DNA from: an uncultured Acidimicrobiales bacterium
GTDB taxonomy: Bacteria > Actinomycetota > Acidimicrobiia > Acidimicrobiales > JANYDT01
NCBI GenBank assembly: GCA_963763885.1
Contig: CAVXQD010000007.1
Coordinates: 125,677 to 189,676 of the forward strand
Length of the DNA stretch: 64,000 nt
Reading direction: 5' to 3'
Shown: piece after piece, positions 1 through 64,000 of the stretch
Layout of the letters: each line of letters starts with the position of its first letter
Position numbering within the stretch: position 1 is the stretch's first letter
The notes under the pieces: generated by a model
What the model was told of the DNA's origin: nothing
What the model saw: the letters and a program-made list of their open reading frames with translations, nothing else
The model's database searches: none
Made by a program: the position numbers and the translations under genes

Positions 1-319
1 CGTCCGCACGCAGCATGGACAGTTCGAGGGCAGTTCCCATGGGCCGCGACGTCGGATTGTCGATGTACCTGGTCCGCAGGTCGGCATGCGCACGAGCCGA
101 TGCCTGAGGAACCAGCAGTTCAACCGGGCGGCCGATCATCGCTTCGCGTTCGTGGCCACACAGCAACTGCACGGTCCGATTGGCGAACCGGATAATCCCC
201 ATTTCGTCGACCAACAGCAAACCGTCCGGGGCTGATTCGAGAACGGCAGTAGCCGATTCGGCATCCAAGCGGACAGCCGAACGATCCACAGTTTGGCTGT
301 CCGCTTCTTGTTCGTTCAC
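1..319 (-). CDS. PAS-domain sensor protein, 5' part only (runs off the left edge); probably a sensor kinase
   Basis: Not in the ORF track. Manual translation from GTG at 319, preceded by GGAG, gives MNEQEADSQTVDRSAVRLDAESATAVLESAPDGLLLVDEMGIIRFANRTVQLLCGHEREAMIGRPVELLVPQ...RPMGTALELSMLRAD, a typical PAS fold. A kinase domain is not visible in the window. Confidence 0.7.
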   Translation of the reverse strand, partial: MNEQEADSQTVDRSAVRLDAESATAVLESAPDGLLLVDEMGIIRFANRTVQLLCGHEREAMIGRPVELLVPQASARAHADLRTRYIDNPTSRPMGTALELSMLRAD

Positions 320-396
320 CCGTTCTCCGTCCGTTCGGCAGTGCGCCGGCAACAGTATGCGTTGAGTACTGACGGTTGCGCGAAGGCTAGCGATTC

Positions 397-410
397 GGGC
401 CATTCGGCCC
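397..410. promoter_or_regulatory. Putative DosR/DevR-type box
   Basis: GGGCCATTCGGCCC between the divergent PAS gene and usp; resembles the core GGGACTWWAGTCCC and the other local boxes. Confidence 0.45.
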
Positions 411-482
411 TCAACTAACGGAGCAACACGTGTTGAAGTAGCGAAGAAGCCGCCTTGGCTACCAAACGTAGGGAGACACTTC

Positions 483-1382
483 GTGAGCGAGACGTCAGCA
501 GGGTCTGTCCTAGTGGGCGTTGACGGGTCCGAGTCGGCGCGACATGCGCTGGCCTGGGCGGTGTTCATCGCGAAGCAGCAAGGCAAGCCCATTCGTGCGG
601 TGAGCTGTTTTCATGTGCCGGTTGTGAACCGGCCTGACCTCCTCGGTTTCACCATCGACCAAAGCGTGACCGACGGAATCCGCACTGCGCACACCGGCTT
701 TGTTGCGGCTGCACGCGAACGCGTCGCGCACCTCGATCCGACGGTCGAATTCGATGGAGTCGTCGTGGAAGGCACGCCGCAAACGATCATTCCGCGGATG
801 GCGAAGGGCGACGACGTCATCGTTGTCGGATCGCTGGGAACCACCGGCTTTGTCGCCGATCTGATGGGAACGGTCGCCACGGCAGTTGTCCGCCATGCGC
901 AGTGCCCCGTTGTTGTTGTGCCAGGCGAGGCTGGCTTGCCTCACGGCGCACGTCTCGGGTCTGTCACCGTTGGGGTCGACGGTTCCGAGAGTGGCGACAA
1001 GGCGCTTCGGTGGGCGTACGGGATTGCATCGGACGGTGGCGCCGCTGAGCTGCGTATTGTCCACTCTTGGGAGAGTTCCCCCGGGCTGTACCTGGAGGTC
1101 CCTGAAGTTCCAACGGGGCGCTACGAGCAACGCGGTCGCAACACCTTGGATCATGCGGTTCAGCGCCTGGACGAGGAAGTAGGCGGTTTTGGTCAGCTTG
1201 CCGTGACCAAGATTCTCAGCAGCGAGGTGAGCCGGGTCGCGCTCAACGAGGCTTCCAACTCCACGGACCTGTTGGTGATTGGTTCGCACGGTCACGGCAT
1301 TGTCGCCCGCATGCTGCTGGGCTCTGTCAGCCGCAGTGTTGTTGAGCATTCGCACTGCGCTGTTGCCGTCATTCGCTCCTAA
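483..1382 (+). CDS. Universal stress protein (two tandem Usp domains)
   Basis: Two VLVGVDGS/VTVGVDGS starts and two (I/L)V(V/I)GS.G...G...GSV/GTV...H..C.V.V ends. Confidence 0.9.
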   Translation: MSETSAGSVLVGVDGSESARHALAWAVFIAKQQGKPIRAVSCFHVPVVNRPDLLGFTIDQSVTDGIRTAHTGFVAAARERVAHLDPTVEFDGVVVEGTPQTIIPRMAKGDDVIVVGSLGTTGFVADLMGTVATAVVRHAQCPVVVVPGEAGLPHGARLGSVTVGVDGSESGDKALRWAYGIASDGGAAELRIVHSWESSPGLYLEVPEVPTGRYEQRGRNTLDHAVQRLDEEVGGFGQLAVTKILSSEVSRVALNEASNSTDLLVIGSHGHGIVARMLLGSVSRSVVEHSHCAVAVIRS

Positions 1383-1401
1383 GGTCGGTATCCTTTTTGG
1401 T

Positions 1402-1754
1402 ATGGCCGAGTTCACTACCATCAAGGTATCGACCCGGACTCGCGACAGGTTAAGAGAACTGGCCGATCGAGAGGGGCTCACTCTCGAGGCGAGGCCGGAT
1501 TCGTTCGACCTGCTGTGGTCATAACGTCCGACGATGTGCTTGAGTTCCGGCAAGCCGCAATTGTCGTCGTCCCTTGCACGACGAAACGTAGGGGCTGGCT
1601 GACAGAGGTTGATCTGGAGGAGTTCGGAGTTGCTCAAGCGCACCGTCCGACGTCAATCAGCATCGACCGAATCGTACGGACTACTGACATCAACGTTGGA
1701 CCGGTGATCCTTCGTCAGCTACGCGAACTCATCGCAGAACTCTTGGAGATCTAG
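1402..1754 (+). pseudogene. Internally deleted toxin-antitoxin module (antitoxin N-terminus abutting a MazF/PemK-like toxin remnant)
   Basis: ATG1402 gives MAEFTTIKVSTRTRDRLRELADREGLTL (ribbon-helix-helix-like). A second frame from about 1485 reads RGEAGFVRPAVVITSDD...IVVVPCTT, the PemK/MazF signature, but has no start codon upstream of this motif. Confidence 0.6.
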
Positions 1755-1770
1755 CCTTCGAATGAAGACG

Positions 1771-2361
1771 TCACGTCGACTGAGGTCTGACTGATTTGGT
1801 GACGACCCAGCGGTGCTTGCCGATCTTACGTTCGCGTACGAATCCGAGTTGTTCGTATGTTGACAACGCTCCGTTGTAGAGAAACCCCGCAGGAACCGAC
1901 GCAGCGTCTTCGGGATAGCCCTCCACAAGTCCGCCGCCTGCTGCGGCGATCAGATCAACGGCGCCTGCCAGCGCAGCAGCGGCTACGCCCTGGCGTCGGT
2001 GACCTTTACCCACGAAGCAACACGCAATGCGCCAGTCCGGTGCGGCGCCTTGCAAAGGGTCTCGCCCTCGCTCGTATTCCGCACGACTCTTGATGCGTGG
2101 CAGTTCCTCCGGCGGGCCGAATTGGCACCAACCCACACAGTTGTTGCCCTGGAACACCAGCGCAGCGTGCGAGCGATCGGTCGTAACCCTTTCGTGTTTC
2201 CGATCCCGATTTTCCAAGGGCGTGGTGCCTTTGCCAACACCTTCCGGGTGGAATCCCATGCACCAGCAACCTCCGAAGACGCCGTTGTTGCAGTCGACCA
2301 ACGCGGCGAACGACTCCCACGTCGACGCGTCGAGCGCCCGGATCGAATACGCAGACTGCAT
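1771..2361 (-). CDS. GNAT-family N-acetyltransferase
   Basis: GCWCM motif, VGWCQFGP, IACCFVGKGHRRQGVA (acetyl-CoA motif A) and VEGYP. Confidence 0.8.
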   Translation of the reverse strand: MQSAYSIRALDASTWESFAALVDCNNGVFGGCWCMGFHPEGVGKGTTPLENRDRKHERVTTDRSHAALVFQGNNCVGWCQFGPPEELPRIKSRAEYERGRDPLQGAAPDWRIACCFVGKGHRRQGVAAAALAGAVDLIAAAGGGLVEGYPEDAASVPAGFLYNGALSTYEQLGFVRERKIGKHRWVVTKSVRPQST

Positions 2362-2416
2362 CCCACTAGATCTTACGCAGCCATCTGCGAATCACGCTGG
2401 CGGACCTGTTTCTGTC

Positions 2417-2430
2417 GGGACTTTCGGCCC
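2417..2430. promoter_or_regulatory. Putative DosR/DevR box upstream of the regulator (autoregulation)
   Basis: GGGACTTTCGGCCC, 12/14 match to GGGACTWWAGTCCC. Confidence 0.6.
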
Positions 2431-2461
2431 TGTTCGGGGTCCCTGCGTGGATGCTTGACTG

Positions 2462-3127
2462 GTGGTCGTGTCTGACACGTCACGTCCGCCGATCAAAGTC
2501 TTCCTCCTCGACGACCACGAGGTGGTGAGAGAGGGAGTGCGCCAGCTCCTGGAGTCCACAGACCGAATTGTGGTTGTGGGCGAGGCAGCCACGTGTGAAG
2601 AGGCATTGCTCCGGGTGCCTGCCGTGTCGCCCGATGTGTGCGTGCTCGACGTGCAACTTCCAGACGGGTCTGGCGTGGAGGTGTGCCGAGATATTCGCAG
2701 TAACCACCCAAACATTGCGTGTCTCATGCTCACGTCATTCTCGGACGACGAGGCGTTGTTTCAATCCGTACTCGCTGGCGCCGCTGGCTACGTTCTGAAG
2801 CAGATTCGTGGCAATGATCTAGTCGGTGCGGTCGAGCGCGTTGCGGCTGGCGAATCCTTGATCGACCCGGCGCTCACCGGTCGACTGTTGGAACGCCTTC
2901 GTAGCCCGCACCCCACCGAAGACCCGCGCATTGCCTCGCTTACACGCTTGGAGCGCAACATCCTGGACCTGCTTGCAGAGGGCCTCACCAATCGCCAAAT
3001 TGCCGAGCGGGTCCATCTCGCAGAAAAGACCGTCAAGAACTACATCTCGTCGATTCTGTCGAAACTGGGAATGTCCAGGCGCACCGAAGCCGCCGTGTTT
3101 GCGGTCCGCTCAGCAAACCCCCACTAA
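2462..3127 (+). CDS. devR: NarL/LuxR-family response regulator, DevR/DosR-like
   Basis: KVFLLDDHEVVREG...DVCVLDVQLPDGSGVEVCRD receiver and GLTNRQIAERVHLAEKTVKNYISSILSKLGMSRRTEAAVFA HTH, closely matching mycobacterial DevR as recalled. Confidence 0.85.
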   Translation: MVVSDTSRPPIKVFLLDDHEVVREGVRQLLESTDRIVVVGEAATCEEALLRVPAVSPDVCVLDVQLPDGSGVEVCRDIRSNHPNIACLMLTSFSDDEALFQSVLAGAAGYVLKQIRGNDLVGAVERVAAGESLIDPALTGRLLERLRSPHPTEDPRIASLTRLERNILDLLAEGLTNRQIAERVHLAEKTVKNYISSILSKLGMSRRTEAAVFAVRSANPH

Positions 3128-3171
3128 CACGAAGCAGATGCGTTGCTCCACACGGAGTCCAAGTCCGATCG

Positions 3172-3185
3172 GGGACTTTCGGCAC
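3172..3185. promoter_or_regulatory. Putative DosR/DevR box
   Basis: GGGACTTTCGGCAC about 35 nt upstream of ATG3220. Confidence 0.6.
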
Positions 3186-3219
3186 TAGTGGCGGAGTCCT
3201 TCTCGGCGCATACTGAGTC

Positions 3220-3657
3220 ATGACCGAGAACCTTGTCGAGCTGTCCGTTCCTGATTGCCTGACTCGCCTGAATCTCACAACCGTGGGTCGGTTGTGCGTG
3301 ATCGAGGACGGGTACCCGGTTGCGTTCCCCGTCAACTACCGCTTGGTTTCGGGCCCAGCAGGTGATCCGCGCATCGTGATGCGGACTGGCCCGCAGAGCG
3401 TGATGCACCAACCGGGGAACCGCGTCTCGTTGGAGATAGACGGGAGCGACCCCCTCGCCGATACCGGCTGGTCGGTCATTTGCAGAGGGGTACTGCACGA
3501 CGCCGCCGCCACAGACGACTGGCTCACCGGCCAAGACCCCCACCCGTGGATCGAACATCGCGATCAGTGGCAGTACATCGTGCCAACGCTCATTACGGGC
3601 AGACGCGTCGCTCAGCCCGAAATCACGTGGGCGCTTTCTGTGCGCGGGTACCTCTAA
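3220..3657 (+). CDS. Pyridoxamine 5'-phosphate oxidase-like (split-barrel flavin-binding) protein
   Basis: ELSVPDCLTRL...VGRLC...PVAFPVNY...VSLEIDG...GWSVICRG...ITGRR, typical of DosR-regulon PNPOx-like proteins. Confidence 0.8.
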   Translation: MTENLVELSVPDCLTRLNLTTVGRLCVIEDGYPVAFPVNYRLVSGPAGDPRIVMRTGPQSVMHQPGNRVSLEIDGSDPLADTGWSVICRGVLHDAAATDDWLTGQDPHPWIEHRDQWQYIVPTLITGRRVAQPEITWALSVRGYL

Positions 3658-3702
3658 ATCGAAGTCCGCGTGTATCACGCTGCCGCAGACGTTTGGCTGG
3701 TC

Positions 3703-3737
3703 AGGACCAATGGCCCGGGCCTCGTGACCATCGGCAC
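3703..3737. promoter_or_regulatory. Tandem putative DosR/DevR boxes
   Basis: AGGACCAATGGCCC (3703-3716) and GTGACCATCGGCAC (3724-3737), 21 bp apart, upstream of ATG3774. Confidence 0.55.
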
Positions 3738-3773
3738 TTTCCGTCAGCCGTCTTCGTATGCGAAAACTGACAC

Positions 3774-3926
3774 ATGACACCGACGACAGACATCCATACG
3801 TGTCCATACTGTGAGCTTCGGTTCCTGTTCGCCGACGAGGTGCGCGATCACGTCATCACCGACCACCCGGAACACGCATCCACAGTCGAGACAGCACACA
3901 TCGTGGAATTGCCAAGAGGCGACTGA
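3774..3926 (+). CDS. 50-aa C2H2 zinc-finger microprotein
   Basis: Below the ORF-track cutoff. MTPTTDIHTCPYCELRFLFADEVRDHVITDHPEHASTVETAHIVELPRGD contains C-x2-C-x3-F-x5-V-x2-H-x4-H. Its TGA overlaps the next ATG (TGATG). Confidence 0.7.
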   Translation: MTPTTDIHTCPYCELRFLFADEVRDHVITDHPEHASTVETAHIVELPRGD

Positions 3927-4448
3927 TGGGGAAGAAGCCAGCACTGGGGAAGAGAACGGAACAAGCCGCCAAGGCGACCGCAAACGGGCACCGACCGCCC
4001 GCCTGGTACCGGCCCCGTTGCGTTTGCTGCGGACATCGAAAAGGTGGTTGAGCACGCCGAGGCTGCTTACGCCGTCTTGCACGGTGGCGCCGACATTTCA
4101 CTTGCCTCGTTGCACGTGAAGAAGAACAGCTCGTTCGCCCTCGGCGCTGACGACGCCGAACTGGTGTGCCTCGTCATCAAAGGCGATGGGTACCTGATTC
4201 CATCCCCGTCAGCGTCCGATCTTGAAAGCGACGAGGAACGCGAGGACGAGGAGGACGCAGCCGACGACGAAGACGACGAAGACGACGAAGCCACGAAGGG
4301 CAAAGTCGGCAAAGCGAGTCGAACCCGTTTACGAGAGGGTCGACTTATCGTCATCACGGGGCCGGTAGTGCTTCGGACCAAGCGCCACGGACTGCGACTT
4401 CTTGTCATTTCCCACATCACCCACAGTTTGCTTCCAGCGGTGCGCTGA
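3926..4448 (+). CDS. Hypothetical cupin-like protein with an acidic insertion; apparent 1-nt frameshift near 3998
   Basis: ATG3926 frame (MGKKPALGKRTEQAAKATANGHRPP) joins the 4044 frame (PGTGPVAFAADIEKVVEHAE...ELVCLVIKGDGYL...LREGRLIVI) if one C is removed at CCGCCCGCC. Confidence 0.45.
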
Positions 4449-4449
4449 C

Positions 4450-5295
4450 ATGGTGAGTCCAGAATCCACGCAACACGCGGCCAGCATCCCAAACATGCCG
4501 CTCACACTCACCGTGCCGGCAGACGGGTTGACGGCCAACCATCGGTCCCTTGACGCCGCTGCTGCGATCGCCGCTCAGCTCGATCTTCCCATCCGAGTTA
4601 GTTCGCTTGTCGATGAGTCAACAACGCTTGGCTCGCGGCAGCGCCTGCTGCGCCAACTCACCGATTCCATCCCCGTAGATCTGAACGTAAGTACAACTAT
4701 TGATCATGGGTCGGACGCAACAGCGTTCATCCTCGATCATGTGGCGGACCACTCCACGCTGGTGATTCTGTCGGGCGGAACAACCGGTGTAGGTCTCCCA
4801 GGTTCCGTGACGCACGAGGTTCTTCGGTTTGCGTCTTCACCCGTGATGTTCACTGGCCCGTGCTGCCTGGAATGGGAGGGACCGGTCCGGCGCATTCTCG
4901 TTCCGATTGACGGATCGCGGCTTGCCGAAAAGTGCTTTCCGATTGCTGCGGCATGGGCCCTCGCCACCAGCAGCCCGGTCCAGTTTGTGACTGTGGTGGA
5001 TCCGGCGGTTTCACGCTCCGCACCGATCGCAGAGCACGACGTGGTGGAGTCCGGCTTCGTGGCGGCTACGGCGCGGGAGTTTCACTCGCAGTATGGAGTG
5101 CAGGCCACCGCCGACGTATTGCACGCCAGAATGTCCCGGCGGGCAGAGGCTATTTCTGATTGTGCTGGAGACGAACCAGGGACAATCGTATGTATGTCTA
5201 GTAATGGCTCGGCGCACAACCCGCACGCGTTGGCTACAACCACCACAAGGGTTGTGCACCTGTCTCCAGCGCCGGTGATTGTGGTCAGGTCTTAA
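4450..5295 (+). CDS. Universal stress protein (degenerate tandem Usp)
   Basis: GSVTHEVLRFASSPVMF, RRILVPIDGSRLAE and TTTRVVHLSPAPVIVVR. Confidence 0.75.
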   Translation: MVSPESTQHAASIPNMPLTLTVPADGLTANHRSLDAAAAIAAQLDLPIRVSSLVDESTTLGSRQRLLRQLTDSIPVDLNVSTTIDHGSDATAFILDHVADHSTLVILSGGTTGVGLPGSVTHEVLRFASSPVMFTGPCCLEWEGPVRRILVPIDGSRLAEKCFPIAAAWALATSSPVQFVTVVDPAVSRSAPIAEHDVVESGFVAATAREFHSQYGVQATADVLHARMSRRAEAISDCAGDEPGTIVCMSSNGSAHNPHALATTTTRVVHLSPAPVIVVRS

Positions 5296-5341
5296 GTACC
5301 AGGCCCGGGCCTACGCCCACCGACGCTACGGAGCGACACGG

Positions 5342-5821
5342 CTAGAGGAACTGTTGCAGGTCCTTCTCGATGTCTTCTGGCGTGACGGTTGGTTCGTAGC
5401 GTCGGAGCACCGAACCATCGCGGCCAACGAGGAACTTGGTGAAGTTCCACACCACTTCTGGCGTGCCATCTTCTTTTGGCTTCTCAGCCGTAAGGAACCG
5501 GTACAGATCGCAGGCGGCTTCGCCGTTGACTTCTACCTTGGAGAACAGCGGGAACGTCACGCCGTAGTTGGTAGTGGCGAACTCGAGAATTTCTTCGTCG
5601 GTGCCTGGTTCCTGTGCCCCGAACTGGTTGCAGGGGAAACCGAGAACGGCGAAACCCTTGTCAGCAGTGGTGTCATGAAGCGTACGCAGACCTGCGTACT
5701 GAGGGGTAAGCCCTCAACGGCTCGCGACGTTTACCACCAGACACATGGTGTCTGCGAAGCGCTGAAACGAGACCTGCTCGCCGGTGATGGATGTCATGGT
5801 TAGATCGTGAAAAGTCGACAT
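5342..5821 (-). CDS. gpx: Glutathione peroxidase, selenocysteine-containing (UGA at 5714-5716)
   Basis: Reading through TGA gives 159 aa: MSTFHD...LVVNVASR-U-GLTPQY...LGFPCNQFGAQEPG...WNFTKFLVGRDG. The TGA sits at the catalytic Cys/Sec position of the NVAS.(C/U)G motif. Confidence 0.9.
5682..5699 (-). promoter_or_regulatory. Bacterial SECIS-like hairpin
   Basis: On the coding strand GTACGCA-GGTC-TGCGTAC: perfect 7-bp stem and G-first loop 21 nt after the UGA, consistent with bacterial SECIS geometry. Confidence 0.75.
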
Positions 5822-5891
5822 GGCTACGAACGTAGCCGGGCGAGAGGCGCAACAACGCAACGCAACGTTTCGGCCTGCGCGACCATGGTGG

Positions 5892-6824
5892 ATGGTCCAA
5901 ACGCGTCGCTTTCGTTTCGCAGTGCAACCACTCTCGAAGTCGGTCAACATTTTGCAGAATCACGACGAGCTGGTTCGGGTCGCTCGAATCACCGAAGACC
6001 TTGGTTATGAGGAGCTGTACATCCCGGACCATTTCGGTTCGGTCGACCCGTTTATCCCGGCGTGTGTCGCAGCTGAGGCTACGTCAACGTTGCGCGTCGG
6101 CACGCTGGTGCTCAACAACGAGTTCCATCATCCGGCGATGCTTGCGCGTACCGCAGCCACCCTCGACAAGTTGTCCGGAGGGAGGTTCGTGCTGGGTTGT
6201 GGGACGGGGTACGCCGCAAATGAGCACGACGCCACTGGCATAGAACTCCGCGCACCGAAAGACCGAGTCACTCGGTTCGGTGAATGCATGGCTGCCATCC
6301 GCTTGCTGCTTGATGAAGGCGCTGCGCACGTCGAGGGTGAACACGTAACCATGCATATCGATCGGCTTGGGGTCCGGCCGTCGCAGGCGCGGGTCCCACT
6401 GCTTATCGGCGGGCATGGTCGGCGTGTCGTTTCAATCGCGGGTCAGCATTGCGACATCTACCAGTTCACCGGTTTGGAACACGGTCCTCGAGGCGAGATC
6501 CAGCCAAACGGTTTCGACATGGCCTCGCTCGCCCAACGGGCAACGTGGCTGGCCGAGGCCGCTGGGGACCGGATAGACCACATCGAACGATCGTCACTTG
6601 TCCAAGCTGCAGAAATCGGACCCTCCATCGACTACCACCACACTGCGCAGGAGTTCGAGCTAGAGGTGGAGACCGTCTTGGAGAGCCCGTTCATTCTCCA
6701 AGGGTCCCAAGCTCAGATCGCCGAGAAACTCCACCGCTGCCGCGAAGAGTTGGGCATCAGCCACATCGTCGTGCGTGACGCCGAAGCGTTCGCCCCAATC
6801 GTGGCCCAACTCGCCGGCTGCTGA
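5892..6824 (+). CDS. LLM-class F420-dependent oxidoreductase
   Basis: GYEELYIPDH...DPF...ATSTLRVGTLVLNNEFHHPAMLAR...LSGGRFVLGCGTG...PLLIGG. ATG5892 chosen because the track's 5820 start overlaps gpx. Confidence 0.85.
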   Translation: MVQTRRFRFAVQPLSKSVNILQNHDELVRVARITEDLGYEELYIPDHFGSVDPFIPACVAAEATSTLRVGTLVLNNEFHHPAMLARTAATLDKLSGGRFVLGCGTGYAANEHDATGIELRAPKDRVTRFGECMAAIRLLLDEGAAHVEGEHVTMHIDRLGVRPSQARVPLLIGGHGRRVVSIAGQHCDIYQFTGLEHGPRGEIQPNGFDMASLAQRATWLAEAAGDRIDHIERSSLVQAAEIGPSIDYHHTAQEFELEVETVLESPFILQGSQAQIAEKLHRCREELGISHIVVRDAEAFAPIVAQLAGC

Positions 6825-6849
6825 ATGAGACGCTAAGGCACACCAGGAC

Positions 6850-6904
6850 GCGATATCTGAGTTCGCTGGAGGATTCTGGCCTCCAGCGTTCTCAGCGATA
6901 TCGC
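6850..6904. repeat. Long imperfect palindrome (REP-like or bidirectional terminator)
   Basis: GCGATATC-TGAG-TT-CGCTGGAGG / CCTCCAGCG-TT-CTCA-GC-GATATCGC. Confidence 0.6.
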
Positions 6905-7087
6905 CGACGAGCAGCCTTCAGCCATCTCGTTCGATAATTTACCCACCAACCAAGCCCCTGTATCTCGACCCCTCCTGAGCTAGTTCGGTACAGCTGCGGG
7001 TGGTTGTGTGTGTTTGGGTTTGTGGGGTGTTGTGGCTGGTTGTGGGCTTGTTTGACGGGAAAGAATCTTGAAGAATCTGGTCGTTTC

Positions 7088-7101
7088 CGAACATACGTTC
7101 G
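7088..7101. promoter_or_regulatory. LexA (SOS) box
   Basis: CGAAC-ATAC-GTTCG matches the actinobacterial CGAAC-N4-GTTCG consensus, about 24 nt upstream of the DUF222-HNH start. Confidence 0.7.
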
Positions 7102-7124
7102 TAGTGGTGTGTTAGGGTGTTGTT

Positions 7125-8330
7125 GTGGACGCGGCGTTGGCGGACATACGGGCTGGGGTGGCGGAAGGGTTCGCCAAGTTGATGGTCCACGTCACTGAAC
7201 AGCCGTTGTCTCCCGACGATGTTCTTGCGGTGCGCCGGTTGGTTGAGACTGCCGAGTCTGTATGTACGCGTGCTGTTTCGAAGGTGTCTGAAACAACCAG
7301 TTTTCGGGATCTTGGGTTTCGGGATGTGAGCGCGTGGTTGGCTGCCAGGTCGGGCGCACGCCGGACTGAAGGACATGTCCGGTGTGCCCAGGAGAAGCTG
7401 CTCGCAGATTTCGAGCTTGTTCGTGAAGCGGCCGCGGATGGGAAGTTCAGTCAGACTCATTTGCGGTGTTTGGCGGGTGCGGTCACTGCGAAACGGTTCG
7501 AGCTAGCAAAGCGTGACGAGCAGGTTTTTGTGAACGCGGCTGCGATGTTGGACGCTTCGTTGTTTGCTCAGTTGGTGCAACGGTGGGTGTCGTTAGCTGA
7601 CGACGAACTGTGTGACCCTGCCCAACCTGGTCGCGGTGACGATTCAGCTGGTCGACGGTTGCAGTTGACCCGCCTGTTTAATGGGATGTACCGGTTGAAT
7701 GGTGTGCTGGACCCAGTCGCTGGTGAAATTGTTGAATCGGCGTTAGCTGCGGGTATGCCAAAACCGGGACCGGATGAAACCCGGACTCCGGGGCAACGTC
7801 GTGCGGACGCGTTGACCGATGTTTGCCAAACATTTCTTGCGAACACTGACCGGCCCTTTGTTGGGAATGAACGTCCGAATGTGAACGTCGTGTTCCACGC
7901 AGCGGATGGTTCAGCTCACACCACGGGAGGTTGGTTCCTACGGAACTGGCAACTCTCCCAAATCTTGTGTGACGCGACCGTCACTGCGGCTGCTGCGACG
8001 ATGAATGGTGTCGTGTTCGACGTGGGCACCCCGACGAGTGCAATCCCGGCAAGGAACCGGAAAGCGGTGATGATCCGGGACAGGGGGTGCCGGTTCGGTG
8101 GTTGTTCCCAACCCGCACGATGGTGTGAGGTGCATCACATCCGGGAACGAGAACATGGTGGGACACACGAGTTGCCGAATCTGGTTGCTTTGTGTACATA
8201 CCATCACCGTGAAGTACATCGCAAAGGCATCAAGCTCACCTGGGAAGACGCCACCCTGGTCGGGACGTTCCCGAACGGTGTGATGGTCCACGGGCCACCA
8301 CACCCCAACACCCTCCCAGCCCTCTTCTAA
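7125..8330 (+). CDS. DUF222-domain HNH endonuclease (13E12-repeat family)
   Basis: LNGVLDPVAGE...RTPGQRRADAL (DUF222) and RDRGCRFGGC...CEVHHI...GGTHELPNLVALCTYHH (HNH). Confidence 0.85.
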   Translation: MDAALADIRAGVAEGFAKLMVHVTEQPLSPDDVLAVRRLVETAESVCTRAVSKVSETTSFRDLGFRDVSAWLAARSGARRTEGHVRCAQEKLLADFELVREAAADGKFSQTHLRCLAGAVTAKRFELAKRDEQVFVNAAAMLDASLFAQLVQRWVSLADDELCDPAQPGRGDDSAGRRLQLTRLFNGMYRLNGVLDPVAGEIVESALAAGMPKPGPDETRTPGQRRADALTDVCQTFLANTDRPFVGNERPNVNVVFHAADGSAHTTGGWFLRNWQLSQILCDATVTAAAATMNGVVFDVGTPTSAIPARNRKAVMIRDRGCRFGGCSQPARWCEVHHIREREHGGTHELPNLVALCTYHHREVHRKGIKLTWEDATLVGTFPNGVMVHGPPHPNTLPALF

Positions 8331-8413
8331 GCAAACCCCGAATCGGTCGGGGAGGCGGAATCAACGCGTCCCGACACGAGGCGCGTCCAGGCAAAGGTGA
8401 TGCTGCAGGTCGG

Positions 8414-10846
8414 TTAGACCTTGCGGCGGCGACGGCCGGCAAGCACCAAACAGCAGCCTGCGGCCAACACCGAAACGGCTCGAACGCCGAGTTCAGTCGT
8501 CGCGGCACCGGTCAGTGCGAGCTCGGAGGTCACCTCGGCCGGTGTGGACACCGTGATCGGTAACGAGATGACTTGTTCGTTCCCTGACCGGTTGCGGCCA
8601 ATCACGACCAGGTGATGGTCGCCAACCGTTCCGGCAGGTATCTGTACCGTGACCCGGAAACTGCCGGTCTCATCGACCCTCACGGTAGCCAGATGGATCG
8701 GGGTCGACTGGAACTCGATCCGAGCAGAGCTTGCAACCTCGAACTCAGAACCGATGACTTCGACTGCTTCCCCGGCTTCAACCCCGTCGGCCGCTGCAGG
8801 AGCGCTAAACACCGGAGCTGGCATGTCAGGTGCCCCACCAGACCCCAGTTCGGACGAAACCGCCACCGTGGTGCTCGGCTGCACCGCTGACTGGGCCGTG
8901 GTCGGCGACGCCAAGGTCGTGGTGGTCAGCTCCGCCGCAGTTGTGGGCGACCCATCCACAAGCGGGGATCCGACGATTGGTGTTGCGCTTGTCGGAGCCG
9001 AAGAAGGAGTCGAGGGAGCGGGCATCGACGTTGACGACGTTGATGACGAGGTACTCGTCGGTGCCTGAGTCGTCGGCGTAGATGTAGAGCTCGATGTGGT
9101 TGGATCGGTAACGACGACCGTCGTCGGAACCGGGGTCGAAGTGGATGTGCTCGAGCTGGTCGTCGGAGCGATCGTGGTGGAGGTGGTCGTCGAGGACGTA
9201 GATGACGTAGTCGACGTCGTTGGCTCAATCGTGGTCGTTGTGGTCGTCGTTGTTGACGGTTCAGTCGTAGTCGTGGTCGACGTGGTCGTTGGCTCGATCG
9301 TGGTAGTCGTGGTGGTCGATGTCGTGGTTGTGGAACTTGTGGTGGTCGGAGGGATTACGCCGGAAACGCTGACGCCGTTACCCGTGAGATCAGCAATAAC
9401 CACCGCTGGGTTAGCGCCGGCCGACCAGTCCTCTGCCGCTGCCAAGTTGTACGTCGTGCCACCGGTAGATGACGTTCCGTTCTTGTCGAGCAGCAAATTG
9501 ACGGCGGCCCGGTCGGCAAGGCCCAGGTTCAAGGCGAACGACGAGGAGGAATAGCGCTCGACACTCGGAGTAGCCGACAACGTGCGGGTCGCGCCGCTCT
9601 GCCCCGTGATCGTGAATTTCGATGCGTCGATGTCATTCGCGGCACCCGCCCGCGATGGGATACCGAAGCCCGACACGCTCAGCACCCCGGTGCCGCTGTC
9701 ATAGGTGGCATAGGTAACGCGCGGGTCGTTTACCCTGTTCACAGTCAAGGCAATCGTCGTACTCGCAGGTGCGGAACCGACGGTGGTATTCCAGCCTGCT
9801 GCCACGGCCAGGTTGTAGGTGGTGCCCCCAGTAGAGCTGCTTCCGGTTTTGTTCAAAATGCCCGAGAGAGCCTCCCAGTCATCGAAGTTCACATTGACGG
9901 AGCCCTGATTGCCGTACACATACATCGTTGAGTTCGGGGTTGAGAGGGTGTGCGACCCGCTGCCCTCGCCGGTCAGCGTGAATTTCGACCACGCGATGGT
10001 GTGAGCTGAGGACAATCCGGTCCCCGTGATCGTCAACTCGGTGTTCCAAGCGTCGTAGGAAGCGGACGTGATGGTCGGTGCGGGCGCCCCAAGGGTGAAC
10101 TGCGTTCCTAGTGCAGTCGCGACGCTGCCGGTGCCGGTGTCGTCACCGGACCAGTTGGACACGTTCATGAAGCGGGCTAACCAGCCCGCACGGTCTGTCT
10201 GGGTTGACGGTCCCGAGTAGAACACGTTGTCCTGTTGACTTGCGCCGCCTGGGAGGCCGATGGCGTTGACACCATTGGTCAAGGCGTTCTGGCTGCCCGT
10301 TCCGTTGGGCAGCATCGAGTCGCGAAGCGACGCCACGATGCCCGTGTTCCAGTTGGTTGCGTCGACGGTTCCTGAACTGTTGTTCGACCCGCTGAGGAAG
10401 TATGGGCTCGCACCGAAGTCTTGAAACACAAAAACCTGGTCACCTGCGAGGTTGATCGGGTCCGTCACGGTGTAGCCAAAAAGGTCGGCCAGGTCACCGC
10501 TGAGGTCTGCACTTGTGCTGAGGTTCGTCAGGGCCGGAACCGATACCGACGACGGAAAGGTAAAACGCAGCAGCGTTCCCTTTGGGATTGGGGCTGAGAC
10601 TGACCACTGCGTCACACCATCTCCAGTAAGCGAGGAGGTAAAGGCATTGGTGCCGGCGTCCCACCCAAGATCGGTGATGTACAGATCTGTATAGGCCGGC
10701 AGATCGTCGAGGACTGCGAGTGTCGCTGTGTTGTCCACCGCATTGAGGCCAACCACCACAACAGCTCCGACGCTGACCGAATTGGCCGACGCGGGTTCCG
10801 CCGCCTGGAACGTAAAGCCGGCCACGAGTAACAGGAGGCCCCGCAA
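8414..10846 (-). CDS. Secreted, probably sortase-anchored surface protein with two adhesin-like repeats and a Thr-rich stalk
   Basis: N-terminal signal peptide (AEPASA), two ~100-aa repeats ending TGGTTYNLA.A..W, long Thr/Ser/Pro tract, C-terminal LALTG + hydrophobic segment + RRRRK. Confidence 0.75.
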   Translation of the reverse strand: MRGLLLLVAGFTFQAAEPASANSVSVGAVVVVGLNAVDNTATLAVLDDLPAYTDLYITDLGWDAGTNAFTSSLTGDGVTQWSVSAPIPKGTLLRFTFPSSVSVPALTNLSTSADLSGDLADLFGYTVTDPINLAGDQVFVFQDFGASPYFLSGSNNSSGTVDATNWNTGIVASLRDSMLPNGTGSQNALTNGVNAIGLPGGASQQDNVFYSGPSTQTDRAGWLARFMNVSNWSGDDTGTGSVATALGTQFTLGAPAPTITSASYDAWNTELTITGTGLSSAHTIAWSKFTLTGEGSGSHTLSTPNSTMYVYGNQGSVNVNFDDWEALSGILNKTGSSSTGGTTYNLAVAAGWNTTVGSAPASTTIALTVNRVNDPRVTYATYDSGTGVLSVSGFGIPSRAGAANDIDASKFTITGQSGATRTLSATPSVERYSSSSFALNLGLADRAAVNLLLDKNGTSSTGGTTYNLAAAEDWSAGANPAVVIADLTGNGVSVSGVIPPTTTSSTTTTSTTTTTTIEPTTTSTTTTTEPSTTTTTTTTIEPTTSTTSSTSSTTTSTTIAPTTSSSTSTSTPVPTTVVVTDPTTSSSTSTPTTQAPTSTSSSTSSTSMPAPSTPSSAPTSATPIVGSPLVDGSPTTAAELTTTTLASPTTAQSAVQPSTTVAVSSELGSGGAPDMPAPVFSAPAAADGVEAGEAVEVIGSEFEVASSARIEFQSTPIHLATVRVDETGSFRVTVQIPAGTVGDHHLVVIGRNRSGNEQVISLPITVSTPAEVTSELALTGAATTELGVRAVSVLAAGCCLVLAGRRRRKV

Positions 10847-11047
10847 AGGGCAACCATTCGCCTAGAGAAGTCGGCTGCTCGGGAGCGAAGGCTGGAGTCG
10901 CTAGGAACCCCACGCAAGCCACGAATGCGCTGGTACACACTGATCTGCTGCGTGCTCCGGCGTCGGTTTCGTAGGGTCTGTGGGATCTTCACCCACTGAA
11001 GATCGACCGCTGACTCAGGTACCTTGAATCAGCGAGGTATTCGCTGA

Positions 11048-11839
11048 CTACTCGGCCACCTTGGCACCGGTCATGATGGCGACAGCGTCGCTCATGGTGA
11101 TGGCCTTCGGATCAACCACGGCCACCCGGCGACCGAGCCGCTGGATATGGATACGGTCAGCCACTTCAAACACGTGCGGCATGTTGTGGCTGATGAGGAT
11201 GACCGGCATCCCCTTGGAGCGAAGGTCACGGATCATCTGCAGCACCTGCCCGGACTCCTTGACGCCAAGCGCAGCTGTGGGTTCGTCGAGGATGATCACC
11301 TTGCTGCCGAACGCAGCAGCGCGTGCCACGCTGACGGCCTGACGCTGACCACCTGACAGTGTTTCCACCGCCTGCGTGATGTCCTGCAGGGTTCCAATGC
11401 CAAGTTCATCAAGAGCCGCCTTGGCGTCGCGACGCATGCCGGGCTTGTCCAGCATCCGGAACACGGTGCCAAGTGGACCCGAGCGGCGCCGCTCTCTGCC
11501 AAGAAACACGTTGGTGGCGATATCCAAAGCCGGTGCTACTGCAAGGCTCTGATACACCGTCTCGATGCCAGCGGAACGAGCGTCCTGTGGCCCCTTGAAG
11601 TGAACCCGGTTGCCGTCTAGCTCGACGTGGCCCTCGTCTGGAACCATGGCGCCAGAGAGACACTTGATGAGCGACGATTTACCGGCGCCGTTGTCACCGA
11701 TGACAGCGAGCACCTCGCCAGGAAACAGCTCGAAGTCCGACCCGTTGAGAGCAGTCACGCGGCCGAAGCGTTTGACAATGTTCGTCCCCGACAGAATCGG
11801 ATTTCCGGCTGGACGAGGTGCGGCGTACGTGTTGCTCAT
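11048..11839 (-). CDS. frcA: Monosaccharide ABC transporter ATP-binding protein (FrcA-like)
   Basis: GDNGAGKS Walker A, LSGGQRQ signature, IILDEPT Walker B, ISH; in an operon with frcBC-like genes. Confidence 0.85.
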   Translation of the reverse strand: MSNTYAAPRPAGNPILSGTNIVKRFGRVTALNGSDFELFPGEVLAVIGDNGAGKSSLIKCLSGAMVPDEGHVELDGNRVHFKGPQDARSAGIETVYQSLAVAPALDIATNVFLGRERRRSGPLGTVFRMLDKPGMRRDAKAALDELGIGTLQDITQAVETLSGGQRQAVSVARAAAFGSKVIILDEPTAALGVKESGQVLQMIRDLRSKGMPVILISHNMPHVFEVADRIHIQRLGRRVAVVDPKAITMSDAVAIMTGAKVAE

Positions 11840-12918
11840 TTGGCGACCTTTCGGATCCACTGGTCAAGGGCTACGGCGATGAGGATGAGCGAACCAATGG
11901 CAAACGTCTGCCAATAAGCGCTAACGCCCGAAAGCGTGAGGCCCAGCCGGAACACGGACACCACGAGGGCTCCAATGAGGGTTCCCGAGAATCTTCCCCG
12001 ACCGCCGAACAGGCTGGTGCCGCCGATCACGACGGCTGTGATTGTGTCCAGGTTGATCTGACCGTCACCAGCGTTGCTGCTGGCCGACAGCGATCGACCA
12101 AGTTGGATCCATGCACCGAACGCATAAAGAGCGCCGGCGACCATATACACACTTACGAGTACCCGGTTCACATTGATACCGGCGAGACGTGCGGCTTCGA
12201 GATCATCACCAGTCGAGAGGACGTGCGAACCCCACGCAGTGTTGTTCAGTACGTACGTAAACGCGATGTACATCAAAAACACCAAGATCACTCCGACAGT
12301 GATGGTGAAGCCAGTCCGTCGCGCCCCGAAGGTGATCTCCTTCCCGGTCCACAACAGCAACCCGTCGTACGCCTTGGTTGCCGGATTGTCGCCCAATTCG
12401 GTCTTCCCGATCGTCCGAGCCTGGGAATAGGTAAGACCTAACGACTGGAAGATGTAAAACGTGCCGAGTGTGGTGATGAACGGAGGGAGTCCTATCTTCG
12501 TGATCAGGAACCCATGGAAGGCACCAAGCGTGAGGCCGACCACAAGACCGATCAGAAGTGCAATTACCGGAGGCACACCCCATTCGCTAAAGACCTTTGC
12601 AACAACTAGGTGGGTCAGTACCATTCCGGTTCCGACGGCGAGATCCACGCCTGCAGTGATGACGATAAGGGTCTGGCCGACAGCGAGTGCAGCCAAGACA
12701 GCGGTCTGCTGCAGGATGATGCCCAGCGTGGGCGCCTTGATCAGTTTGCCGTCGCTGAAGAAGGCGAACACGATCGTGGCGACGAGCAATACAGCCGCCG
12801 GGCTAATCGTTGGATAGCGATGCAGCAGGCGCTGGATTGAAGCGAAGGTACCGGTGCGGTGACCAAATGGGTCAGGCACTACAGGTGCGTCGGAAACGTC
12901 GGACACGGCGTCAGACAT
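11836..12918 (-). CDS. frcC: Monosaccharide ABC transporter permease (FrcC-like)
   Basis: GQTLIVITAGVDLAVG, LPPFITTLG, AARLAGI, AVVIGGTSLFGGRG. Confidence 0.85.
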   Translation of the reverse strand: MSDAVSDVSDAPVVPDPFGHRTGTFASIQRLLHRYPTISPAAVLLVATIVFAFFSDGKLIKAPTLGIILQQTAVLAALAVGQTLIVITAGVDLAVGTGMVLTHLVVAKVFSEWGVPPVIALLIGLVVGLTLGAFHGFLITKIGLPPFITTLGTFYIFQSLGLTYSQARTIGKTELGDNPATKAYDGLLLWTGKEITFGARRTGFTITVGVILVFLMYIAFTYVLNNTAWGSHVLSTGDDLEAARLAGINVNRVLVSVYMVAGALYAFGAWIQLGRSLSASSNAGDGQINLDTITAVVIGGTSLFGGRGRFSGTLIGALVVSVFRLGLTLSGVSAYWQTFAIGSLILIAVALDQWIRKVAK

Positions 12919-13069
12919 GGTTGTCCTTGTGGCGAGGCAGAGGTGGTGGGTAGGGCACGTGCGAGTTGCGGGTACTTCTTGAGATGCAGGCACCGCTGAT
13001 GGTCCAAACAGTGTCGCAGGACCAAGCGTGGTGACGACCGTCACGTCAGCCAGTGAAGCACAGAAATGC

Positions 13070-13100
13070 AAAAGGGGCGGGCCGTTTCCAGCCCGCCCCT
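13070..13100 (-). terminator. Intrinsic terminator/attenuator between frcB and frcC
   Basis: Perfect 10-bp stem AGGGGCGGGC/GCCCGCCCCT followed by a T run on the minus strand. Confidence 0.75.
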
Positions 13101-13160
13101 CACTGCGTGTTGACCGTCAAGCGCCGGAGACCATCGGCACTTGGCAGTCGACTACTGGGA

Positions 13161-14366
13161 TCAGCCCCAGCAGATCTTCTGGCCGTCGGCGACGGAGATG
13201 CTGGTGACGCCGTCAACTGCCTTGTCGGTGACCAGCGCAACGCCGGTGTTGAAGAAGTCAAGGCCAGGAGTAACTGCTGGCTTTGGCTTGCCGCCTGCGA
13301 GGTCGACGATTGCCTGCATACCCTTGGCGGCCATCTGGCCTGGGTACTGCTGAGCGGTTGCGCCGATGACGCCGGAAGCGACGAGCTCGAGGCCAGGCTT
13401 GCAGCCACCGTCAACGGAGACGATGAGCAGGTCCTTGTCCTTGCCAGCAGCCTTCATCACGTCGTATGCGCCCTGTGCCGCAGGCTCATTGATTGTGTAG
13501 ATGACGTTGACGTCTGGGTTCTTGGCCAGGCAGGTTTCCATAGCGGTCTTGCCACCGTCGACGGAACCGTTGGTTGGCTCGTGGCAGATGATTTCGTAGT
13601 CGCCGCCGGCTGCGTACTTGCCGGTTGCTGCTTCTTTGCCGTTAGCGGTCTTGTCTTCAGCCTGGACGATGCCCATGCCGTTGAGGAAGCCCTGGTCACG
13701 AGCGGTGTCGACCGAAACGACCTTGTCGTTGAAGAGGTCGAGCATTGCGATGACGGCCTTCTTGTTGCCAGCAGCTGCGAGCTGGCCATTGGCCCACTGG
13801 CCAATGAGCTGGCCAGCCTCGTAGTTGTTGGTTGCGAAGGTGATGTCAACCGATGAAGCTGGGTTTGGCGGTGTGTCGAGTGCGATCACGAGGAGGCCAG
13901 CAGCGCGTGCCTTGTCGAGTGCAGGAACGACATCGTCGGTTGCAGGCGTGATGAGGATGCCCTTGTCGCCGTTTGCGATTGCTGCCTCGATGGCTGCGAT
14001 CTGAGTGGCGCTGTCGCCGTCTTCCTTGCCAGCAGCCGTGGTGAGCTTGACGTTGAGCTCGGTGGCCTTGGCCTCTGCATCCTTCTGCATTGAAACGAAG
14101 AATGGGTTGGACAGGGTCTTCAGGATCAGCGTGACGCCGACCTGTTCCCCAGCAGCAGCAGCAGCGACCGTGGTCTCAGCAGCAGCAGGCGTGGTCTCAG
14201 CCGGAGTGGTTTCGGCTGGCGTGGTCTCGGCTGGCGTGGTTTCGACAACCTCGGCCTCAGCGGCCACGGTGGTGTCGACGGTCTCGGCGGCATCGCTTCC
14301 GCAGGCGGCGAGCAAAAGCGCCGACGCTGCGAAGGCCACGACACCGAAGCGAAGCTTGCGTGTCAT
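13161..14366 (-). CDS. frcB: Monosaccharide ABC transporter substrate-binding lipoprotein (FrcB-like, fructose/mannose/ribose class)
   Basis: Lipobox LLLAAC, AETTP linker repeats, NPFFVSM, GILITP, ATNNYEAG and YTINEPAA.GA motifs characteristic of FrcB. Confidence 0.85.
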   Translation of the reverse strand: MTRKLRFGVVAFAASALLLAACGSDAAETVDTTVAAEAEVVETTPAETTPAETTPAETTPAAAETTVAAAAAGEQVGVTLILKTLSNPFFVSMQKDAEAKATELNVKLTTAAGKEDGDSATQIAAIEAAIANGDKGILITPATDDVVPALDKARAAGLLVIALDTPPNPASSVDITFATNNYEAGQLIGQWANGQLAAAGNKKAVIAMLDLFNDKVVSVDTARDQGFLNGMGIVQAEDKTANGKEAATGKYAAGGDYEIICHEPTNGSVDGGKTAMETCLAKNPDVNVIYTINEPAAQGAYDVMKAAGKDKDLLIVSVDGGCKPGLELVASGVIGATAQQYPGQMAAKGMQAIVDLAGGKPKPAVTPGLDFFNTGVALVTDKAVDGVTSISVADGQKICWG

Positions 14367-14435
14367 AGAGAAGTTCCCCTTGGTGATGGCTGACGTTGCG
14401 ATTGTCACAACGCCGGTGACGAGTTAACCTGCGAA

Positions 14436-14449
14436 TGACAACGTTGTCA
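14436..14449. promoter_or_regulatory. LacI-family operator
   Basis: Perfect palindrome TGACAACGTTGTCA between divergent frcB and the LacI gene. Confidence 0.75.
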
Positions 14450-14485
14450 AGTCACTTGTCAGGGCATTGTACGATTCCGTCTCTC

Positions 14486-15526
14486 ATGAACGACCAGCCG
14501 CTTCGACGCCCCACAATGCGTGACGTAGCTGAAGCTGCCGGTGTGAGCCTGAAAACGGTTTCACGCGTGGTCAACCACGAGGACGGTGTCAGCCAGGATT
14601 TGGCCCAGCGGGTTGGTACAGCCGTGGCAAGTCTGCGCTACGTCCCAGACGAACGGGCCCGCAACCTTCGCCAGACGGAATCTCGCGCGACGTCCATCGG
14701 TTTCTCGTTGGTGGACGTATCAAACCCCTTCTTCTCCGCCGTCTTGCGCGGGCTGGAGGAAGTGGCCAGGGCCCACAACTGCCTGGTGCTTTCGGCCAGT
14801 AGCGACCACAACCAGGGGCGCCAGGACCAGCTCATCGAGACGTTCGTTCAGCGGCGGGTGGCAGGCATTGTTGTGGTCCCGTGCGGGCCCGAGTTAGGCC
14901 TGCTCAACTCCGACTTCCTTCGTCAGACGCCCGTGGTGTTTGTGGACTGCGAACCTGAAACGGGCCAGTTCGACCTTGTCCGTGCCGACCACTACGGCGG
15001 GGCGTTCGAGCTCACCCAACACCTCATTGCGCACGGACATCGCCGCATCGGGTTTCTTGGCGACGACACCGCCATCTTCTCCGCGCGGTTGCGCAAACAG
15101 GGCTTCATGGACGCCATGGCCGCAGCAGGTTTCGAGGTTGACCCGCAATTGGTGATCACCGGCGAACGCTCCCCCATTGGCTGGCAGACCGAGGTTTTCG
15201 GATGGCTCAATCGGCTTGAACAGCATCCAACTGCAGTGATGTCCGCACAGAACTTCGTCACCATGGGCGCCGTTCGGGCGCTGCATCAATTGAAACTGGA
15301 ACGCGTCATTGCGCTTGCCGGGTTCGACGAGATCGAAATGGGCGACGTGGTGTCACCGGCCATCACCGTCCTTCCGCAGCACCCATTCGAACTGGGTCGG
15401 CTGGCCGGCGAGACGCTCTTCAGGCGCCTGAATGGCTCCGACGAGCCACCGGTGCACGAGATTCTGAAGGCGTCGGTTGTGCGCCGGGGTTCGGGCGAGA
15501 TCAGGCCGGTTGATCTACCAGCCTGA
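14486..15526 (+). CDS. LacI-family transcriptional regulator
   Basis: TMRDVAEAAGVSLKTVSRVVN HTH, periplasmic-binding-like core, IALAGFD. Confidence 0.95.
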   Translation: MNDQPLRRPTMRDVAEAAGVSLKTVSRVVNHEDGVSQDLAQRVGTAVASLRYVPDERARNLRQTESRATSIGFSLVDVSNPFFSAVLRGLEEVARAHNCLVLSASSDHNQGRQDQLIETFVQRRVAGIVVVPCGPELGLLNSDFLRQTPVVFVDCEPETGQFDLVRADHYGGAFELTQHLIAHGHRRIGFLGDDTAIFSARLRKQGFMDAMAAAGFEVDPQLVITGERSPIGWQTEVFGWLNRLEQHPTAVMSAQNFVTMGAVRALHQLKLERVIALAGFDEIEMGDVVSPAITVLPQHPFELGRLAGETLFRRLNGSDEPPVHEILKASVVRRGSGEIRPVDLPA

Positions 15527-15547
15527 CGCAGTTGCGGGAAGAAGCAG

Positions 15548-16393
15548 TTACGGGAAGACCACGGTCTTGCGGCCAACCAGCAAGACCCGGTTCTCCGCCC
15601 AGTAGCCAACCGCACGAGACAAGACCAGGCGCTCGGTATCCCGGCCCAGGGTGGTGAGTTCTTCTGCGGTGTGGGCATGGTCCACACGACGAACGTCCTG
15701 TTCGATGATGGGACCCTCGTCCAGTTCGCCGGTCACAAAGTGCGCAGTGGCTCCAACCAGTTTCACTCCGCGCTCGTAGGCCTGGTGATAGGGCCGTGCA
15801 CCCTTGAACCCAGGGAGGAACGAGTGGTGGATGTTGATGGCGCGGCCAGAGAGTTCCTCACACAACCCATCGCTGAGCACCTGCATGTATCGAGCCAAAA
15901 CCACCAGATCGATGTTGTGTTCTGCAATGAGACCCAACAGCGCCTCCTCTTGTTCGGGTTTGGTTGCGGCCGTTACCGGTAAGTGCACATAGGGGATGCC
16001 TTCGTTGACGGCGATCTTGGCGCAGTCCGGATGGTTGGACACGATGAGCGGAATGTCCACCCGAAGGTCGCCTATGCGCCAGCGATACAGCAGGTCAACC
16101 AGGCAGTGGTCGTACTTCGACACCATCACCAGCACCCGGGGCCGGTGGTCGTCTCGACGCACAACAACCGATGCCGAAGAATCGCCCAGAGCGTTCATAA
16201 CGGACGCGCGGATCTGTGCTGGCTCGTCGACCGGCGCTTCAAACTCTGTACGCATACAGAACAATCCTGTGTCGGTGTCGCCGAACTGAGCGTTCTCGAT
16301 GATGTTGCCGCCCAACTCCAGCAACGCACCACTGACTGCGTGAACAATGCCGGGCCGGTCAGGGCAGGTAAGGGTGAGGATGTGCCGTGGCAT
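15548..16393 (-). CDS. purU: Formyltetrahydrofolate deformylase
   Basis: ACT domain TCPDRPGIV, VLARYMQVLS, AINIHHSFLPGFKGARPYHQAYERGVKLVGATAH, LDEGPIIEQ. Confidence 0.95.
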   Translation of the reverse strand: MPRHILTLTCPDRPGIVHAVSGALLELGGNIIENAQFGDTDTGLFCMRTEFEAPVDEPAQIRASVMNALGDSSASVVVRRDDHRPRVLVMVSKYDHCLVDLLYRWRIGDLRVDIPLIVSNHPDCAKIAVNEGIPYVHLPVTAATKPEQEEALLGLIAEHNIDLVVLARYMQVLSDGLCEELSGRAINIHHSFLPGFKGARPYHQAYERGVKLVGATAHFVTGELDEGPIIEQDVRRVDHAHTAEELTTLGRDTERLVLSRAVGYWAENRVLLVGRKTVVFP

Positions 16394-16557
16394 GAAAGCG
16401 CCCTTTTGGTTGCAGGAGACGGGCCTCCATGTTGTCACGCCACGGAGGGGACTTTGTCAGGACATATGCGCTGGCTGCTCCGGTTGGCTTGAGAACCCGC
16501 CCACCGGCTTGGCTAGCTGACAGATCTGCCGGGCGGCAGGTCGAAACGAGCGTTCGC

Positions 16558-17616
16558 ATGTCACAGATTTCCCCTGGAGCAACAGTTGCCGTCACCGGGA
16601 GCGCCGGGTACATCGGCGGTTGGGTTGTGGCCGGCTTGTTGGACCGCGGATATCGGGTCCGGGCATGTGTGCGCGACGTGGAAGATCTGACGCGCACCGA
16701 GTTTCTTCGTGCCATGCATGGATTCGCGTCGGGCCGGTTGACCCTGCACGCTGCGGACCTCGACACACCAGGTTGCTTCGACACGGTGTTCGCTGGCTGT
16801 GACGCGGTCTGCCACCTGTCGCACGTCACCACGTACAACGACCCGGACTACATCCGTGGCGTGTGCGATCACATCATTGCCAGCGTGAACGCTGCCAGCA
16901 CCGTGAAACGGGTTGTGGTGACATCCAGCATTGCTGCGGTCATTGCCGAGGCCGACATCCAAGAAATGGTCCGACGGCCCGTCATCGACGAGGACCGGTC
17001 CCCAGATGAAGACAATCCCAAACGGACGCCGGACAAGGGGCTTGGGTACTCCATCGGAAAGAACATCGCGCAGCACGCGTTCAGCGAAGCTGCTGCGGCC
17101 AATGGTCGTTGGGACGCCATCACGTGTTGCCCAGGCGACAACATCGGCCCCATCATGTCTGCGCACCACGCCTCCGCAGCATGGCAGGGCATCATCGCTG
17201 GAATGCTGTCGGGGTCGTACGCCCAGACCGGTGCATACCGGCCGTGGATGACCGTTGATGTGCGAGATGACGCTGCGTGCCACATCGGGTTGCTGGAGAG
17301 CCAATTGGTTCGCAACGGACAGCGATTTCTGGCCTGGTCCACAGACGCACGCAATGCCGAAGACATCTGTGCGGACATCGATCGCTTACTTCCTGAATTG
17401 CATCACGACGCACCGCAGATCACGGATTCCTTTCCTGAACGTGTGCAGGTCCGTGAGGCAGAGTTCCGATCCATCTGGGCAGGGTGCGATCTTCGCAACG
17501 ACCGAATCCGTGCGGCCACGCCGGTGGTGTTCCGCCCGATGGACGACTCCATCCGTGACTGCGTGGAGTCACTGATCTCGATCGCCGGGTACGCCGTCCG
17601 CACCAAAGCTTCGTAG
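16558..17616 (+). CDS. NAD-dependent epimerase/dehydratase (dihydroflavonol-reductase-like extended SDR)
   Basis: VAVTGSAGYIGG, VVVTSSIAAV, Y.IGK, VDVRDDA. Confidence 0.85.
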   Translation: MSQISPGATVAVTGSAGYIGGWVVAGLLDRGYRVRACVRDVEDLTRTEFLRAMHGFASGRLTLHAADLDTPGCFDTVFAGCDAVCHLSHVTTYNDPDYIRGVCDHIIASVNAASTVKRVVVTSSIAAVIAEADIQEMVRRPVIDEDRSPDEDNPKRTPDKGLGYSIGKNIAQHAFSEAAAANGRWDAITCCPGDNIGPIMSAHHASAAWQGIIAGMLSGSYAQTGAYRPWMTVDVRDDAACHIGLLESQLVRNGQRFLAWSTDARNAEDICADIDRLLPELHHDAPQITDSFPERVQVREAEFRSIWAGCDLRNDRIRAATPVVFRPMDDSIRDCVESLISIAGYAVRTKAS

Positions 17617-17719
17617 CGGATTTTTGGCGAGGATTTCTGGCGAGGATTTCTTGCGACGAGGTCGCTTCTGATTCGATGCGCTGATCGGCAATCTTGCCGA
17701 TGTCGAGGAGGACCGAACC

Positions 17720-18919
17720 ATGACCGTTGCCGTCCCGTCCCGCAAGCCCATGCACGAGACCCACCGAGTCGCCGCATGCAACGCGGTCGATGCCGATGGC
17801 CACATCCTTGAACCGCCGGATCTGTGGGAGGAATACATCGACCCCAAGTTCCGTGACCGGGCCTTGCGCATCGTCAAGGACGAGAACGGCTTGGAAGAAC
17901 TGGAGATCAACGGCAAGCGCTCCGCCATGACTCGGCGAGGGTTCCCGGCAACGCTTGGGGCCATGGGTGCAGCAGATCTGGCGGACATGCAACTCAACCC
18001 GGAACGGACGTATCTCGGCGAGGCGCCGTACGGCTCGATGGATCCGCACGAGCGGATCAAGTTGCTGGACAAAGAGAACATCGACATCGCGTTCCTTTAC
18101 ACAACGGTTGGGTTGTTGTGGGAGGCCGAGGTTGACGATCCCGAACTGTCGCAGGCTTATACGCGCGCATACAACCGGTGGATTTGCGAATTTTGTTCCG
18201 GTCAGCCTCGCCTCATCCCGACGGCACATCTGTCCCTCTCCGACCCAGTTGCCGCTGCAAAAGAATTAGAACGCGCCGTGGGCGAAGGTGCGCGTGGCGG
18301 TTACGTGGCTCCATTCACCCACGATGGTCGTCCGCTGGGCCACCCAAGCAACGACCCGGTTTTCGCCGCGGCGCAGGATCTTGGAGTTCCATTGGCGTTG
18401 CACCCAACGTTCGAGCCGCAATGGACAAAGGGAACCCGTATGGGTACATGGGAAAATGTGAAGCAGCTTCGGCTGCTTGCGTCCGTACAGGCATCGGACG
18501 GCGTGCGGCACCAATTCACCACGCTGTTCGACTACGGCGTGTTCGACAAGTTCCCCAAAATGAAGTTCCTGGTCCTGGAGTCCGGCGGCGGTTGGATTGG
18601 CTACTGGCTGGACCGCATCGATGCCGTATACAGCCATACGTTCATCGGCCAGAAAGTGCCGCTGGAGCACAAGCCAAGCGATTACTTCCGGGAGCGCATC
18701 TGGATCAGCTGTGACCCAGATGAGCGCACCATCCCGTCGCTCGCAGCGCGGTTTGGCGTTGAGCGCTTCCTCTGGGCTTCGGACTTCCCCCACGCCGACC
18801 ACACACCGGAATACGTGCACGACCTCAACGAGCTGGTTGCATCGTTCCCGGAAGACCAGCAGAGCAAGTTCATCGGAGGCAACGCACGCAAGCTCTTCGG
18901 TCTGCCAGCAGCTCCGTAA
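17720..18919 (+). CDS. Amidohydrolase_2-family protein
   Basis: DADGHILEP, YNRW, PLALH, LESGGGW, FLWASDFPHAD. Confidence 0.85.
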   Translation: MTVAVPSRKPMHETHRVAACNAVDADGHILEPPDLWEEYIDPKFRDRALRIVKDENGLEELEINGKRSAMTRRGFPATLGAMGAADLADMQLNPERTYLGEAPYGSMDPHERIKLLDKENIDIAFLYTTVGLLWEAEVDDPELSQAYTRAYNRWICEFCSGQPRLIPTAHLSLSDPVAAAKELERAVGEGARGGYVAPFTHDGRPLGHPSNDPVFAAAQDLGVPLALHPTFEPQWTKGTRMGTWENVKQLRLLASVQASDGVRHQFTTLFDYGVFDKFPKMKFLVLESGGGWIGYWLDRIDAVYSHTFIGQKVPLEHKPSDYFRERIWISCDPDERTIPSLAARFGVERFLWASDFPHADHTPEYVHDLNELVASFPEDQQSKFIGGNARKLFGLPAAP

Positions 18920-18929
18920 CGGGCGCCAA

Positions 18930-18943
18930 GGGCCGAAGGTCCT
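18930..18943. promoter_or_regulatory. Putative DosR/DevR box upstream of the carbamate kinase-like gene
   Basis: Reverse complement AGGACCTTCGGCCC matches the boxes at 2417 and 3703. Confidence 0.55.
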
Positions 18944-19001
18944 TGGCGTGGCCAGCATTGGACCCTTGTCCGGGCTCAATGCACCAGCCAGAATTCAACA
19001 G

Positions 19002-19943
19002 GTGACACGCCCCGGGAACGACCAACGTCCTCTGCTAGTGGTTGCGCTTGGAGGCAACGCATTACTCCCCGCCGACGGGCCGCTGACCATGGCAGTTCAG
19101 CGCCAGCAGGCAGCGAGCGCGGCCGAAGTACTTGCTCCGCTGTTTGCCGACTGGCGCGTTGTGTTGACGCACGGAAGCGGTCCGCAGGTTGGAATTCTTT
19201 CCGAGCTGGCAAGCCGCGCCCATTCGCTCAAGGACCTAACGCTGGACGCTGTTGACGCAGAAACGGCTGGCTTACTCGGTTATGTACTCATTCAGGCGTT
19301 TGCGCACCTGGACGATGTCATCACCGTGCTGACACAGGTTGTCGTCGACAAAGACGACCCAGCGTTCCTTCACCCAACAAAGCCGATTGGTCGCACGGTC
19401 GACGAACCGACCGCAGAGTTGCTGGAGGAGCTGCACGGGTGGACTTTTGTGCAGCAACCCAGCGGACCCGGGCGCGGCAAATTTCGAAGGGTTGTGGCAT
19501 CGCCACTTCCACAAGCGATCGTCGAGATCGGCGCCATTCGGACGCTCGTTGATGCGGGTGTTGTTCCAATCTGCGCGGGTGGTGGTGGCATACCGGTGAT
19601 CGCAGATCGTGGCGGTTGGAAAGGCATCGAGGCAGTGGTCGACAAGGACCTGGTGTCGTCGCTGCTCGCATGCGAACTGCACGCCGACGCGCTGCTTCTC
19701 CTCACCGACGTGGAGGGGCTGATGACTGGCTGGGGAACGCCCGACTGCCACGTGGTCAACAAGATCGGTGCGAACGAGGCTGCTGTGCTGGCGGCAAGTT
19801 TGGAGGCCGGTTCGATGGAGCCAAAGGTCAGCGCGTGTGCCAGCTTTACGCTCGCTACCGGCAACGCCTCGTACATCGGGCGTCTCGCTGATGCGGCCGC
19901 AGTTCTCGCCTGCCGATCCGGAACCCAGATCCAACCGGACTAA
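19002..19943 (+). CDS. arcC: Carbamate kinase-like protein
   Basis: VVALGGNALL, THGSGPQVG, TKPIG, RRVVASPLP, GGGGIPV, EAVVDKD, LTDVEG, GSMEPKV. GTG19002 chosen as start. Confidence 0.85.
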   Translation: MTRPGNDQRPLLVVALGGNALLPADGPLTMAVQRQQAASAAEVLAPLFADWRVVLTHGSGPQVGILSELASRAHSLKDLTLDAVDAETAGLLGYVLIQAFAHLDDVITVLTQVVVDKDDPAFLHPTKPIGRTVDEPTAELLEELHGWTFVQQPSGPGRGKFRRVVASPLPQAIVEIGAIRTLVDAGVVPICAGGGGIPVIADRGGWKGIEAVVDKDLVSSLLACELHADALLLLTDVEGLMTGWGTPDCHVVNKIGANEAAVLAASLEAGSMEPKVSACASFTLATGNASYIGRLADAAAVLACRSGTQIQPD

Positions 19944-21461
19944 CGGGAGGGTTGTCGAACGTGGATGATCTCGTCGTGCTTGGGAACAATTGTTTGGCTG
20001 GCGAACTCGCGCCGAATGTCTCCACACAGAGCCTCTGCCGCGTCCAGTTCTCCGTGAACAACGAAGCACGTCCGCGGAGCTTTCGGGGCAGTACCAATCC
20101 ATGCGACGACTTCCTTGGCGTCGGCGTGCACGCTGAACCCGCCGAGGTCGACAATCTCTGACCGCACATCGATGTAGTCGCCGAAGATCTTGATCTCGCG
20201 CGCACCGTCGACCAGAAGTCGCCCGCGTGTTCCTTGCACCTGATGCCCAACGAACACGACAGCATTTCGTGGATCAGCTAAGCGCGCCGATAAGTGGTGC
20301 AAGATGCGGCCGCCTGTGGCCATGCCGGAACCGGCGATGATGATGCTCGGAAACCGCACGTCGTTCAGCGATTTCGACTCGGCAACGGTGCGGACCTCGT
20401 TGAGACGACCGGTGTCGAAGATGTCTTCTCTTCCATGCAACTCGGGGCGTATCTCCGCCCACCCTTCGTCGAGTGCGCGTCGGTACACCCGCAACGCAGC
20501 CAGAGCCATCGGCGAGTCGATGTACACCGGAAGCGCGGGAATGTCGCCCGCATCCATCAGGCGTTTGAGCTCGTAGAGAACTACTTCCGTGCGGTCTACT
20601 GCGAACGATGGAATCAGGACGGACCCGCCACGTGCCGCAGTCCGGCTGATGACGTCTCCAAGTACCTCGCCGGCGCCGCGCGCGCTGGCATCGTGCAGAC
20701 GGTTCCCGTAGGTCGACTCGACGACCAGGGATCCCACGGTGGTCAACGGGTCGGGCGGGAGCAACAACGGATGGTCTGGTCTGCCGAGGTCTCCGGAGAA
20801 CGCCAGTTCATCCATCCCTTCCGCTGTTACCGATGCCCAGGCAGCTCCGAGGATGTGACCGGCCCGATGCAACGTCACACGCACGTCGTCGGTCGGCTCG
20901 AACTGCTCGGCGAATGCGTGCACGACGAATCGTTCGATCGTTTGCTCGGCGTCTTCGGCCGTGTAGAGCGGCTGGGCAGGATGGTGGCGGCTCGACCCAA
21001 CTCGATTTGCGTATGCAGCATCTTCTTGCTGGAGGCGAGCAGCGTCCAGCAACACGATGGTTGCCAATTCTGCGGTGCCCGCGGTGGCATGGATGGACCC
21101 GCGAAACCCGTCGTGCACGAGCCTTGGGAGATAGCCGATGTGGTCAAGGTGTGCGTGTGTGATGACTACGGCGTCGACGGACCGCGGGTCGACGGGGAAC
21201 GGAGCCCAGTTCCTCGCTCGCAAATCTTTGGTTCCTTGGAATAGGCCGCAGTCAAACAGACACCGCCGATCGGCCCGTCTGCAGCAAAAACCGGCTTCCG
21301 GTTACCGTCTCGGCGCCGCCGAGGAACCGAATGGTGGCTGGCCTAGCGCGCTTGGATCGATCCTGTCCATCAGGTCGGTCGTGTCCGCTTGGTCGATCGT
21401 GTCCGATAAGTCGATCGTGTTGGCCGTGTGCAGATGCTCTGGACTTCGCCTGCGTGTTCAC
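19940..21461 (-). CDS. MBL-fold beta-CASP metallo-hydrolase/ribonuclease with an apparent 1-nt frameshift near 21273
   Basis: 5' frame RFLGGAETVTGSRFLLQTG joins DRRCLFDCGLFQG...THAHLDHIGYLP...AGHILG...VESTYGNR...FSVHAD after removing one base. Confidence 0.8.
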
Positions 21462-21496
21462 AACGCAAGCGTGGCGGATAGCCGCTCCCCCTCCAG

Positions 21497-21532
21497 GGGC
21501 CAAACGGCGATCACGCTCGGGACGTTGTGCCC
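21497..21532. promoter_or_regulatory. Tandem putative DosR/DevR boxes upstream of the beta-CASP gene
   Basis: GGGCCAAACGGCGA (21497-21510) and GGGACGTTGTGCCC (21519-21532), 22 bp apart. Confidence 0.4.
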
Positions 21533-21624
21533 CTTTCGATGCGCGGCATGGCAAACGCGTGGCCAGGCTCAATCCGGCCCGTACTTCAGCTTGGCCGCCT
21601 GCGCAGCTTGTTGTTGCGTAAACG

Positions 21625-21656
21625 CGAATCAGGCACCCCGAAGGGTGCCTGATTCG
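21625..21656 (-). terminator. Hairpin terminator downstream of tRNA-Gly
   Basis: Perfect 14-bp stem CGAATCAGGCACCC/GGGTGCCTGATTCG with a 4-nt loop. Confidence 0.75.
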
Positions 21657-21664
21657 TACTGCGC

Positions 21665-21740
21665 TGGAGCGGACGACCGGATTCGAACCGGCGACCCTCA
21701 CCTTGGCAAGGTGATGCTCTACCAACTGAGCCACGTCCGC
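21665..21740 (-). tRNA. tRNA-Gly (GCC)
   Basis: GCGGACGTGGCTCAGTTGGTAGAGCATCACCTTGCCAAGGTGAGGGTCGCCGGTTCGAATCCGGTCGTCCGCTCCA: 76 nt, cloverleaf, anticodon GCC, encoded CCA. Confidence 0.98.
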
Positions 21741-21821
21741 AATGGGAGACTCACCTTAGCACGGCACTTCGACGGTCACTGTCACACACGCTCTTGCCGG
21801 AAGGCCAGCCTCAAGCCTGAC

Positions 21822-21894
21822 TTCGCGGCACCGAGACACGTTCGCGGCACTCACGCAGGATGCCTCAATGCCGCAAACGTTTCTGGGGGCCGCG
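21822..21894. repeat. 73-bp REP-like direct repeat, left copy
   Basis: 60/73 identical to 23055-23127; contains TTCGCGGCAC twice. Confidence 0.85.
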
Positions 21895-21931
21895 ACATCG
21901 GGACTGAGGCTGAGGTGTTCCCCCGAATTGA

Positions 21932-22975
21932 TCACGCGGACGTAACGGTCGGGACGATGGACCACCGGTGTGCGGCGCCTTCAACATGTCTGCCCGAAAC
22001 CTCCCACGAATTGCCGAGGTCTGGAGAACGCCGAAGGTGAGCTTTCACATCAGCGACGATATGCCCTGGTTCGAAAAGGGCCACTGTTGCGGGATACCGG
22101 AAGACATGGAAGCCGGGCGACAATCGCCGATCTCGTTCGTGATCAAGTTTTCGCCGATCCGGAAGGTCGTGCATGGAGCCGTCGATCTCGATAATGAGCT
22201 GTGCGGAAGGAATCATCAGGTCGGCAAAGTGCAGCCGAATGTGACCGTGGCGGTCCAGTGATGTGACGCAAGGCTGCACGATGACATCAGTGATCCCGGC
22301 CGCAAGCAGCGCGAACAGAACGGTCGAATCGGCGATGGAACCCGTTGGTCGACCGGGGATACGTCTGGCCAAAGCCCGCCGCACAGTCGAGACCCCCGGC
22401 TTGCGGCGCCATTGGTTGACCATGTCGACCAGTTCCGCCATCACGTCTTCGCGCCACTGGTCGGGACGTTTCGGATTCGCCCCACGCAGGCCAGATTCCA
22501 GGACGAGCGAAAACTCACGATCCGACATACCTGCCGCAACGTCAACCAAGGTTCGGGCGCGGTCCGTGAATCGGCGGCCGTCAGCATCGTGCAGCACGGT
22601 GTTCGGATCTGGCAGGTGACGGGTCCGAATCACCCGGAGGAGAGGCTGAAACGCAGAGGTCTGTGCGCGGAACGACCTTGTGCTGTTCGGAACCGTCACG
22701 GCGATCGACGTTGCGTCCCAACCTTTCGTCGAGTCAAACCCATGACGAATGGCGGCAGTCTCGTGGGACAAAACCGACTGCGGGCCACCCCGCTGCAGCA
22801 CTGCTTGGTGCCAACTCGCCGTGTTTTCGAGCGTCTCGGAAGTGGAGGTCGGCAAATACATGCCGTTAAAAACTCGCGACCAGCTGCCAGATTCGACTCG
22901 GTACTGGATGGCTGATGGGGTGTGTCCGGCAGCGAGAAGTGACTTGCGGATCAAAAGCGAATCTTGTGTGGTCAT
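21932..22975 (-). CDS. AbiEi-like N-terminal region plus DUF559/Vsr-like endonuclease
   Basis: GSWSRVFNGMY, VLSHETAAIRHG, TDRARTLVDVA, and C-terminal ADLMIP...IIEIDGSMH...DHERDRRL...VFRY. Confidence 0.75.
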   Translation of the reverse strand: MTTQDSLLIRKSLLAAGHTPSAIQYRVESGSWSRVFNGMYLPTSTSETLENTASWHQAVLQRGGPQSVLSHETAAIRHGFDSTKGWDATSIAVTVPNSTRSFRAQTSAFQPLLRVIRTRHLPDPNTVLHDADGRRFTDRARTLVDVAAGMSDREFSLVLESGLRGANPKRPDQWREDVMAELVDMVNQWRRKPGVSTVRRALARRIPGRPTGSIADSTVLFALLAAGITDVIVQPCVTSLDRHGHIRLHFADLMIPSAQLIIEIDGSMHDLPDRRKLDHERDRRLSPGFHVFRYPATVALFEPGHIVADVKAHLRRSPDLGNSWEVSGRHVEGAAHRWSIVPTVTSA

Positions 22976-23054
22976 ACACCACAAGTAACAGAAGGGTATG
23001 ACAATTCGCATCGATCTTGCATCGGTTCACGACACCACGTGCTGACACCCCGAG

Positions 23055-23127
23055 TTCGCGGCACTCAGGTATGTTCGCGGCACTCACGAAGGATGCGTCA
23101 GGGCCGCAAACGTTGCGGAGTGCCGCG
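23055..23127. repeat. 73-bp REP-like direct repeat, right copy
   Basis: Outer stem CGCGGCACTC/GAGTGCCGCG and inner palindrome CCGCAA-ACG-TTGCGG; 60/73 identical to the left copy. Confidence 0.85.
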
Positions 23128-23169
23128 CTGACGCAAAGGAATCCTGAAAGGGTGCTCCCGGATGGGGCT

Positions 23170-24705
23170 TTAGCGGGTGGGTCGACGCTTGGCGGTTGGC
23201 TTTGCCGACTTCGCGGCCGACTTGGTGGCCTTGGTGGCTTTGGCAGAGGACTTCGCTGGTCGCGGCTTGACCGGCTTGATCGGCTTGATCGGCTCGGAAG
23301 TGCTGGCACCGGCTCGGGTGATGGCAAGGAGCTCGTCGATGCCCGCGTTGCAGTGAGCTGCGAGGTCCCACACCCCGGACATGGTCTCTCGGCATGCGAG
23401 GAGGCCGACGTACATGACTCCCAGGTACGACATCACCGTCATGTTGAGGCCGATGCCATCGAAGATTGGACCCATTGGATACCACTCCACCAACCGCCCA
23501 CCCGTGCAGAAGAGGGGAACCTGTGGCCCTGGCACGTTGGAGATGGTGACGTTGTAGATGGGCTTGTGCCGATTGGCCAACCCCATCGACGAGTACAACC
23601 GCGCCGCACGAGCTGCGACTGCCGGAGCCGCGAACTCGGCCCAGTTCGACAACGTGTCTGCGCCAATTGCGTTGATTGAATCTTTGGCAATCTTGGTCTC
23701 GGCCTGAATGGATTGATACCGCTTCACCGGATCTGGTTCTTCGGTGGCGAGACGAACCAGCAGCTGGCTCACACGGTTTCCCATGGCGCCCTTCTGGTCC
23801 GTATTACGAACGCTCATGGGCACCATCGCGATGAGCGGCTCGGTTGGCAGCTCTCCCCCGTCCAGCAGATACTGCCGAAGCGCCGAAGCACACATGGCAA
23901 GCACAACGTCGTTGACCGTGCCCCCCAGCGCTGCGCGGACCTCTTTAATGTCGTTGAGAGGAACCTGTGTGTATGCGAACTTACGATGGGGCGTGATGGG
24001 TACGTTGAAGCTGGTTCGTGGGGCTGCGAACGGTGTTGCAGGCGCCGCATCTCCATCGGCCGAACGCTTGCGGAGGTTCAACGCAGCCTCGGCGGTGCGA
24101 CGGACAGCCTTGACTAGTTCGGCCGGCTGCTCCGTGAGGCTGCGCAACGCGTATGCCAACGTTTCGACGTCGGACGGGATGCGATCGCCGTGGAAGGCCT
24201 TGTCCGGCGGCGGAACAGGTGGCGCATCGGCCGAGAGATCCAGCAAGGCCGTAGTGAGTTCAGCCCCTGACGCACCATCGATGGCGGCGTGGTGCGTCTT
24301 GGTGATGAGTGCGATCCGTCCGCCCTCAAGGCCTTCCACCACCTCGAGCTCCCAGAGAGGGCGTGTGCGGTCTAGCGGGCGGGCCATGAACTGAGCCGCG
24401 TGTTCGGCCAACTCGGCCTGACCTCCCGGCGCAGGGAGCGCTGCTTGGCGCACGTGGTACTCGATGTCGAAGTGCGCATCGTTGGCCCACAACGGGTGAT
24501 GCAAGCCGAATGGAACGGTGACCAGCTTCCAGCGAAACGGCGGCAACAGGTGTAGCCGGCTCTCGACGCCAGCCTTCACACGCTCGAACGAAACGGCAGT
24601 TGGGTCGTCGCCCGGGTCGAACACGTAGACCGCTCCGACGTGCATGTGATTATTCGGCGTCTCCATGTACAGGAAAGACGCATCGAGGCCAGTGAGGCGG
24701 CGCAT
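23170..24705 (-). CDS. Wax ester synthase/diacylglycerol acyltransferase (WS/DGAT)
   Basis: MRRLTGLDASFL, PLDRTRPLWE, catalytic HHAAIDG, NVTISNVPGP. Confidence 0.95.
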   Translation of the reverse strand: MRRLTGLDASFLYMETPNNHMHVGAVYVFDPGDDPTAVSFERVKAGVESRLHLLPPFRWKLVTVPFGLHHPLWANDAHFDIEYHVRQAALPAPGGQAELAEHAAQFMARPLDRTRPLWELEVVEGLEGGRIALITKTHHAAIDGASGAELTTALLDLSADAPPVPPPDKAFHGDRIPSDVETLAYALRSLTEQPAELVKAVRRTAEAALNLRKRSADGDAAPATPFAAPRTSFNVPITPHRKFAYTQVPLNDIKEVRAALGGTVNDVVLAMCASALRQYLLDGGELPTEPLIAMVPMSVRNTDQKGAMGNRVSQLLVRLATEEPDPVKRYQSIQAETKIAKDSINAIGADTLSNWAEFAAPAVAARAARLYSSMGLANRHKPIYNVTISNVPGPQVPLFCTGGRLVEWYPMGPIFDGIGLNMTVMSYLGVMYVGLLACRETMSGVWDLAAHCNAGIDELLAITRAGASTSEPIKPIKPVKPRPAKSSAKATKATKSAAKSAKPTAKRRPTR

Positions 24706-24714
24706 GGCAGGACC

Positions 24715-25587
24715 CTACTTGAGCAGGCGAGACATGCGCCGGTCGGCGAGCAACTTGCCTTCGGTCTGGCAGGTGGGGCAGTACTGCCAACTCTTGGAGG
24801 CGAACGCAACCTCGCGGACCGTATCCGCGCAAACAGGGCATGGCAACCCGTTACGAGCGTGCACCCGCATCCCAGTGCGTTTGGCGTCTTTCAGCTCGGC
24901 GGCAGGTTTTCCTGCACTGCGGTCCAGCGCGTCGGTGAGCACGGCGACGATAGCGTGGTGTAGGCGGGCGACGATCAGTGGGTCTGAACCAATGGTGGAG
25001 GCCGAAGCAAAGGGACTGAGCCGCGCCATGTGTAACGCCTCATCGGAGTATGCGTTACCGATGCCGGCGATGAGACCCTGATCCGTAAGCACACCTTTGA
25101 TTCGAGCCTTGCCCTGACTGACCAGTAGTACTGCCAGCCGATCCGCCGTGAACTGGGGACCGATCGCTTCTACACCCAGTGTGCGAATGAACTCCACGTC
25201 GTCGGGGTTGCGGACAACGTGCACACTGAGGCGTTTGTCCGTGCCTGCTTCAGTGGCGGTGAACCCGCTGCCATCAGAGAACGAGACGCGTAACGCCTGC
25301 GGCCCTTTGGTGAGCTTGGCCGGCCCGGTTGACTGGGTGTCTGTCCAGCGAATCCAGCCGGCTCTCGCCAGATGGATGCACAGATGAACGCCCGCGTCGG
25401 TTGTGGCGATGAGGAACTTGCCACGCCTGGACCAACCCGTGATGGTCTGCCCACGCAACGCCTCGATGGGCGGGTCATACGTACGCAGAGCACTAATGGC
25501 CAGCACGTCGAGGCGAGCAAACTCCAGACCAGCGGTTCGTTCGGTAAGCCACCGGGCAAGGCTCTCTACCTCTGGCATCTCTGGCAT
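24715..25587 (-). CDS. Fpg/Nei-family DNA glycosylase/AP lyase
   Basis: N-terminal MPEMPEV, RRGKFL, H2TH DQGLIAGIGNAYSDE, C-terminal CPVC...CPTC zinc finger. Confidence 0.9.
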   Translation of the reverse strand: MPEMPEVESLARWLTERTAGLEFARLDVLAISALRTYDPPIEALRGQTITGWSRRGKFLIATTDAGVHLCIHLARAGWIRWTDTQSTGPAKLTKGPQALRVSFSDGSGFTATEAGTDKRLSVHVVRNPDDVEFIRTLGVEAIGPQFTADRLAVLLVSQGKARIKGVLTDQGLIAGIGNAYSDEALHMARLSPFASASTIGSDPLIVARLHHAIVAVLTDALDRSAGKPAAELKDAKRTGMRVHARNGLPCPVCADTVREVAFASKSWQYCPTCQTEGKLLADRRMSRLLK

Positions 25588-25625
25588 GCCCGACCCTACC
25601 GATCGGAGAAGGGCTGTGTCACGTG

Positions 25626-26411
25626 TCAGGTGTTTTGGATGGTGAGGCCGCCGTCGACGGGGATTACCGCGCCGACGAGAAAAGAGGAGGCCGGCAGCAC
25701 CACTGACAACGTGACCTGCGCGACTTCTTCTGGGTCTGCGTAGCGACCAATAGGCGTACGACGCTTGGCGAACGCCTCTTTATGCGCGTCGGGGATGGCT
25801 TGCGTCATGCCGGTCTTGATGGGGCCAGGGCAAATGGCGTTGACCGTGACCCCCTGACGGGCAAGATCCACCGCAAGGGACCGTGTGAGGCCGATGACGC
25901 CGTGCTTGGAGGCCGTATAGGCAGTGATGCCGCGGGTTGCCCCAAGGCCTTCGGTTGAGGCGATGTTGACCACACGACCATCGCCGTTTCTCACCAGCAT
26001 CGGCAGTGCAGCTCGTACAAAGCGCGCATAGGAAGTGAGGTTGACTGCCAGGGTGGTTTCCCAAGCAGCCCACCAGGTGTCTTCGTCTGCGGTGATGCCC
26101 ACGCCGAATGAAACGCCTGCATTGTTGATCAATATGTCGACCGGACCAAGGGCCGCGGCGATATCGGCGACGCAGGCCTCGACGGCACCATTGACGGAGA
26201 CATCGCACACAAACCCTTGGGCCGTGCCTCCGTTGCCAACAATCATGGCAACCGTTTCGGCGACACCTTCAGCGTTGCGATCCACTACCGCAACCAATGC
26301 ACCTTCGTCGGAGAAGAGCAACGCAGTGGCGCGCCCCATGCCGGAAGCAGCGCCGGTGACGATGGCAACACGACCAGAAATGGACCGGCTGAGCCGGGAA
26401 AGTCGTGTCAT
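25626..26411 (-). CDS. Short-chain dehydrogenase/reductase
   Basis: TGAASGMG, NNAG, YTASK, NAICPG. Confidence 0.92.
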   Translation of the reverse strand: MTRLSRLSRSISGRVAIVTGAASGMGRATALLFSDEGALVAVVDRNAEGVAETVAMIVGNGGTAQGFVCDVSVNGAVEACVADIAAALGPVDILINNAGVSFGVGITADEDTWWAAWETTLAVNLTSYARFVRAALPMLVRNGDGRVVNIASTEGLGATRGITAYTASKHGVIGLTRSLAVDLARQGVTVNAICPGPIKTGMTQAIPDAHKEAFAKRRTPIGRYADPEEVAQVTLSVVLPASSFLVGAVIPVDGGLTIQNT

Positions 26412-26438
26412 GAATTCAGCCCGCGGTCCGCCCGCGTC

Positions 26439-26978
26439 TTACTTGGACGGAAGTGAGCTGGTGAGCGCCTGCGCGAACGGCTGCTTTGGCCCTGCGATGA
26501 CGACGGTGGTCATCAACTTGTCTGCGATGGTCTGCTTCTTTGCATCGAAGAGCGGGAGCAAATACCCGATGCCGCAGATTGCGCCATCCAGCGCATGAGC
26601 GATGCTGCGAACGATGCCCATTCCCCCTCCGATGAACTGGCCGGTATTGGCGTGTACAACCTGGATCCCAATCACCTTTTTTCCTGGAGACTGCCCTTTT
26701 GTCCCGGTCAGGTATGCAAAATAGATGCTCATTGCGAAAATGGCCAAGTAGCCGACGAAGAAAACCAATCCTGCCAGCGCTCCGCTGATCTTGGAAAGAA
26801 TGGCCCCAACGATCACGAGGGCGATTAACCGCCAATCGAAGATCGCGATCTCTATGAGTACAGCAACGACACGCTGCCCCCAGGATGCGAATGGCACCGC
26901 TGGCGCCATTTGTCCTTGAGGTGGGAAGCCGCTCCCGGGAGCGTCGAATGGGCTTGGTAGTTGCGGAGGCATTGACAT
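26439..26978 (-). CDS. RDD-family membrane protein
   Basis: ASWGQRVVAVLI, GQSPGKKVIGIQVV, QTIADKLMTTVV. Confidence 0.85.
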   Translation of the reverse strand: MSMPPQLPSPFDAPGSGFPPQGQMAPAVPFASWGQRVVAVLIEIAIFDWRLIALVIVGAILSKISGALAGLVFFVGYLAIFAMSIYFAYLTGTKGQSPGKKVIGIQVVHANTGQFIGGGMGIVRSIAHALDGAICGIGYLLPLFDAKKQTIADKLMTTVVIAGPKQPFAQALTSSLPSK

Positions 26979-27058
26979 ACCACCGGATAGTAGTAGTCAA
27001 ATACGCCCCCCGGCCGAGTGGACCTGCTGGAATGTCGATACTCCTCGAAGGGAACACG

Positions 27059-27838
27059 ATGTCAGACCAACCGCCAACCTTTCCCACGCCAAGCGGGGGC
27101 GACAATCCCTTGCCAGTACAGCTGCCATCCTGGCCGACCCCGGATCCGGGTGCATCGATCCCTTCCGGACGGCAAATGCCGCCAGTGCCACCGATGCCTT
27201 CCGGGCCACCGATGCCGACGATGCCGTCGTCGGTTCCGCCGATGCCCCCGATGCCGTCCATGCCGCCCATGCCAGCACCCGGGACGCCACCATCGATTGA
27301 GTGGTCAGCTCCAGGTATGCCTTTGCCTGCTGGCGGATACGGGGCGCCCGCTGCACCACAGGGCATACCGCTTGCTGATTCCTGGCTGCGTTTCGCTGCC
27401 CGGCTACTTGACCGCATCATCATGCTGCTCGTGTTGTGTATCCCGACGATTGGCATCTCAGGCACCACCTCGTTCGTTCGGTCGAACGATGCGTTCGGCG
27501 GTGCCGGTATCGCGTTGGGCCAACAGGTCGCCATATCCCTCATCTCTGGCGGGTTCGTGCTGCTATACGACGGAGTTGCTACTGGCCTCATGGGCGGTAC
27601 ACTGATGAAACGCGCCTTCGGTATGAGGGTGGTGAACCAGTCCGATGGTCTTCCCGTGAGCATGACGACCGCGCTGATTCGGGCGTTGCCCAGGGCAATT
27701 TGCCACGCAATTCCGGTCGTCGGAATGTTCGTCGGCTGGATCATGGGGATCGTCTCGCTGATCTTCTTGTTCTCCGACAAGTTGCGTCAGACCGTGTCAG
27801 ACAAGGTCGCAAAGACGGTCGTGATCAAGGCCAACTGA
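27059..27838 (+). CDS. RDD-family membrane protein with Pro/Met-rich N-terminus
   Basis: LADSWLRFAARLLD, GGTLMKRAFGMRVV, QTVSDKVAKTVV. Confidence 0.85.
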   Translation: MSDQPPTFPTPSGGDNPLPVQLPSWPTPDPGASIPSGRQMPPVPPMPSGPPMPTMPSSVPPMPPMPSMPPMPAPGTPPSIEWSAPGMPLPAGGYGAPAAPQGIPLADSWLRFAARLLDRIIMLLVLCIPTIGISGTTSFVRSNDAFGGAGIALGQQVAISLISGGFVLLYDGVATGLMGGTLMKRAFGMRVVNQSDGLPVSMTTALIRALPRAICHAIPVVGMFVGWIMGIVSLIFLFSDKLRQTVSDKVAKTVVIKAN

Positions 27839-27882
27839 CCACCCTCGCGGAACCTGGCCATGCCAGTCTCTGATGCGTTTGC

Positions 27883-28320
27883 TCAGCGACCGGTATGGCC
27901 AAAGCCTCCGGCACCGCGTTCGGTGTCGTCGAGGCTGCTCACCACGTTCCAGCGAATGGCGTCGAGTTGGAAAACCAGTAGCTGCGCCACCCGGTCGCCC
28001 CTGGTCACCACAAACGATTCAACCGGATCGGTGTTGACCAGCGGAACCATGATCTCGCCGCGGTAGCCAGCATCGACAAGCCCCGGCGCGTTTGCGACGA
28101 ACACCCCGTTGCGAGCAGCAAGCCCCGAGCGAGACAGCACCAACGCACACCATCCCTCGGGAAGCGCAATGGCGATCCCGCTACCAACAAGCAGCCGCCC
28201 TCCCCCTGGCGAGACAACACCATCGGCACGTGCCAGCAGATCGACCGCACCATCACCTGGCCGCGCATACGACGGAAGCGCCAGCTCCGCGTCCAACTGA
28301 ACAATGTTGATCAGCGGCAT
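27883..28320 (-). CDS. dut: dUTP diphosphatase
   Basis: GDGAVDL, SRSGLA, PGLVDAGYRGEI, GDRVAQL, RGAGGFGHTG. Confidence 0.95.
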   Translation of the reverse strand: MPLINIVQLDAELALPSYARPGDGAVDLLARADGVVSPGGGRLLVGSGIAIALPEGWCALVLSRSGLAARNGVFVANAPGLVDAGYRGEIMVPLVNTDPVESFVVTRGDRVAQLLVFQLDAIRWNVVSSLDDTERGAGGFGHTGR

Positions 28321-28327
28321 GACGGGA

Positions 28328-28870
28328 CTAGGGACGAAAGACCGAGCCACGGTAGTACTGCAACTCGCTGACGGACTCTTTGATGTCGTCCATCGCTCGG
28401 TGCCCACCGGCTTTGCGCGGCGCGTTCTTGACTGCGTCGGGGTACCAGCGCCGGGCCAGTTCTTTCACCGTTGAAACATCGACCGAGCGGTAGTGCAGGT
28501 ATTCGTCGATCTCTGGCATGTGCTTGGCCAGGAACCGCCGGTCCGTGCCGATGGAATTGCCACACAACGGCATGGTGCGAGCCTCGCCGCAGTACTCCTG
28601 CAAAAACGCAAGCGTGGCGTCACGGGCCTGGTCGTGGGTGGTGGTTGTGGTGCGGATGGCATCAAGCAGGCCCGAGCGGGTGTGCATGGCAACCACAACT
28701 TCGTCCATCCCCTCCAACGCCAACTCAGGCGTGGCGATGATGAGATTTGGACCCTCCGCCACGATGGTGAGGTCGTCGTCGGTGATCAGCGTTGCGATTT
28801 CAACAATCACATGCCGATCTGGATCGAGGCCGGTCATTTCAAGGTCCATCCAGGCAAGCACGACCGTCAC
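28328..28870 (-). CDS. orn: Oligoribonuclease
   Basis: WMDLEMTGLD, MHTRSGL, LCGNSIGTDRRFL, LHYRSVDVST, HRAMDDIKES. Confidence 0.95.
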   Translation of the reverse strand: MTVVLAWMDLEMTGLDPDRHVIVEIATLITDDDLTIVAEGPNLIIATPELALEGMDEVVVAMHTRSGLLDAIRTTTTTHDQARDATLAFLQEYCGEARTMPLCGNSIGTDRRFLAKHMPEIDEYLHYRSVDVSTVKELARRWYPDAVKNAPRKAGGHRAMDDIKESVSELQYYRGSVFRP

Positions 28871-29039
28871 ACTACCGCCCGCGCCCTCGCCGGCCCTATG
28901 GGTTCTATCGGACTCACTCCGTTCGCCGCTCGGCCGCGCCCGAGGAGTGAACGGACTGGCGGGCCTACGCCGCGTGCCAAGATCGATCCCCCCTCGGCTG
29001 CACCCCTCGCTGCACCCTCGCTGAACCCGAAACCCTGAC

Positions 29040-30746
29040 ATGGCCCGCTCGATACGACTCCGACCCTGGCAGCGAGCCGCGCTGGACGCGCTGCACGCCC
29101 GGGTGGACGCCGGCGGTCCAGCCGCCAAAGATTTCCTTGCAGTTGCAACCCCCGGCGCAGGCAAAACAACGTTTGCCCTGGCAGCAGCCACCCTGTCCAT
29201 AGCGAAACACCCAGGGCGCCGCGTCATTGTGTGCGCTCCTACGGCGCACCTCAAGTTGCAGTGGGCACAGGCCGCCACCCGGTTTGGCCTGCACCTTGAC
29301 CCGTTCTGGGCGTCTGCCAGCGGACGCCTTCCGGCCGACATGCACGGCATTGTCACCACCTACCAGCAGGTGTCAACCTCGGCAGCGGCACTGCGACCGC
29401 TGACATCCGACGCGTTTGTGATCCTCGACGAAATTCACCACGCCGGCGACGATCGGGCCTGGGGCGATTCGGTCCGAGCAGCATTTGAGCCGGCTGCCCA
29501 GCGCCTGTCGTTGTCCGGCACGCCGTTCCGCAGCGACACGTCTTCCATCCCGTTCGTGACCTACAAGCTGGAGGAGGCAATCTCGGACTACGAGTACGGA
29601 TATGGCCACGCGCTGGCCGACGGCGGCGTGGTGCGGCCGGTCTACTTCCCTCGCATCAACGGGTTCATGGAATGGGTGGCCCCAGACGGCACGCTCAACG
29701 CTGCAAGCTTCGAAGACGCGCTGGACCGCCAAGGCAGCGCGCAACGCCTTCGCACCGCGCTGTCTCCCGAAGGCGAATGGATTGGGCCTGTGCTCGCGCA
29801 GGCCCACGAACAACTCTGTGCCATCCGCAAACGGCACCCAGAGGCCGGTGGCCTCATCATCGCAACGGACCAGGAACATGCCAACGCAATCGTGAAGGAA
29901 ATGCAGTGGCGTCTGCGCATCACGCCAACGCTTGCAGTGTCAGACGACCCACAGGCATCACAGAAGATCGCCGCGTTTGCTGCCTCTACAGACCCTTGGA
30001 TCGTCGCTGTACGTATGGTTTCCGAAGGTGTCGACATCCCTCGTCTTGCCATCGGCGTGTACGCCACAACAACCACAACCGAGCTGTTCTTCCGCCAGGC
30101 GGTTGGCCGCTTGGTGCGATGGACGGCTGCGTGGGGCAAACGGCAGAAGGCATATCTGTTCATCCCTGATGACCCGCGTTTGCGCGCCTGGGCTTTTCAG
30201 ATCGCCGACGCCAGACGCCACTCACTTCGCAAGCGCGCAGATGATGCGGGCGACGCGTTTGACGAGCGCCCCGATGCAGCTCAAGTTGCCGCAGAGCTGG
30301 ACAAGCAACTGGCCGAAGAGCAGTTGTCGCTCTTCTCCGCTTTGTCCGCCACCATCTTGGACGAGTCACACCTCGGAGTCTTTGACGACGACTACGACGA
30401 AGTAGGCAGAGCTGATCCCGCTGACGAAGACGGTGACCTCATCCCAGAACTGGACCCCCTGTCGCTCACGCTTGATGAAATCCTTCCTCCGCCAGGCGCC
30501 CTGAGTGGGACCGACGACGGACGTTCCAGGGCCGAGGTCAAAGAGGCCTTACGCCTTCGCAATGCCGAAGCCGCCAGAGAGCTGGTTCGGTTTACGGCGC
30601 AATCACATGCCCGCATCAACGCAGAACTCAACCGCCTCAGCGGGATGAAGTCCGTCGACGAAGCAACACTCGACCAGCTTGAACGGCGAGCAAACGCAGC
30701 CGACAAGTGGCTCACCAGCATGAAACGAATCGGACCTCGCCGGTAA
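29040..30746 (+). CDS. SF2 DEAD/DEAH-box helicase (Rv2917-like)
   Basis: ATPGAGKT, LDEIHH, LSGTPFRSD, MVSEGVDIPRL, QAVGRLVR. Confidence 0.9.
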   Translation: MARSIRLRPWQRAALDALHARVDAGGPAAKDFLAVATPGAGKTTFALAAATLSIAKHPGRRVIVCAPTAHLKLQWAQAATRFGLHLDPFWASASGRLPADMHGIVTTYQQVSTSAAALRPLTSDAFVILDEIHHAGDDRAWGDSVRAAFEPAAQRLSLSGTPFRSDTSSIPFVTYKLEEAISDYEYGYGHALADGGVVRPVYFPRINGFMEWVAPDGTLNAASFEDALDRQGSAQRLRTALSPEGEWIGPVLAQAHEQLCAIRKRHPEAGGLIIATDQEHANAIVKEMQWRLRITPTLAVSDDPQASQKIAAFAASTDPWIVAVRMVSEGVDIPRLAIGVYATTTTTELFFRQAVGRLVRWTAAWGKRQKAYLFIPDDPRLRAWAFQIADARRHSLRKRADDAGDAFDERPDAAQVAAELDKQLAEEQLSLFSALSATILDESHLGVFDDDYDEVGRADPADEDGDLIPELDPLSLTLDEILPPPGALSGTDDGRSRAEVKEALRLRNAEAARELVRFTAQSHARINAELNRLSGMKSVDEATLDQLERRANAADKWLTSMKRIGPRR

Positions 30747-30847
30747 GCGTCGAGAATCCGGACCTGCAACAGAGTCCAGAGTCTCGATCATGCAATGCAA
30801 CGAAACCGTATGAAAAGAGTTGCCAGTCCGCCGAACCTTGCGTAACA

Positions 30848-33800
30848 ATGCATTCCATGCACTATGACGCAGGGACTTCGAACGCGGCGGCGGCAGCGAG
30901 CCCATGGACGGTCGAAGTAGCGCATGGTCCCGATGCGGGCCGTCACTGGGTGTTACCTGTTGGCCGGGCGCTCACCATCGGCCGAGCAGACATCGCAGAC
31001 CCAACCATTTCCACGCAACACCTCGTGGTGGGCGAGCAGTGGCAGGACACCGAAGCGGGGACCGGGCCGCTGGTGCGCAATCTCAGCCAAACCAACCCTG
31101 CAACCTGGCTGGCTGCTCCAGGATCGATTCCCGTCCAACTCCCCCACCAGGGCACCTGGGCCAGCCCAACGCCAACCAGGGTCTGCATCGGAGCTTCAGT
31201 GGTGCTGTTGACCCCCGTCGCACACGGCACGGTTTCCGCTGAAACCGCACGACGCAGCTCGGGCAGCACCAAACAAGTCCGGGTTGACCGGCCGCCATTG
31301 ATTGCCCCGGCTCCGGTTTGGCAGCCCGTCGATGTTCCAACCGTCGCCGCCGCTCGCCAGGTCCCTCGCTTGAGTATTGCGGGGTTGGTTCTACCCGTTG
31401 TGACCGGGGCCGTGCTTGCGCTGCTGATCAACCCGATGCTTGCAGTGATGGCAGCAATGTCTCCCGTGCTGATGTTGGGTTCTTGGTTAGAAGAGCGGCG
31501 CCGCGTCCGGCGAGACCGGGCAAAGGGTTTACGAAGCACCGCAGAGCAGTTGGCATTCTTCGAGCAATCCCTGTTGCAGACAATCGATACGTGTACAGAT
31601 GACCTGTTCAGCAGAAATCCAAGCAACGCTGAACTGTGCAGGTTCGCGGACGTCGCAGACTTCCGGCTGTGGGAGCGTCGGCTTGACCACCCTGACGCCG
31701 GATTAGTCACGATAGGTCTTGGAACCCTCGCTGCCCCGCATCGGCTCAACCGAGTTGCCGGAACGCAATGTCACAGCATTGCCGAGGCAACAGCTGACCG
31801 GCTTCGATTCATCGACCAGGTTCCCGTAGTGGTGTCGTTGTCACCGGAGCGAATTGTGGGCGTGATTGGAGATCGTGCTGAGGCGGCAGCTCTGGTGCGT
31901 TCGATGGTTGCGCAGCTCAGTGTGATGCACGGACCAGCAGACCTGCGGCTGGCCTTCATTGCTGATCCCGCCGCCACGCACGATTGGGAGTGGGCGGCCA
32001 CGCTCCCGCATACCAGCACCGGTTGTGACCCGCTGATGAGTTGCGGCCCAGACACCATCCGCTCGGTCCTGGAGGACTTGGAGCGGAGCCCGATGTGGAC
32101 CGTACTCACTGTCGATGCATCCTCGCTGCGAGACCACCCATCGCTGCGGTGCATGGTGGGGGCGCTTCCGAAGTGGCTGACCGTTGTGGTGATTGCCGAG
32201 CGCATTGACCAGATTCCGCAACGGGCAACTGCCACGATCATCGTCAGGGACGCATTGGCTGAGCTGATGCAAAATCCACCGACCGCGCACCACGCGCCTG
32301 GAACACCGGTTGTGGTCTCAGGACTTGGCGTGGCTCGTGCTCGCCGAATTGCAGAGGCACTATCCACCTGCCAGGACGGCGCCCTGCTTGATGACGGCTC
32401 AGCTCTCGCCCCGCTGGTGCGGCTTGGCGATTTACTTGGCGCATCGAGCCGGGACGAACGGGAGAACACATGGGCTGCACACTTACAATCCAGCTGGGAC
32501 CCTGCACGACACGTTCGGATGAACCGGCTGGTAGCAACCATCGGGTTGGCGGGAACCGACCCCGTCACCGTCGATCTTGTTTCGGACGGTCCTCATGCGC
32601 TCATCGCTGGCACTACAGGATCTGGCAAAAGCGAGCTGTTACGCACGCTTGTCTGCTCGCTCGCCGCCGGGTACAGCCCGCAACAGCTCACGTTTGTGCT
32701 GATCGACTACAAAGGCGGCGCAGCCTTCACCGGCCTCGATGCACTGCCTCACACCGTTGGGTTTGTCACCGACCTAGATGACGGACTGGGTTCACGCGCA
32801 TTGACGTGCTTGGAAGCCGAACTACGCCATCGCGAGCTGATGCTCAGCTCTGCGGGCTGCGACGACATCACCACATACCCACACGCGGCGCCAGACGTGC
32901 CGGCGATGCCGCGCCTGGTTGTGATGATCGACGAATTCGCCACCATGCTCGCTGAACTTCCAGACTTCATAAGCGCGCTGATAGGCATTGCGCAACGCGG
33001 CCGCAGCCTCGGAGTACATCTCATCCTTGCCACACAACGTCCCGCAGGTGCCGTCAACGACTCCATCCGTGCGAACACCAACCTCCGCATGTGCCTGCGA
33101 GTGCAGACTGCAGCGGACTCCTCTGATGTCATCGGCTCGCCACGTGCAGCCATGCTGGACAGACGATTCCCTGGGCGGGCCGTGCTGCGGACCGGACCAG
33201 ACGAGTTCATCGCAATGCAGACGGCCTCCTGCACGGTGCGACAGGCTGTGCGACCTGTTTCGCCACGGCTCGGTTGCCCAGATTTCAGCGCTCCGTCGCC
33301 GGCCGGGTTTCGCCGATCGGTTGTTGTCGAAGGCGAAACCGATAAGCAAACGGAGGCCACCCCCACCGGAAGCAATGACCTGGAAGTAGTGGTGAAAGCT
33401 GCACAGAGCATGGCTGCCCAGATGGGGATTGCCCCGCCTCGGCGTCCGTGGCCAGAACCCTTGCCTGACAACTTGTCGTTATTGGCTCCAGGTTCTCCTG
33501 CGATACAACTTGGTCTCATCGATCTGCCGGAGCTGCAGCGCACAGACGGCCTGTCATCCGCCACCTTCAGGGCGAACACGGTGCTGTTCGGCGCCGCAGG
33601 CTCAGGTGTCTCCACGGCGTTGGCTGCGGTGGCCGCAGCGCTGATGCAGGAGTGTGACCCCAACACAATGCACCTCTACCTCGTCGACCATGGCGCTGGG
33701 GTGTTTGCGGGTTTGGAGTCGTCGCCGCATGTCGGGGCACGAATCACGGCAACGGAGCCGGAGCGTTTAGATCGCCTCACCCGAGTCCTGGGCACTCTGA

Positions 33801-35131
33801 TCGAGACTCGTCGAGCCGACCGAGAGTCTCGCCCCGACGTTCAGCATCCACAGGTCATTGTGTTCGTTGACGACTGGGGTGCACTTCGCTCAGCATCAGA
33901 TGACATTCTCGGAACGGCACAAGAGCGTTGGTTCCGGATCTTCGCAGATGGGCCTTCCGTTGGAATCACCGCGGTGATCAGCGCCGACCGGGCACAGGCA
34001 CTCCCCGGCTCGGCACTGGCAGCCTTCGCACATCGGTTCGCTTTCCGCCTCAACGACCCGTTGGACGACGCGATGTTGGGAATCAGCCGCTCGGCTCCTC
34101 CGCGCAGTGTTTCCGGCAGGGCGATCGATCTGGGTTCGGGAGCAGCGGTGCAATTTGCGACGTGTGACCTACACCCCGCTATCCGCACAGAAAATTCCGA
34201 CCCAGTGAAGCAGCGCCTTGCGCCCGCCCGCATTGAACTCCTACCATCATCCCTAAGTGCACAGACAGTATGGGAACGTGCTGCCGATCAGTCAGGTCCA
34301 GTTGCTCGGCAGGCCTCCCCGGAACACCTGTCGCTTCCGATCGGAATCGGCGACACCGACCTTGCGCTGGTGGGATGGCGGTTGCAACAAGGAGAACACC
34401 TGCTGATCACCGGCCCCGGCAGGGCTGGCAAATCCAACATGTTGTCGCTCGTGGCGGCTGCAGCCAGGGCCGAACGTCCGCACATTCAGATCGTTGCTCT
34501 TGGCAGCAGTCGCTCCCCCATCGGCGCCAACCTCACCGATCTCGGTATCGACCATACGCTCGCCTACGACCTAGCCGAAGCCGTCACGTACCGCTATGCG
34601 GACTTGGATGCCACCGATGCAAGTTGTGCGGTTGGACCCAGACCGTTCCTGTTGCTGGTTGACGACGCTGAGCTCATCGATGATCAAACGGGTGAGATGG
34701 CAAAGTTCATTGCAGGACGAGGCCAGAACGTGTGGATTGTCGCAACAGGCCGGGCGGACTCCCTACGCAACGCTTACGGACATTGGACAGTTCCGCTTCG
34801 CCGTTCACGAAAGGGCCTTGCGCTGCGGCCGCACGTGGAGATGGACGGCGAACTGTGGGCAACGCCGCTCCCGCGCAACCATGTGCGTGGCGGCGGCCGT
34901 GTCATGCCCGTTGGGCGTGGGTACTTGCTGGACGATGGCCATGCGGAACTCGTACAGACGGGACACGTCGATCTTGCGCAATGGACACAGCTTTCGCACG
35001 TCGAACCAGCAACAGGCCCTCTGCCAGACCCGCATCCGGAGCAAATGCTCTTCGATGGCGCAAAACAGTTGCGCTTTTCACCAATCGAGTGTGGAAGGCC
35101 CGCCACTGGTAGCAGGAGAATTGCATCATGA
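30848..35131 (+). CDS. FHA-TM-triple FtsK/SpoIIIE ATPase (EssC/EccC-like architecture)
   Basis: FHA-like TIGR...IST.H, two hydrophobic helices, D1 GTTGSGKS/VMIDEF, D2 GAAGSGVS/VFVDD, D3 GPGRAGKS/LLVDD. Start position uncertain. Confidence 0.85.
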   Translation: MHSMHYDAGTSNAAAAASPWTVEVAHGPDAGRHWVLPVGRALTIGRADIADPTISTQHLVVGEQWQDTEAGTGPLVRNLSQTNPATWLAAPGSIPVQLPHQGTWASPTPTRVCIGASVVLLTPVAHGTVSAETARRSSGSTKQVRVDRPPLIAPAPVWQPVDVPTVAAARQVPRLSIAGLVLPVVTGAVLALLINPMLAVMAAMSPVLMLGSWLEERRRVRRDRAKGLRSTAEQLAFFEQSLLQTIDTCTDDLFSRNPSNAELCRFADVADFRLWERRLDHPDAGLVTIGLGTLAAPHRLNRVAGTQCHSIAEATADRLRFIDQVPVVVSLSPERIVGVIGDRAEAAALVRSMVAQLSVMHGPADLRLAFIADPAATHDWEWAATLPHTSTGCDPLMSCGPDTIRSVLEDLERSPMWTVLTVDASSLRDHPSLRCMVGALPKWLTVVVIAERIDQIPQRATATIIVRDALAELMQNPPTAHHAPGTPVVVSGLGVARARRIAEALSTCQDGALLDDGSALAPLVRLGDLLGASSRDERENTWAAHLQSSWDPARHVRMNRLVATIGLAGTDPVTVDLVSDGPHALIAGTTGSGKSELLRTLVCSLAAGYSPQQLTFVLIDYKGGAAFTGLDALPHTVGFVTDLDDGLGSRALTCLEAELRHRELMLSSAGCDDITTYPHAAPDVPAMPRLVVMIDEFATMLAELPDFISALIGIAQRGRSLGVHLILATQRPAGAVNDSIRANTNLRMCLRVQTAADSSDVIGSPRAAMLDRRFPGRAVLRTGPDEFIAMQTASCTVRQAVRPVSPRLGCPDFSAPSPAGFRRSVVVEGETDKQTEATPTGSNDLEVVVKAAQSMAAQMGIAPPRRPWPEPLPDNLSLLAPGSPAIQLGLIDLPELQRTDGLSSATFRANTVLFGAAGSGVSTALAAVAAALMQECDPNTMHLYLVDHGAGVFAGLESSPHVGARITATEPERLDRLTRVLGTLIETRRADRESRPDVQHPQVIVFVDDWGALRSASDDILGTAQERWFRIFADGPSVGITAVISADRAQALPGSALAAFAHRFAFRLNDPLDDAMLGISRSAPPRSVSGRAIDLGSGAAVQFATCDLHPAIRTENSDPVKQRLAPARIELLPSSLSAQTVWERAADQSGPVARQASPEHLSLPIGIGDTDLALVGWRLQQGEHLLITGPGRAGKSNMLSLVAAAARAERPHIQIVALGSSRSPIGANLTDLGIDHTLAYDLAEAVTYRYADLDATDASCAVGPRPFLLLVDDAELIDDQTGEMAKFIAGRGQNVWIVATGRADSLRNAYGHWTVPLRRSRKGLALRPHVEMDGELWATPLPRNHVRGGGRVMPVGRGYLLDDGHAELVQTGHVDLAQWTQLSHVEPATGPLPDPHPEQMLFDGAKQLRFSPIECGRPATGSRRIAS

Positions 35132-36672
35132 CTGAGCCCAGCGCAGGAACGCTGATCGGGCAATACGAGATTGTTTCGCTCATCGGACACGGCTCAACGG
35201 GCAGCGTGTTTCGTGCGGTCGATACCAACACCGGACGTACGGTTGCGGTCAAGCGCATCACAACGTTGCCAACCGATGCTCAGCGCGCAGCATTTCATCG
35301 CGAGGCACGGACGCTTGCGGGCCTGGAGCATCCGGCAATCCTGCGCCTTGTGGAACTGATCGACACCAACGATCACTTGGCGTTGGTCACGGAGTACGCC
35401 AGCGGCGGGTCGTTGCGAGATGTTCTGCGAACCCAAGGTCCGTTCGAGGCACCGCACGTATTGACTCTCCTTGCACCGGTGGCGTCGGCGCTGGCGGCTG
35501 CGCACCGCGACGGTGTGGTGCACCGTGACGTGAAGCCTTCCAACATTGTGGTTCGCGGAGACGGCACAACGGTCCTTGCCGACTTTGGGTTAGCCCTCAC
35601 AGACCCGGGCGTGTCGCAGACGAGCAGCGCAGCGCTTGGTTCTGCGTCGTATCTGGACCCAGAAGTTGCCGACGGAACACTCCCCTCGCCCGCATCGGAT
35701 TTGTACTCGCTTGGTGTTGTCGCGTACGAACTGCTGACGGGCAAGACCCCGTTTGCCGGCGACACGCCGCTCGCTGTTCTGCGTGCTGCAGATCGAGGCG
35801 AGTATCAGCCGCTTAACGCGTCAATGCACGGGACATTCGCCGCAGCTGTGGAACGCTCGATTGCACGCAACCCGGCCGACCGATATCCAGATGCCGACGC
35901 GCTGCTGAGTGCGTGGACCGCAGCAGTCATCGCCCCTGACGGAGATTCTTTGACAGGTAACGATTCCAACGAGCTGGCGACGCCTGACCAGGCTGTTGAG
36001 ATCGACAATCCAGTCGATCAGACCAGCGCGTTTCGTGTTCCCGTTCGACCACGGGCATTAGAGGCTGCAGAGCCTGTCGGTGGGGCGCACAACTGGCGTC
36101 GGACCGCCGGTGCAGCCGCAGCGCTGATGGTGCTTGGGTCCGTTGGCGCAACCATTGCTGCAGTCCGTTCGTCAAATCGAACCACAACAGCATCTGGCGT
36201 GGTCCCGTTCCGGGTGAGCTGCGATTCGCAAACAACTGCTCAGTGTGTGGGCACCATCACCCGCACACCCGAGGGCATCCTGGTGAGGTTTGCCGACGAC
36301 GACGGGCCAACTCATTTCACCGTCGGACGGCGGACCGATGCGTTACGCGTCAGTAACTTCTTCTGCGGTTCAGGGGAGACCCTTGCGGTCTACCGGCCAA
36401 CCAACGGCGTCATCTACTACTTCAAGGATTGGCCGCTCCCTGGCCAGCAGAGCGATGTGCGTGCTGATGCAACCGGGGTCATCGATGCGCAGGTTGTTGT
36501 TGGTGATCACAACCAGGATGGGTGCGGCGACATCGGCCTTGAAGTCGGACCAAACCGCACGTGGTTCCTTCCGAACGCGCAGCCCGAGCGCCTGCAAGAG
36601 ATCGACCGCACCGAGTTCAGCGCAACCGGTGAAGCCGTCACGCAAACCGCCAAGACGAAAAGCGGCGCCTGA
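35128..36672 (+). CDS. Hanks-type Ser/Thr protein kinase with a TM helix and an extracellular domain
   Basis: IGHGSTGSVF, VAVK, HRDVKPSN, DFG, YLDPE, SDLYSLG; ATGA overlap with the FtsK gene; extracellular GDHNQDGCGD. Confidence 0.92.
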   Translation: MTEPSAGTLIGQYEIVSLIGHGSTGSVFRAVDTNTGRTVAVKRITTLPTDAQRAAFHREARTLAGLEHPAILRLVELIDTNDHLALVTEYASGGSLRDVLRTQGPFEAPHVLTLLAPVASALAAAHRDGVVHRDVKPSNIVVRGDGTTVLADFGLALTDPGVSQTSSAALGSASYLDPEVADGTLPSPASDLYSLGVVAYELLTGKTPFAGDTPLAVLRAADRGEYQPLNASMHGTFAAAVERSIARNPADRYPDADALLSAWTAAVIAPDGDSLTGNDSNELATPDQAVEIDNPVDQTSAFRVPVRPRALEAAEPVGGAHNWRRTAGAAAALMVLGSVGATIAAVRSSNRTTTASGVVPFRVSCDSQTTAQCVGTITRTPEGILVRFADDDGPTHFTVGRRTDALRVSNFFCGSGETLAVYRPTNGVIYYFKDWPLPGQQSDVRADATGVIDAQVVVGDHNQDGCGDIGLEVGPNRTWFLPNAQPERLQEIDRTEFSATGEAVTQTAKTKSGA

Positions 36673-37014
36673 CCCGTCGACGTTTTGCTGTGTAAGGACG
36701 CCCACGTTTCTCCAACCTTGCTCCCACAGCAACCAACTCGGTCGAAAACGCGCTCGAAACCGAGTTCTGAAGCAACGATGGTTGCGGAGACCCCAACGTT
36801 GGGCGCGCAGACACCAACGTTGGTTCCGGGGTAACGAGTGTTCGACGGGATACTGGAAGTCGGTGGCCCGATCTCGGAAGTGTGGGCGTGTCCAGCATGG
36901 CTGGGCGTGTCCTGCAGGCTGCACAACACGCCCGGCCATGCAGGAGACAACCACAGTCACGGGCCACAGCGGGCCGGGCCACGCGCCCGACAGCGGCGCC
37001 TGACCTTGGTTGGG
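36673..37014. other. Multi-hairpin intergenic region between convergent genes
   Basis: AACTCGGT/ACCGAGTT stem, two CCAACGTTGG palindromes, 16-bp stem 36895-36910/36926-36941, outer CCCGTCGA/TCGACGGG. Confidence 0.5.
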
Positions 37015-38916
37015 TCAGCGCAACTTGAAGCGGGCGGCTGATGGGGCCGCGTACACAGCGTTGAGCAACCTGATGCTGTTGCGATACGAACCGTCGACCG
37101 CGTAGATCGAGGCGCGTGGGGCACTCAGCCGGATTGGTTGCGAGTAATCAATTGGGGATCCAAGCCCACCCGTGTCGACTGACCCGACAGAACGAGACGC
37201 GCTGAGCAGCCCAGCACGAGACACGTCTCCCGACGCAACGGCACGTTCAAGCACTGTCTCCCACACACGGGCCTGGGTGTATCCGAAGGTGAGGCCGACG
37301 TCAGGGTTCTCGGTCCAGTACCTGTGATCAGCCGCAAGGAGATCAGAGGCGAGCGAAGCGGTTTCCTTCTCACCCCACACTGGACCGTCACCGATGACCC
37401 AACAACTTGCCTCGAATGTCTTGGACGTTTGCGGGGTGATGATGCGATCACTGAACCCGGCACCAAGAATGATCCACCGGAACGTCAGACCTGCTCTGGC
37501 TGCACCCATCACCAGCTGTACTAACTGTTGCGGCGCAAGCGTGGTCACCACTCCCTGACATCCGCCGCGGGCCAATTGCGCCAACACTGGAGCAGCGTTG
37601 GTATCGGTGGATGCCATTTGTAGTGAAGCACCGACGCGGGCGCCCAAGTCTGTGGCTGCGAACGAGAATCCTTCGGCTCCGGAGTCACCGAAACTGGTTG
37701 CGATCGAAACCGAGCACACCGTTGCGCCCGGTGACTGTTCCAAGAAGTACGACACGCCGGAGATGGCCTGCACCTGGTAGGTGTTGAACACCGGCAGCAG
37801 GTTGGGTTCCTTGGCCCACCGACCCTCTTGGGACGCAGGGCTTGCCAGCAGCTGATTGTCTCGCAGGAACGGCGCCGCAGCCTCGGTGGCAGGAGTTCCA
37901 AGGATGGATCCGTAACCGACGACGCTCCCTTGGGTTGCTGTTAGTTCAGCCAGCGTCAGGCCGGCGTCGTAGTTGGCTTCCCTGAACACCAGCTTCACCG
38001 GGTACCGCCCTCCGATGCCGCCACGTCGGTTGATTGCAGCGACCCGGGCCTCGAACCCGGCGGTGATTGCTTTGGAGATGTTTGACCAGGTGGGATTCGT
38101 TGTTGTGCCGATGATCCCGAGCGTGATGTTGCGACCATCGAACCCAGGGACCATCGCTGGGACTGCGCCTGGTGGGTTTTGCGGCACCACCCGTGAGCGT
38201 TGCCAGGTATACAGACCCTTTGGTGTACGTGTACATACGACCGTGATCCGAGTCTTGGTCTTGCGTTGCAAGCCGACCTGAGACTTCACGCAGCGTGCGC
38301 CGATGACGGCCAGTTTGTTATCGGTCCGGACTACTGGCGACGAGCTCGGAGCCGAGGGTGGACTGGACGCCGTAGTCGACGGTGCAGCAGAGGTAGGCGC
38401 CGGCACTAAAACTGATGACGTGGTCACCGGAACGCGTCGACGCGTCGTTGGAGTTGGAGTTCGTGTTGGTTGTTGAGTCCGTGGAGCGGTCGGAGGGAGT
38501 GTTGGCGCCAGCGTGGGAGGCAGGGAGGGCACGATGGTCGGGGCGACTGTTGGCGTCAAGGTTTGTGGCAAGGTGGGCGGCAACGTAGACGCACTGGTCG
38601 GTGCAGGTGTGGAAGCAAGGGTCGACACGACGATGGGGTCCGGTGCCGTCGTCGGGCTCGACAACGCCGAGGTCGGAACCACAAACGTAGAGTCCGCCGC
38701 TTCTTCCGTCTCGGCAGAGCCCTGACCTGCCGGACCGTCAATCGCTTCGAATCCAATGGGCTCGATAGTTGAGCCCGTTGCCGACGTGGTGGCCGACGCC
38801 CGACGTTCCACAGCTGAGGGCTGGCCCTCGGAGCTGCACGAACTCATCAGCACACAGAGGATCACGGGTCCTGCCAAACCTCTTCTCCAACCCAAAGACC
38901 GACCAAAGAAAATCAC
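37015..38916 (-). CDS. ABC substrate-binding lipoprotein (branched-chain amino-acid/type I PBP class) with a long Thr/Pro linker
   Basis: Lipobox LMSSC, T/P-rich tract, then ITLGIIG...INRRGGIGG...N..PVFNTYQVQA, typical of LivK-like domains. Confidence 0.7.
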   Translation of the reverse strand: MIFFGRSLGWRRGLAGPVILCVLMSSCSSEGQPSAVERRASATTSATGSTIEPIGFEAIDGPAGQGSAETEEAADSTFVVPTSALSSPTTAPDPIVVSTLASTPAPTSASTLPPTLPQTLTPTVAPTIVPSLPPTLAPTLPPTAPRTQQPTRTPTPTTRRRVPVTTSSVLVPAPTSAAPSTTASSPPSAPSSSPVVRTDNKLAVIGARCVKSQVGLQRKTKTRITVVCTRTPKGLYTWQRSRVVPQNPPGAVPAMVPGFDGRNITLGIIGTTTNPTWSNISKAITAGFEARVAAINRRGGIGGRYPVKLVFREANYDAGLTLAELTATQGSVVGYGSILGTPATEAAAPFLRDNQLLASPASQEGRWAKEPNLLPVFNTYQVQAISGVSYFLEQSPGATVCSVSIATSFGDSGAEGFSFAATDLGARVGASLQMASTDTNAAPVLAQLARGGCQGVVTTLAPQQLVQLVMGAARAGLTFRWIILGAGFSDRIITPQTSKTFEASCWVIGDGPVWGEKETASLASDLLAADHRYWTENPDVGLTFGYTQARVWETVLERAVASGDVSRAGLLSASRSVGSVDTGGLGSPIDYSQPIRLSAPRASIYAVDGSYRNSIRLLNAVYAAPSAARFKLR

Positions 38917-38922
38917 AAGCGG

Positions 38923-40371
38923 CTAGCCCCGCAACGCTGCATAGGTTGACCGCACGCCGCCAGCATCGGCCCCGGCCGGGCTGGAGGATGTGCCGGGATC
39001 GGTGAGAGGCCCCGCCCCCACCTTCCACGCGGCTGCAACCGCCGCTGGCGTCGACCCGCCGAGCATCGCTGCGGCTTGGACACAGGCACCGGTGGCAACG
39101 TGTTCGTCGGCGTCGGGAACTTCGATGGAGCGACCGATGAGGTCGGCCGTGATGTGACGGTACGCAACAGACCTGGCCCCGCCACCGAGGACAAGCACAC
39201 GACCGCCAGTTGGCACGCCTGCGGCCGTCAGGGAGTCCACCCCGTCGAGCAACCCACACACCACACCCTCCACCGAAGCACGGGCCAGTTGCTCCCGCGA
39301 GACGTCGGATCGGATGCCGGAAAGCACACCCGTGGCGTCTGGGCGGTTGGGGGTGCGCTCACCATCGAGATACGGGAGCAGCACTAAGCCGCCAGAACCG
39401 CTTGGCGCCGCAAGCGCCAACTCGTTGAACTCGTCCAAACCTGCGCCCAATAGCCTGGCCACCGCTGCAGTGACCTTGGTGGCATTAAGTGTGCATACCA
39501 ATGGCAGGTAGTTACCCGATGCGTCGGCAAAACCAGCCACGCAACCGGTGGTGTCTCTGGTCGGCGTTGAGCTGACCGCGTAGACCGTGCCGGATGTGCC
39601 GTAGCTGATGGCAATGTCGCCTGGCCCGAGACCAAGCCCGAGGGCTGCGGCCATGTTGTCGCCCGTGCCTGCAGCTACCGGAGTTCCTTCGCTCAGCCCA
39701 AGGTGGGCAGCTGCATCTGCGGTGACGTAGCCAGCGATGCCGAAAGGGTCAACGACGCGAGGCAAGATCGCGTCCCAGTCAAGTGGTGGGCCTGCCGCCG
39801 CCAAGAGATCAGTTCGCCAGTTGCCGGCGGCCGCGTCGAAGTATCCGGTACCCGATGCGTCGCCTCGGTCCGTGGTGAACTGACCGGTGAGTTTGTAGGT
39901 GACCCAATCGTGCGGGAGCAACACATGCGCTATGCGCGCGTAGTTATCCGGTTCGTTCTCGGCCAGCCACGCAAGCTTGGTAACAGTGAACGCGGCCACC
40001 GGGACGGACCCGCAGGCTTGCGCCCACGTGTCAGCGCCGAGTTGCCGGACAAGTGAATCGGCCTGCGGAGCTGATTCGGTGTCGTTCCACAGTTTGGCTG
40101 GGCGGATGACCTGCCCGACAGCGTCGAGCACCACCATGCCGTGCTGTTGACCTGCCACGGACACCGCAACCACATCGTTGCGGTGCGTTCCCGTGGCCGC
40201 AAACGCTTCCGCCAACGCCGACCACCAGGCCAGCGGATCTTGCTCGCTTCGCGGTGGTGTGGTGGTTGGATGAGCTGCCCGGCCCGTGGCGACAACGCGC
40301 CCGGTTTCCTCGTCTCGCAGCTCAACCTTGACCGACTGTGTCGATGAATCGACTCCGGCAACTAGACCCAT
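38923..40371 (-). CDS. xylB: Xylulokinase (FGGY family)
   Basis: VAGVDSSTQSVK, GQQHGMV, RPAKLWNDT, DRGDASGTG, GTGDNMA, PYLDGERTPN. Confidence 0.93.
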   Translation of the reverse strand: MGLVAGVDSSTQSVKVELRDEETGRVVATGRAAHPTTTPPRSEQDPLAWWSALAEAFAATGTHRNDVVAVSVAGQQHGMVVLDAVGQVIRPAKLWNDTESAPQADSLVRQLGADTWAQACGSVPVAAFTVTKLAWLAENEPDNYARIAHVLLPHDWVTYKLTGQFTTDRGDASGTGYFDAAAGNWRTDLLAAAGPPLDWDAILPRVVDPFGIAGYVTADAAAHLGLSEGTPVAAGTGDNMAAALGLGLGPGDIAISYGTSGTVYAVSSTPTRDTTGCVAGFADASGNYLPLVCTLNATKVTAAVARLLGAGLDEFNELALAAPSGSGGLVLLPYLDGERTPNRPDATGVLSGIRSDVSREQLARASVEGVVCGLLDGVDSLTAAGVPTGGRVLVLGGGARSVAYRHITADLIGRSIEVPDADEHVATGACVQAAAMLGGSTPAAVAAAWKVGAGPLTDPGTSSSPAGADAGGVRSTYAALRG

Positions 40372-40456
40372 CGCACGAACCTACCGGGGCGCAGCCCGGC
40401 TGGCATGGCAAGAATTGCTGAGCCTGATGACTCGCTCCTCTCAGGTCAACAACTGC

Positions 40457-41488
40457 TCAGCCCGCGGCAGCCCCTGCATGCACAGCAGCGTTGACCGCCA
40501 GCGGGAAGTGACATGCCACGAAATGGCCTGTACCGACCTCGGTGAGTTGCGGCTCTTCTGCTGCACAACGCTCCGATGCCGCTGGACAGCGGGTACGGAA
40601 ACGGCAGCCTGACGGCGGCATCACTGGCGATGGGAGATCGCCTTCCAGCGCGGATGTCTCGTCTGGGCGATGCGAAGGGTCAGCCTCTGGGATGGAGTCG
40701 ATGAGGGCCCGCGTGTAGTGATGACGGGGCTCGGCGTAGAGCACGTCGGGCGGCCCGACCTCACAGATCTTGCCGAGGTACATGACCACAACACGGTCGC
40801 TGACGTTCTTCACCACAGCAAGGTCGTGGGCGATGAACACCAGCGTGAGACCGTAACGCTGCTTCATCTCTTCCAGCAGGTTGAGGATCTGCGCCTGCAC
40901 AGATACGTCCAGGGCGGACACTGGCTCGTCGCAGATGATCACCTTTGGCTCCATCACCAACGCGCGGGCGATGCAAATGCGCTGGCATTGACCACCCGAA
41001 AATTCGTGCGGCTTACGAGTGCCGGCTTGGTCAACGTCGATGCCGACGGTGTCGAGGGTGGCGCGCACTTTTGCTTCGCGCTCTTCCTCGGTGCCGACCT
41101 TCCAGATGTTGAGCGGCTCGGAGACAATGTCGATGATCTTGCGCCGCGGGTTGAGCGAGGAGATTGGATCTTGGAAGATCATCTGCATCCGCGGGCGCAT
41201 CTTCCGCAGGTCTTCGCTGTCGAGGCCCGTGAGCTCTTGACCCTCAAGGATGATGGACCCAGAGGTTGGCTTGGGCAGCTGCATGATGGCCTTACCGGTT
41301 GTGGACTTGCCACAGCCGGACTCGCCGACAAGACCGAGGGTCTCACCCTCCATCACATCGAGGCTGATGCCGGAGACCGCATTGACCTTGAGACCCGAGC
41401 GCCCAACGGGGAACTCAACCACCAAATCGTTGACGGACAAGAGGGCTGTTCCCGCTGGCCGCAGATGGGCTTTTCCTGAACCTGCCAT
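40457..41488 (-). CDS. oppF: Oligo/dipeptide ABC ATP-binding protein (OppF/DppF-like)
   Basis: GESGCGKS, FSGGQCQR, ICDEPVSALD, HHYTRAL, PSGCRFRTRC. Confidence 0.9.
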   Translation of the reverse strand: MAGSGKAHLRPAGTALLSVNDLVVEFPVGRSGLKVNAVSGISLDVMEGETLGLVGESGCGKSTTGKAIMQLPKPTSGSIILEGQELTGLDSEDLRKMRPRMQMIFQDPISSLNPRRKIIDIVSEPLNIWKVGTEEEREAKVRATLDTVGIDVDQAGTRKPHEFSGGQCQRICIARALVMEPKVIICDEPVSALDVSVQAQILNLLEEMKQRYGLTLVFIAHDLAVVKNVSDRVVVMYLGKICEVGPPDVLYAEPRHHYTRALIDSIPEADPSHRPDETSALEGDLPSPVMPPSGCRFRTRCPAASERCAAEEPQLTEVGTGHFVACHFPLAVNAAVHAGAAAG

Positions 41489-41489
41489 G

Positions 41490-42533
41490 TCAGTTGGCTC
41501 CTGCAGTGGCGGTAACAGCCGCGTCGCCAGCCGCTGGCTTGGTGGAAATCTTGACCGGCGTCTGCGACACCGGGTTCCAGCACCGGAAAAAGTGCCCTGG
41601 CACTTCCGGGTCCTCCGTCAACGGCGGAAGCTCCTTATGACACCAATCGTCTGCGTACGTACAACGTGGCGCGAACCGGCAACCCGTCGGCGGGGTGATG
41701 AGGTTTGGTGGTCGACCCGGGATTGACTCGAGACGAGTATGCGATGGGTCGGACAGTTTGGGGATGGACTTGAGCAGCGCCTCGGTGTATGGGTGGCGCA
41801 TGTTTGCAAAGAGGTCCACGGTGGTTGCCTTTTCAACAACCATGCCCGCATACATCACCATGATCTCGTCGGTGCGGCCGGCAACGACGCCAAGGTCGTG
41901 GGTGACCAGGATCATGGCCATGTCACGTTCGCGTTGTTGGCGGGCCAGCAGGTTGAGAATGGTCTTCTGCACGGTCACGTCGAGAGCCGTGGTTGGTTCG
42001 TCGGCAAACAGCAGCTGAGGACCGCACGCAAGCGCCGAGGCGATAACCACACGCTGACGCATGCCGCCTGACAGCTGGAACGGATACTCAGATAGACGGC
42101 GCTTTGGCTCTGGGATACCAACCGAGCGGAGCAGCTGTTCAGCTGTTTCCAATGCGTCGGCCTTCTTGACATCGAAGTGCTGCGTGAGGCCTTCGGTGAG
42201 CTGTCGGCCAATCTTCACAACAGGGTTGAGCGACGTCATGGGATCTTGGAAGATCATCGCCATGCCGGGGCCGTAGAGCTTGCGACTCTCCTTGGAGGAC
42301 ATCTTGGTGGTGACCTTGCCGTCGAACACCACCTCGCCACCGCGGATCACCCCACGGCGCGGCAGCAAGTTCATGATCGAACGCGAAAGCACCGACTTGC
42401 CAGAGCCGGACTCGCCGACGATGCCAAGGGTTTGCCCACGGTCGAGCGAGAACGACACACCGTTCACGGCCTGCACGATGCCGCGGTCGGTCTTGAAATG
42501 GGTGACCAGATCGGTCACCTCGAGAAGTGCCAT
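41490..42533 (-). CDS. oppD: Oligo/dipeptide ABC ATP-binding protein (OppD/DppD-like)
   Basis: GESGSGKS, LSGGMRQR, ADEPTTALD, HPYTEAL. Confidence 0.9.
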   Translation of the reverse strand: MALLEVTDLVTHFKTDRGIVQAVNGVSFSLDRGQTLGIVGESGSGKSVLSRSIMNLLPRRGVIRGGEVVFDGKVTTKMSSKESRKLYGPGMAMIFQDPMTSLNPVVKIGRQLTEGLTQHFDVKKADALETAEQLLRSVGIPEPKRRLSEYPFQLSGGMRQRVVIASALACGPQLLFADEPTTALDVTVQKTILNLLARQQRERDMAMILVTHDLGVVAGRTDEIMVMYAGMVVEKATTVDLFANMRHPYTEALLKSIPKLSDPSHTRLESIPGRPPNLITPPTGCRFAPRCTYADDWCHKELPPLTEDPEVPGHFFRCWNPVSQTPVKISTKPAAGDAAVTATAGAN

Positions 42534-42597
42534 ATCAAACAGCCTTTAGACGAGACGAACTAGGAATACAACCAACGACAAGTGATGCATCTTCATA

Positions 42598-42777
42598 CTC
42601 GCCCATCACAGTGCTCCGCGACACTGATCGCACCCGTGAGGACTCGCTTCGCTCGCCATCACAAAGCTCCCTACCCGACTCATCGCTTTCGTGAGCCTCG
42701 CTTCGCTCGCCATCACAAAGCTCCCTACACTGATCGCACTTGCGAGGACTCGCTTCGCTCGCCCATCACAGTGCTCC
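42598..42777. repeat. Tandem array of four related REP-like units inside the opp operon
   Basis: Core CTCGC(C)CATCACA(GT/AA)GCTCC x4, three preceded by CTCGCTTCG; the 20-bp terminal copies (42598-42617 and 42758-42777) are identical. Confidence 0.85.
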
Positions 42778-43752
42778 CTGCTTATTCTCTAGACGCTCCC
42801 GCGCCTTATCCCCGATGTAGTTGAACGACAACACGGTGAGGAAGAGCGCAAGACCGGGAATGAAGGCAACCATTGGGGCTTTTTCGAGATCGGCTCGTTG
42901 GGAGGCTGCGGCAATCTGTTTACCCCATGCGGTGGTGTCCGTGCCGGAACCCACGCCAACACCCAAGAAGCTGAGGCCGCCTTCGATGACCATCACGGCG
43001 CCAGCGGAGACCAGACCATACGCAAGCATTGGCTTTGCCACGTTGGGCAAGATGTCACCCCACAGAATGCGCGGAACCTTGGCGCCCATGGCACGTGCTG
43101 CCATCACAAACTCTCGTTGAGAGAATTGGATGGTGCTCGCGCGGACCACTCTAAATATCTGCGGGATGGACAACACGCCCAGCGCAAGCGACACCTTGCT
43201 GACACTCGAGCTAAGGCCTTGCGCCGTGCCACCTTCGCCGACGCGGGCACTGAGTACAGCGATCATCAGCAAAATGAACAACAGAGGCGGAACGCTCAGT
43301 AACACGTTGGTGAGGAACGACAACACCGTGTCGACCCGTCCGCGGAAGTATCCAGCGACCATGCCCAGCGTGCCGCCGACGAGGAAGCCCAACACCACTG
43401 TGGCCGCCGCAATCACCAGGCTGTTCTTTGCACCGCGCACTAGGTCAACGAGGATGTCGTTGCCGCTGAGGTTCAACCCAAGCGGGTGCAGCTTAGAGAT
43501 GGTTGAACTCCAGCGACCCTCTGTCACCTCAATGGTGCCGATGAAGTCGACCTCCTTTTTCCAGTCGACGAGGTTCGCGACGGTCGTGCTGACGACCACG
43601 AAACACAACCAGAAAACTGCCAGCCAGAACGCTGGGCCCCAGGGCTTCTTCACCTTGAGCGGGGCAATGACGCCCGACGCCGGAGCGCCCGCTGTGGGGA
43701 CCGGGGAGGACGGAAGGTTGTTCTGGGTTTGAGTAGAGGTAACTGTTGTCAT
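42766..43752 (-). CDS. oppC: Oligo/dipeptide ABC permease (OppC/DppC-like)
   Basis: HPLG...G.DIL, EFVMAARAMGA, ILPN, LSFLGVG. Confidence 0.9.
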   Translation of the reverse strand: MTTVTSTQTQNNLPSSPVPTAGAPASGVIAPLKVKKPWGPAFWLAVFWLCFVVVSTTVANLVDWKKEVDFIGTIEVTEGRWSSTISKLHPLGLNLSGNDILVDLVRGAKNSLVIAAATVVLGFLVGGTLGMVAGYFRGRVDTVLSFLTNVLLSVPPLLFILLMIAVLSARVGEGGTAQGLSSSVSKVSLALGVLSIPQIFRVVRASTIQFSQREFVMAARAMGAKVPRILWGDILPNVAKPMLAYGLVSAGAVMVIEGGLSFLGVGVGSGTDTTAWGKQIAAASQRADLEKAPMVAFIPGLALFLTVLSFNYIGDKARERLENKQGAL

Positions 43753-44735
43753 GCGAGCTTCCGAGCAAACCGGACCCGAGGGTCGACCACGCCGTATAAG
43801 ACATCGATAATCGTCGTGAGGATGACGAACACAACCGTGACGATGGAAACCACTCCAAGAGTCACGGGATAGTCACGGTCGTTGATGGCCTGGAAGACCT
43901 TTCCACCAAGACCGTTGAGCGTGAAGATGCCTTCGATGATGAGCAAGTTTCCTAGCAGCTGCCCAACGGCGACGCCGACAACGGTCATCAGCGTGAAGCT
44001 GGAAGGCCGGAACGCGTGCCTTGCAAGGATGTAGCGGTCGCTCATGCCCTTGGACTTGGCCATCAGCACGTAGTCGTCTTGCAGCGTGGTGGCCATGTCG
44101 GTGCGGATGATGCGTAAGAAGCCTGCGGACTGGCTGACGGATACTGCCAAGGCCGGGGCAAACAGCGACTGGAGGCACCGAAGTGGGTTCGTCAAGAACG
44201 GCACATAGTCGCGGAGAAACAGGTTGGAGTTGGTGCCGTCGCCGCCCACTTGTTTGAACACTGCGCTGAAGAGCAGCAACACCGCTAGGCCGGACACAAA
44301 TCCCGGCACAGATAACGTTCCAAACGCGAACATATTGATTATTCGGTCGACTCGGCCGCCGACACGGTACGCCGAGTACACGCCGAGCGGGATGGCGATG
44401 GTCAGAGATAACAGCACGGAAAAGATGGCAAGGGTGACCGAGACGGGGAAGCTTTGCTTCACCAGGTCGACAACTTTTACGCCTTCGTACTTCCAGCTGG
44501 TGCCGAAGTCACCTTGCAGCGCGTTGCCGGCCCAATTGACGTAGCGGATGGGAAACGGTCGGTCCAGGCCGAACTCGTGTTGCTTCTCAGCGAGAGCCTC
44601 TGGCGTGGCGTTCACGCCAAGCGCAATCTCTGCCGCGTCGCCTGGAAGGAAAGACAGCATGGCGGTGCACAGCACGGTCACGGCAAACAGCACCGGGATC
44701 ACCATTGCAAACCTGCGGAGGATGTATTTCAGCAA
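43749..44735 (-). CDS. oppB: Oligo/dipeptide ABC permease (OppB/DppB-like)
   Basis: GLDRP...Y, GDFGTS, DDYVLMAKSKG, IEGIFTLNGLG, RDYP, DPRVR. Confidence 0.9.
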   Translation of the reverse strand: MLKYILRRFAMVIPVLFAVTVLCTAMLSFLPGDAAEIALGVNATPEALAEKQHEFGLDRPFPIRYVNWAGNALQGDFGTSWKYEGVKVVDLVKQSFPVSVTLAIFSVLLSLTIAIPLGVYSAYRVGGRVDRIINMFAFGTLSVPGFVSGLAVLLLFSAVFKQVGGDGTNSNLFLRDYVPFLTNPLRCLQSLFAPALAVSVSQSAGFLRIIRTDMATTLQDDYVLMAKSKGMSDRYILARHAFRPSSFTLMTVVGVAVGQLLGNLLIIEGIFTLNGLGGKVFQAINDRDYPVTLGVVSIVTVVFVILTTIIDVLYGVVDPRVRFARKLA

Positions 44736-44882
44736 CTCGATCGACCTTCGTCAGCGCGCAGCTGATTGAAAAACGGATAACGGGAATTGGAAGGCGGGAA
44801 AGTGAAAGACGGGAACAGATGAACATCCTGCATGACTGGGGCCCAACAAAACTAAGTGGACTGACCATCACGCTTGAAACAG

Positions 44883-44912
44883 GTGCTCCGAAGCGGGTTC
44901 GCTTCGGAGCAC
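44883..44912 (-). terminator. Hairpin downstream of oppA (terminator/mRNA stabiliser)
   Basis: Perfect 13-bp stem GTGCTCCGAAGCG/CGCTTCGGAGCAC. Confidence 0.7.
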
Positions 44913-45002
44913 ACATGCATTCGTACATCACCAGGTGTCATCAGGGCAAAGCCGAGACAACACCCGGTTTACAACTGGGCGTCTGTGTGGACGGAGATGG
45001 AA

Positions 45003-46664
45003 TCAGCCGCAGGAGAGCGAGCCGACGCCAGGAGTGGCGCCGCCGTAGACAGCCCAAGGCGTGTCGCCGTTTGGCAACTTGAACGCCTCTGTGCCCTTGC
45101 AGCCCTTGGCCTGACCGAGCACCCACTTGGAGTACCAGTTGGGGATGTAGTACATCTCTTCGCCGAACGCCTGGTTGATGGCTTCAGCGGCCTTCTTGCG
45201 CACTGCAACGTCGGAGTTGCCACGGATCTGGTTGAACGACTCGTCGATGGTGCCGTCCTTGAAGCGTGCGAAGTTCAGCGCCTGCGAACCAATTGGTGCA
45301 GCTGTCTCGGAGTGCCACCAGAGACGTTCACCGTCTGGGTCGTAGCCGCCGTGGTTGCGCCACGTGAGCCACTGGTAGGTGCCGAGGAGACCGGCAGGGA
45401 TGTAGCTGGCCTGTGGCAGCTCGGAGGTCTTGATGATGAAACCAGCACGCTCGACCATCTGTTTCTTGATGTTGCGGGTTTCAATCGCTTCAGGAGCGGT
45501 TGTGGTTGCCATGTTGAACTCGACGTCTTTGCCGCCGTTGGCTGCCTTGCACTTGGCGTACTCTTCCTTCGCCTTGTCCAAGTTGTAGCCAGGGTTGCCG
45601 TTGTTCTCCAAGTAACCAATGGCTGCAGGCGAGAACACGCCGTTTGCCTTGGTGAAGCCCTGAGCACGGATCTTGATGAGCGTGTCGAGGTCCAGCGCCA
45701 GGGTGGCCGCAAGACGGCAGCTCTTCACGTTGAACGGCGCCGTTGCATTGTTCAGCATGTCGTAGTTGACCTGGGCTGGGCCCTGCGCATCGACGACGGC
45801 GATCTTGCCGGCCTTCTCAGCAGCCTGGTACTCGTTCACAGCAACGGCAGCCGAGGTGTGCGCGAACTGGATCTGGCCGTTCTGCAATGCGGCCAGGCGC
45901 GCATCGTCGGAGATCATCACGCGGAACTCAACTTCGTCAGCGGCAGGAGTTCCACGCCACCACGAGGTGTTCTTGGTTGCGACAAACTTCTGGTTTGGTA
46001 CCCATTCCTTGAAAATGAAGGGGCCAGTGCCGATTGGGGCGGTGCTATTCCGTGCCTTGATCTGAGCCGGTGCGACCATGGCGCCGAGTGAGCCGGTGAG
46101 GAACACGGGGAACGAAACCCAAGGGGTACGCATCGCACAGGTGACAACAAGTTCGCCGGTGGCCTGGCAGCCTGCCAAGTTGAGCAACGAAGCACCGGTG
46201 AGTGGGCTTGTCTGGACCGAGGTGATGTTCTGCACGGCTGCGTCTGCGTTGAACGCTTCGCCGTTATGGAACTTGATACCGGAACGCAGTTTGAGCGTCC
46301 AGGTTTTCGAATCCGAAGATGCACTTGCAGACTCGGCGAGGTAGCCGACTGTCTCCGCCTTGTTGTTCACATAGAACAGGTTCTCGATGACGGAGTAGCG
46401 GACCTGGGCACCGGCGACGGACCAGTTCTGGGTGGCAGGAAGCCAGCCATTGGATTCGGCGTCGATGCCGTACACAATCCTGCCGCCGGTCTTTGCCGGA
46501 GTGGCTGCTGCGGCCGTTGTGGGCGCAGCCGTTGTGACGGCCTTTTTCTTGGTTGTGGTCTTCTTAACCGTCTTTTTGGTGGCGGCGTCGGCGCCAGTCG
46601 GCATCAGAAGAGATGCGGCCAGCGCCAGCGCCGCAGCGCCGGTGAGCTTTGCTCGGTACGTCAT
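45003..46664 (-). CDS. oppA: Oligo/dipeptide ABC substrate-binding protein (family 5)
   Basis: WTLKLRSGIKFHNGE, PIGTGPF, NNATAPFN...RLA; signal peptide without a lipobox. Confidence 0.88.
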   Translation of the reverse strand: MTYRAKLTGAAALALAASLLMPTGADAATKKTVKKTTTKKKAVTTAAPTTAAAATPAKTGGRIVYGIDAESNGWLPATQNWSVAGAQVRYSVIENLFYVNNKAETVGYLAESASASSDSKTWTLKLRSGIKFHNGEAFNADAAVQNITSVQTSPLTGASLLNLAGCQATGELVVTCAMRTPWVSFPVFLTGSLGAMVAPAQIKARNSTAPIGTGPFIFKEWVPNQKFVATKNTSWWRGTPAADEVEFRVMISDDARLAALQNGQIQFAHTSAAVAVNEYQAAEKAGKIAVVDAQGPAQVNYDMLNNATAPFNVKSCRLAATLALDLDTLIKIRAQGFTKANGVFSPAAIGYLENNGNPGYNLDKAKEEYAKCKAANGGKDVEFNMATTTAPEAIETRNIKKQMVERAGFIIKTSELPQASYIPAGLLGTYQWLTWRNHGGYDPDGERLWWHSETAAPIGSQALNFARFKDGTIDESFNQIRGNSDVAVRKKAAEAINQAFGEEMYYIPNWYSKWVLGQAKGCKGTEAFKLPNGDTPWAVYGGATPGVGSLSCG

Positions 46665-46756
46665 TAGTCCTCACAGGTGGTATGGGGGTTCACTGCCACC
46701 GGGAGGCAGCAGGTTGCGGGTTGACCGGATATCAGCGAGTGCCGTCGTGCAATCGT

Positions 46757-46805
46757 TGTGACCCTGGTCACCCAACGGCTTCACCATAGTGTTGCCTTGG
46801 TCACA
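46757..46805. promoter_or_regulatory. Two putative CRP/GlxR sites upstream of oppA
   Basis: TGTGA-CCCTGG-TCACC (46757-46772, 9/10) and TGTTG-CCTTGG-TCACA (46790-46805, 8/10) against TGTGA-N6-TCACA. Confidence 0.45.
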
Positions 46806-46931
46806 GGAACCACTCATCGCTGTTCACTCAGCCCGTTTTCGTGTGTTGGCCTTGTTCACTCTGGAGTCTCTGCCTCAAATCCGCCCGAATTCACGCCTTT
46901 TTCGCACCTCCCGCCTACGATCGTGCTCACC

Positions 46932-47972
46932 GTGAAGCCGCACCGACCCGCCAACGCGCTGCATCAGGCATGGGGCCCGGAGCCGTTGCGGATACTCGCG
47001 CCGGGCCTGCTGGTTGTTGGGTTCGCGGCCAGCGCAGCGTTCGTTGCGCATCGTGCGCTGGGGGTGTTGTCGCCGCTGACCGCTGCTGTGGTCATCGGGG
47101 TCGTGCTTTCCAACACCCGTCGTATCCCCGGGCCTTGTTTCGCTGGCATCCAGTGGGCATCGAAAAAGTTGCTACGTCTCGGCGTTGTCCTCCTGGGTTT
47201 ACGACTCACGCTCACCGACATGTGGAAACTGGGTGCGAAAGGCTTGGCGCTCGTGGTCGGTGTTGTTGCAATCACGTTCTTCGCGACGCAATGGATGGCA
47301 CGCAAGTTGGGGCTCTCCCCCACGCTTGGGCTACTTGTCGCAACGGGGTTCTCCATCTGCGGGGCCTCGGCTGTTGCTGCAATGAAAGGCGTGACGCCCG
47401 AGGCAAAAGAAGAAGACGTCGTGTACTCAGTTGCACTGGTGACGTTGTGTGGGTCGCTCGCCATCGTCACGCTGCCCATCGTCGGCGCGTGGTTGGGGTT
47501 TCGCGGTCACACACTTGGTTCGTGGATCGGTGCGTCGGTGCACGACGTGGCCCAGACGATCGCAACTGCGTCGGCAGCAGGTAGTGACGATGTGAAAGAA
47601 GCGGCAATCGTGGTGAAACTCACGCGCGTTGTGTTGCTGGCGCCGATGGTGATCGGTGTCAGCGTGTCGCATCGGCGCCACGTGGTCGACCCTGCTGAGA
47701 CGGGCAGTCGCCCTCCCCTGTTGCCGCTGTTCGTTGCGTGCTTCTTGGCCATGATCGTGGTTCGCACCACCGGAATGGTTCCGAGCGGCGTGTTGAGCAC
47801 GGCCAAAACTGCCGAAACGCTGTTGTTCGCTGCGGCACTTGTGGGGTTGGGAGTCGGTGTCCGATTCGACAAGTTGCGTCGGGTGGGAGTGCGCCCGCTC
47901 GTTCTCGGTCTTGCCAGTTGGGCGGTCATTGCCGGCGTCTCTGCCTTCGGCGTCTGGACCCTCCAGATCTAA
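46932..47972 (+). CDS. YeiH/UPF0324 putative sulfate exporter family membrane protein
   Basis: KKLLRLGVVLLG, GFSICGASAVAA, IGASVHDVAQ, VKLTRVVLLAP. Start uncertain. Confidence 0.88.
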   Translation: MKPHRPANALHQAWGPEPLRILAPGLLVVGFAASAAFVAHRALGVLSPLTAAVVIGVVLSNTRRIPGPCFAGIQWASKKLLRLGVVLLGLRLTLTDMWKLGAKGLALVVGVVAITFFATQWMARKLGLSPTLGLLVATGFSICGASAVAAMKGVTPEAKEEDVVYSVALVTLCGSLAIVTLPIVGAWLGFRGHTLGSWIGASVHDVAQTIATASAAGSDDVKEAAIVVKLTRVVLLAPMVIGVSVSHRRHVVDPAETGSRPPLLPLFVACFLAMIVVRTTGMVPSGVLSTAKTAETLLFAAALVGLGVGVRFDKLRRVGVRPLVLGLASWAVIAGVSAFGVWTLQI

Positions 47973-47978
47973 GCGACG

Positions 47979-48043
47979 GCGAGAGAGGTTGCCCCCAGCC
48001 GTGGGGGTAGTCCACCTCGCAATGTTGTTCCGAGGTGGATTGC
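47979..48043 (+). repeat. 65-bp two-hairpin element, copy A (inverted relative to 51089-51153)
   Basis: GCGAGAGAGGTTGCCCCCA-gccg-TGGGGG-tag-TCCACCTCG-N11-CGAGGTGGATTGC. Confidence 0.9.
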
Positions 48044-48048
48044 TGCGG

Positions 48049-48990
48049 TCAGGCTCGGCGGCGACCCGAGAGCAGGACCAGGCCGGCGCCGATCAGACAG
48101 AGGGCGCCGAGCAACAGACGCGTCGGGTCGCCTCCGGTGTAGGCCACCTCATCGACACCTTCTTCGGGTGCGTTCGCGTCGGCGCCAAGAACATCGATTG
48201 AAGCTTCAGTCGTCGGGGGCTGAGCTGTGGTTGCGGGGGCAATCGACGTTGCTGGGGTTGTGGTCGCAACAGTCGCAGGCACAGTGGCTGCCACCGTCGT
48301 AGCAGCCGCGGTGGGTGGAGCAACGGTGGTTGGAGCAATGGTTGGCTTCGAAGCGATCGTCGTAGTGATAACTGGGTCGGGGTTCGGGGTCTGGGCCGGC
48401 TTCAACGACAACGTCGTCGTCGCAGCAACGGTGCTGGACGGAAAGACCGAGTTCTCAAGGTCCAGATCGGCCATCGCAACAGCGGACATCGGCGCCAGCT
48501 GATCGGCGGTCGCGAAAGCTGTGTTGAGGTACGTGAGGTTGTTGAGGTTCGCGAAGTCGGCAGCCTCAACAACATGCTCCGCTGTACAAGTGATCGCCTC
48601 GGACACCTCAAGCGTGGCCGGCATGACCCGATCGCAGACAAAGTTCGTCGTAGTCGGGTCCGTCAGATTCACTCCCGTCAACTGGCTGTAGCTGTCGTTG
48701 CGCGCGTAAATCTCGAAGAGAATCACTTCTTGATATGCGAACGGAGAACTCTTCCCGTTCGCCACTGACTTTTGCAGGTACAGGTCTGGTTCCCCACAGA
48801 CGCGGTCGGGTACCGGCGTACCGCTTGCCGCTTCCGGAGGTTGTTCATCAATCCGGCAACTCGCTGGAGTTGGAATGGCTTGTGGTTCCGACGCATCGAT
48901 TTGTTGAGTTTCCGTTGCCGTCGCGTCAGAGAGTTCAGCAGCGTTGGACTGGCTGAAACCGAACGAGGCAAGAAGCAGCGCTGCCGCCAC
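48049..48990 (-). CDS. Surface protein with a DUF7507/DUF11-like Ig domain and VAYTG sorting signal
   Basis: Signal peptide, LYLQKS...ILFEIYARN...LTGVNLTD...TCTAEHVV...NTA, Thr/Ala/Pro stalk, VAYTG-TM-RRRA. Confidence 0.75.
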   Translation of the reverse strand: MAAALLLASFGFSQSNAAELSDATATETQQIDASEPQAIPTPASCRIDEQPPEAASGTPVPDRVCGEPDLYLQKSVANGKSSPFAYQEVILFEIYARNDSYSQLTGVNLTDPTTTNFVCDRVMPATLEVSEAITCTAEHVVEAADFANLNNLTYLNTAFATADQLAPMSAVAMADLDLENSVFPSSTVAATTTLSLKPAQTPNPDPVITTTIASKPTIAPTTVAPPTAAATTVAATVPATVATTTPATSIAPATTAQPPTTEASIDVLGADANAPEEGVDEVAYTGGDPTRLLLGALCLIGAGLVLLSGRRRA

Positions 48991-49150
48991 CGGGACTCGG
49001 ACAAGCGACCGACCGTATTTGTAAGCAGACTTACTACCGATTCGACCAAGCCACCCTTCGCTGGACGCGACGAAACGAACGGTTTGGATGGGTGCGGCTG
49101 GTCAATTGGGGCCTCTGAAACTGTGGGAAGTCCGGGGTGGGGTGGAAAAC

Positions 49151-49185
49151 ACAACTGCCCTGCACGCTGGGTGCAAGGCAGTTGT
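49151..49185 (-). terminator. Intrinsic terminator between the two surface-protein genes
   Basis: 15-bp stem on the minus strand (one G-U pair) followed by GTTTT. Confidence 0.7.
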
Positions 49186-49359
49186 TGTATCGAATGATCA
49201 GGGTCAACCTACCCAAGCAAGTTCACGCCTTCCAGCCCAACGAGGTGCTCGAAGGCATGAATCATCTGACGTGATGAGGGCCGTTCACACACCGACTGCC
49301 GAAGGCAACAATCGTGTGTAGACATACGGGTCTCAGATCGGCCGAACCCGTCGATTGGA

Positions 49360-50847
49360 TCAGCCGTGCTGGCGGCGAGTCCGGCGAGTCAGAACGGTAC
49401 CCAGGCCGAGGAGGACAAGGGCCGCCACGAGCATCTGCATCGAGTTGCTTCCGGTAAAGGCCACTTCGGTTGCGCTGGCCACTTCAGAAGGGGCGACCGG
49501 AGAAACTTGGACACCGAGCACTGCCACCTGAGCGACGGTGGTCGCTGCAGCAGTTGTAGGAGCAGCAGTTGTAGGAGCAGCAGTTGTAGGAGCAGCGGTC
49601 GTGGGAGCTGCAGTAACGATTGCCGCTGGAGCGAGGGTCGTGGCCGGGCTGGTTGGGCGAGGGTCTGGGTTCGTCGGAGGTGCCGAGATCAACGAAGGAA
49701 CAGTCGTCGCAACGGTCGTGGCGACGGTTGTCTCAGGCGGCAACGTCGTGGCGACGGTTGACTCAGGCGGCAACGTCGTGGCGACGGTTGACTCAGGCGG
49801 CAACGTCGTATCTGGCGGCAACGTCGTATCTGGCGGCAACGTCGTATCTGGCGGCAACGTCGAATCTGGCGGCAACGTCGAAGCAACCGTCGTATCTGGC
49901 GGCAACGTCGAATCTGGCGGCAACGTCGAAGCAACCGTCGTATCTGGCGGCAACGTCGTATCTGGCGGCAACGTCGTCGCAACCGTCGTATCTGGCGGCA
50001 ACGTCGTATCTGGCGGCAACGTCGTCGCAACCGTCGTGTCTGGCGGCAACGTCGTCACGACGGGCTGCAATAGCTGCGCAACAGCCGAGTCGGAGACCAG
50101 ACCAGTTTGGGTGCTGGATGCCGAGGCAGTGTTGTTGTACGTGTTCTGCGCAACGTCGGCGAGGACCACGGCGTGTGTACCGGCACAAACCATTGTCGCC
50201 AACGGTGCGAGCGTGGCCGGGCTTGCAGGAGTGCACGACAGCCCCGTAATCGTGGGATCAGATACTGCGACCCCCGTCTGCGGCAGGTTGCCCGTGTTGG
50301 TAACGGTGATCGAATATTCGATCGTTTCCCCAACCTCGTACGGCGATGCAGCGGTGTTCGTGATGATCTTGTCGATGGACAGCGTCTGGCGAGCCGGCTC
50401 AACACATGCGCCGATCTGGGTCACGTTTCCCTTGCCGCCGACGTGGTAGGTGTCGCCCAGAACACCGAGGCCGAACGTGTAGCCGGAGCCGCCGCCGGTG
50501 AAGATCTCAAATGAGGAAATCGCGTACCCTGAAGGGCTGAGCGACGCCGGGGTCAGCCTTGGATCCTGAGCCGTTCCACTTTGGGTGAACGTCAGGGTTG
50601 GATCGATTCCGATGTTCGCTGTGGCGTTGTGCACGTGCGTTCCGTTGCGACCGCCAGCTGACCAGCGGTAGTAAGTGCCGCCGTTTCCACAAGAGTCGCC
50701 CGACGCTTTTGGAGAAGCGAGTGGCCCCGTGGCTTCGGTGGCTGGATGGTCAGTCGCTCCAACCTGCACCAAGGCCACCGCCGACAGCAGGAGCGCAGCT
50801 GCAATCGAGGTTCGGATGGGATGAGAGGAGGGTCGGGGATAGCGCAT
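49360..50847 (-). CDS. Surface protein with a DUF7507-like domain, LPPDTT repeats and VAFTG sorting signal
   Basis: Signal peptide, LSIDK...VGETIEYSITVTNTGN...VSDP...CAGTHAVVLAD...NTA, tandem TTLPP(D/E)(T/S)T(VA) repeats, VAFTG-TM-RRTRR. Confidence 0.8.
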   Translation of the reverse strand: MRYPRPSSHPIRTSIAAALLLSAVALVQVGATDHPATEATGPLASPKASGDSCGNGGTYYRWSAGGRNGTHVHNATANIGIDPTLTFTQSGTAQDPRLTPASLSPSGYAISSFEIFTGGGSGYTFGLGVLGDTYHVGGKGNVTQIGACVEPARQTLSIDKIITNTAASPYEVGETIEYSITVTNTGNLPQTGVAVSDPTITGLSCTPASPATLAPLATMVCAGTHAVVLADVAQNTYNNTASASSTQTGLVSDSAVAQLLQPVVTTLPPDTTVATTLPPDTTLPPDTTVATTLPPDTTLPPDTTVASTLPPDSTLPPDTTVASTLPPDSTLPPDTTLPPDTTLPPDTTLPPESTVATTLPPESTVATTLPPETTVATTVATTVPSLISAPPTNPDPRPTSPATTLAPAAIVTAAPTTAAPTTAAPTTAAPTTAAATTVAQVAVLGVQVSPVAPSEVASATEVAFTGSNSMQMLVAALVLLGLGTVLTRRTRRQHG

Positions 50848-51032
50848 CGTGGATCCTTGTGCGGAGTTCTCGTCGGCGAAGAGGGCGACCGCAGGCCCAA
50901 TCCGTTGCTTGTTGAAGCAAGCAACGTCAACCTACGATCGCCGCGCGCCGACGTCATCATCGCGATGCGTGACCAGCCGGAAATCATCAGGGCTGATGAA
51001 GCCATCGACACTGCCCGGTGCCAGAACGCGAA

Positions 51033-51065
51033 ACGACGGCCCACCCCCGTTGGGCGGACCGTCGC
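51033..51065 (-). terminator. Intrinsic terminator downstream of infB
   Basis: 14-bp stem (including G-U pairs) GCGACGGTCCGCCC/GGGTGGGCCGTCGT followed by TT on the minus strand. Confidence 0.65.
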
Positions 51066-51088
51066 AAGTTCACGTTTGTTGCGCCGAG

Positions 51089-51153
51089 GCAATCCACCTC
51101 GGAACGCAGTTACGAGGTGGAAAGCCCCCAGGAGTGGGGGCAACCTCTCTCGC
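51089..51153 (-). repeat. 65-bp two-hairpin element, copy B
   Basis: Minus strand GCGAGAGAGGTTGCCCCCA-ctcc-TGGGGG-ctt-TCCACCTCG-N11-CGAGGTGGATTGC; 54/65 identical to copy A. Confidence 0.9.
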
Positions 51154-51158
51154 GAGCA

Positions 51159-54100
51159 CTACACCCGAGCGATTTCTCGCTCTTCGAAGGTTTCGATGAT
51201 GTCGCCACCCTTGAGGTCTTTGAAGTCGGTGAGGCCGATACCGCACTCGAAGCCCGTCTGGACCTCTCGCACGTCGTCCTTGAACCGCCGCAGCGACGCA
51301 ATGGCACCCTTCCAGATGACTACGCCTTCACGGAGGAACCGCACCTTGGAACCACGGGTGATGGAACCGTTGCGAACCATGCAACCGGCAATGGCGCCGA
51401 TCTTGGGCACGCTGAAGACCTCGCGGACTTCGGCTTCACCGGTGACAACTTCTTCGAACTCTGGCTTGAGCAGACCGAGCATTGCGGACTGCATGTCCTC
51501 GAGCACCTTGTAGATGATGTCGTAGGTGCGAATCTGCACCTTCTCGTCTTCAGCAAGTGCTCGTGAGTTGCGGTCTGGTCGGACGTTGAAGCCGATGATG
51601 GTTGACCCGGTGGTTGCGGCCAACTGCACGTCGTACTGAGTGATGCCGCCGACTGCGCGGTGCACGAAGGTGATCTTGACCTCTGGACGTTCCAGCTTCT
51701 TGAGCGACGTGGTGAGCGCCTCCAAGGAACCTTGCACGTCTGCCTTGAGCACCAAGTTGAGCGTGGCAGCTTCGCCCTTTTGGATCTGTTCGAACAGATC
51801 TTCCAGCTTGACGCCACCGCTGACAGCCGACGCCGAACCAGCAAGACCGGCGAAACGCTGACGCGATTCACGAGACTCGCCAACGACCTTGGCAATCTTC
51901 AGGTTTGGAGCTGCACGCAGTTCGTCGCCTGCACCAGGGACCATGGACAGACCGAGGATCTGTACAGGGGTGGACGGGCCAACGGACTTGACCTGTTCAC
52001 CACGGTCATTGATAAGCGCACGTACTGAACCCCACGCAGGACCGGCAACGATTGGGTCGCCGACGGACAAGGTGCCCTTTTCGATGAGCACGGTGGCAAC
52101 TGGACCACGGCCGATGTCGAGGTTGGCTTCCAGCACGGTGCCGCGGGCCTTGCCCGATGGAACCGACTTGAGGTCTTCGACGTCTGCGACCAGGAGCACC
52201 TGCTCCAAGAGGTCATCGATGCCCAAGTTCTGCAGCGCGGACAGCTCAACCATGATGGTGTCGCCGCCCCATGCTTCAGGGACAAGGTCGTGTTCGGCGA
52301 GCTGCTGCATAACCCGGTTGGGGTCTGCGCCAGGCACGTCGATTTTGTTGATGGCCACCACAATTGGCACCTCTGCAGCCTTGGCCGCAGCGAGCGCTTC
52401 CAGGGTCTGAGGCATGACGCCGTCGTTGGCGGCAACCACCAAGATGACGATGTCGGTGACCTGCGCACCACGCAGACGCATCGACGTAAAGGCCTCGTGG
52501 CCAGGGGTGTCGATGAAAGTGATGAGACGGCCGTCTTTGACTACCTGGTACGCACCGATGTGCTGCGTGATGCCACCGGCTTCGCCGGCGACAACGTTGG
52601 CAGACCGGATGCGGTCAAGGATGGTGGTCTTGCCATGGTCGACGTGACCCATGACGGTGATGACCGGTGGACGGGTTTCGTACAGGTCGTCGTCGTCTTC
52701 GTCAGAGTCGTCTTGGAACAGCTGGAGGAGTTCGACCTCTTCCTGCTGGCCTGGATCGACCAACAGCACCTGTGCGCCAATGTCGAGTGCGAACAGCTCG
52801 ATCATGTCGTCGGTGAGGCTCATGGTGGCCGAGACGAGCTCGCCCTGTGACATGAGGAAACGGACGACGTCTGCTGCGCTGCGGTTGACCTTTGGACCGA
52901 GATCCTGTGCTGACGCACCGCGCTCGACAATGACTTCGCCGTCCGGAACCGGGGCGGAAGACTTCTCGTAACGGGTGATACGGCCGGGCTCTAGCTCTTC
53001 GAATGCCTTACGACGCTTCGAACGGCTCTGGCGCTGCTGGGTTGGACGCCCACGGCCGCCACCAGGACCGCCCTTGCCACCGGGGCCACCAGGACCACCT
53101 GGACGCGGGACACCTGCGCCTGGCACGGACTGGCGGGGGAATGAACCGCCACCTGGCCGCGAAGGCGTGTAGCCAGGACGGCTGCCGGGAGCACCTGCTG
53201 GACGTGCACCGGGAGCACCGGGACGAGCACCTGCGCCGGCACCGCCAGGACCGCCTGGGCGTGCACCTGGACCACCTGGACGTGCGCCTGGAGCACCCGG
53301 AGGTGTTGGACGACCACCAGGGGGAGGCGGGATAGGCCGACCGCTGAATGAACGAGGTGGACCGGGAGGCGGCGGGATAGGCCGACCCGTGGCCGACTTC
53401 GGAGGCTCTGCTGGGCGTTGCCCGATTGGGTTCTGCAACGGAGGACTTCCTGCCGGACGCGGTGCGTGCGGAACGGGAGCCCCTGGACCGGGAACGACCG
53501 GGGCGGACTCTGCAGCGGGTGCAGCAGGAGCCGAGGCAGCCGGAGCTGCTGCGGGTGCTGCCGATGCCACAGGAGCCGATACGACCGGTGCAGCGTCGGC
53601 GGCTGGTGCCGACGCAAGGTCTGACACTGGAGCCGATGCCGCGACGGCCGGAGCCGCTGGCGCAGGGGCCGTCTGCTGAACCGGGGCGGCAGGTGCAGCC
53701 GATGGAGTGGCAGGTGCAGCAACAGCAGCGGCCGGAGCCACTGGCGCCGGAGCGCTTGAGCTGACCGGGTTCACCGGGGTGATAGGCGCGGTCGGCCGCG
53801 GAGGCGCACCAGGTGCCGTTGGCCGTGCCGATGACACGATGCGGTTGACCGATGGTGCAGGCGGCCCTGGGGCGACTGCAGGCTCGGTGGCCGTGGCGGC
53901 TGCCGCAGCGACCGACGGGGCTGCAGAAGGCGAAAAACTTGGAGCTGCGGCAGGAGCTGCTTCGGCCGGAGCCTCTGCGGCCGCGTCGGCACCCTTCTTG
54001 GCGGTCTTCTTGACCGGCTTCTCTTCTTCGGGCTGAACGTCGCGCTTGAGCCCTTCACGTTCGGCCTTACGCCGGGCGCGGTCGGCCTGGGCGTCCTCGA

Positions 54101-54215
54101 TGGAAGACGAGTGGCTCTTGACCCCGATCCCCAGCCCGACGCATAGGTCGAGCGTTTCTTTGTTGGTGAGGCCCAGTTCTCGTGCGAGTTCGTGAAGCCT
54201 GATCTTGGCAGCCAA
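51159..54215 (-). CDS. infB: Translation initiation factor IF-2
   Basis: [12 protein letters not shown]-terminus, Pro/Gly-rich actinobacterial linker, [25 protein letters not shown]. Confidence 0.98.
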
Positions 54216-54396
54216 AGCGAGTTTCCTTGCGGGTAGGTCGTGCTTGGCGTCGAAAACGCAAGCCCTCTATCGTCGCGCACCTCGGGAGGGCCCGTGGCAC
54301 GAATCGGTGTGACACGGTGATGTCATCCCGAAATACTGGTGAATCTGGGGAGTTAACGGCGATTCGGCGACGATTTTGCGTCGCTGACCACCGCTG

Positions 54397-54717
54397 CTAC
54401 CCCTGTGGGAGCTTCGGTTCGGGTCCAAGCTGAAGCCCGGCCCGATGAAAAGCGTCACGCACAGCGTCAGACGACAACGCAGCGCGGTTGATTCGGAGTG
54501 TCCTGGCGGCGCCACCGGTGCGATCTGCGTTACGCACGCAGATCTCGGTTGGGCACACCCAAGCGCCTCGCCCCGAGCCGGTTCGAGAAACCGCCAGCGA
54601 GAGTCGCCCAGAGGACGATTCGGTACCGTCACTTAACGCAAGACGAACGAGCGAAGTGGCGGGAAAACGCTGCCTGCATCCGACGCAGGTGCGAATTGGC
54701 GAGGCAGAGGCGCCTAT
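54397..54717 (-). CDS. ylxR: YlxR/DUF448 (RnpM) family protein, apparent ATA start
   Basis: Missed by the ORF track. The frame reads (I)GASASPIRTCVGCRQRFPATSLVRLAL...GRGAWVCPTEIC...PQG*. There is no ATG/GTG/TTG upstream of the RTCVGC motif before the upstream stop; GGAGG lies 6 nt before ATA54717. Confidence 0.8.
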   Translation of the reverse strand: MGASASPIRTCVGCRQRFPATSLVRLALSDGTESSSGRLSLAVSRTGSGRGAWVCPTEICVRNADRTGGAARTLRINRAALSSDAVRDAFHRAGLQLGPEPKLPQG

Positions 54718-55912
54718 GCGTCGCCTCCAGATTCGCCAGCAGCAACTTCAGCAACCGGAGCGTCAGCAGCAACTTCAGCAACGCGGCGGCTTCAGATCCA
54801 GGAGCAGCGACATCGTCGACGTCGCCGGTGCGCCATTGGTCAGCTGACATCGCCTGACCGCCATCTGCTGGCTGCCAGACCTGTTCGCCGGTGTCAGGGT
54901 TGGTGACCCATTCGCCTTCGGCCCAGTTGGCAGCTTCTTCTTCCATCTGGGACTCGCCCTTGATGTCGATACGCCAGCCGGTGAGGCGTGCGGCAAGGCG
55001 AGCGTTTTGGCCTTCCTTGCCGATGGCCAGGCTGAGCTGGTTGTCCGGAACGATGACCGTTGCAGTACCGGTTTGCTCGTCGATGCGGACTTCCTTGACC
55101 TTGGCTGGGCCGAGCGCTTCACGCACAAAGTCCTGTGGGTCGTGGTTGAACGGAACGATGTCGATCTTTTCGCCGCGCAATTCGTTGACGACCATGCGCA
55201 CACGGGCACCGCGGGCACCGATGCAGGCACCTGCGGCGTCGACGTTGGCGTCGTTGGACCAGACGGCCACCTTGGTGCGGTGTCCCGGTTCACGGGCCAT
55301 GGCTTTGATTTCAACCACGCCGTCGTTGATTTCTGGAACTTCAAGCTCGAACAGACGCTTGACCAGGCCTGGGTGGGTACGGCTGACCACGATCTGCGGG
55401 CCCTTGGGGCTGCGACGCACTTCGACGATGTATGCCTTGAGGCGTGAGCTGTGCTCGTAACGCTCACCCATGGCCTGCTCTGCTTGCGGGAGCAATGCCT
55501 CGACGCGGCCGAGGTTGAGCAGCGTGTACCGATGGTCCTGCTGCTCGATGATGCCGGTGACGATGTCGCCCTCGCGGCCCGCATATTCGTCGTACTTCAG
55601 GTCCCGTTCGACCTCGCGGATGCGCTGCATGATGACCTGCTTGGCGGTCTGCGCAGCGATACGGCCGAACTCCTTGGGCGTGTCGTCCCATTCGCGGATG
55701 ACTTCGCCATCTTCGTTGAGCTCCTGGGCGTAGACCCACATCTCGCCGGAATCCGGGTCGATGGAAACGACAGCCTCTTCAGCCGCGTTTGGCAGCCGCT
55801 TATATGCCGTGACCAGCGCATTGGCCAACGCGTCGAGGAGGGCCTCTTTAGGAACACCCTTCTCGCGCTCGATCAGTTCGAGCGCATCCATCAGTTCTGC
55901 GTTGAGCTTCAT
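54714..55912 (-). CDS. nusA: Transcription termination factor NusA; apparent 1-nt deletion near 54783 (as assembled the ORF runs to 54629)
   Basis: FGRIAAQTAKQVI, S1 and KH domains (AREPGHRTK, GKEGQNARLAARLTGWRIDI). The alternative tail frame VAEVAADAPVAEVAAGESGGDA* ends at 54714 and avoids overlapping ylxR. Confidence 0.95.
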
Positions 55913-56884
55913 GAGGTCACCTCAGGGTTTTCGTGTTCGGTCGGACGGGCGTTGTGCCCGGGTGTTGCGAGTCGTGGTGGTTGCTGCTGCGGGGACCGAG
56001 ACGCTAGCGCGCCGGGTTCCGGTTCAGCGTCGAGTTCATCCGCAAGGTCATTTCGGGTCATCTTCGAGGTCATCTTCGTCGTCGGCCTCGTCGTCGTCGA
56101 GGTCGTCCTCGAAGGTCTCGTCGAAGTCGTCATCGCTGTCGTCGAAATCATCGTCGAGGTCATCGTCGAGGTCATCGTCGAGGTCATCGTCGAGGTCATC
56201 GGCCGACTCATTGGAGTCGTCGGTCCGGCCATCGGGAGCAATACCAGACCCAGGTTCCGCCGCCAAAAGCGCTGCGGCGGCAAGGGCGGCAGCGGCTTTG
56301 GGGTGCACCGGGCGTTGCCCCTTGGGGAGCGCGCCTTTCTTGCGGGGCTGTCCTGAGGCGGTTTCGCCAGGACCGATTTGCTCGCCCCATTTAAAGACGG
56401 TCCGGGCACGATCGATGGATGCGTACGAAATGACGTACTCACCGCTGCGATCCGTGATGGTGATTGTGCCGGTGAACTCGGAGTCTGCAGCAATGAGAAT
56501 GCCAGTGCGACGGCGTTCACCAGGAGTGCCGGGGACCGTTTTCACCGAAACTTCGGTGCCGACGAACCGGGCAAAGTGGGCAGGGGTACGCAGCGGCCGT
56601 TCCAAGCCGGGGCTGGAAACCTCAAGCGTAAAGGCCTGCTCGATGGGGTCAGCGGCTTCGAGATGTGCGTCGATCAGCCTGGTAGCGCTGCTGACACCTT
56701 CGAGGTCGATCCGCCCGAACGGACCATCTTGAATCTGTGCAAGATCGACGAGGACTCGGACAACAGAACTGCCACCGACGGAGTCCAGCTCGACGTCGAC
56801 CAGTTCGTACCCTGCATCGGCCAGCATGGGACCGAGTTGTGCGGAAAGGTGTTGGGCCAGAGTGGCCGGGAGCATGGATGACAT
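55909..56884 (-). CDS. rimP: Ribosome maturation factor RimP with an acidic tail; apparent 1-nt indel near 56050 (as assembled it stops at 56048)
   Basis: GYELVDVE, LEVSSPGLERPL. The shifted frame continues NDLADELDAEPE...EVTS* with an ATGA overlap onto nusA. Confidence 0.9.
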
Positions 56885-56982
56885 GAGAACACGGCCTTTC
56901 TGGAAATTCTGTTTGCGGATGTCGGTTGCGGATGTCGTGGGATGTGGCCGAAAATGCCGACCTTGCTGCGGGCATTACTGGT

Positions 56983-57063
56983 GAAACTCGAACTGCCGTT
57001 GAAACTCGAACTGCCGTTGAAACTCGAACTGCCGTTGAAACTCGAACTGCCGTTGAAACTCGA
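56983..57063. repeat. 18-bp perfect tandem repeat, 4.5 copies
   Basis: GAAACTCGAACTGCCGTT x4 plus GAAACTCGA, in the rimP 5' region. Confidence 0.95.
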
Positions 57064-57089
57064 CAGGCGTGGGCAAAAGCCCACGCCTG
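57064..57089 (-). promoter_or_regulatory. rimP/ylxS-leader-like hairpin
   Basis: Perfect 11-bp stem CAGGCGTGGGC-TTTT-GCCCACGCCTG about 180 nt upstream of rimP, resembling the GTGGG...CCCAC leader seen before rimP operons. Confidence 0.6.
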
Positions 57090-57178
57090 GTGACTGGCAG
57101 GCCCGACGAATCGGGCCCTATGACTCAGCGCTTGGCGCCATGTTACCCGCGAAGGCGGGTACGCGATGGACTTGGGAG

Positions 57179-57469
57179 TTAGGCAGCTCGGCGTGCGGCG
57201 GCCTGACGCCGGCGGCGAATGCTGCGCCGCTCTTCAGGGGTGTGTCCGCCCCAAATGCCGTCCAGCTGGCGGGTACGGATGGCGAACTCCAGGCATGACT
57301 GGCGCACCGGGCATTCGGCACAAACGGCCTTGGCCGACGTAACCATTGAATTGATCTCAGGCCCACCCTCTGGGTCCGGGAAGAACAAGTTGGTGTCGAG
57401 CGACGCGCACGCCGCGTTGTGACGCCATTTGTCTACGTCCCACTTCACCGGGGAAGTCGCATTAATCAT
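57179..57469 (-). CDS. whiB: WhiB-family Fe-S transcription factor
   Basis: WRHNAAC...FFP...AKAVCAECPVRQSCLE...GIWGGHTPEERR. The start could be further upstream (up to 57580). Confidence 0.92.
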   Translation of the reverse strand: MINATSPVKWDVDKWRHNAACASLDTNLFFPDPEGGPEINSMVTSAKAVCAECPVRQSCLEFAIRTRQLDGIWGGHTPEERRSIRRRRQAAARRAA

Positions 57470-58089
57470 GGTGACGTTGCTTGCCGACATGCTTGCCGAC
57501 ATGCTTGCCGAGCCGCTGGCGGAACTGCCGACGGAGCTAGTTGCGGGGGTACTGGTCAGGGTTTCAGACGTTGGTGACACTGGATCTCTTCTTCCTGGTC
57601 ATTTGTTTTGGGGGCGGACAAGCCAGCGGCCTGACCAATTTGTTCGCAACCGGTTGTTGCGACGGAACATTCCCGATCTGCAAACCGAAGTTCAGGACCG
57701 AGACGGTTGTTCGCCAGCGATACCCGTTGGGATCGGGTACGAAACATGATGGACGTTGAGCTGGATACATGGTCCGCTGATTTCCATGAGAGACCGATGA
57801 AGACAACCCTGATCAGTGTTCAGCACCAACTCAGGGAAATCCCCCAACCAGGGTGGTTTTCCGGGCAGACGCTGCCGGAAAATGGGCGCGCTAACCCCGA
57901 AAAGACAGCGAATACCACATTGAGTGGTCACAATTCGGGAAGGGTCTTCCCCTGAACCCCACTTCACCGATACACTGCAAGCGATTGGTTGTTTTGGTGG
58001 CGAATGGTTCATTCCGTTTCTCACCCTTTCGTCCTTTCAACCCGGCACCCAGTTTCAACCTGCACCCGACACGAGACGAGCAACAGCAC

Positions 58090-58611
58090 ATGACGCACCA
58101 CAACAGTCGCAACAACTCCGCAGCGGCGCCTACAGCGCCCATCTCCGCACGGCACAAGCTCGCAATGGTCGGCTCGGTCGCTGTGTTGGCTCTTGTTTCT
58201 GTTGCACCTGCTGCGCTCGGCCAGACCAATCCGTCCGACACCCGGCCCACGCCACAGGACACTCGTCCGCCGTATGTCGCCACCATCGTGCAGGCAACGA
58301 CTCCAAATCCTGACTCAGGCGCCACGGTTGCACCGCCAACCGCCGCCGTTGCTGGCATCCAGGTCACTGTTGCAACCACCGTTGCCACTACGGCCGCAAC
58401 CACCGTTGCTCCAACCGTTGTTTCGGTGGCTGGCAACGTGGTCACCACCGCCCCAGTTTCGGTTCTCGGTGTCACCATCGAAGAGCAGGTTGAAGATGTT
58501 GCGTTCACGGGCTCAGAGTCCGGCCGCTACACCTCGGTCGGCCTGGCGCTCACCGCAGTAGGCGCAACGCTGATTACCGTCAGCCGCCGTCGCCGCCGCG
58601 CCCGAGTCTGA
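58090..58611 (+). CDS. Small secreted Thr/Pro/Ala/Val-rich protein with VAFTG sorting signal
   Basis: Signal peptide (APAALG), low-complexity mature region, VLGV...DVAFTG-TM-RRRRRAR. Confidence 0.7.
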   Translation: MTHHNSRNNSAAAPTAPISARHKLAMVGSVAVLALVSVAPAALGQTNPSDTRPTPQDTRPPYVATIVQATTPNPDSGATVAPPTAAVAGIQVTVATTVATTAATTVAPTVVSVAGNVVTTAPVSVLGVTIEEQVEDVAFTGSESGRYTSVGLALTAVGATLITVSRRRRRARV

Positions 58612-58653
58612 TCGGTCGACCCTCGCCGGACCTCGCTTCCTGAACAACCTGTT

Positions 58654-58680
58654 CGGTCCCGACTTGGTCGGGACCGTTTC
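58654..58680 (+). terminator. Intrinsic terminator
   Basis: 10-bp stem CGGTCCCGAC/GTCGGGACCG followed by TTTC. Confidence 0.7.
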
Positions 58681-58833
58681 GCGTTCAGACCACGTCGGGA
58701 GTGGGTGCCTTCAGCAGGGTCGGGTGCCCAACACAGCCTGCACAGCACACCCAACCATGCAGGACGCACCCACAAATCCGGGCGTCCCCCGAGACGCACT
58801 GACTACAGCGGCCGCGGGACCACGAGTAAGCCG

Positions 58834-61305
58834 TTAGCGAGGGGTTCCAACTTCGAAACGTTGCAACGAGTCGGCTTGGCCGGCGAAGGTCTGCACCTGA
58901 CCCGCGCCACCCTGCGGATCTGGGGTTGCGTCACCGAACCCGCGCAGCGGTGTCAGCACCGACCCGTCGGCACTTGTCACGGTGAGTTCTACCGGGTCGT
59001 CGTTGACCAGCGCCTGATTCAGCAGGTCCAGGCGGTAGTCCCCTGCCCCAAGCGGGTTCTTGCCAGACAACTCAAGCGAGATGGTCCTGGTGGCGCCGTT
59101 TGGGACTACCAGCCAAATTGCGTACGCGTTGCGTCCTAGCTCTGTCATCGATGACACGTCGATGCGCTTGCCGTCCAACGTTGCGTTCGCTCGGACCAAT
59201 GGGAGGGGCGAATATATGCTCACGTAGTATCGCAACGAGCCGACCGGATTCAGTGCTCCGGTGCCAAGGATGTACGGCGGTTCGCCTGCTGCGGGCGCGG
59301 TGTTCTGCAGCGCAATTTCAACCACCGTCTTGATGGTGGCGTCGGCGGGGTTCAGCGTGACCGCAACTTTGGTTCTGCGCTGCAGGAAGAAGTCAATCTT
59401 GCTCTCGGATGCATTGTTGAGAAAGATCCCAAGGGAATCTCCTTCAACCGTTGGGATTGCCCCTGCCAGGCCGATTCGTTCGATGTAACGCTGCTCGAGA
59501 TCGGCGCGCATCCACACCTGCAGGTGGCGTCGCCGAGCGGAGGGCGCCAGCGCGTCGGCCAGCACCTTTGGCGTTGGCAACTGAACCGTGGTGAGCTTCT
59601 GCCAGACCCCCAGAGTGACCTCGCTCAGGAGATTGAGCCGCTCTGGGGTGGCGCCACCCTTGGTGACGTACGCGTCATGCATCAGCACCCTGGCGGTGTT
59701 CTCACCGGTCAGCGGTTCGTCCCAGCCTTCGACCTCAAGCGGGCCGAGGACGCCAAGGAGCGCTTGGAGGGTGACTGGATCGATGCTGATGACACCGTCG
59801 ACGCCAGCTGAATTTGCTGCATCCCCAACGGCCCCAACCGGCGGAAGAGCTTGTTGGAACTGTTCGGCAAACGTTTGCGCCACGGTTGGAAAATCGGGCG
59901 AGAAGTTGGCGTTGGACCACAGTTGTGGCGCCCCGAACTTTGTATAGCGCGCCAGGTAATCGGCGGGGGCGGTGGTTGTTCGTTTGTCGACAGGCACCCC
60001 GCCCGCATAGAGGTCTGCGGTCCGGCCGAATCGGCTCAGCGACAGGGTGCCGTTGACCGCTGTCAGTTCGCCGTAGTTGCCCATCACTCCCCCGCTGCTG
60101 CGCAGCTCCGATGGGTTGGACAGGACCAACATGTAACGCCTGGCACCGTTGCCGCCGAACATAGGTGGGATCACCGTCAGGATTTCACGGACCTGAGCGG
60201 AGGCCGTTTCCGCAGTAGTGATCTGCTCGCCAAGACTGTCGATGCGGTCACGAAGCGGCGACACGATCCACGGCGATTTGGAGCGGCCGAGGGCGTTGCG
60301 AGCTGCAACGATTGCACCGTCGGCAGCATTGATCTGTACACCTAGTTGTTTGAGCTTGTCGAGGTCGATCCGGCCGCCCTCCACGCGCAGCTGTTCCAGG
60401 TCTGCTTGCCCGGCAGCGATGGAGGCAGTTTCGGTGACGGCCGAAGCAGTGCCGGTGAGATCTCTTAACACCGTGATGTGTTGGGACAACACCGGCAGCG
60501 AGCGTCCTAGGCGCGCATACTTCCCATCGAGCTGAGCGCTTGCGGTACGCAGTGCAGACGACGCTGAGACAAAGGCAGTGTTGGCAGCAGTAGCGTCGCC
60601 ATTGCTTGCGGCCGCCAACCCGGTACGGGCATCGTCAAGCCCCCGTTCGGCAGAGGCACGAGCGTTAATCAACGCAACCACGCCTGCTGCTCCAGCGATG
60701 AACGCGAGACCAAACACGGCAAAGCACGTCCTGCGGACAACTCGGCGGGCCGGTGTTCGGAGCGTCACCCAAGCAGAAGCACACGCGAAGAAGAGCGCTG
60801 CAGCGGAGATTGCAGACGGCACGAGCGAAACCATCTCCTGCGGCAACCGAAGGGCAGTAACCGAGGCTCCAACGCCGACAATGGATCCGATCCAGGCCAC
60901 ACGTTCAGGGAACAGGTAGCTGGCCGCCGCAGCCCCGGCCGTTGCTACTGCCGTCGCCAACACCCACTTCTGCGCGGCGCCGGTGACAAGATCGAGCGCT
61001 GCGAGAACCATGGGAGCTGCAAGCAGCAGCGTGACAACCAGCCTGATGCGGCGTCGAGCTCGGGCAACGGCCGCGGCCAATACGGCAGCAAACGCGCAGC
61101 GCATCAGCAGATCGAGCGCCGCGTAACCCGTGGGATGTGCAGGCGCTCTGATGGCCAACACGGCTGCAATTGCTGCACCTCCAGCGAGCACTGCGGTAGG
61201 GGTGCGTTGCAGCCAGGTGAGCTTGGCCGAACTGAGAATCAAGCCAAGACACGCCGTGATGGCAAAGCCGACGCCCCACGCGAAAACGATGAAGGGAAAC
61301 TCCAT
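58834..61305 (-). CDS. DUF4012-domain membrane protein (EPS-locus associated)
   Basis: Multiple N-terminal TM helices; RRYMLVLSNPSELRSSGG, NFSPDFP, VDGVISIDPVTL, N...SKIDFF. Confidence 0.85.
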   Translation of the reverse strand: MEFPFIVFAWGVGFAITACLGLILSSAKLTWLQRTPTAVLAGGAAIAAVLAIRAPAHPTGYAALDLLMRCAFAAVLAAAVARARRRIRLVVTLLLAAPMVLAALDLVTGAAQKWVLATAVATAGAAAASYLFPERVAWIGSIVGVGASVTALRLPQEMVSLVPSAISAAALFFACASAWVTLRTPARRVVRRTCFAVFGLAFIAGAAGVVALINARASAERGLDDARTGLAAASNGDATAANTAFVSASSALRTASAQLDGKYARLGRSLPVLSQHITVLRDLTGTASAVTETASIAAGQADLEQLRVEGGRIDLDKLKQLGVQINAADGAIVAARNALGRSKSPWIVSPLRDRIDSLGEQITTAETASAQVREILTVIPPMFGGNGARRYMLVLSNPSELRSSGGVMGNYGELTAVNGTLSLSRFGRTADLYAGGVPVDKRTTTAPADYLARYTKFGAPQLWSNANFSPDFPTVAQTFAEQFQQALPPVGAVGDAANSAGVDGVISIDPVTLQALLGVLGPLEVEGWDEPLTGENTARVLMHDAYVTKGGATPERLNLLSEVTLGVWQKLTTVQLPTPKVLADALAPSARRRHLQVWMRADLEQRYIERIGLAGAIPTVEGDSLGIFLNNASESKIDFFLQRRTKVAVTLNPADATIKTVVEIALQNTAPAAGEPPYILGTGALNPVGSLRYYVSIYSPLPLVRANATLDGKRIDVSSMTELGRNAYAIWLVVPNGATRTISLELSGKNPLGAGDYRLDLLNQALVNDDPVELTVTSADGSVLTPLRGFGDATPDPQGGAGQVQTFAGQADSLQRFEVGTPR

Positions 61306-61360
61306 GTGGATAGCCTGACGGGTTTGGTGGGCTCAGCGCTGGTGCTGCGTTGCGCCGAAG

Positions 61361-63250
61361 TCAGTCGCGTTTGTCGCCACGGAACCTGGAGAACAGCGAG
61401 CGAGGATCGTTGGGCACCTGGACCACTGGACCAGACGAGGAAAGCGAAGACGTGGTCTGCAATGAAGAATCAGCCGCTGGGAGCGGAGCAGACCGCTGCG
61501 CGGGGTCGTTCTCGGAGGTCCAACCGTCGCCCAACGGAGCGGTCCAGATGGGGCTGTCGTCGGGGACCCAGGCTTCGACGGTCTTGACCTGCTGTGCGGG
61601 CTTCACGCGATTGCGACGCTTCGTCTTGCCACCGTAGCCACCGTAGGAACCGTATGCATACGTACCGGTTCCATAGGCGCCCATACCAAGCCACGAGCGC
61701 TTCGGTGCAGCGTTGACCACAAAGCCAGCCACGTTGCGGTTGGCGCGGCGGAGCAGGTCGATGGCAGAGGAAACCTCACGCCGACGAGAGTTGCGGGACC
61801 GAACCACCACGATGACACCATCGACGAACTGGCCGATGACGATGGGGTCTGTGACGGCCAGGATGGGCGGGCCGTCGATCAGGACCGCATCGAAATGCGG
61901 ACGCAGTGCGCCGAACACGTCTTTGGCTCGCCATGAACCAAGTAGTTCAGCAGCATTGGGTGGAACGGGGCCTGCGGTGAGGACGGTGATGTCGCCCTCG
62001 TCGCGGAGGGTCTTTGCCGCAGCGGTGATGCCCACATCGCCAGACAAGACGTTAGAGAGGCCGATGTCGTTTGCCAGCCCGAATGTGTGGTGCAGCGACG
62101 GGCTACGCAGGTCAGCGTCGACAACCAGAACCCGCAGGCCGGACTGGGACATGACGTGAGCGAGGTTGGTGATGGTTGTGGACTTGCCCTCGCCTGGCTT
62201 GGCGCTGGTGACCTGGATGACCTTCAGCGGCTCGTCGACACCGAGGAACGTGATGGACGAACGCAGGGAACGGTATGACTCGAGGGCGTGAACAGGCACC
62301 GGCGAAACGCCAGCCTGTTTCCCTCGCTTGAAGCGTTTGGCCAGCTTGGCGAAGCGATGATTGTGCGTGCGAGGAATGACGCCGAGCACCGGTGGGTAGC
62401 CGTGCTGTGCCAACTGTGCTGGGCCGTAGACCCGGTCGTCGAGAATTTCACGCAGGAACGCAAGGCCAAGGCCGGCGACGAGGCCAGCAAGCAAGCCGGT
62501 TGCAGCGCTGCGGAGCGGGCGAGGCGACGTAGGAGCGGTTGGAGCAACCGCTGGGCTGAGCACGTTTGCGCTGCCCGACTTGAGGGCGGCGTCGACGGTG
62601 AGCCCGTCTATGCGGCTTTGGTAGTTGTCCTTAGCCTGTTGCGCTGCGTCTCGGCGCGCACGGTACGACTCCACCACTGCTGGAGGGGTGGTTTCCGTTG
62701 CGGTTGCGATTCTGTTTGTGTACAGATCGATTTCCGTGTCATAGACGTCAGTTTGCTTACGAAGCTGCGTGGTGGCGGCTTCGATGTCTGCCACGGTTTG
62801 GTCACGGCGGAACTCTTTGTACGCGTCGGCGTAGGTGTTGGCGATCTTGGCAGCGCGTGACGGACTTTCGTCCTGGGCGACAATGCGCAGGATGCCGGCG
62901 TCGGGATCTCCGATGGCGGTAACGACCGCATCGAAACCGAGCTTCTTGGTGGCCTTGGTGTAGAGCGCATCAGATCCAAGAACACGGATTTCCGTGGCAA
63001 GAACTTGCTCGGAGTAGTAGTTGTTGGTGGCGATGGCGTTGGGGTCGTTGACGCCGCTGATCAGCGCATCGGTGACCTTGCCACGCAAAAGCAGGTCTGT
63101 GCTGGCGGTGTACATGGGAGTGGCACGCAGGGCCAAGCCCAGTTGCAATGCGGTGGCAAGCACCACGGGCACCACAACCCACACCCAACGGCCACGCAGA
63201 ATTTGCAGCGCTGCCCGCAGATCGAGGGGCGGACGTTCCTCGCCAGTCAT
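61361..63250 (-). CDS. Polysaccharide biosynthesis tyrosine autokinase (Wzc-like, Wzz + CpsD fusion)
   Basis: Wzz-like N-terminus with two TM helices, ESYRSLRSSI, TSAKPGEGKS, VDADLRSP, IDGPP, Tyr cluster AYGTGTYAYGSYGGYG. Confidence 0.92.
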   Translation of the reverse strand: MTGEERPPLDLRAALQILRGRWVWVVVPVVLATALQLGLALRATPMYTASTDLLLRGKVTDALISGVNDPNAIATNNYYSEQVLATEIRVLGSDALYTKATKKLGFDAVVTAIGDPDAGILRIVAQDESPSRAAKIANTYADAYKEFRRDQTVADIEAATTQLRKQTDVYDTEIDLYTNRIATATETTPPAVVESYRARRDAAQQAKDNYQSRIDGLTVDAALKSGSANVLSPAVAPTAPTSPRPLRSAATGLLAGLVAGLGLAFLREILDDRVYGPAQLAQHGYPPVLGVIPRTHNHRFAKLAKRFKRGKQAGVSPVPVHALESYRSLRSSITFLGVDEPLKVIQVTSAKPGEGKSTTITNLAHVMSQSGLRVLVVDADLRSPSLHHTFGLANDIGLSNVLSGDVGITAAAKTLRDEGDITVLTAGPVPPNAAELLGSWRAKDVFGALRPHFDAVLIDGPPILAVTDPIVIGQFVDGVIVVVRSRNSRRREVSSAIDLLRRANRNVAGFVVNAAPKRSWLGMGAYGTGTYAYGSYGGYGGKTKRRNRVKPAQQVKTVEAWVPDDSPIWTAPLGDGWTSENDPAQRSAPLPAADSSLQTTSSLSSSGPVVQVPNDPRSLFSRFRGDKRD

Positions 63251-63496
63251 TCCGTCAGCGTACCCCACCCCTGCCGCTGCTGGCACTAGTGAAAGTTGAC
63301 TGTTGTCTGTGATTTCTGCCGATCGGGTTTCGGTTTGTGGGTCCGTTGAGGCTGCAAATAGTGGCTTTTCTCCGGTCGGTCGGCAGCCGTTCGTATGCAC
63401 ACAGGTTTGCCGGAGCCGGTCCGGTTGCTATTCGCGCTGACGTTTCCGCAGGTCACTGGTGTCTCAAATCAGACCGTCCCGCCCCATCCCCCAAAG

Positions 63497-64000
63497 CTAG
63501 GCAGGCGGAGCAACCAGGTGACGAGCGCCGGCCCGAAGCGTTCCGGTGGCCCCGACGGCCTGGCGAGCGGTGGCAAACAGGCGGGGATATCCCCCTACGA
63601 GAGCTTCGGCAGGGGTAGTGATGGCGGACTTGGCGCCGATTCCGTAGACCGGGGTCACCGTTTCCGGGGTGTAGGTACCGAACATCCGGTCCCAGACGAT
63701 GAGCACTGCACCGAAGTTGCGGTCGATGTACTGCGGGTTTGAGCCGTGGTGGACCCGGTGCGCTGACGGTGTGACAAAGACCGAGTCCAAAACGGTGCGC
63801 TTGCGGCATGCGGTGGTGTGCTGCAGCTGACCAATCGTGGCGGCCAACACATCCAGCGTGACAAACGCCAGTGGGTGGAAGCCGATCAACGGAACCCACA
63901 GTCCAAGCCATGGCTTGTACACAGCTTCCATCCAGGGCACCCGAATGGCCGTGGTGAACCCGATGGTGGTTGGCGAGTGATGCACCATGTGCGACGCCCA
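63497..64000 (-). CDS. Sterol desaturase/fatty-acid hydroxylase family protein, 3' part only
   Basis: WASHMVHHS, QLQHT, TPSAHRVHHG, NFGAVLIVWDRMFGT. Confidence 0.85.
   Translation of the reverse strand, partial: WASHMVHHSPTTIGFTTAIRVPWMEAVYKPWLGLWVPLIGFHPLAFVTLDVLAATIGQLQHTTACRKRTVLDSVFVTPSAHRVHHGSNPQYIDRNFGAVLIVWDRMFGTYTPETVTPVYGIGAKSAITTPAEALVGGYPRLFATARQAVGATGTLRAGARHLVAPPA

Follow-up and report, generated by a model that had tools for sequence, protein, structure and literature searches.

On the minus strand of the window (the whole stretch of 64,000 nucleotides of uncultured Acidimicrobiales DNA that was analyzed), positions 5342 to 5821 encode a glutathione peroxidase (GPx) that is interrupted by an in-frame TGA. 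The locus raises the question of whether this is a broken gene, a sequencing artifact, or a selenoprotein gene in which UGA is decoded as selenocysteine (Sec). An earlier note on this DNA favored the last reading and pointed out that the ORF track splits the gene; the ORF list indeed gives two pieces, 5714 to 5950 and 5342 to 5560, both on the minus strand. The comparative analysis presented here makes it very probable that 5342 to 5821 is one functional selenoprotein gene of the GPx family, with a functional SECIS element and with Sec inserted at UGA codon 36.

Reading frame, conserved UGA, and selenocysteine machinery

Translated through the TGA, the coding sequence is complete, with an ATG at 5819 to 5821, 159 codons, and a TAG stop at 5342 to 5344. 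The start Met (MSTFHDL...) is shared by the aligned orthologues. The product matches Pfam GSHPx (PF00255) with 136.2 bits (cut-off, 27; E value, 4e-40) over profile positions 1 to 107 of 108, and a PDB comparison places it closest to solved structures of the GPx4 type and of HYR1 (E about 1e-42). The single in-frame TGA (5714 to 5716) is codon 36, in the context LVVNVASR-U-GLTPQYAGLR, where Sec would be the peroxidatic residue of a U-G-L-T (UxxT) motif. Translation and column alignment agree with the earlier note that this TGA occupies exactly the catalytic position of an otherwise intact protein of 159 residues. The GPx catalytic tetrad is defined as Sec/Cys, Gln, Trp, and Asn (PMC10084747), and the window protein has it in full: Sec36, Gln70 (codon 5612 to 5614), and Trp125 and Asn126 of the WNF motif (codons 5444 to 5449). 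Gln70 and Trp125-Asn126 are invariant in 109 of 109 aligned sequences, a set composed of 50 TGA forms (23 from related genomes and 27 from distinct database loci) and 59 TGC/TGT forms.

Next, the conservation of the UGA was examined. A GPx orthologue with exactly one TGA is present in 23 of 61 related genomes (same genus, family, or order), at 57 to 89% identity; all 23 TGAs fall in the catalytic column of the alignment, with the reading frame maintained before and after it. Seven more distant homologues that were fetched have TGC or TGT in this column. When one genome per species was scanned, 28 of the best 80 matches had TGA and 52 had Cys, and the TGA forms belonged to Acidimicrobiia, Gammaproteobacteria (OM182, Azotimanducaceae, and Pseudomonadales), and Myxococcota. 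Sec and Cys were found to alternate in exactly the UGA36 column. The predominance of Cys among these matches is also in keeping with the statement of the earlier note that most bacterial GPx proteins use Cys, as are the GOS counts of 40 Sec versus 3,287 Cys GPx sequences (PMC2398784).

A Cys-type GPx gene inactivated by a change of TGC or TGT to TGA would also be split by ORF calling, as would a gene with a miscalled base, and a young pseudogene would show a single in-frame stop of this kind. However, the TGA is kept in the 23 related genomes and in 27 other distinct loci, at identities as low as 57%, with the frame, tetrad, and motifs intact on both sides of it, and a hairpin with frozen synonymous sites (described below) is confined to the TGA forms. 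The independent assemblies also concur on TGA: contigs assembled from public runs of separate studies (X1, X4, and X6) span 5714 to 5716 without any difference, and their nearby variants (5666 and 5681) are synonymous changes outside the stem. On the basis of the conserved TGA, the hairpin specific to TGA forms, and the concordant assemblies, pseudogene formation and sequencing error were rejected; we regard this explanation as effectively refuted and its probability as negligible.

The host genome (4.98 Mb in 8 contigs; 61% G+C; rated 93.6% complete) was searched for the components of Sec decoding, and tRNA-Sec, selA, selB, and selD were all found. The tRNA-Sec gene, with anticodon UCA, lies on contig C7 at 1646178 to 1646273 (detected by ARAGORN and by Rfam RF01852, 63.6 bits). 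Profile searches returned selA (406 bits) and selB (261 bits), which are mutually adjacent, and selD (337 bits, contig C3), all above curated cut-offs. None of the three was found beside tRNA-Sec; selA and selB are 250 kb from it, and selD is not on that contig. The surroundings of tRNA-Sec (C7, 1637000 to 1656000) contain a Fic-domain gene, a Tad-type secretion cluster (Ssd/CpaE-like protein and TadA ATPase), and a DEAH helicase. Among the 23 relatives with a TGA-containing GPx gene, 22 have selA, the exception being a 77%-complete MAG, and none of the 12 other relatives that lack selA has such a gene. The machinery, the conserved TGA, and the hairpin all favor the earlier proposal that this organism decodes Sec and makes a Sec-GPx. 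The public runs that contain the sequence are freshwater, sediment, and biofilm metagenomes, and the one RNA run found contained 4% of the sampled sequence words. The public MAG "Acidimicrobiia bacterium GFS_5804" belongs to the same family as the host, and several close GPx matches carry the labels Ilumatobacteraceae or Acidimicrobiales.

Translation of UGA36 could also proceed with a residue other than Sec, in that near-cognate or suppressor decoding, or a changed code, would place Trp, Cys, or Gly at this position. Sec-decoding systems under selenium limitation can mis-insert other residues at UGA, and a stable structure after the UGA could also promote readthrough. However, TGA is the commonest stop of the host genome, where it ends 61% of 1,765 long ORFs, and the sole tRNA with a UCA anticodon is tRNA-Sec; code reassignment was rejected on these two grounds. 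Because TGA is an ordinary stop genome-wide, recoding at the GPx UGA must be local. In addition, residue 36 is the peroxidatic position, at which activity is expected with Cys or Sec only and at which homologues alternate with Cys only, the hairpin (including an apex shared with fdhF) fits a SECIS of the SelB type, and the TGA-containing GPx gene co-occurs with selA. Insertion of Trp, Cys, or Gly is very unlikely in light of these observations, and Sec is the expected residue at UGA36.

The stem-loop downstream of the UGA

The candidate SECIS upper stem-loop occupies 5682 to 5699 on the minus strand and consists of a 5' arm, GUACGCA (5693 to 5699), a GGUC loop (5689 to 5692), and a 3' arm, UGCGUAC (5682 to 5688). 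This stem-loop is presumed to be the SelB-binding site. The perfect GTACGCA/TGCGTAC stem and the GGTC loop had been described in the earlier note and were recovered here, but the 21 nt given there separate the UGA from the loop, not from the stem, which begins 14 nt after the UGA. Published constraints on bacterial SECIS (bSECIS) elements specify an apical loop of 3 to 9 nt, an upper stem of 4 to 16 bp, a G in the first two loop positions, 16 to 37 nt from the UGA to the loop, and a minimum free energy (MFE) of −7.5 kcal/mol or lower (PMC13188914). With its 4-nt loop beginning with GG, its 7-bp stem, its 21-nt spacing, and its energy of −8.5 kcal/mol, the GPx hairpin lies within every one of these limits.

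At that energy, the 18-nt hairpin folded alone has a z score of −3.55 (1 of 200 shuffles was as good), and the 41 nt beginning at the UGA fold with −18.4 kcal/mol (z score, −3.31). The fold of a 66-nt segment around the UGA was unremarkable (z score, −0.67), a result that is uninformative in a GC-rich context. A scan of 5300 to 5900 against Rfam gave no match at E values of up to 10; since coding-region bSECIS elements are short and gene specific, this does not count against the hairpin.

The comparative evidence is decisive in indicating that the predicted hairpin is more than a chance fold. Codons 41 to 46 are CAG TAC GCA GGT CTG CGT in 23 of the 23 Sec forms of the order, save for one TAT; codon entropies of 1.2 to 1.9 bits are found in the same sequences at other conserved positions (Ala, Gly, Leu, Arg, and Val). 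From genome-wide codon frequencies, the chance of this codon set in a single sequence is about 0.002. The Cys forms encode the same Gly-Leu with GGC or GGG and with CTC, TTG, or CTT, and no hairpin folds in them. The hairpin constrains the protein as well: Ala43 and Arg46 are near-invariant in Sec forms; at these positions the Cys forms have A/E/K/T and E/Q, respectively.

Base pairing was then compared across 35 distinct Sec-form sequences, in which 98.8% of stem cells are paired, with U-A/U-G and C-G/U-G alternations. Two related gammaproteobacterial sequences (L067 and L077) have a double change from G-C to A-U, by which the encoded residues become Thr and Cys, and L065 has a G-U intermediate at a stem pair. 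In three Sec-form sequences the stem is 6 bp long and closes a CGGGUU loop. Stem changes within the order are one-sided only, and true compensation is confined to L067 and L077. Covariation in the predicted hairpin is genuine but sparse, and the frozen synonymous codons argue for the hairpin more strongly.

Beneath the upper stem, a possible lower mini-hairpin (UGAGGG-CUUAC-CCCUCA; 5700 to 5716, minus strand) appears in the MFE and centroid folds and would pair the UGA itself. This element is less well supported than the upper stem, with 84.9% of its cells paired and double changes at one pair. Of 21 Sec forms, 16 use CCU for Pro40 and none uses CCG, the commonest Pro codon genome-wide (37%); in Cys forms, UGC occurs with CCG, and the same pair is preserved. 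The codon bias at Pro40 may reflect selection for a lower helix that sequesters the UGA, or selection against CCG.

Comparison with the SECIS of Escherichia coli fdhF (read from NC_000913) showed that the two elements share the apex GCAGGUCUGC and its GGUC loop and that both lie inside the coding region at a short, fixed spacing 3' of the UGA. The UGA-to-loop spacing is 21 nt here, compared with 18 nt for fdhF. Below the apex the stems are different: the one here is a perfect 7 bp (GUAC.../...GUAC), an equivalent of the bulged U of fdhF is not evident, and the lower part is a separate mini-hairpin that contains the UGA. The fdhF upper stem-loop is the SelB-binding element. The identity of the apex suggests that the selenoprotein could be expressed in laboratory E. 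coli without re-engineering, which would be useful for biochemistry. By the established bacterial mechanism, a ribosome arriving at UGA36 would find SelB-GTP, loaded with Sec-tRNASec, on the hairpin 14 nt downstream, and SelB would deliver Sec instead of RF2 terminating translation.

The 10-mer GCAGGTCTGC has 35 scattered matches in the host genome, with an evident upstream UGA context at the GPx gene only; as a general SECIS marker for this genome it was ruled out by these scattered matches and by the differing loop at selD (GCU). The selD gene (C3, 428767 to 429708, minus strand) itself encodes a selenoprotein, with an in-frame TGA in GAG-U-ACKLG. This TGA is followed by the hairpin GCUCGGU-GCU-ACCGAGC, which is unlike the GPx hairpin. 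Because the selD and GPx loops differ, the SelB of this host would read at least two loop types.

Resolving cysteine, reductant, and catalytic cycle

A resolving Cys makes bacterial GPx-like proteins thioredoxin-dependent 2-Cys enzymes, while canonical Sec-GPx proteins are without it (PMC10084747). The corresponding residue was located by alignment with PDB 3cmi (numbering offset of 8), in which the FC of the yeast protein stands opposite FA of the window protein. The resolving-Cys position of 2-Cys GPx proteins (Cys82 of yeast HYR1/Gpx3) is occupied here by Ala82 (codon 5576 to 5578, minus strand). All 59 Cys forms have Cys at residue 82, whereas all 50 Sec forms have Ala or Val. Because the resolving Cys is absent, the window enzyme is most likely a "1-Sec" peroxidase of the GPx4-like kind, as judged from these alignments. 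In such an enzyme, the selenol would be oxidized by peroxide to a selenenic acid, and an external thiol would reduce the selenenic acid back.

Two other cysteines are enriched in the Sec forms. Cys27 is present in 56% of Sec forms versus 0% of Cys forms, and Cys104 is present in 68% of Sec forms versus 2% of Cys forms, which mostly have His. The gain of Cys27 and Cys104 parallels the loss of Cys82 in the Sec forms. Both cysteines are present in the window protein (codons 5741 to 5743 and 5510 to 5512, respectively). One of them could resolve the oxidized Sec in a two-residue, peroxiredoxin-like cycle, with the resulting selenenylsulfide reduced by thioredoxin; the distribution of the two residues is consistent with such a cycle, as is the failure to find a glutathione synthetase gene (see below). 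However, neither cysteine is universal among the 50 Sec forms (residue 104 is Ala in 12 of them, and Cys27 is missing in 22), and Sec enzymes of the GPx4 type function without a resolving Cys (PMC10084747). We consider the two-residue cycle unlikely, although it is a more serious alternative than those raised against Sec insertion, and favor the 1-Sec cycle.

To identify a possible source of the external thiol, genes of thiol biosynthesis were sought. The glutathione synthetase gene (gshB) was not found in the host genome, which at 93.6% completeness does not make its absence proof. Since gshB was not found, the reductant is probably not glutathione. A MshA-like gene (389 bits; cut-off, 462.5) and a MshC-like gene (399.5 bits; cut-off, 485.1) both score below the curated cut-offs, and a mycothiol pathway in the host is possible. 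From these genomic data, the reductant would probably be thioredoxin or a system of the mycothiol/mycoredoxin type and not glutathione.

Contig C1 encodes, at 184471 to 184971 (plus strand), a further GPx paralogue, which is of the 2-Cys type. It has the peroxidatic motif VASKCG and the resolving motif EFCSTN; about 25 residues are inserted ahead of its WNF motif, and it is also found in genomes G009 and G019. The host genome, having this paralogue, keeps Sec and Cys GPx genes side by side.

Origin of the Sec forms and relation to known enzymes

The 109 GPx sequences were used to build a maximum-likelihood tree from which the catalytic and SECIS-encoded columns had been removed. This tree needs only one Sec/Cys change, with all 50 Sec forms on one side of a branch (SH-aLRT, 98), for a sample that comprises the best matches to a Sec-form query, leaves out the Treponema denticola Gpx and other reported Sec-GPx lineages, and has many unresolved inner forks. 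Within the present sample, the alignment and tree show the predicted Sec forms to be one clade, all without the resolving Cys. The Sec side mixes three phyla, and Cys forms of the same order lie elsewhere in the tree; this mixture points to transfer of the Sec-GPx gene across phyla together with its SECIS.

These results can be joined into a single reading, which we offer tentatively and with somewhat more doubt than confidence: a single origin of Sec-GPx, in which Sec and SECIS were gained and the resolving Cys was discarded, followed by spread across phyla, with a non-glutathione peroxidase as the product in this host. At that origin, a 1-Sec cycle would have replaced a 2-Cys cycle of the thioredoxin type. 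The near-invariant 18-nt SECIS would travel with the gene, its fdhF-like apex being readable by any SelB, and the enzyme of this host would be a selenium-dependent peroxidase linked to mycothiol or thioredoxin.

The novelty implied by the earlier note was overstated, as bacterial Sec-GPx proteins are an already catalogued family. Five Sec-GPx sequences were reported from the Sargasso Sea, with the bacterial SECIS drawn in Figure 7 of that report (PMC1088965), the T. denticola Gpx was one Sec-GPx case among the genomes analyzed in 2006 (PMC1794560), and GPx with UxxT appears again among the bacterial selenoprotein families in a 2026 review (PMC13188914). With these GPx selenoproteins the window protein shares the Pfam family (PF00255), Sec at the peroxidatic position, and the U-x-x-T motif, and in both the SECIS lies in the coding region just downstream of the UGA, with a G in a small apical loop; in both, Cys homologues are far commoner. 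In contrast to the T. denticola and Sargasso Sea cases, the host here belongs to freshwater/sediment Acidimicrobiia, probably to the Ilumatobacteraceae, and the likeness described here is one of family and motif. The gene is a well-supported further bacterial UxxT GPx selenoprotein, of a kind common in freshwater/sediment Acidimicrobiia.

Among eukaryotic GPx4-type enzymes, Schistosoma GPx (2v1m) and human GPx4 (2obi), both among the nearest solved structures, resemble the window protein in being monomer sized (about 160 residues) and in having the Sec/Gln/Trp/Asn tetrad. No resolving Cys is present in the "Cys block" of either type, where 2v1m has Val and the window protein has Ala. The two differ in that the SECIS here is bacterial and lies in the coding region, whereas the eukaryotic element is in the 3' untranslated region, and in that the host here apparently has no glutathione synthetase, which makes glutathione an unlikely reductant. 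The thioredoxin-dependent 2-Cys GPx proteins (yeast HYR1/Gpx3, 3cmi; poplar GPX5, 2p5q; and bacterial GPx-like proteins [PMC10084747]) have the same fold, tetrad, and length, with an E value of about 1e-42 between the window protein and 3cmi, and oligomerization loops are absent in both; they differ from the window protein in having the resolving Cys where it has Ala82.

The general picture of bacterial selenoproteins, which has included GPx since 2004-2005, is unchanged by this gene. What changes is annotation: because the gene is split or truncated by standard ORF calling, the antioxidant repertoire and the selenoproteome of uncultured freshwater/sediment Acidimicrobiia are under-counted. 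The clean split between Sec and Cys forms, together with the loss of the resolving Cys, also offers a natural comparison of what a peroxidase gains from Sec, for which the host genome has both a 1-Sec and a 2-Cys GPx.

The genes on either side of gpx were also inspected. A universal stress protein family gene (4402 to 5295, plus strand; Usp domain at residues 162 to 296) converges on the 3' end of gpx and ends 46 nt from the gpx stop. An ORF at 4044 to 4448 (plus strand) would encode a highly acidic low-complexity run, SDEEREDEEDAADDEDDEDDEATKGK, and is overlapped by ORFs on both strands. Divergent from gpx is a luciferase-like monooxygenase gene (5820 to 6824, plus strand; Pfam Bac_luciferase, 153 bits). 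The earliest ATG available to it, at 5820, shares 2 nt with the gpx ATG on the other strand, which makes a start further downstream probable. A search for promoters and terminators across 5150 to 6050 found nothing, including any sigma-70-like promoter between these two genes. A gene encoding a DUF222 and HNH endonuclease protein, a type common in actinobacteria, follows at 7125 to 8330 (plus strand) and may be a sign that the DNA near gpx is mobile or variable.

What the first reader, a model, noticed from the sequence alone, without database searches (positions are those of the whole stretch)
21822..23127. AbiEi/DUF559 nuclease gene bracketed by 73-bp palindromic direct repeats: a possible REP-RAYT-like unit
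Seen: the gene is flanked by two same-orientation 73-bp copies (60/73 identical). Each has a duplicated TTCGCGGCAC head and folds back (CGCGGCACTC/GAGTGCCGCG outer stem, CCGCAA-ACG-TTGCGG inner stem in the right copy). The unit sits between tRNA-Gly and WS/DGAT with no transposase or integrase. Known: REP sequences flank their cognate RAYT nuclease genes in Proteobacteria; DUF559 is a Vsr-like PD-(D/E)xK nuclease of unclear role. Inference: this nuclease may recognise or propagate its own hairpin repeats, or the direct repeats allow excision of the gene.
Basis: partly seen in the sequence, partly recalled or inferred. Interest (0 to 1): 0.75.

Follow-up and report, generated by a model that had tools for sequence, protein, structure and literature searches.

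The report
Nuclease gene framed by own palindromes
A gene for a DNA-binding nuclease sits between two copies of an 81-base four-box palindrome that is scattered 13 times through this genome, and each of its paralogs has its own palindrome family; this resembles the known REP/RAYT repeat-and-enzyme partnership but uses an unrelated enzyme, and whether the enzyme moves the repeats is unproven.

Summary
Two 81-bp palindromes (window 21819-21899 and 23052-23132, about 80% identical, same orientation) bracket one 347-aa gene. The protein is an AbiEi-antitoxin-like module fused to a Vsr/DUF559-type nuclease.

The repeats belong to a dispersed family with 13 copies in the genome. At least five such families exist (13 to about 36 copies each). 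All share one layout: two direct boxes per arm, about 20 bp apart. Each family has one cognate gene of this protein superfamily, bracketed on both sides in four cases and adjacent in one (chance P about 1e-7 or less).

The layout recurs at orthologous loci in congeners and in 10 of 49 homolog loci across the bacterial family, each with its own box sequence. One young cassette, with about 96-99% identical flanks, is absent from the orthologous site in two congeners. A Myxococcaceae genome carries at least 8 near-identical whole cassettes.

There is no compensatory covariation, so the boxes look like double-stranded protein-binding sites rather than a selected hairpin.

The cognate genes are often pseudogenes while their repeats persist, so dependence on the enzyme is unproven.

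I found no published description. Other agents of this scan noted the same kind of cassette in other Actinobacteria.

The parts
21819..21899 (.). Left (gene-distal, 3' side) family A palindrome. Boxes TTCGCGGCAC at 21822-21831 and 21841-21850; the inverted boxes on the right arm are degraded.
   Evidence: nhmmer E 1.6e-17; CM 84.9 bits
21932..22975 (-). p1: a 347-aa AbiEi-like (wHTH plus middle domain) / Vsr-DUF559-like nuclease gene. The stop codon is at 21932-21934. An alternative upstream ATG lies at 23011.
   Evidence: PF04480; invariant D252, E263, D265, G266, D278, R281, R293; pLDDT 89.5; 6Y8Q AbiEi E 4.9e-6; 1ZEL; PvuRts1I; 3HRL; Vsr; PADLOC AbiEi 1.5e-9
22989..23004 (-). Conserved promoter-like motif TTGTCATACCCTTCTG between the upstream palindrome and the start codon. 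It is also present upstream of the G003 ortholog and of paralog p2.
   Evidence: read directly from the sequence; function not tested; the consensus promoter scan found nothing
23052..23132 (.). Right (gene-proximal, 5' side) family A palindrome, 76 bp upstream of the start codon. It has four boxes and is a candidate operator.
   Evidence: I1; E 5e-18; 80 bits
21665..21740 (-). tRNA-Gly(GCC), the left neighbour. It anchors synteny in G001, G002 and G003.
23170..24705 (-). WS/DGAT-type ORF, the right neighbour. It also anchors synteny.
22030..22233 (-). Segment deleted in frame (204 bp, about residues 248-315, the nuclease core) in related environmental strains from three public runs.
   Evidence: joint 22029>22234 in X1, X3, X4

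Best explanation
The unit is a self-contained cassette: palindrome, promoter region, nuclease gene, palindrome. Its protein specifically recognises the boxes of the palindromes that frame it. The palindrome family scattered through the genome is the cassette's own gene-less repeat population. The copies could be mobilised or kept alike in trans, or they could be left behind when a cassette collapses by recombination between its two direct copies.

Shown: (1) five to six palindrome families share a two-plus-two box layout; (2) there is one cognate gene per family, framed by that family; (3) orthologs keep their family while paralogs differ; (4) repeats are gained and lost between species; (5) whole cassettes are insertions in G019 and multi-copy in a Myxococcaceae genome.

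Inferred from established knowledge: AbiEi-family proteins bind arrays of two to four ~23-bp inverted repeats in their own promoters (PMC7319586). The AbiEi-like part of this protein therefore probably reads the boxes, and the upstream palindrome probably serves as an autoregulatory operator.

Inferred without direct support: the Vsr-type nuclease nicks or cuts at or beside bound palindromes, and host repair or recombination then copies, homogenises or moves the elements.

The genes behave as selfish and dispensable. They are frequently pseudogenised, and the repeats outlive them.
For: - Family structure and copy numbers.
- Bracketing of p1, p4, p5 and p6 by their own family; p2 has a downstream copy plus an upstream remnant box.
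- Statistics.
- Homology of the long and short protein subfamilies.
- Synteny of tRNA-Gly / palindrome / gene / palindrome / WS-DGAT in G003, and partly in G001.
- Orthologs of p4 (G001:C163) and p5 (G003:C150, G001:C24) are bracketed by families C and D; the p3 ortholog carries a family-G-type copy.
- 10 of 49 homolog loci in the bacterial family are bracketed on both sides and 15 on one side, each with its own boxes.
- The family A model cross-detects only family B, whose protein p2 is the closest paralog (41% identity).
- Family A copy numbers: 13 with an intact gene (G000), 2-4 mostly orthologous copies with a pseudogene (G001, G003), none without the gene (G002, G004).
- Presence/absence of solo copies at orthologous sites.
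- The young cassette G019:C50 (flanks 96-99% identical) is absent from the orthologous spacer of G014 and G008.
- Myxococcaceae MAG: at least 6 + 2 copies of a 1.47-kb cassette at 96-99% identity with box-bearing ends, and 183 boxes against 2 for the control.
- Fold: AbiEi plus Vsr-like, with the acidic motif conserved.
- The boxes are conserved without covariation, which fits double-stranded protein sites.
Against: - No biochemical or read-level evidence shows that the protein binds, cuts or moves anything. The public contigs showed neither excision nor inversion.
- The repeats do not need an intact gene to persist. Family D has about 30 copies in G001 and G003, whose p5 orthologs are pseudogenes. 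G003 has about 5 family C copies and no detectable p4 ortholog, though it is only 78% complete. G002 has a C-like subfamily with no identified cognate gene.
- Co-occurrence inside the genus is confounded by phylogeny, because G000, G001 and G003 share everything.
- The short subfamily (p5, p6) lacks the N-terminal winged helix yet still has cognate palindromes, so which domain reads the boxes is open.
- Four paralogs (p3 and three short ones) have no flanking palindrome in this genome.
- No target-site duplication or target motif was found, and a hydrolytic nuclease alone cannot perform strand transfer.
- Two G019 proteins have N in place of the second acidic residue of the ExD motif.
- An earlier check of the same claim on other DNA reported a failed 'repeat goes with gene' test.
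Confidence: 0.55

Rival explanations
1. Operator or regulon only. The palindromes are binding sites of an AbiEi-type repressor. The copies at the gene are autoregulatory operators. The scattered copies are regulatory or decoy sites that spread by ordinary duplication or recombination. The nuclease domain has an unrelated repair-type role, or none.
For: AbiEi and Rv2827c bind 2-4 inverted repeats in their own promoters (PMC7319586). The right palindrome lies 76 bp upstream of the start codon. The boxes are conserved without covariation. The repeats persist where the gene is dead.
Against: A palindrome also sits downstream of the gene in most cassettes. Copies are 80-90% identical over their whole length, loops and spacers included, with sharp termini, so they descend from one another and did not converge as sites. 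They come and go at orthologous spacers. Whole cassettes are insertions or multi-copy. The genes are often pseudogenes, which is unlike a maintained regulator.
Confidence: 0.15
2. Solo copies are relics only. Only the whole cassette ever moves. Each solo palindrome is what remains after recombination between the two direct flanking copies deleted the gene, much like a solo LTR.
For: Young cassettes have nearly identical direct flanks while old ones are diverged. Whole cassettes are mobile or multi-copy. The genes are often lost. Solo copies persist without the gene.
Against: This genome has exactly one cassette per family against 12-35 solos, with no intermediate second cassettes. The tRNA-Gly site in G002 holds a solo of a different family from the cassette found there in G000, G001 and G003. 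Tandem gene-less box arrays in the Myxococcaceae genome are not explained by this model.
Confidence: 0.2
3. The palindromes are independent MITE/REP-like elements moved by some other enzyme. They merely tend to land beside these genes, or the genes land beside them.
For: Different palindrome families cluster next to each other, and spacers act as hot spots. A family C pair also brackets an unrelated DUF4143 ORF.
Against: The pairing is strictly family-specific in 5-6 cases here and in 10 more loci elsewhere. Both flanks always belong to the same family, and the family is conserved among orthologs. 14 other DUF4143 paralogs are not bracketed. No transposase lies in the cassettes.
Confidence: 0.07
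4. Programmed inversion or excision switch. The flanking repeats let a recombinase flip or remove the gene.
For: DUF559 proteins are enriched (odds ratio 14.3) among predicted programmed-inversion targets in a published screen (PMC9881135). Each palindrome offers inverted segments.
Against: No recombinase lies in or next to the unit. No inverted or excised joints appear in public contigs, though depth is very low. This model does not explain the scattered family copies. Orientation is the same in G000, G001 and G003.
Confidence: 0.03

Closest known systems
REP/REPIN-RAYT systems (REPtrons) of Proteobacteria (PMC3116915, PMC3337134, PMC5581495)
   Same: Dispersed extragenic palindromic repeats in tens of copies. 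One single-copy gene per repeat family is framed by that family. Several gene/repeat pairs can coexist in one genome. The gene locus is vertically inherited.
   Different: The enzyme is unrelated: an AbiEi-like module plus a Vsr/PD-(D/E)xK nuclease, not an HUH Y1 transposase. The repeats are 75-110 bp four-box elements without a GTAG tag. There is no hairpin covariation. The flanking copies are mostly direct, not inverted. The genes are often pseudogenes rather than conserved. Copy numbers are lower. The hosts are Acidimicrobiia.
AbiEi / Rv2827c antitoxins of type IV AbiE toxin-antitoxin systems (PMC7319586, PMC3985639; PDB 6Y8Q, 1ZEL)
   Same: The fold of the first ~200 residues matches. There is an array of two to four inverted repeats of roughly 20 bp each immediately upstream of the protein's own gene.
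   Different: There is no AbiEii (DUF1814) toxin gene. The C-terminus is a nuclease. The repeat array also lies downstream of the gene and is scattered through the genome as a discrete element.
Vsr-like nucleases: DUF559 (PDB 3HRL), PvuRts1I/AbaSI, Vsr, and homing endonuclease I-Bth0305I
   Same: The C-terminal fold and the conserved D...ExDG..H...D..R motif match.
   Different: No methylase or mismatch-repair context. Not located in an intron or intein. Fused to an AbiEi-like module and tied to its own repeat family.
Insertion sequences and their MITEs
   Same: A one-gene unit of about 1.3-1.5 kb is bounded by symmetric protein-site arrays. Short gene-less derivatives are scattered in the genome. 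The whole unit is multi-copy in one genome.
   Different: No known transposase family is present. No target-site duplication was seen. The flanks are complete palindromes in direct orientation rather than simple terminal inverted repeats.

Membership tests
REP/REPIN-RAYT | Dispersed extragenic palindromic repeat family | tested here: met
   13 family A copies, all between long ORFs on inspection; four further families
REP/REPIN-RAYT | Single-copy cognate gene flanked by its own repeats | tested here: met
REP/REPIN-RAYT | The enzyme is an IS200/IS605-type HUH tyrosine transposase | tested here: not met
   Pfam finds only DUF559. The fold is AbiEi plus Vsr-like.
REP/REPIN-RAYT | Short REP hairpin with a conserved GTAG end; flanking REPs inverted | tested here: not met
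   The termini are GACKTCGCGG. There is no covariation. Flanks are direct in 10 of 14 pairs.
AbiE type IV toxin-antitoxin | AbiEi-type antitoxin fold | tested here: met
   Foldseek 6Y8Q E 4.9e-6 and 1ZEL 9.5e-5. PADLOC AbiEi 1.5e-9. AbiEi_4 Pfam hit on paralog p3.
AbiE type IV toxin-antitoxin | Adjacent AbiEii (DUF1814 nucleotidyltransferase) toxin gene in an operon | tested here: not met
   There is only one ORF between the palindromes. The neighbours are tRNA-Gly and WS/DGAT.
DUF559 / Vsr-like PD-(D/E)xK nucleases | Profile match above the curated cut-off and a conserved acidic motif | tested here: met
   PF04480 29.5 bits against a cut-off of 20.6. 3HRL E 7.6e-10. Motif aligned.
DUF559 / Vsr-like PD-(D/E)xK nucleases | Endonuclease activity | not testable with these tools
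   Needs an enzyme assay.
Insertion sequence / MITE | Several near-identical full-length copies in one genome | tested here: not met
   This genome has one cassette per family, and paralogs are 30-41% identical. The feature is met only in the Myxococcaceae MAG.
Insertion sequence / MITE | Target-site duplication | tested here: inconclusive
   None is visible in aligned flanks. Orthologous spacers are too diverged to read the junctions.
Insertion sequence / MITE | Transposase of a described family | tested here: not met

The most novel reading that the evidence does not exclude
AbiEi-Vsr cassettes are a previously undescribed class of bacterial mobile or replicator DNA. In this class a site-specific hydrolytic nuclease, not a transposase or recombinase, multiplies, homogenises or relocates both a gene-bearing cassette and its 80-bp four-box derivatives, using host repair to do so. 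Several mutually specific lineages coexist in one genome. The class reaches from Actinobacteria (Acidimicrobiia, Aeromicrobium) to Myxococcota.
Probability: 0.35. Interest if true: 0.9.

Novelty: new variant of a known kind. Interest (0 to 1): 0.8.

Why it matters
REP/RAYT has been the only well-described case of a bacterial repeat family living with its own dedicated, single-copy enzyme. A second, independent invention of that partnership on a nuclease scaffold would matter for four reasons:

- It would show that the arrangement is a general evolutionary outcome.
- It would give a function to a large group of 'DUF559 / AbiEi-domain' proteins of Actinobacteria.
- It would explain many intergenic palindromes in these genomes.
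- It could provide a set of naturally orthogonal protein/DNA-site pairs. This one genome offers five or six.

It also raises a mechanistic question: how can a hydrolytic nuclease spread DNA?

Tried and rejected
- **Chance or a generic terminator.** Rejected. The permutation and random-window controls rule out chance. The palindromes have no T-run and none was called as a terminator.
- **Hairpin under structural selection.** Rejected. Pairing is not above column shuffles.
- **L and R as an unusually close pair (a recent duplication) in this window.** Rejected. Their identity equals the family mean. The cassette is old and syntenic in three species.
- **tRNA-targeted integrative island.** Rejected. 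There is no integrase, the unit lies on the 5' side of the tRNA, and the tRNA is intact in the empty G002 site.
- **DUF4143 genes as a second cognate family.** Rejected. Only 1 of 15 paralogs is bracketed.
- **Link to the CGTC-tagged REPs that lack a transposase (PMC3733652).** Those are 8-9 bp stems found in other phyla, so this remains only a loose lead.
- **Exact insertion junctions and target duplications from orthologous empty sites.** Failed. The spacers are too diverged.
- **Excision or inversion in public reads.** Uninformative. Only short, low-depth contigs were available.
- **The search for related loci with the 8-sequence alignment.** Failed because no stretch was conserved enough. 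It was repeated with 3 sequences.

Full report
**1. The observation**

The repeat finder gives a direct repeat at 21816-21894 / 23049-23127, 81% identical. By their palindromic termini the two elements are 21819-21899 and 23052-23132. Each begins with two TTCGCGGCAC boxes 19 bp apart and ends with the inverted boxes. The right copy is well preserved, while the left copy has a degraded right arm.

One ORF lies between them on the minus strand (21932-22975, 347 aa from the ATG at 22975). Pfam calls its C-terminus DUF559 (E 7e-7, above the cut-off). tRNA-Gly(GCC) lies to the left and a WS/DGAT-type ORF to the right. The window is C7:125677-189676 of a 4.98-Mb, 61% G+C assembly. Relatives are Acidimicrobiia MAGs.

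**2. The repeats belong to one of several dispersed families**

A profile built from the copies finds exactly 13 family A elements in the genome. A covariance model gives the same count.

A family-blind scan for long palindromes found 47 strong ones. Most fall into families with the same design: 75-110 bp, sharply defined palindromic ends, and two direct copies of a family-specific 10-16-bp box on each arm, 19-22 bp apart. Profile searches give these counts:

| Family | Box | Copies |
|---|---|---|
| A | TTCGCGGCAC | 13 |
| B | CTTCGCGTCCC | ~17 |
| C | TGTGCCGGGAWWTACG | 15 |
| D | ACATACGCGCAACTYG | ~27 |
| E | GCAACCAACGTTGG | ~36 |

Two small families, F and G, also exist.

**3. Each family has its own gene**

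The genome encodes four long paralogs of the protein and at least five short ones of about 250 aa, which lack the N-terminal ~60 residues. The two groups are weakly but detectably related.

- Same-family pairs about 1 kb apart bracket p1 (A), p4 (C), p5 (D) and p6 (E).
- p2 has a family B copy 40 bp downstream and a single remnant box upstream.
- p3 has none here, but its G001 ortholog (62% identical) carries a family-G-type copy.
- Three short paralogs have none.

With palindromes placed at random, a gene bracketed on both sides occurs in 2e-4 of shuffles. Even if all palindromes are confined to 12% of the genome, P(>=4 of 9) = 6e-10. None of 150 random windows was bracketed.

The family A model cross-detects only family B. 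Its protein p2 is the closest paralog of p1, at 41% identity.

**4. Relatives**

- In G003 the same locus reads tRNA-Gly, palindrome, gene, palindrome, WS/DGAT, but the gene has two stop codons.
- In G001 the gene is frameshifted and only the left palindrome is recognisable.
- In G002 the tRNA and WS/DGAT are about 190 bp apart, with no gene. The spacer holds one solo palindrome of a different, C-like family.
- G002 and G004 have no family A copy even at E<=1. G001 and G003 keep 2-4 copies, of which those checked are orthologous to G000 copies. G000 has 13.
- Solo copies differ between species. C3:683290 is absent from the G003 site. At the C3:665149 site, G001 has a family-F-type element instead.
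- The p4 ortholog in G001 and the p5 orthologs in G003 and G001 are bracketed by families C and D respectively.
- Across 49 homolog loci in the bacterial family and order, 10 are bracketed on both sides by same-family palindromes with a box sequence of their own. 15 have one palindrome and 24 have none.
- Similar adjacent palindromes occur in other Acidimicrobiia and in Aeromicrobium. They were not seen in the Mycobacterium, Rhodococcus or Kribbella loci fetched.

**5. Cassette mobility**

Flanking pairs range from about 80% identical (this window) to about 96-99% identical (G019:C50, G019:C79). The young pairs are clearly direct repeats.

The G019:C50 cassette is missing from the orthologous spacer in G014 and G008. 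Those spacers hold only an unrelated small hairpin and no cognate palindrome. The whole unit, with both palindromes, is therefore an insertion.

A Myxococcaceae MAG carries at least 6 copies (96-97% identical) plus 2 copies (99% identical) of a 1.47-kb unit. The unit encodes a homolog between box-bearing, hairpin-forming ends. That genome has 183 boxes genome-wide against 2 for the reversed control, including gene-less tandem arrays.

**6. The protein**

AlphaFold2 on a 14-sequence alignment gives mean pLDDT 89.5 and pTM 0.86.

- Foldseek matches the first ~200 residues to AbiEi of S. agalactiae (6Y8Q, E 4.9e-6) and to Rv2827c (1ZEL).
- It matches the C-terminus to PvuRts1I/AbaSI, DUF559 3HRL, I-Bth0305I and Vsr.
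- PADLOC's AbiEi profiles match residues 3-154.
- The acidic motif (D252, E263-x-D265-G, D278, R281) is invariant in the family and aligns with 3HRL and PvuRts1I.

AbiEi and Rv2827c are known to bind two and four ~23-bp inverted repeats in their own promoters (PMC7319586). That gives an established basis for box recognition.

On the family A alignment, 80% of cells pair, but this is no more than in column shuffles. The spacers between boxes pair poorly. The symmetry therefore reflects four conserved protein sites, not a hairpin maintained by compensation.

**7. What argues for caution**

- The genes decay often. p1 is a pseudogene in G001 and G003. Relatives in three public runs carry an in-frame 204-bp deletion of the nuclease core. 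p5 is a pseudogene in G001 and G003.
- Yet family D has about 30 copies in each of those genomes.
- G003 has family C copies without a detectable p4 ortholog.
- Persistence therefore does not need an intact gene, and co-occurrence within the genus is confounded by phylogeny.
- The short subfamily lacks the winged helix but keeps its cognate palindromes.
- No target duplication was seen.
- Nothing here shows binding, cutting or movement directly.

**8. Literature and earlier notes**

Only 25 papers in the library mention DUF559, and none links it to repeats or mobility. The nearest is a table row listing DUF559 proteins as enriched among predicted inversion targets (PMC9881135). REPIN/RAYT is the closest described system. 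The CGTC REPs that 'lack a dedicated transposase' (PMC3733652) are much smaller and occur in other phyla.

After I had reached this reading, a look-up showed that other agents of this scan had reported the same kind of cassette in many actinobacterial genomes. It also showed that a check elsewhere had failed a 'repeat goes with gene' test. That prompted, whose mixed outcome is given in section 7.

**9. Verdict**

The REP/RAYT-like logic (a cognate enzyme gene framed by its own dispersed repeat family) is strongly supported by sequence evidence. Membership in REP/RAYT is excluded. The mechanism is inferred: AbiEi-type box binding is likely, and nuclease-driven propagation is possible. I rate it a new variant of a known kind, of high interest.

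Noticed in passing
window 22989-23004 (minus strand); also C7:~895690, L002 ~1925-1945, right of C3:156134: The motif TTG(T/A)CATACCCT(T/C) lies about 20 nt upstream of the start codons of p1, p2 and the G003 p1 ortholog. It also lies upstream of an unrelated small gene beside a family A copy. It looks promoter-like.
   Followed up: no
window 22030-22233: Related environmental strains in three public runs (X1, X3, X4) carry an in-frame 204-bp deletion with 6-bp microhomology. It removes the nuclease core of p1.
   Followed up: partly
G000 C7:364231-365413 (outside the window): A pair of family C palindromes brackets a DUF4143 ORF (Pfam 1e-24). 14 other DUF4143 paralogs in the genome are not bracketed, so this looks incidental.
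   Followed up: yes
G000 C7:115654-115713 (10 kb before the window): A perfect A30T30 palindrome. It may be an assembly artefact.
   Followed up: no
G000 C7:819115-819572 and C7:919998-920443: Palindromes of different families sit side by side. One site has E-B-E-B as a tandem duplicate, and another has B-E-D within 450 bp. This suggests shared insertion hot spots or nested insertion.
   Followed up: no
window ~36712-36802 (C7:162388-162478): A weak family E palindrome copy (27.7 bits) lies inside the window.
   Followed up: no
G000 C1:1097036, C2:491804; L047 (G001:C152): Family F palindromes (GCGAGAGAGGTTGCCCCC...) have a different layout and no gene assigned. One occupies in G001 the same spacer that holds a family A copy in G000.
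   Followed up: partly
G041 (Myxococcaceae MAG), e.g. C15:97546-97912, C4:86677-86918: Gene-less tandem arrays of the cassette's box occur with a 56-59 bp period. The genome has 183 boxes against 2 for the control.
   Followed up: partly

Follow-up and report, generated by a model that had tools for sequence, protein, structure and literature searches.

The two inverted twin-hairpin elements that flank a pair of surface-protein genes in the window analysed here (a stretch of 64,000 nucleotides from an uncultured Acidimicrobiales bacterium) are independent copies of a dispersed repeat, and not the ends of a mobile surface-protein cassette. They probably belong to a new, non-autonomous, REP/BIME-like family of dispersed palindromic repeats that occupies the hairpin slot of 3' UTRs. 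The original prediction had offered two readings, i.e., recombination sites of a surface-antigen cassette or an undescribed 3'-UTR structured RNA/REP-like family. The second one stands, on the basis of the lack of an Rfam match, the proximity to stop codons, the compensatory changes, and the presence/absence differences; the first one is contradicted by dozens of scattered copies and by genes that are independent of the elements. The features of the locus are as follows:

46758..47972, plus strand: gene for a yeiH-like membrane protein (PF03601), whose 3' UTR holds copy 1
47979..48047, plus strand: element copy 1, 69 nt (covariance model R1, 79.8 bits; fold -37.4 kcal/mol), with box 47979-47991, hairpin 1 47992-48007, hairpin 2 48008-48042, and tail 48043-48047
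48049..48990, minus strand: DUF7507 surface-protein gene with a VAYTG sorting signal, outside the element; a variable gene between yeiH and infB
49360..50847, minus strand: DUF7507/DUF11 surface-protein gene with a VAFTG sorting signal, outside the element
51030..51064, minus strand: separate GC-rich hairpin of 14 bp with UUUCGCGUU after it, some 20 nt beyond the 3' end of copy 2
51085..51153, minus strand: element copy 2, 69 nt (covariance model R1, 80.2 bits), with box 51141-51153, hairpin 1 51125-51140, hairpin 2 51090-51124, and tail 51085-51089
51159..54215, minus strand: infB (IF-2), whose 3' UTR holds copy 2

The pair is real. A repeat search of the window retrieved inverted arms at 47979-48048 and 51084-51153 (70 nt, 81% complementary), and a separate alignment reproduced the predicted identity of 54/65 over 65 bp. 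The differences had been described as confined to the loops and the linker; according to the alignment, all 11 fall in the hairpin 1 loop (element positions 20, 21, and 23), in the linker (30-32), or in the inner part of hairpin 2 (42, 45-48). The ORF coordinates bear out the starts in sense orientation 5-6 nt past the two stops: copy 1 begins 6 nt after the stop of the yeiH-like ORF at 47972 and copy 2 begins 5 nt after that of infB at 51159, and the 3' end of copy 1 adjoins the stop of the convergent DUF7507 gene. Each of the copies folds into a pair of neighboring hairpins, with an energy of -37 kcal/mol and a z-score of about -3. Each core occurs exactly twice in the window, with 0.06 occurrences of CCCCCA-N-TGGGGG and 0.00 of TCCACCTCG-N-CGAGGTGGA expected from shuffles. 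Domain matches agree with the claim that only two anchored DUF7507-like genes lie between the copies: the interval harbors no recombinase ORF but only two minus-strand DUF7507 ORFs, both with a C-terminal VAYTG/VAFTG, a hydrophobic stretch, and a basic tail, the linker of the gene at 49360..50847 being made of Pro/Thr-rich tandem repeats. The yeiH copy and the infB copy are best explained as separate acquisitions at this locus; their inverted arrangement around the DUF7507 genes arises because two convergent gene ends each bear a copy. A local duplication as the source of the pair was discarded, the mates being only the seventh and sixth closest family members of each other.

The repeat unit is sharply bounded and has a fixed length of 69 nt. 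Its 5' part is an invariant single-stranded GA box (GCGAGAGAGGTYG), right after which comes hairpin 1 (CCCCCA-N4-TGGGGG); stacked directly on the latter is hairpin 2, of 16 bp, whose CACCTC/GAGGTG core is invariant, and the unit ends with GCCGCA. The information content, at most 0.42 bits at positions -20 to -1, is about 0 just before the unit and exceeds 1.3 bits at position 1, where the conserved 5' end GCGAGAGAGG starts, and falls back past position 69; no T-tract was found 3' of the element, with no T enrichment at positions 70-100. Single-form copies are asymmetric and have their own conserved 3' tail, in which C68 is invariant. A helix closing the unit, by pairing of positions 1-3 with 66-68, was rejected, as pair 2-67 is unpaired in 89 of the 127 copies of relatives.

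The pairing of the stems is maintained by compensatory changes (at pairs 31-63, 32-62, 33-61, 34-60, 41-53, and 42-52), and the loops have diverged to saturation. In the alignment, 85.6% of cells are paired vs. 38-49% in slid controls. Over six orthologous pairs, the divergence reaches 62% in the hairpin 1 loop and 36% in the inner hairpin 2, and amounts to 4% in the box, 1% in the hairpin 1 stem, and 12%, partly compensated, in the hairpin 2 stem. Selection on structure, which had been proposed from the two copies of the window, agrees with the conserved stems and compensatory changes across copies. Sense-strand G-U and A-C mismatches show no asymmetry (40 vs. 31 in the genome under study, hereafter G000, and about 62 vs. 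63 in relatives, the doubtful pair 44-50 being left out); therefore, the structure may count as DNA rather than as RNA, although this strand test does not tell the two levels apart.

With a cutoff of 50 bits, the covariance-model scan returned 48 full matches in G000, spread over 46 loci of four large contigs where the neighboring genes are unrelated, and up to about 100 copies in relatives, that is, the many short, palindromic, extragenic copies by which REPs are recognized; exact-stem copies and box seeds in G000 number 9 and 59, respectively. The single form is dominant over the double one, symmetric double versions being present at 2 loci in G000 and among 13 of the 134 copies in relatives. 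At convergent gene pairs, the element can make such symmetric doubles. The search of the window against Rfam gave only a tRNA at the gathering threshold. The best match of the element itself in Rfam 15 is far under threshold (16 vs. 50 bits), in line with the earlier remark that it resembles no known family, and probing the plasmid database did not retrieve any match.

Copies of the element are limited to a handful of genera within a single Acidimicrobiia family. The genomes of its own genus harbor 53, 28, 32, 9, and 0 copies, five out of six genomes of a sister genus harbor 82-101, and two genomes of a third genus harbor one copy each; zero copies were found in the other genera and families examined. 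In a scan of 185,579 species, all the matches listed (89 of 107 loci) came from Acidimicrobiia MAGs. Sister species differ by gains and losses of copies at orthologous sites: G000 has a copy at 24 of the 39 evaluable element sites of its congeners G001 and G003 and lacks one at the other 15, with clean empty sites at C7:517734, C2:475006, and C1:412044.

The first nucleotides past a stop codon, in sense orientation, are the preferred slot of the element. In G000, 29 of 45 copies start between -2 and +10 nt from the stop of a sense ORF spanning 80 codons or more, compared to 4.5% of random positions (p = 2e-28); in other species, 28% of the copies are stop-proximal vs. 5% in the control. At the same post-stop positions, relatives have unrelated hairpins in place of the element. 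According to the reading that we favor, a REP/BIME-like repeat, the element would spread as DNA via a trans-acting enzyme other than a RAYT, and post-stop copies would be retained as their two stable transcribed hairpins could substitute for the unrelated ones of relatives, acting as a 3' exonuclease barrier, a weak or bidirectional terminator, or an insulator.

The extreme placement beside stop codons might also point to a host-selected, cis-acting 3'-UTR RNA module instead of selfish DNA. In such a module, a ribosome or a dedicated RNA-binding factor would bind the GA box and the SD/anti-SD-like core of hairpin 2, so that the end of translation would be linked to mRNA decay, ribosome recycling, or transcription termination. 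We regard this as rather unlikely: the congener G002 has zero copies, copy number varies 100-fold among sister species, and orthologous genes manage with unrelated hairpins. It is true that the box, stems, and tail are far more constrained than loops and flanks at orthologous sites, and that CACCTCC is identical to the 3' end of the G000 16S rRNA (GAUCACCUCCUUUCU), GAGGTG being its complement; however, G-U is not in excess of A-C on the sense strand, and the element-stop spacing in G000 runs through all three frames. Similarly, TGA stops are depleted at the element-bearing genes of the own genus (6 of 29 vs. 61% genome-wide, p = 1e-5), whose codon usage is also more typical (p = 2.5e-5), but the stop-codon bias is absent from the sister genus (p = 0.29), where only 28% of the copies are stop-proximal. 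The same TGA depletion would follow from a functional 3'-UTR module coupled to translation termination, which we consider distinctly improbable; here a single-stranded, SD-like GA box 0-10 nt past the stop, together with a hairpin 2 pairing an exact anti-SD mimic (CACCUCC) with an SD (GGAGGUG), would trap post-termination ribosomes, help to release them, or prevent SelB/RF2-type events at UGA, and UGA stops would therefore be avoided upstream of the element in the own genus.

A DNA-level binding site at CACCTC-N13-GAGGTG for a nucleoid-associated protein, gyrase, or a dimeric regulator, as proposed for E. coli BIMEs, is very unlikely. Hairpin 2 is indeed a near-perfect palindrome with an invariant hexamer core, and the mismatch types lack strand asymmetry; nevertheless, such a site leaves unexplained both the strict sense orientation at no more than 10 nt from stop codons and the compensatory changes that preserve pairing while altering the sequence.

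The infB-yeiH junction was compared in relatives, as proposed for finding an empty site, and G002 harbors an element-free, cargo-free junction: yeiH and infB are directly convergent, with a classical hairpin and neither DUF7507 genes nor an element. G001 possesses a DUF7507 gene (homologue of 49360..50847) with no element on either side, and G003 possesses DUF7507 genes and the infB copy only; this copy has its orthologue in G003 and is absent from G001, G002, and G004. The yeiH gene ends with TAA in G000 and with TGA in G001 and G003, whose orthologues lack the element, and gene order and orientation are identical in these three species. To judge from these gene contents, DUF7507 genes and elements occur independently in relatives.

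The hairpin at 51030..51064 (-31.4 kcal/mol, z -4.6), whose position is conserved in G003, fails the 5-T terminator rule but is a better candidate for the infB terminator than copy 2; with this separate, stronger terminator-like hairpin past the infB copy, copy 2 would therefore not be needed as a terminator there. The canonical features of an intrinsic (Rho-independent) terminator are only in part present in the element, which has the hairpins and misses the U-tract. A strict terminator scan has no power, as only 1% of gene ends qualify genome-wide. A second scan, of 47700-51400, found no canonical terminator and called neither element; its one match, fewer than in shuffles, is formed across the two hairpins, by the 3' arm of the first and the 5' arm of the second. 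Related sequence is present in one fragmentary metatranscriptome only, as short contigs from relatives, and one assembler contig reads across a copy of the element and stops some 11 nt beyond hairpin 2; the 70-nt element alone gave no match in the metatranscriptome data.

It is scarcely credible that the two inverted copies serve for recombination in trans and bound a surface-antigen cassette able to invert or to be mobilised. The covariance-model scan proposed as a check refuted the cassette by retrieving dozens of scattered copies with unrelated cargo. The copies at this locus, inverted and with their boxes outward, do enclose exactly two surface-protein genes, which are missing from G002; still, the DUF7507 gene of G001 has no flanking elements, those of G003 have one only, and gene orientation is the same in G000, G001, and G003. 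Box-outward pairs 1.5-3.4 kb apart are over-represented genome-wide (6 observed vs. 0.41 expected), and outward is the commonest pair type in relatives (9 outward, 3 inward, 4 tandem). Against this, the pair mates are not mutual closest relatives (rank 7 of 43), the other pairs enclose unrelated housekeeping-type genes, G001 and G003 share the conserved interior of the C2:309985-313386 pair but not its left element, one pair is merely two IS110 insertions, and no joints at elements were found in four public runs (contigs only, with low power). The flanks of the other outward pairs were not found together in the element-free G002. The excess of box-outward pairs is not fully explained by the REP-like model; as a secondary possibility, the hairpin 2 palindrome may be a hot spot for gene insertion between convergent genes, which would therefore generate that excess.

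The GA box is a specific insertion target of an IS110-family IS (PF02371), which interrupts it at the same point in two copies (one IS copy of G000 spans C7:2022839-2024310); ISs of this family are known to target REPs (PMC11208160). The IS was rejected as the parent of the element, since its ends (ATGCCATGG... and ...CAAAGAT) are unrelated and it interrupts the element rather than carrying it. A RAYT/Y1 transposase (PF01797) gave no match in G000, nor in the copy-bearing G001, G004, and G012, and the sole match, in G003, is not flanked by elements; the genomes searched being 76-95% complete, this absence is strong but not absolute. RAYT was thus discarded as the mobilizer, the gene being missing from G000 and most carriers. 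No target-site duplications were found, the longest words shared by the flanks (3-7 nt) being at chance level, and empty/filled site comparisons revealed no duplication either; the common single form has no terminal inverted repeats.

These data add a well-defined REP-like family from little-studied, uncultured freshwater/glacier-stream Acidimicrobiia, for which a covariance model and precise boundaries now exist. As a family without RAYT, it represents a test case for REP-like spread minus the known transposase. The stop-codon placement, the genus-specific TGA avoidance, and the targeting by IS110 (a bridge recombinase) offer handles for experiments on 3'-UTR function and on the natural target choice of IS110. 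In genome annotation, knowing the family prevents inverted copies from being taken for cassette or island boundaries.

Among known systems, integron attC sites were excluded, as the copies lie scattered on four contigs, beside genes unrelated to one another, the consensus lacks a GTTRRRY-type core, and the cargo is independent of the sites. MITEs, such as Correia/NEMIS of Neisseria and RUP and BOX of Streptococcus, are small non-autonomous dispersed elements, some of which act as terminators or RNA-processing sites. The element shares with them sharp ends and presence/absence differences between strains, but its single form has neither terminal inverted repeats nor target-site duplication, and no parental IS with matching ends was found. 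PATEs derived from IS200/IS605 are asymmetric, with hairpins near the ends and without terminal inverted repeats or target-site duplication. The element is likewise asymmetric and compatible with a single-strand DNA mechanism; however, G000 and most carriers lack the required Y1 TnpA, and the left end has no fixed target tetranucleotide (stop spacing of -2 to +10 nt, variable flanks).

The TRIT motif of mycobacteria is a family-like terminator motif of Actinobacteria. Both TRIT and the element are conserved hairpins that recur at the 3' ends of genes in an actinobacterial lineage of high GC content, without a canonical U-tract; TRIT has no evident sequence relationship to the element, which also differs in its clear insertion/deletion differences, in its 100-fold copy-number variation among sister species, and, at infB, in lying upstream of a separate terminator-like hairpin.

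The closest likeness is to REPs, many of which, in E. coli, reportedly lie at most 15 nt from a stop codon (Liang, Rudd & Deutscher 2015). Compared to REP/REPIN-RAYT systems, the element has no cognate RAYT/Y1 transposase and no conserved GTAG-type head by the hairpin; it is a 69-nt unit with two different hairpins and an invariant single-stranded GA box, and singles, rather than the inverted doublets of REPINs, seem to be its main and best-conserved form. On the other hand, like the REP/BIME/REPIN sequences of Enterobacteria and Pseudomonas (Bertels & Rainey 2011, PMC3116915), it is short, GC-rich, imperfectly palindromic, and extragenic, it is lineage-restricted and present in tens to hundreds of copies, and it lies in 3' UTRs and between convergent genes, in mosaics with other repeat modules; inverted doublets exist in both, and both are targeted by IS110-family ISs (PMC11208160).

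Both inverted 65-bp twin hairpins of the original prediction are real: aligned in the same sense they share 54 of 65 residues, and a repeat search of the window recovered them as inverted arms of 70 nt (47979-48048 and 51084-51153, 81% complementary). According to the alignment, the copies differ at 11 positions, all of them in the 3-nt linker, the loop of hairpin 1 or the inner part of hairpin 2. The 64-kb window contains each core motif exactly two times, versus essentially zero expected by chance, and each copy is predicted to fold into two adjacent hairpins (about -37 kcal/mol, z of about -3). The features of the locus are the following:

47979-48047 (+), copy 1, in sense orientation 6 nt past the TAA of a PF03601 (YeiH-like) gene
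between the copies (-), two DUF7507 genes with VAYTG and VAFTG sorting signals, without a recombinase
49715-50079 (-), tandem repeats with 12-, 18-, 30- and 48-nt periods inside the 495-aa DUF7507 gene, encoding a Pro/Thr-rich TTLPPD/TTVATT linker and likely to be a site of surface-protein length variation
51085-51153 (-), copy 2, in sense orientation 5 nt past the TAG of infB

Rather than forming a pair of their own, the two copies belong to a dispersed family. In the genome studied (G000; 4.98 Mb, 61% GC, eight contigs, denoted C), an exact search for the hairpin-2 stem retrieved 9 copies and a fuzzy search for the box and hairpin 1 retrieved 59 seeds; the covariance model scan proposed beforehand (model R1, from alignment A1 of 44 ungapped copies) gave 48 matches scoring 50 bits or more, on the four large contigs. 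Canonical copies are of uniform length, and the per-column information content rises sharply at position 1 and returns to background beyond position 69, that is, the element is a discrete 69-nt unit; the per-column composition past position 69 reveals no T-tract. As originally supposed, the element has no Rfam match at the gathering threshold, a permissive search yielding only noise.

Parts of the 69-nt unit, in order, with the divergence of six orthologous copies between species
GA box: GCGAGAGAGGTYG, of which GAGAGAGG is invariant; 4%
Hairpin 1: CCCCCA-N4-TGGGGG; stem 1%, loop 62%
Hairpin 2: 16 bp, stacked directly on hairpin 1, with an invariant CACCTC/GAGGTG core; stem 12%, partly compensated; inner part 36%
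Tail: GCCGCA; 3%

Pairing is conserved: 85.6% of cells are paired in the proposed structure versus 38-49% with slid partners, and changes on both sides affect six pairs, all in hairpin 2. Moreover, among 129 copies from other species the commonest hairpin-2 variant is AACACCTCC/GGAGGTGTT, not TCCACCTCG/CGAGGTGGA, and the two are compensated at several pairs. The flanks directly beside orthologous copies are often unalignable; this aspect, together with the divergence pattern, suggests either that structure and box are kept in place or that copies are swapped for other members of the family.

Variant forms were also found. Symmetric doubles (box-H1-H2-H1'-box') occur at a few loci (e.g., G000 C1:1097036-1097128 and C2:491806-491898), and in four long variants (C3:144129, C3:521000, C1:613276, and C3:439686) the loop of hairpin 1 encloses another repeat, GGCGCGGCCGAGYGGTGAGCGGAGGGAYCGGAG...CCGAGGTGAGCAACCC, about 60 nt in length. 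This second repeat recurs, as its reverse complement, in the gene at C1:1095855-1096952, where 66-nt in-frame tandem copies encode PVSNGLLHLGSNSDPSVHRSAA four times. A minimal perfect palindrome at C7:477397-477431 consists only of the box and its own complement (GCGAGAGAGGTTGCCGCCC-GGGGCGGCAACCTCTCTCGC), and at C3:717417 and C7:936551 the box accompanies other GC hairpins. Many copies of the sister genus (L016, L026, L041, L050, L060, L097 and other loci from MAGs) have another conserved module, TCGCAACACGAGTGACC..., 10-25 nt upstream, thus forming BIME-like mosaics in which the gene end is displaced to 80-100 nt.

A pattern scan of one genome for each of 185,579 species retrieved at least 107 loci; the 89 listed all belong to Acidimicrobiia MAGs from alpine and glacier-fed streams (8 assemblies). 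Applied to 40 relatives, the covariance model found 53, 28, 32, 9, and 0 copies in the genus itself, 82-101 copies in five out of six genomes of the sister genus and one copy in each of two genomes of a third genus; the other genera and families of the order included among these relatives had none. When the flanks of 46 loci carrying the element in G001 and G003, the two closest congeners, were mapped onto G000, 24 of the 39 evaluable sites were occupied and 15 were not, so that copies are gained and lost at orthologous sites. Three of these unoccupied sites (C7:517734, C2:475006, and C1:412044) are empty in clean form; at several others, the position after the stop is taken in G000 by a short hairpin of another kind.

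Most of the elements in G000 lie after stop codons in sense orientation: 29 of 45 copies start -2 to +10 nt past the stop of an ORF of 80 codons or more on the sense strand, versus 4.5% of random positions (p = 2e-28), and where a convergent gene follows, the distance from its stop to the far side of the element is mostly 0-45 nt. All three frames are represented in the spacing; thus, no read-through peptide is implied. The stops preceding the element are TAG (16), TAA (7), and TGA (6), compared with 20%, 19%, and 61% genome-wide (p = 1e-5), and the upstream genes are more typical in codon usage than the genome median (p = 2.5e-5). The yeiH gene of G000 ends in TAA; its orthologues in G001 and G003, which lack the element, end in TGA. 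The stop association is weaker in the sister genus (28% vs 5%), where the stop-codon bias is absent (p = 0.29). No target-site duplications were found at element copies.

As the first of two alternatives, the original prediction took the two copies for recombination sites bounding an invertible or mobilisable cassette of surface-antigen genes. In favor of this idea, G000 has six inverted pairs with outward boxes 1.5-3.4 kb apart, versus 0.41 expected if as many elements were distributed randomly over gene 3' ends (an excess of about 15-fold), and outward is also the most frequent pair type in relatives:

C1:1097036/1099257
C2:309985/313386
C2:491806/493502
C3:631998/633584
C7:173655/176829
C7:2024305/2026462

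However, the interiors hold genes unrelated to each other (by eye, PhoX-like, nitronate monooxygenase-like, FAS1/OmpA, and phosphoribosyltransferase-like proteins, a MazF-like toxin, a globin, and a methyltransferase), two pairs include doubles, equally readable as tandem, one pair represents two IS110 insertions, and mates are not mutual nearest relatives; at C2:309985-313386 the interior is conserved in G001 and G003, the left element is not. The excess is consistent with elements preferring junctions that are convergent or variable, which would explain it in part.

The same locus in relatives bears on this idea as well. In the congener G002, whose genome lacks the element, yeiH and infB are directly convergent across 110 nt, without DUF7507 genes and with a classical GGCCCTGCCAG/CTGGCAGGGCC hairpin having T and A runs on either side. 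G001 has one DUF7507 gene, no flanking element and unrelated hairpins after both stops; G003 has DUF7507 genes and a single element, the orthologue of copy 2 behind infB, with a 3-nt spacer (5 nt in G000) and unlike loops; G004 has yet another hairpin 3' of infB. Gene order and orientation are identical in G000, G001, and G003. These combinations indicate that the DUF7507 genes and the two elements have separate histories, copy 1 being specific to the species of G000. With copies dispersed, interiors unrelated and genes and elements separate in history, the cassette interpretation is refuted. The slot itself (48049-50847 of the window, set against L124, L125, and L126) is hypervariable, with zero (G002), one (G001), or two (G000 and G003) DUF7507 genes, which are only 31-54% identical between congeners; the adjoining infB is 98% identical. 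About 20 nt past copy 2, another hairpin of 14 bp (-31.4 kcal/mol, z -4.6) with UUUCGCGUU directly after it, conserved in position in G003, is a likelier candidate for the infB terminator than the element, which would thus lie inside the 3' UTR, upstream of it.

Concerning mobilisation, an IS110-family IS (PF02371; 1.48 kb, two copies 99.5% identical) uses the element as a target. Both copies lie outside the window:

G000 C7:2022839-2024310 (+), IS110-family IS
G000 C7:2026527-2028004 (-), IS110-family IS

They interrupt two distinct element copies, in either case at one and the same point of the GA box and with identical orientation (junctions GCGAGAG-AG / IS / AG-GTTGCCCCC). The GA box is evidently the specific target of this IS, presumably set by its bridge RNA. 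The IS is not the parent of the element, since its ends are unrelated to it; it is thus a parasite of the repeat.

The element probably spreads as DNA through an enzyme acting in trans. Copies would be retained after stops because their hairpins, when transcribed, take over the task of the unrelated hairpins of relatives. These hairpins could serve in 3'-exonuclease protection, insulation, or weak bidirectional termination. A test of G-U versus A-C mismatches gave no sense-strand signal, so any role at the RNA level is one that we infer.

The second idea of the original prediction, an undescribed 3'-UTR structured RNA or REP family, is supported by the dispersed copies, their gain and loss, the conserved pairing and the post-stop sense placement. 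A Y1/RAYT transposase (PF01797) was not detected in G000 or in most carriers, and elements do not flank the only match among carriers, in G003; therefore, the family cannot be classed as a REP-RAYT system. It is a new family within a known kind of element, with no RAYT, an unusually tight post-stop placement and an invariant single-stranded GA box as its notable traits. REP sequences are known targets of IS110-family elements such as IS621 (PMC11208160); likewise, the IS110-family IS described here targets the GA box of the repeat.
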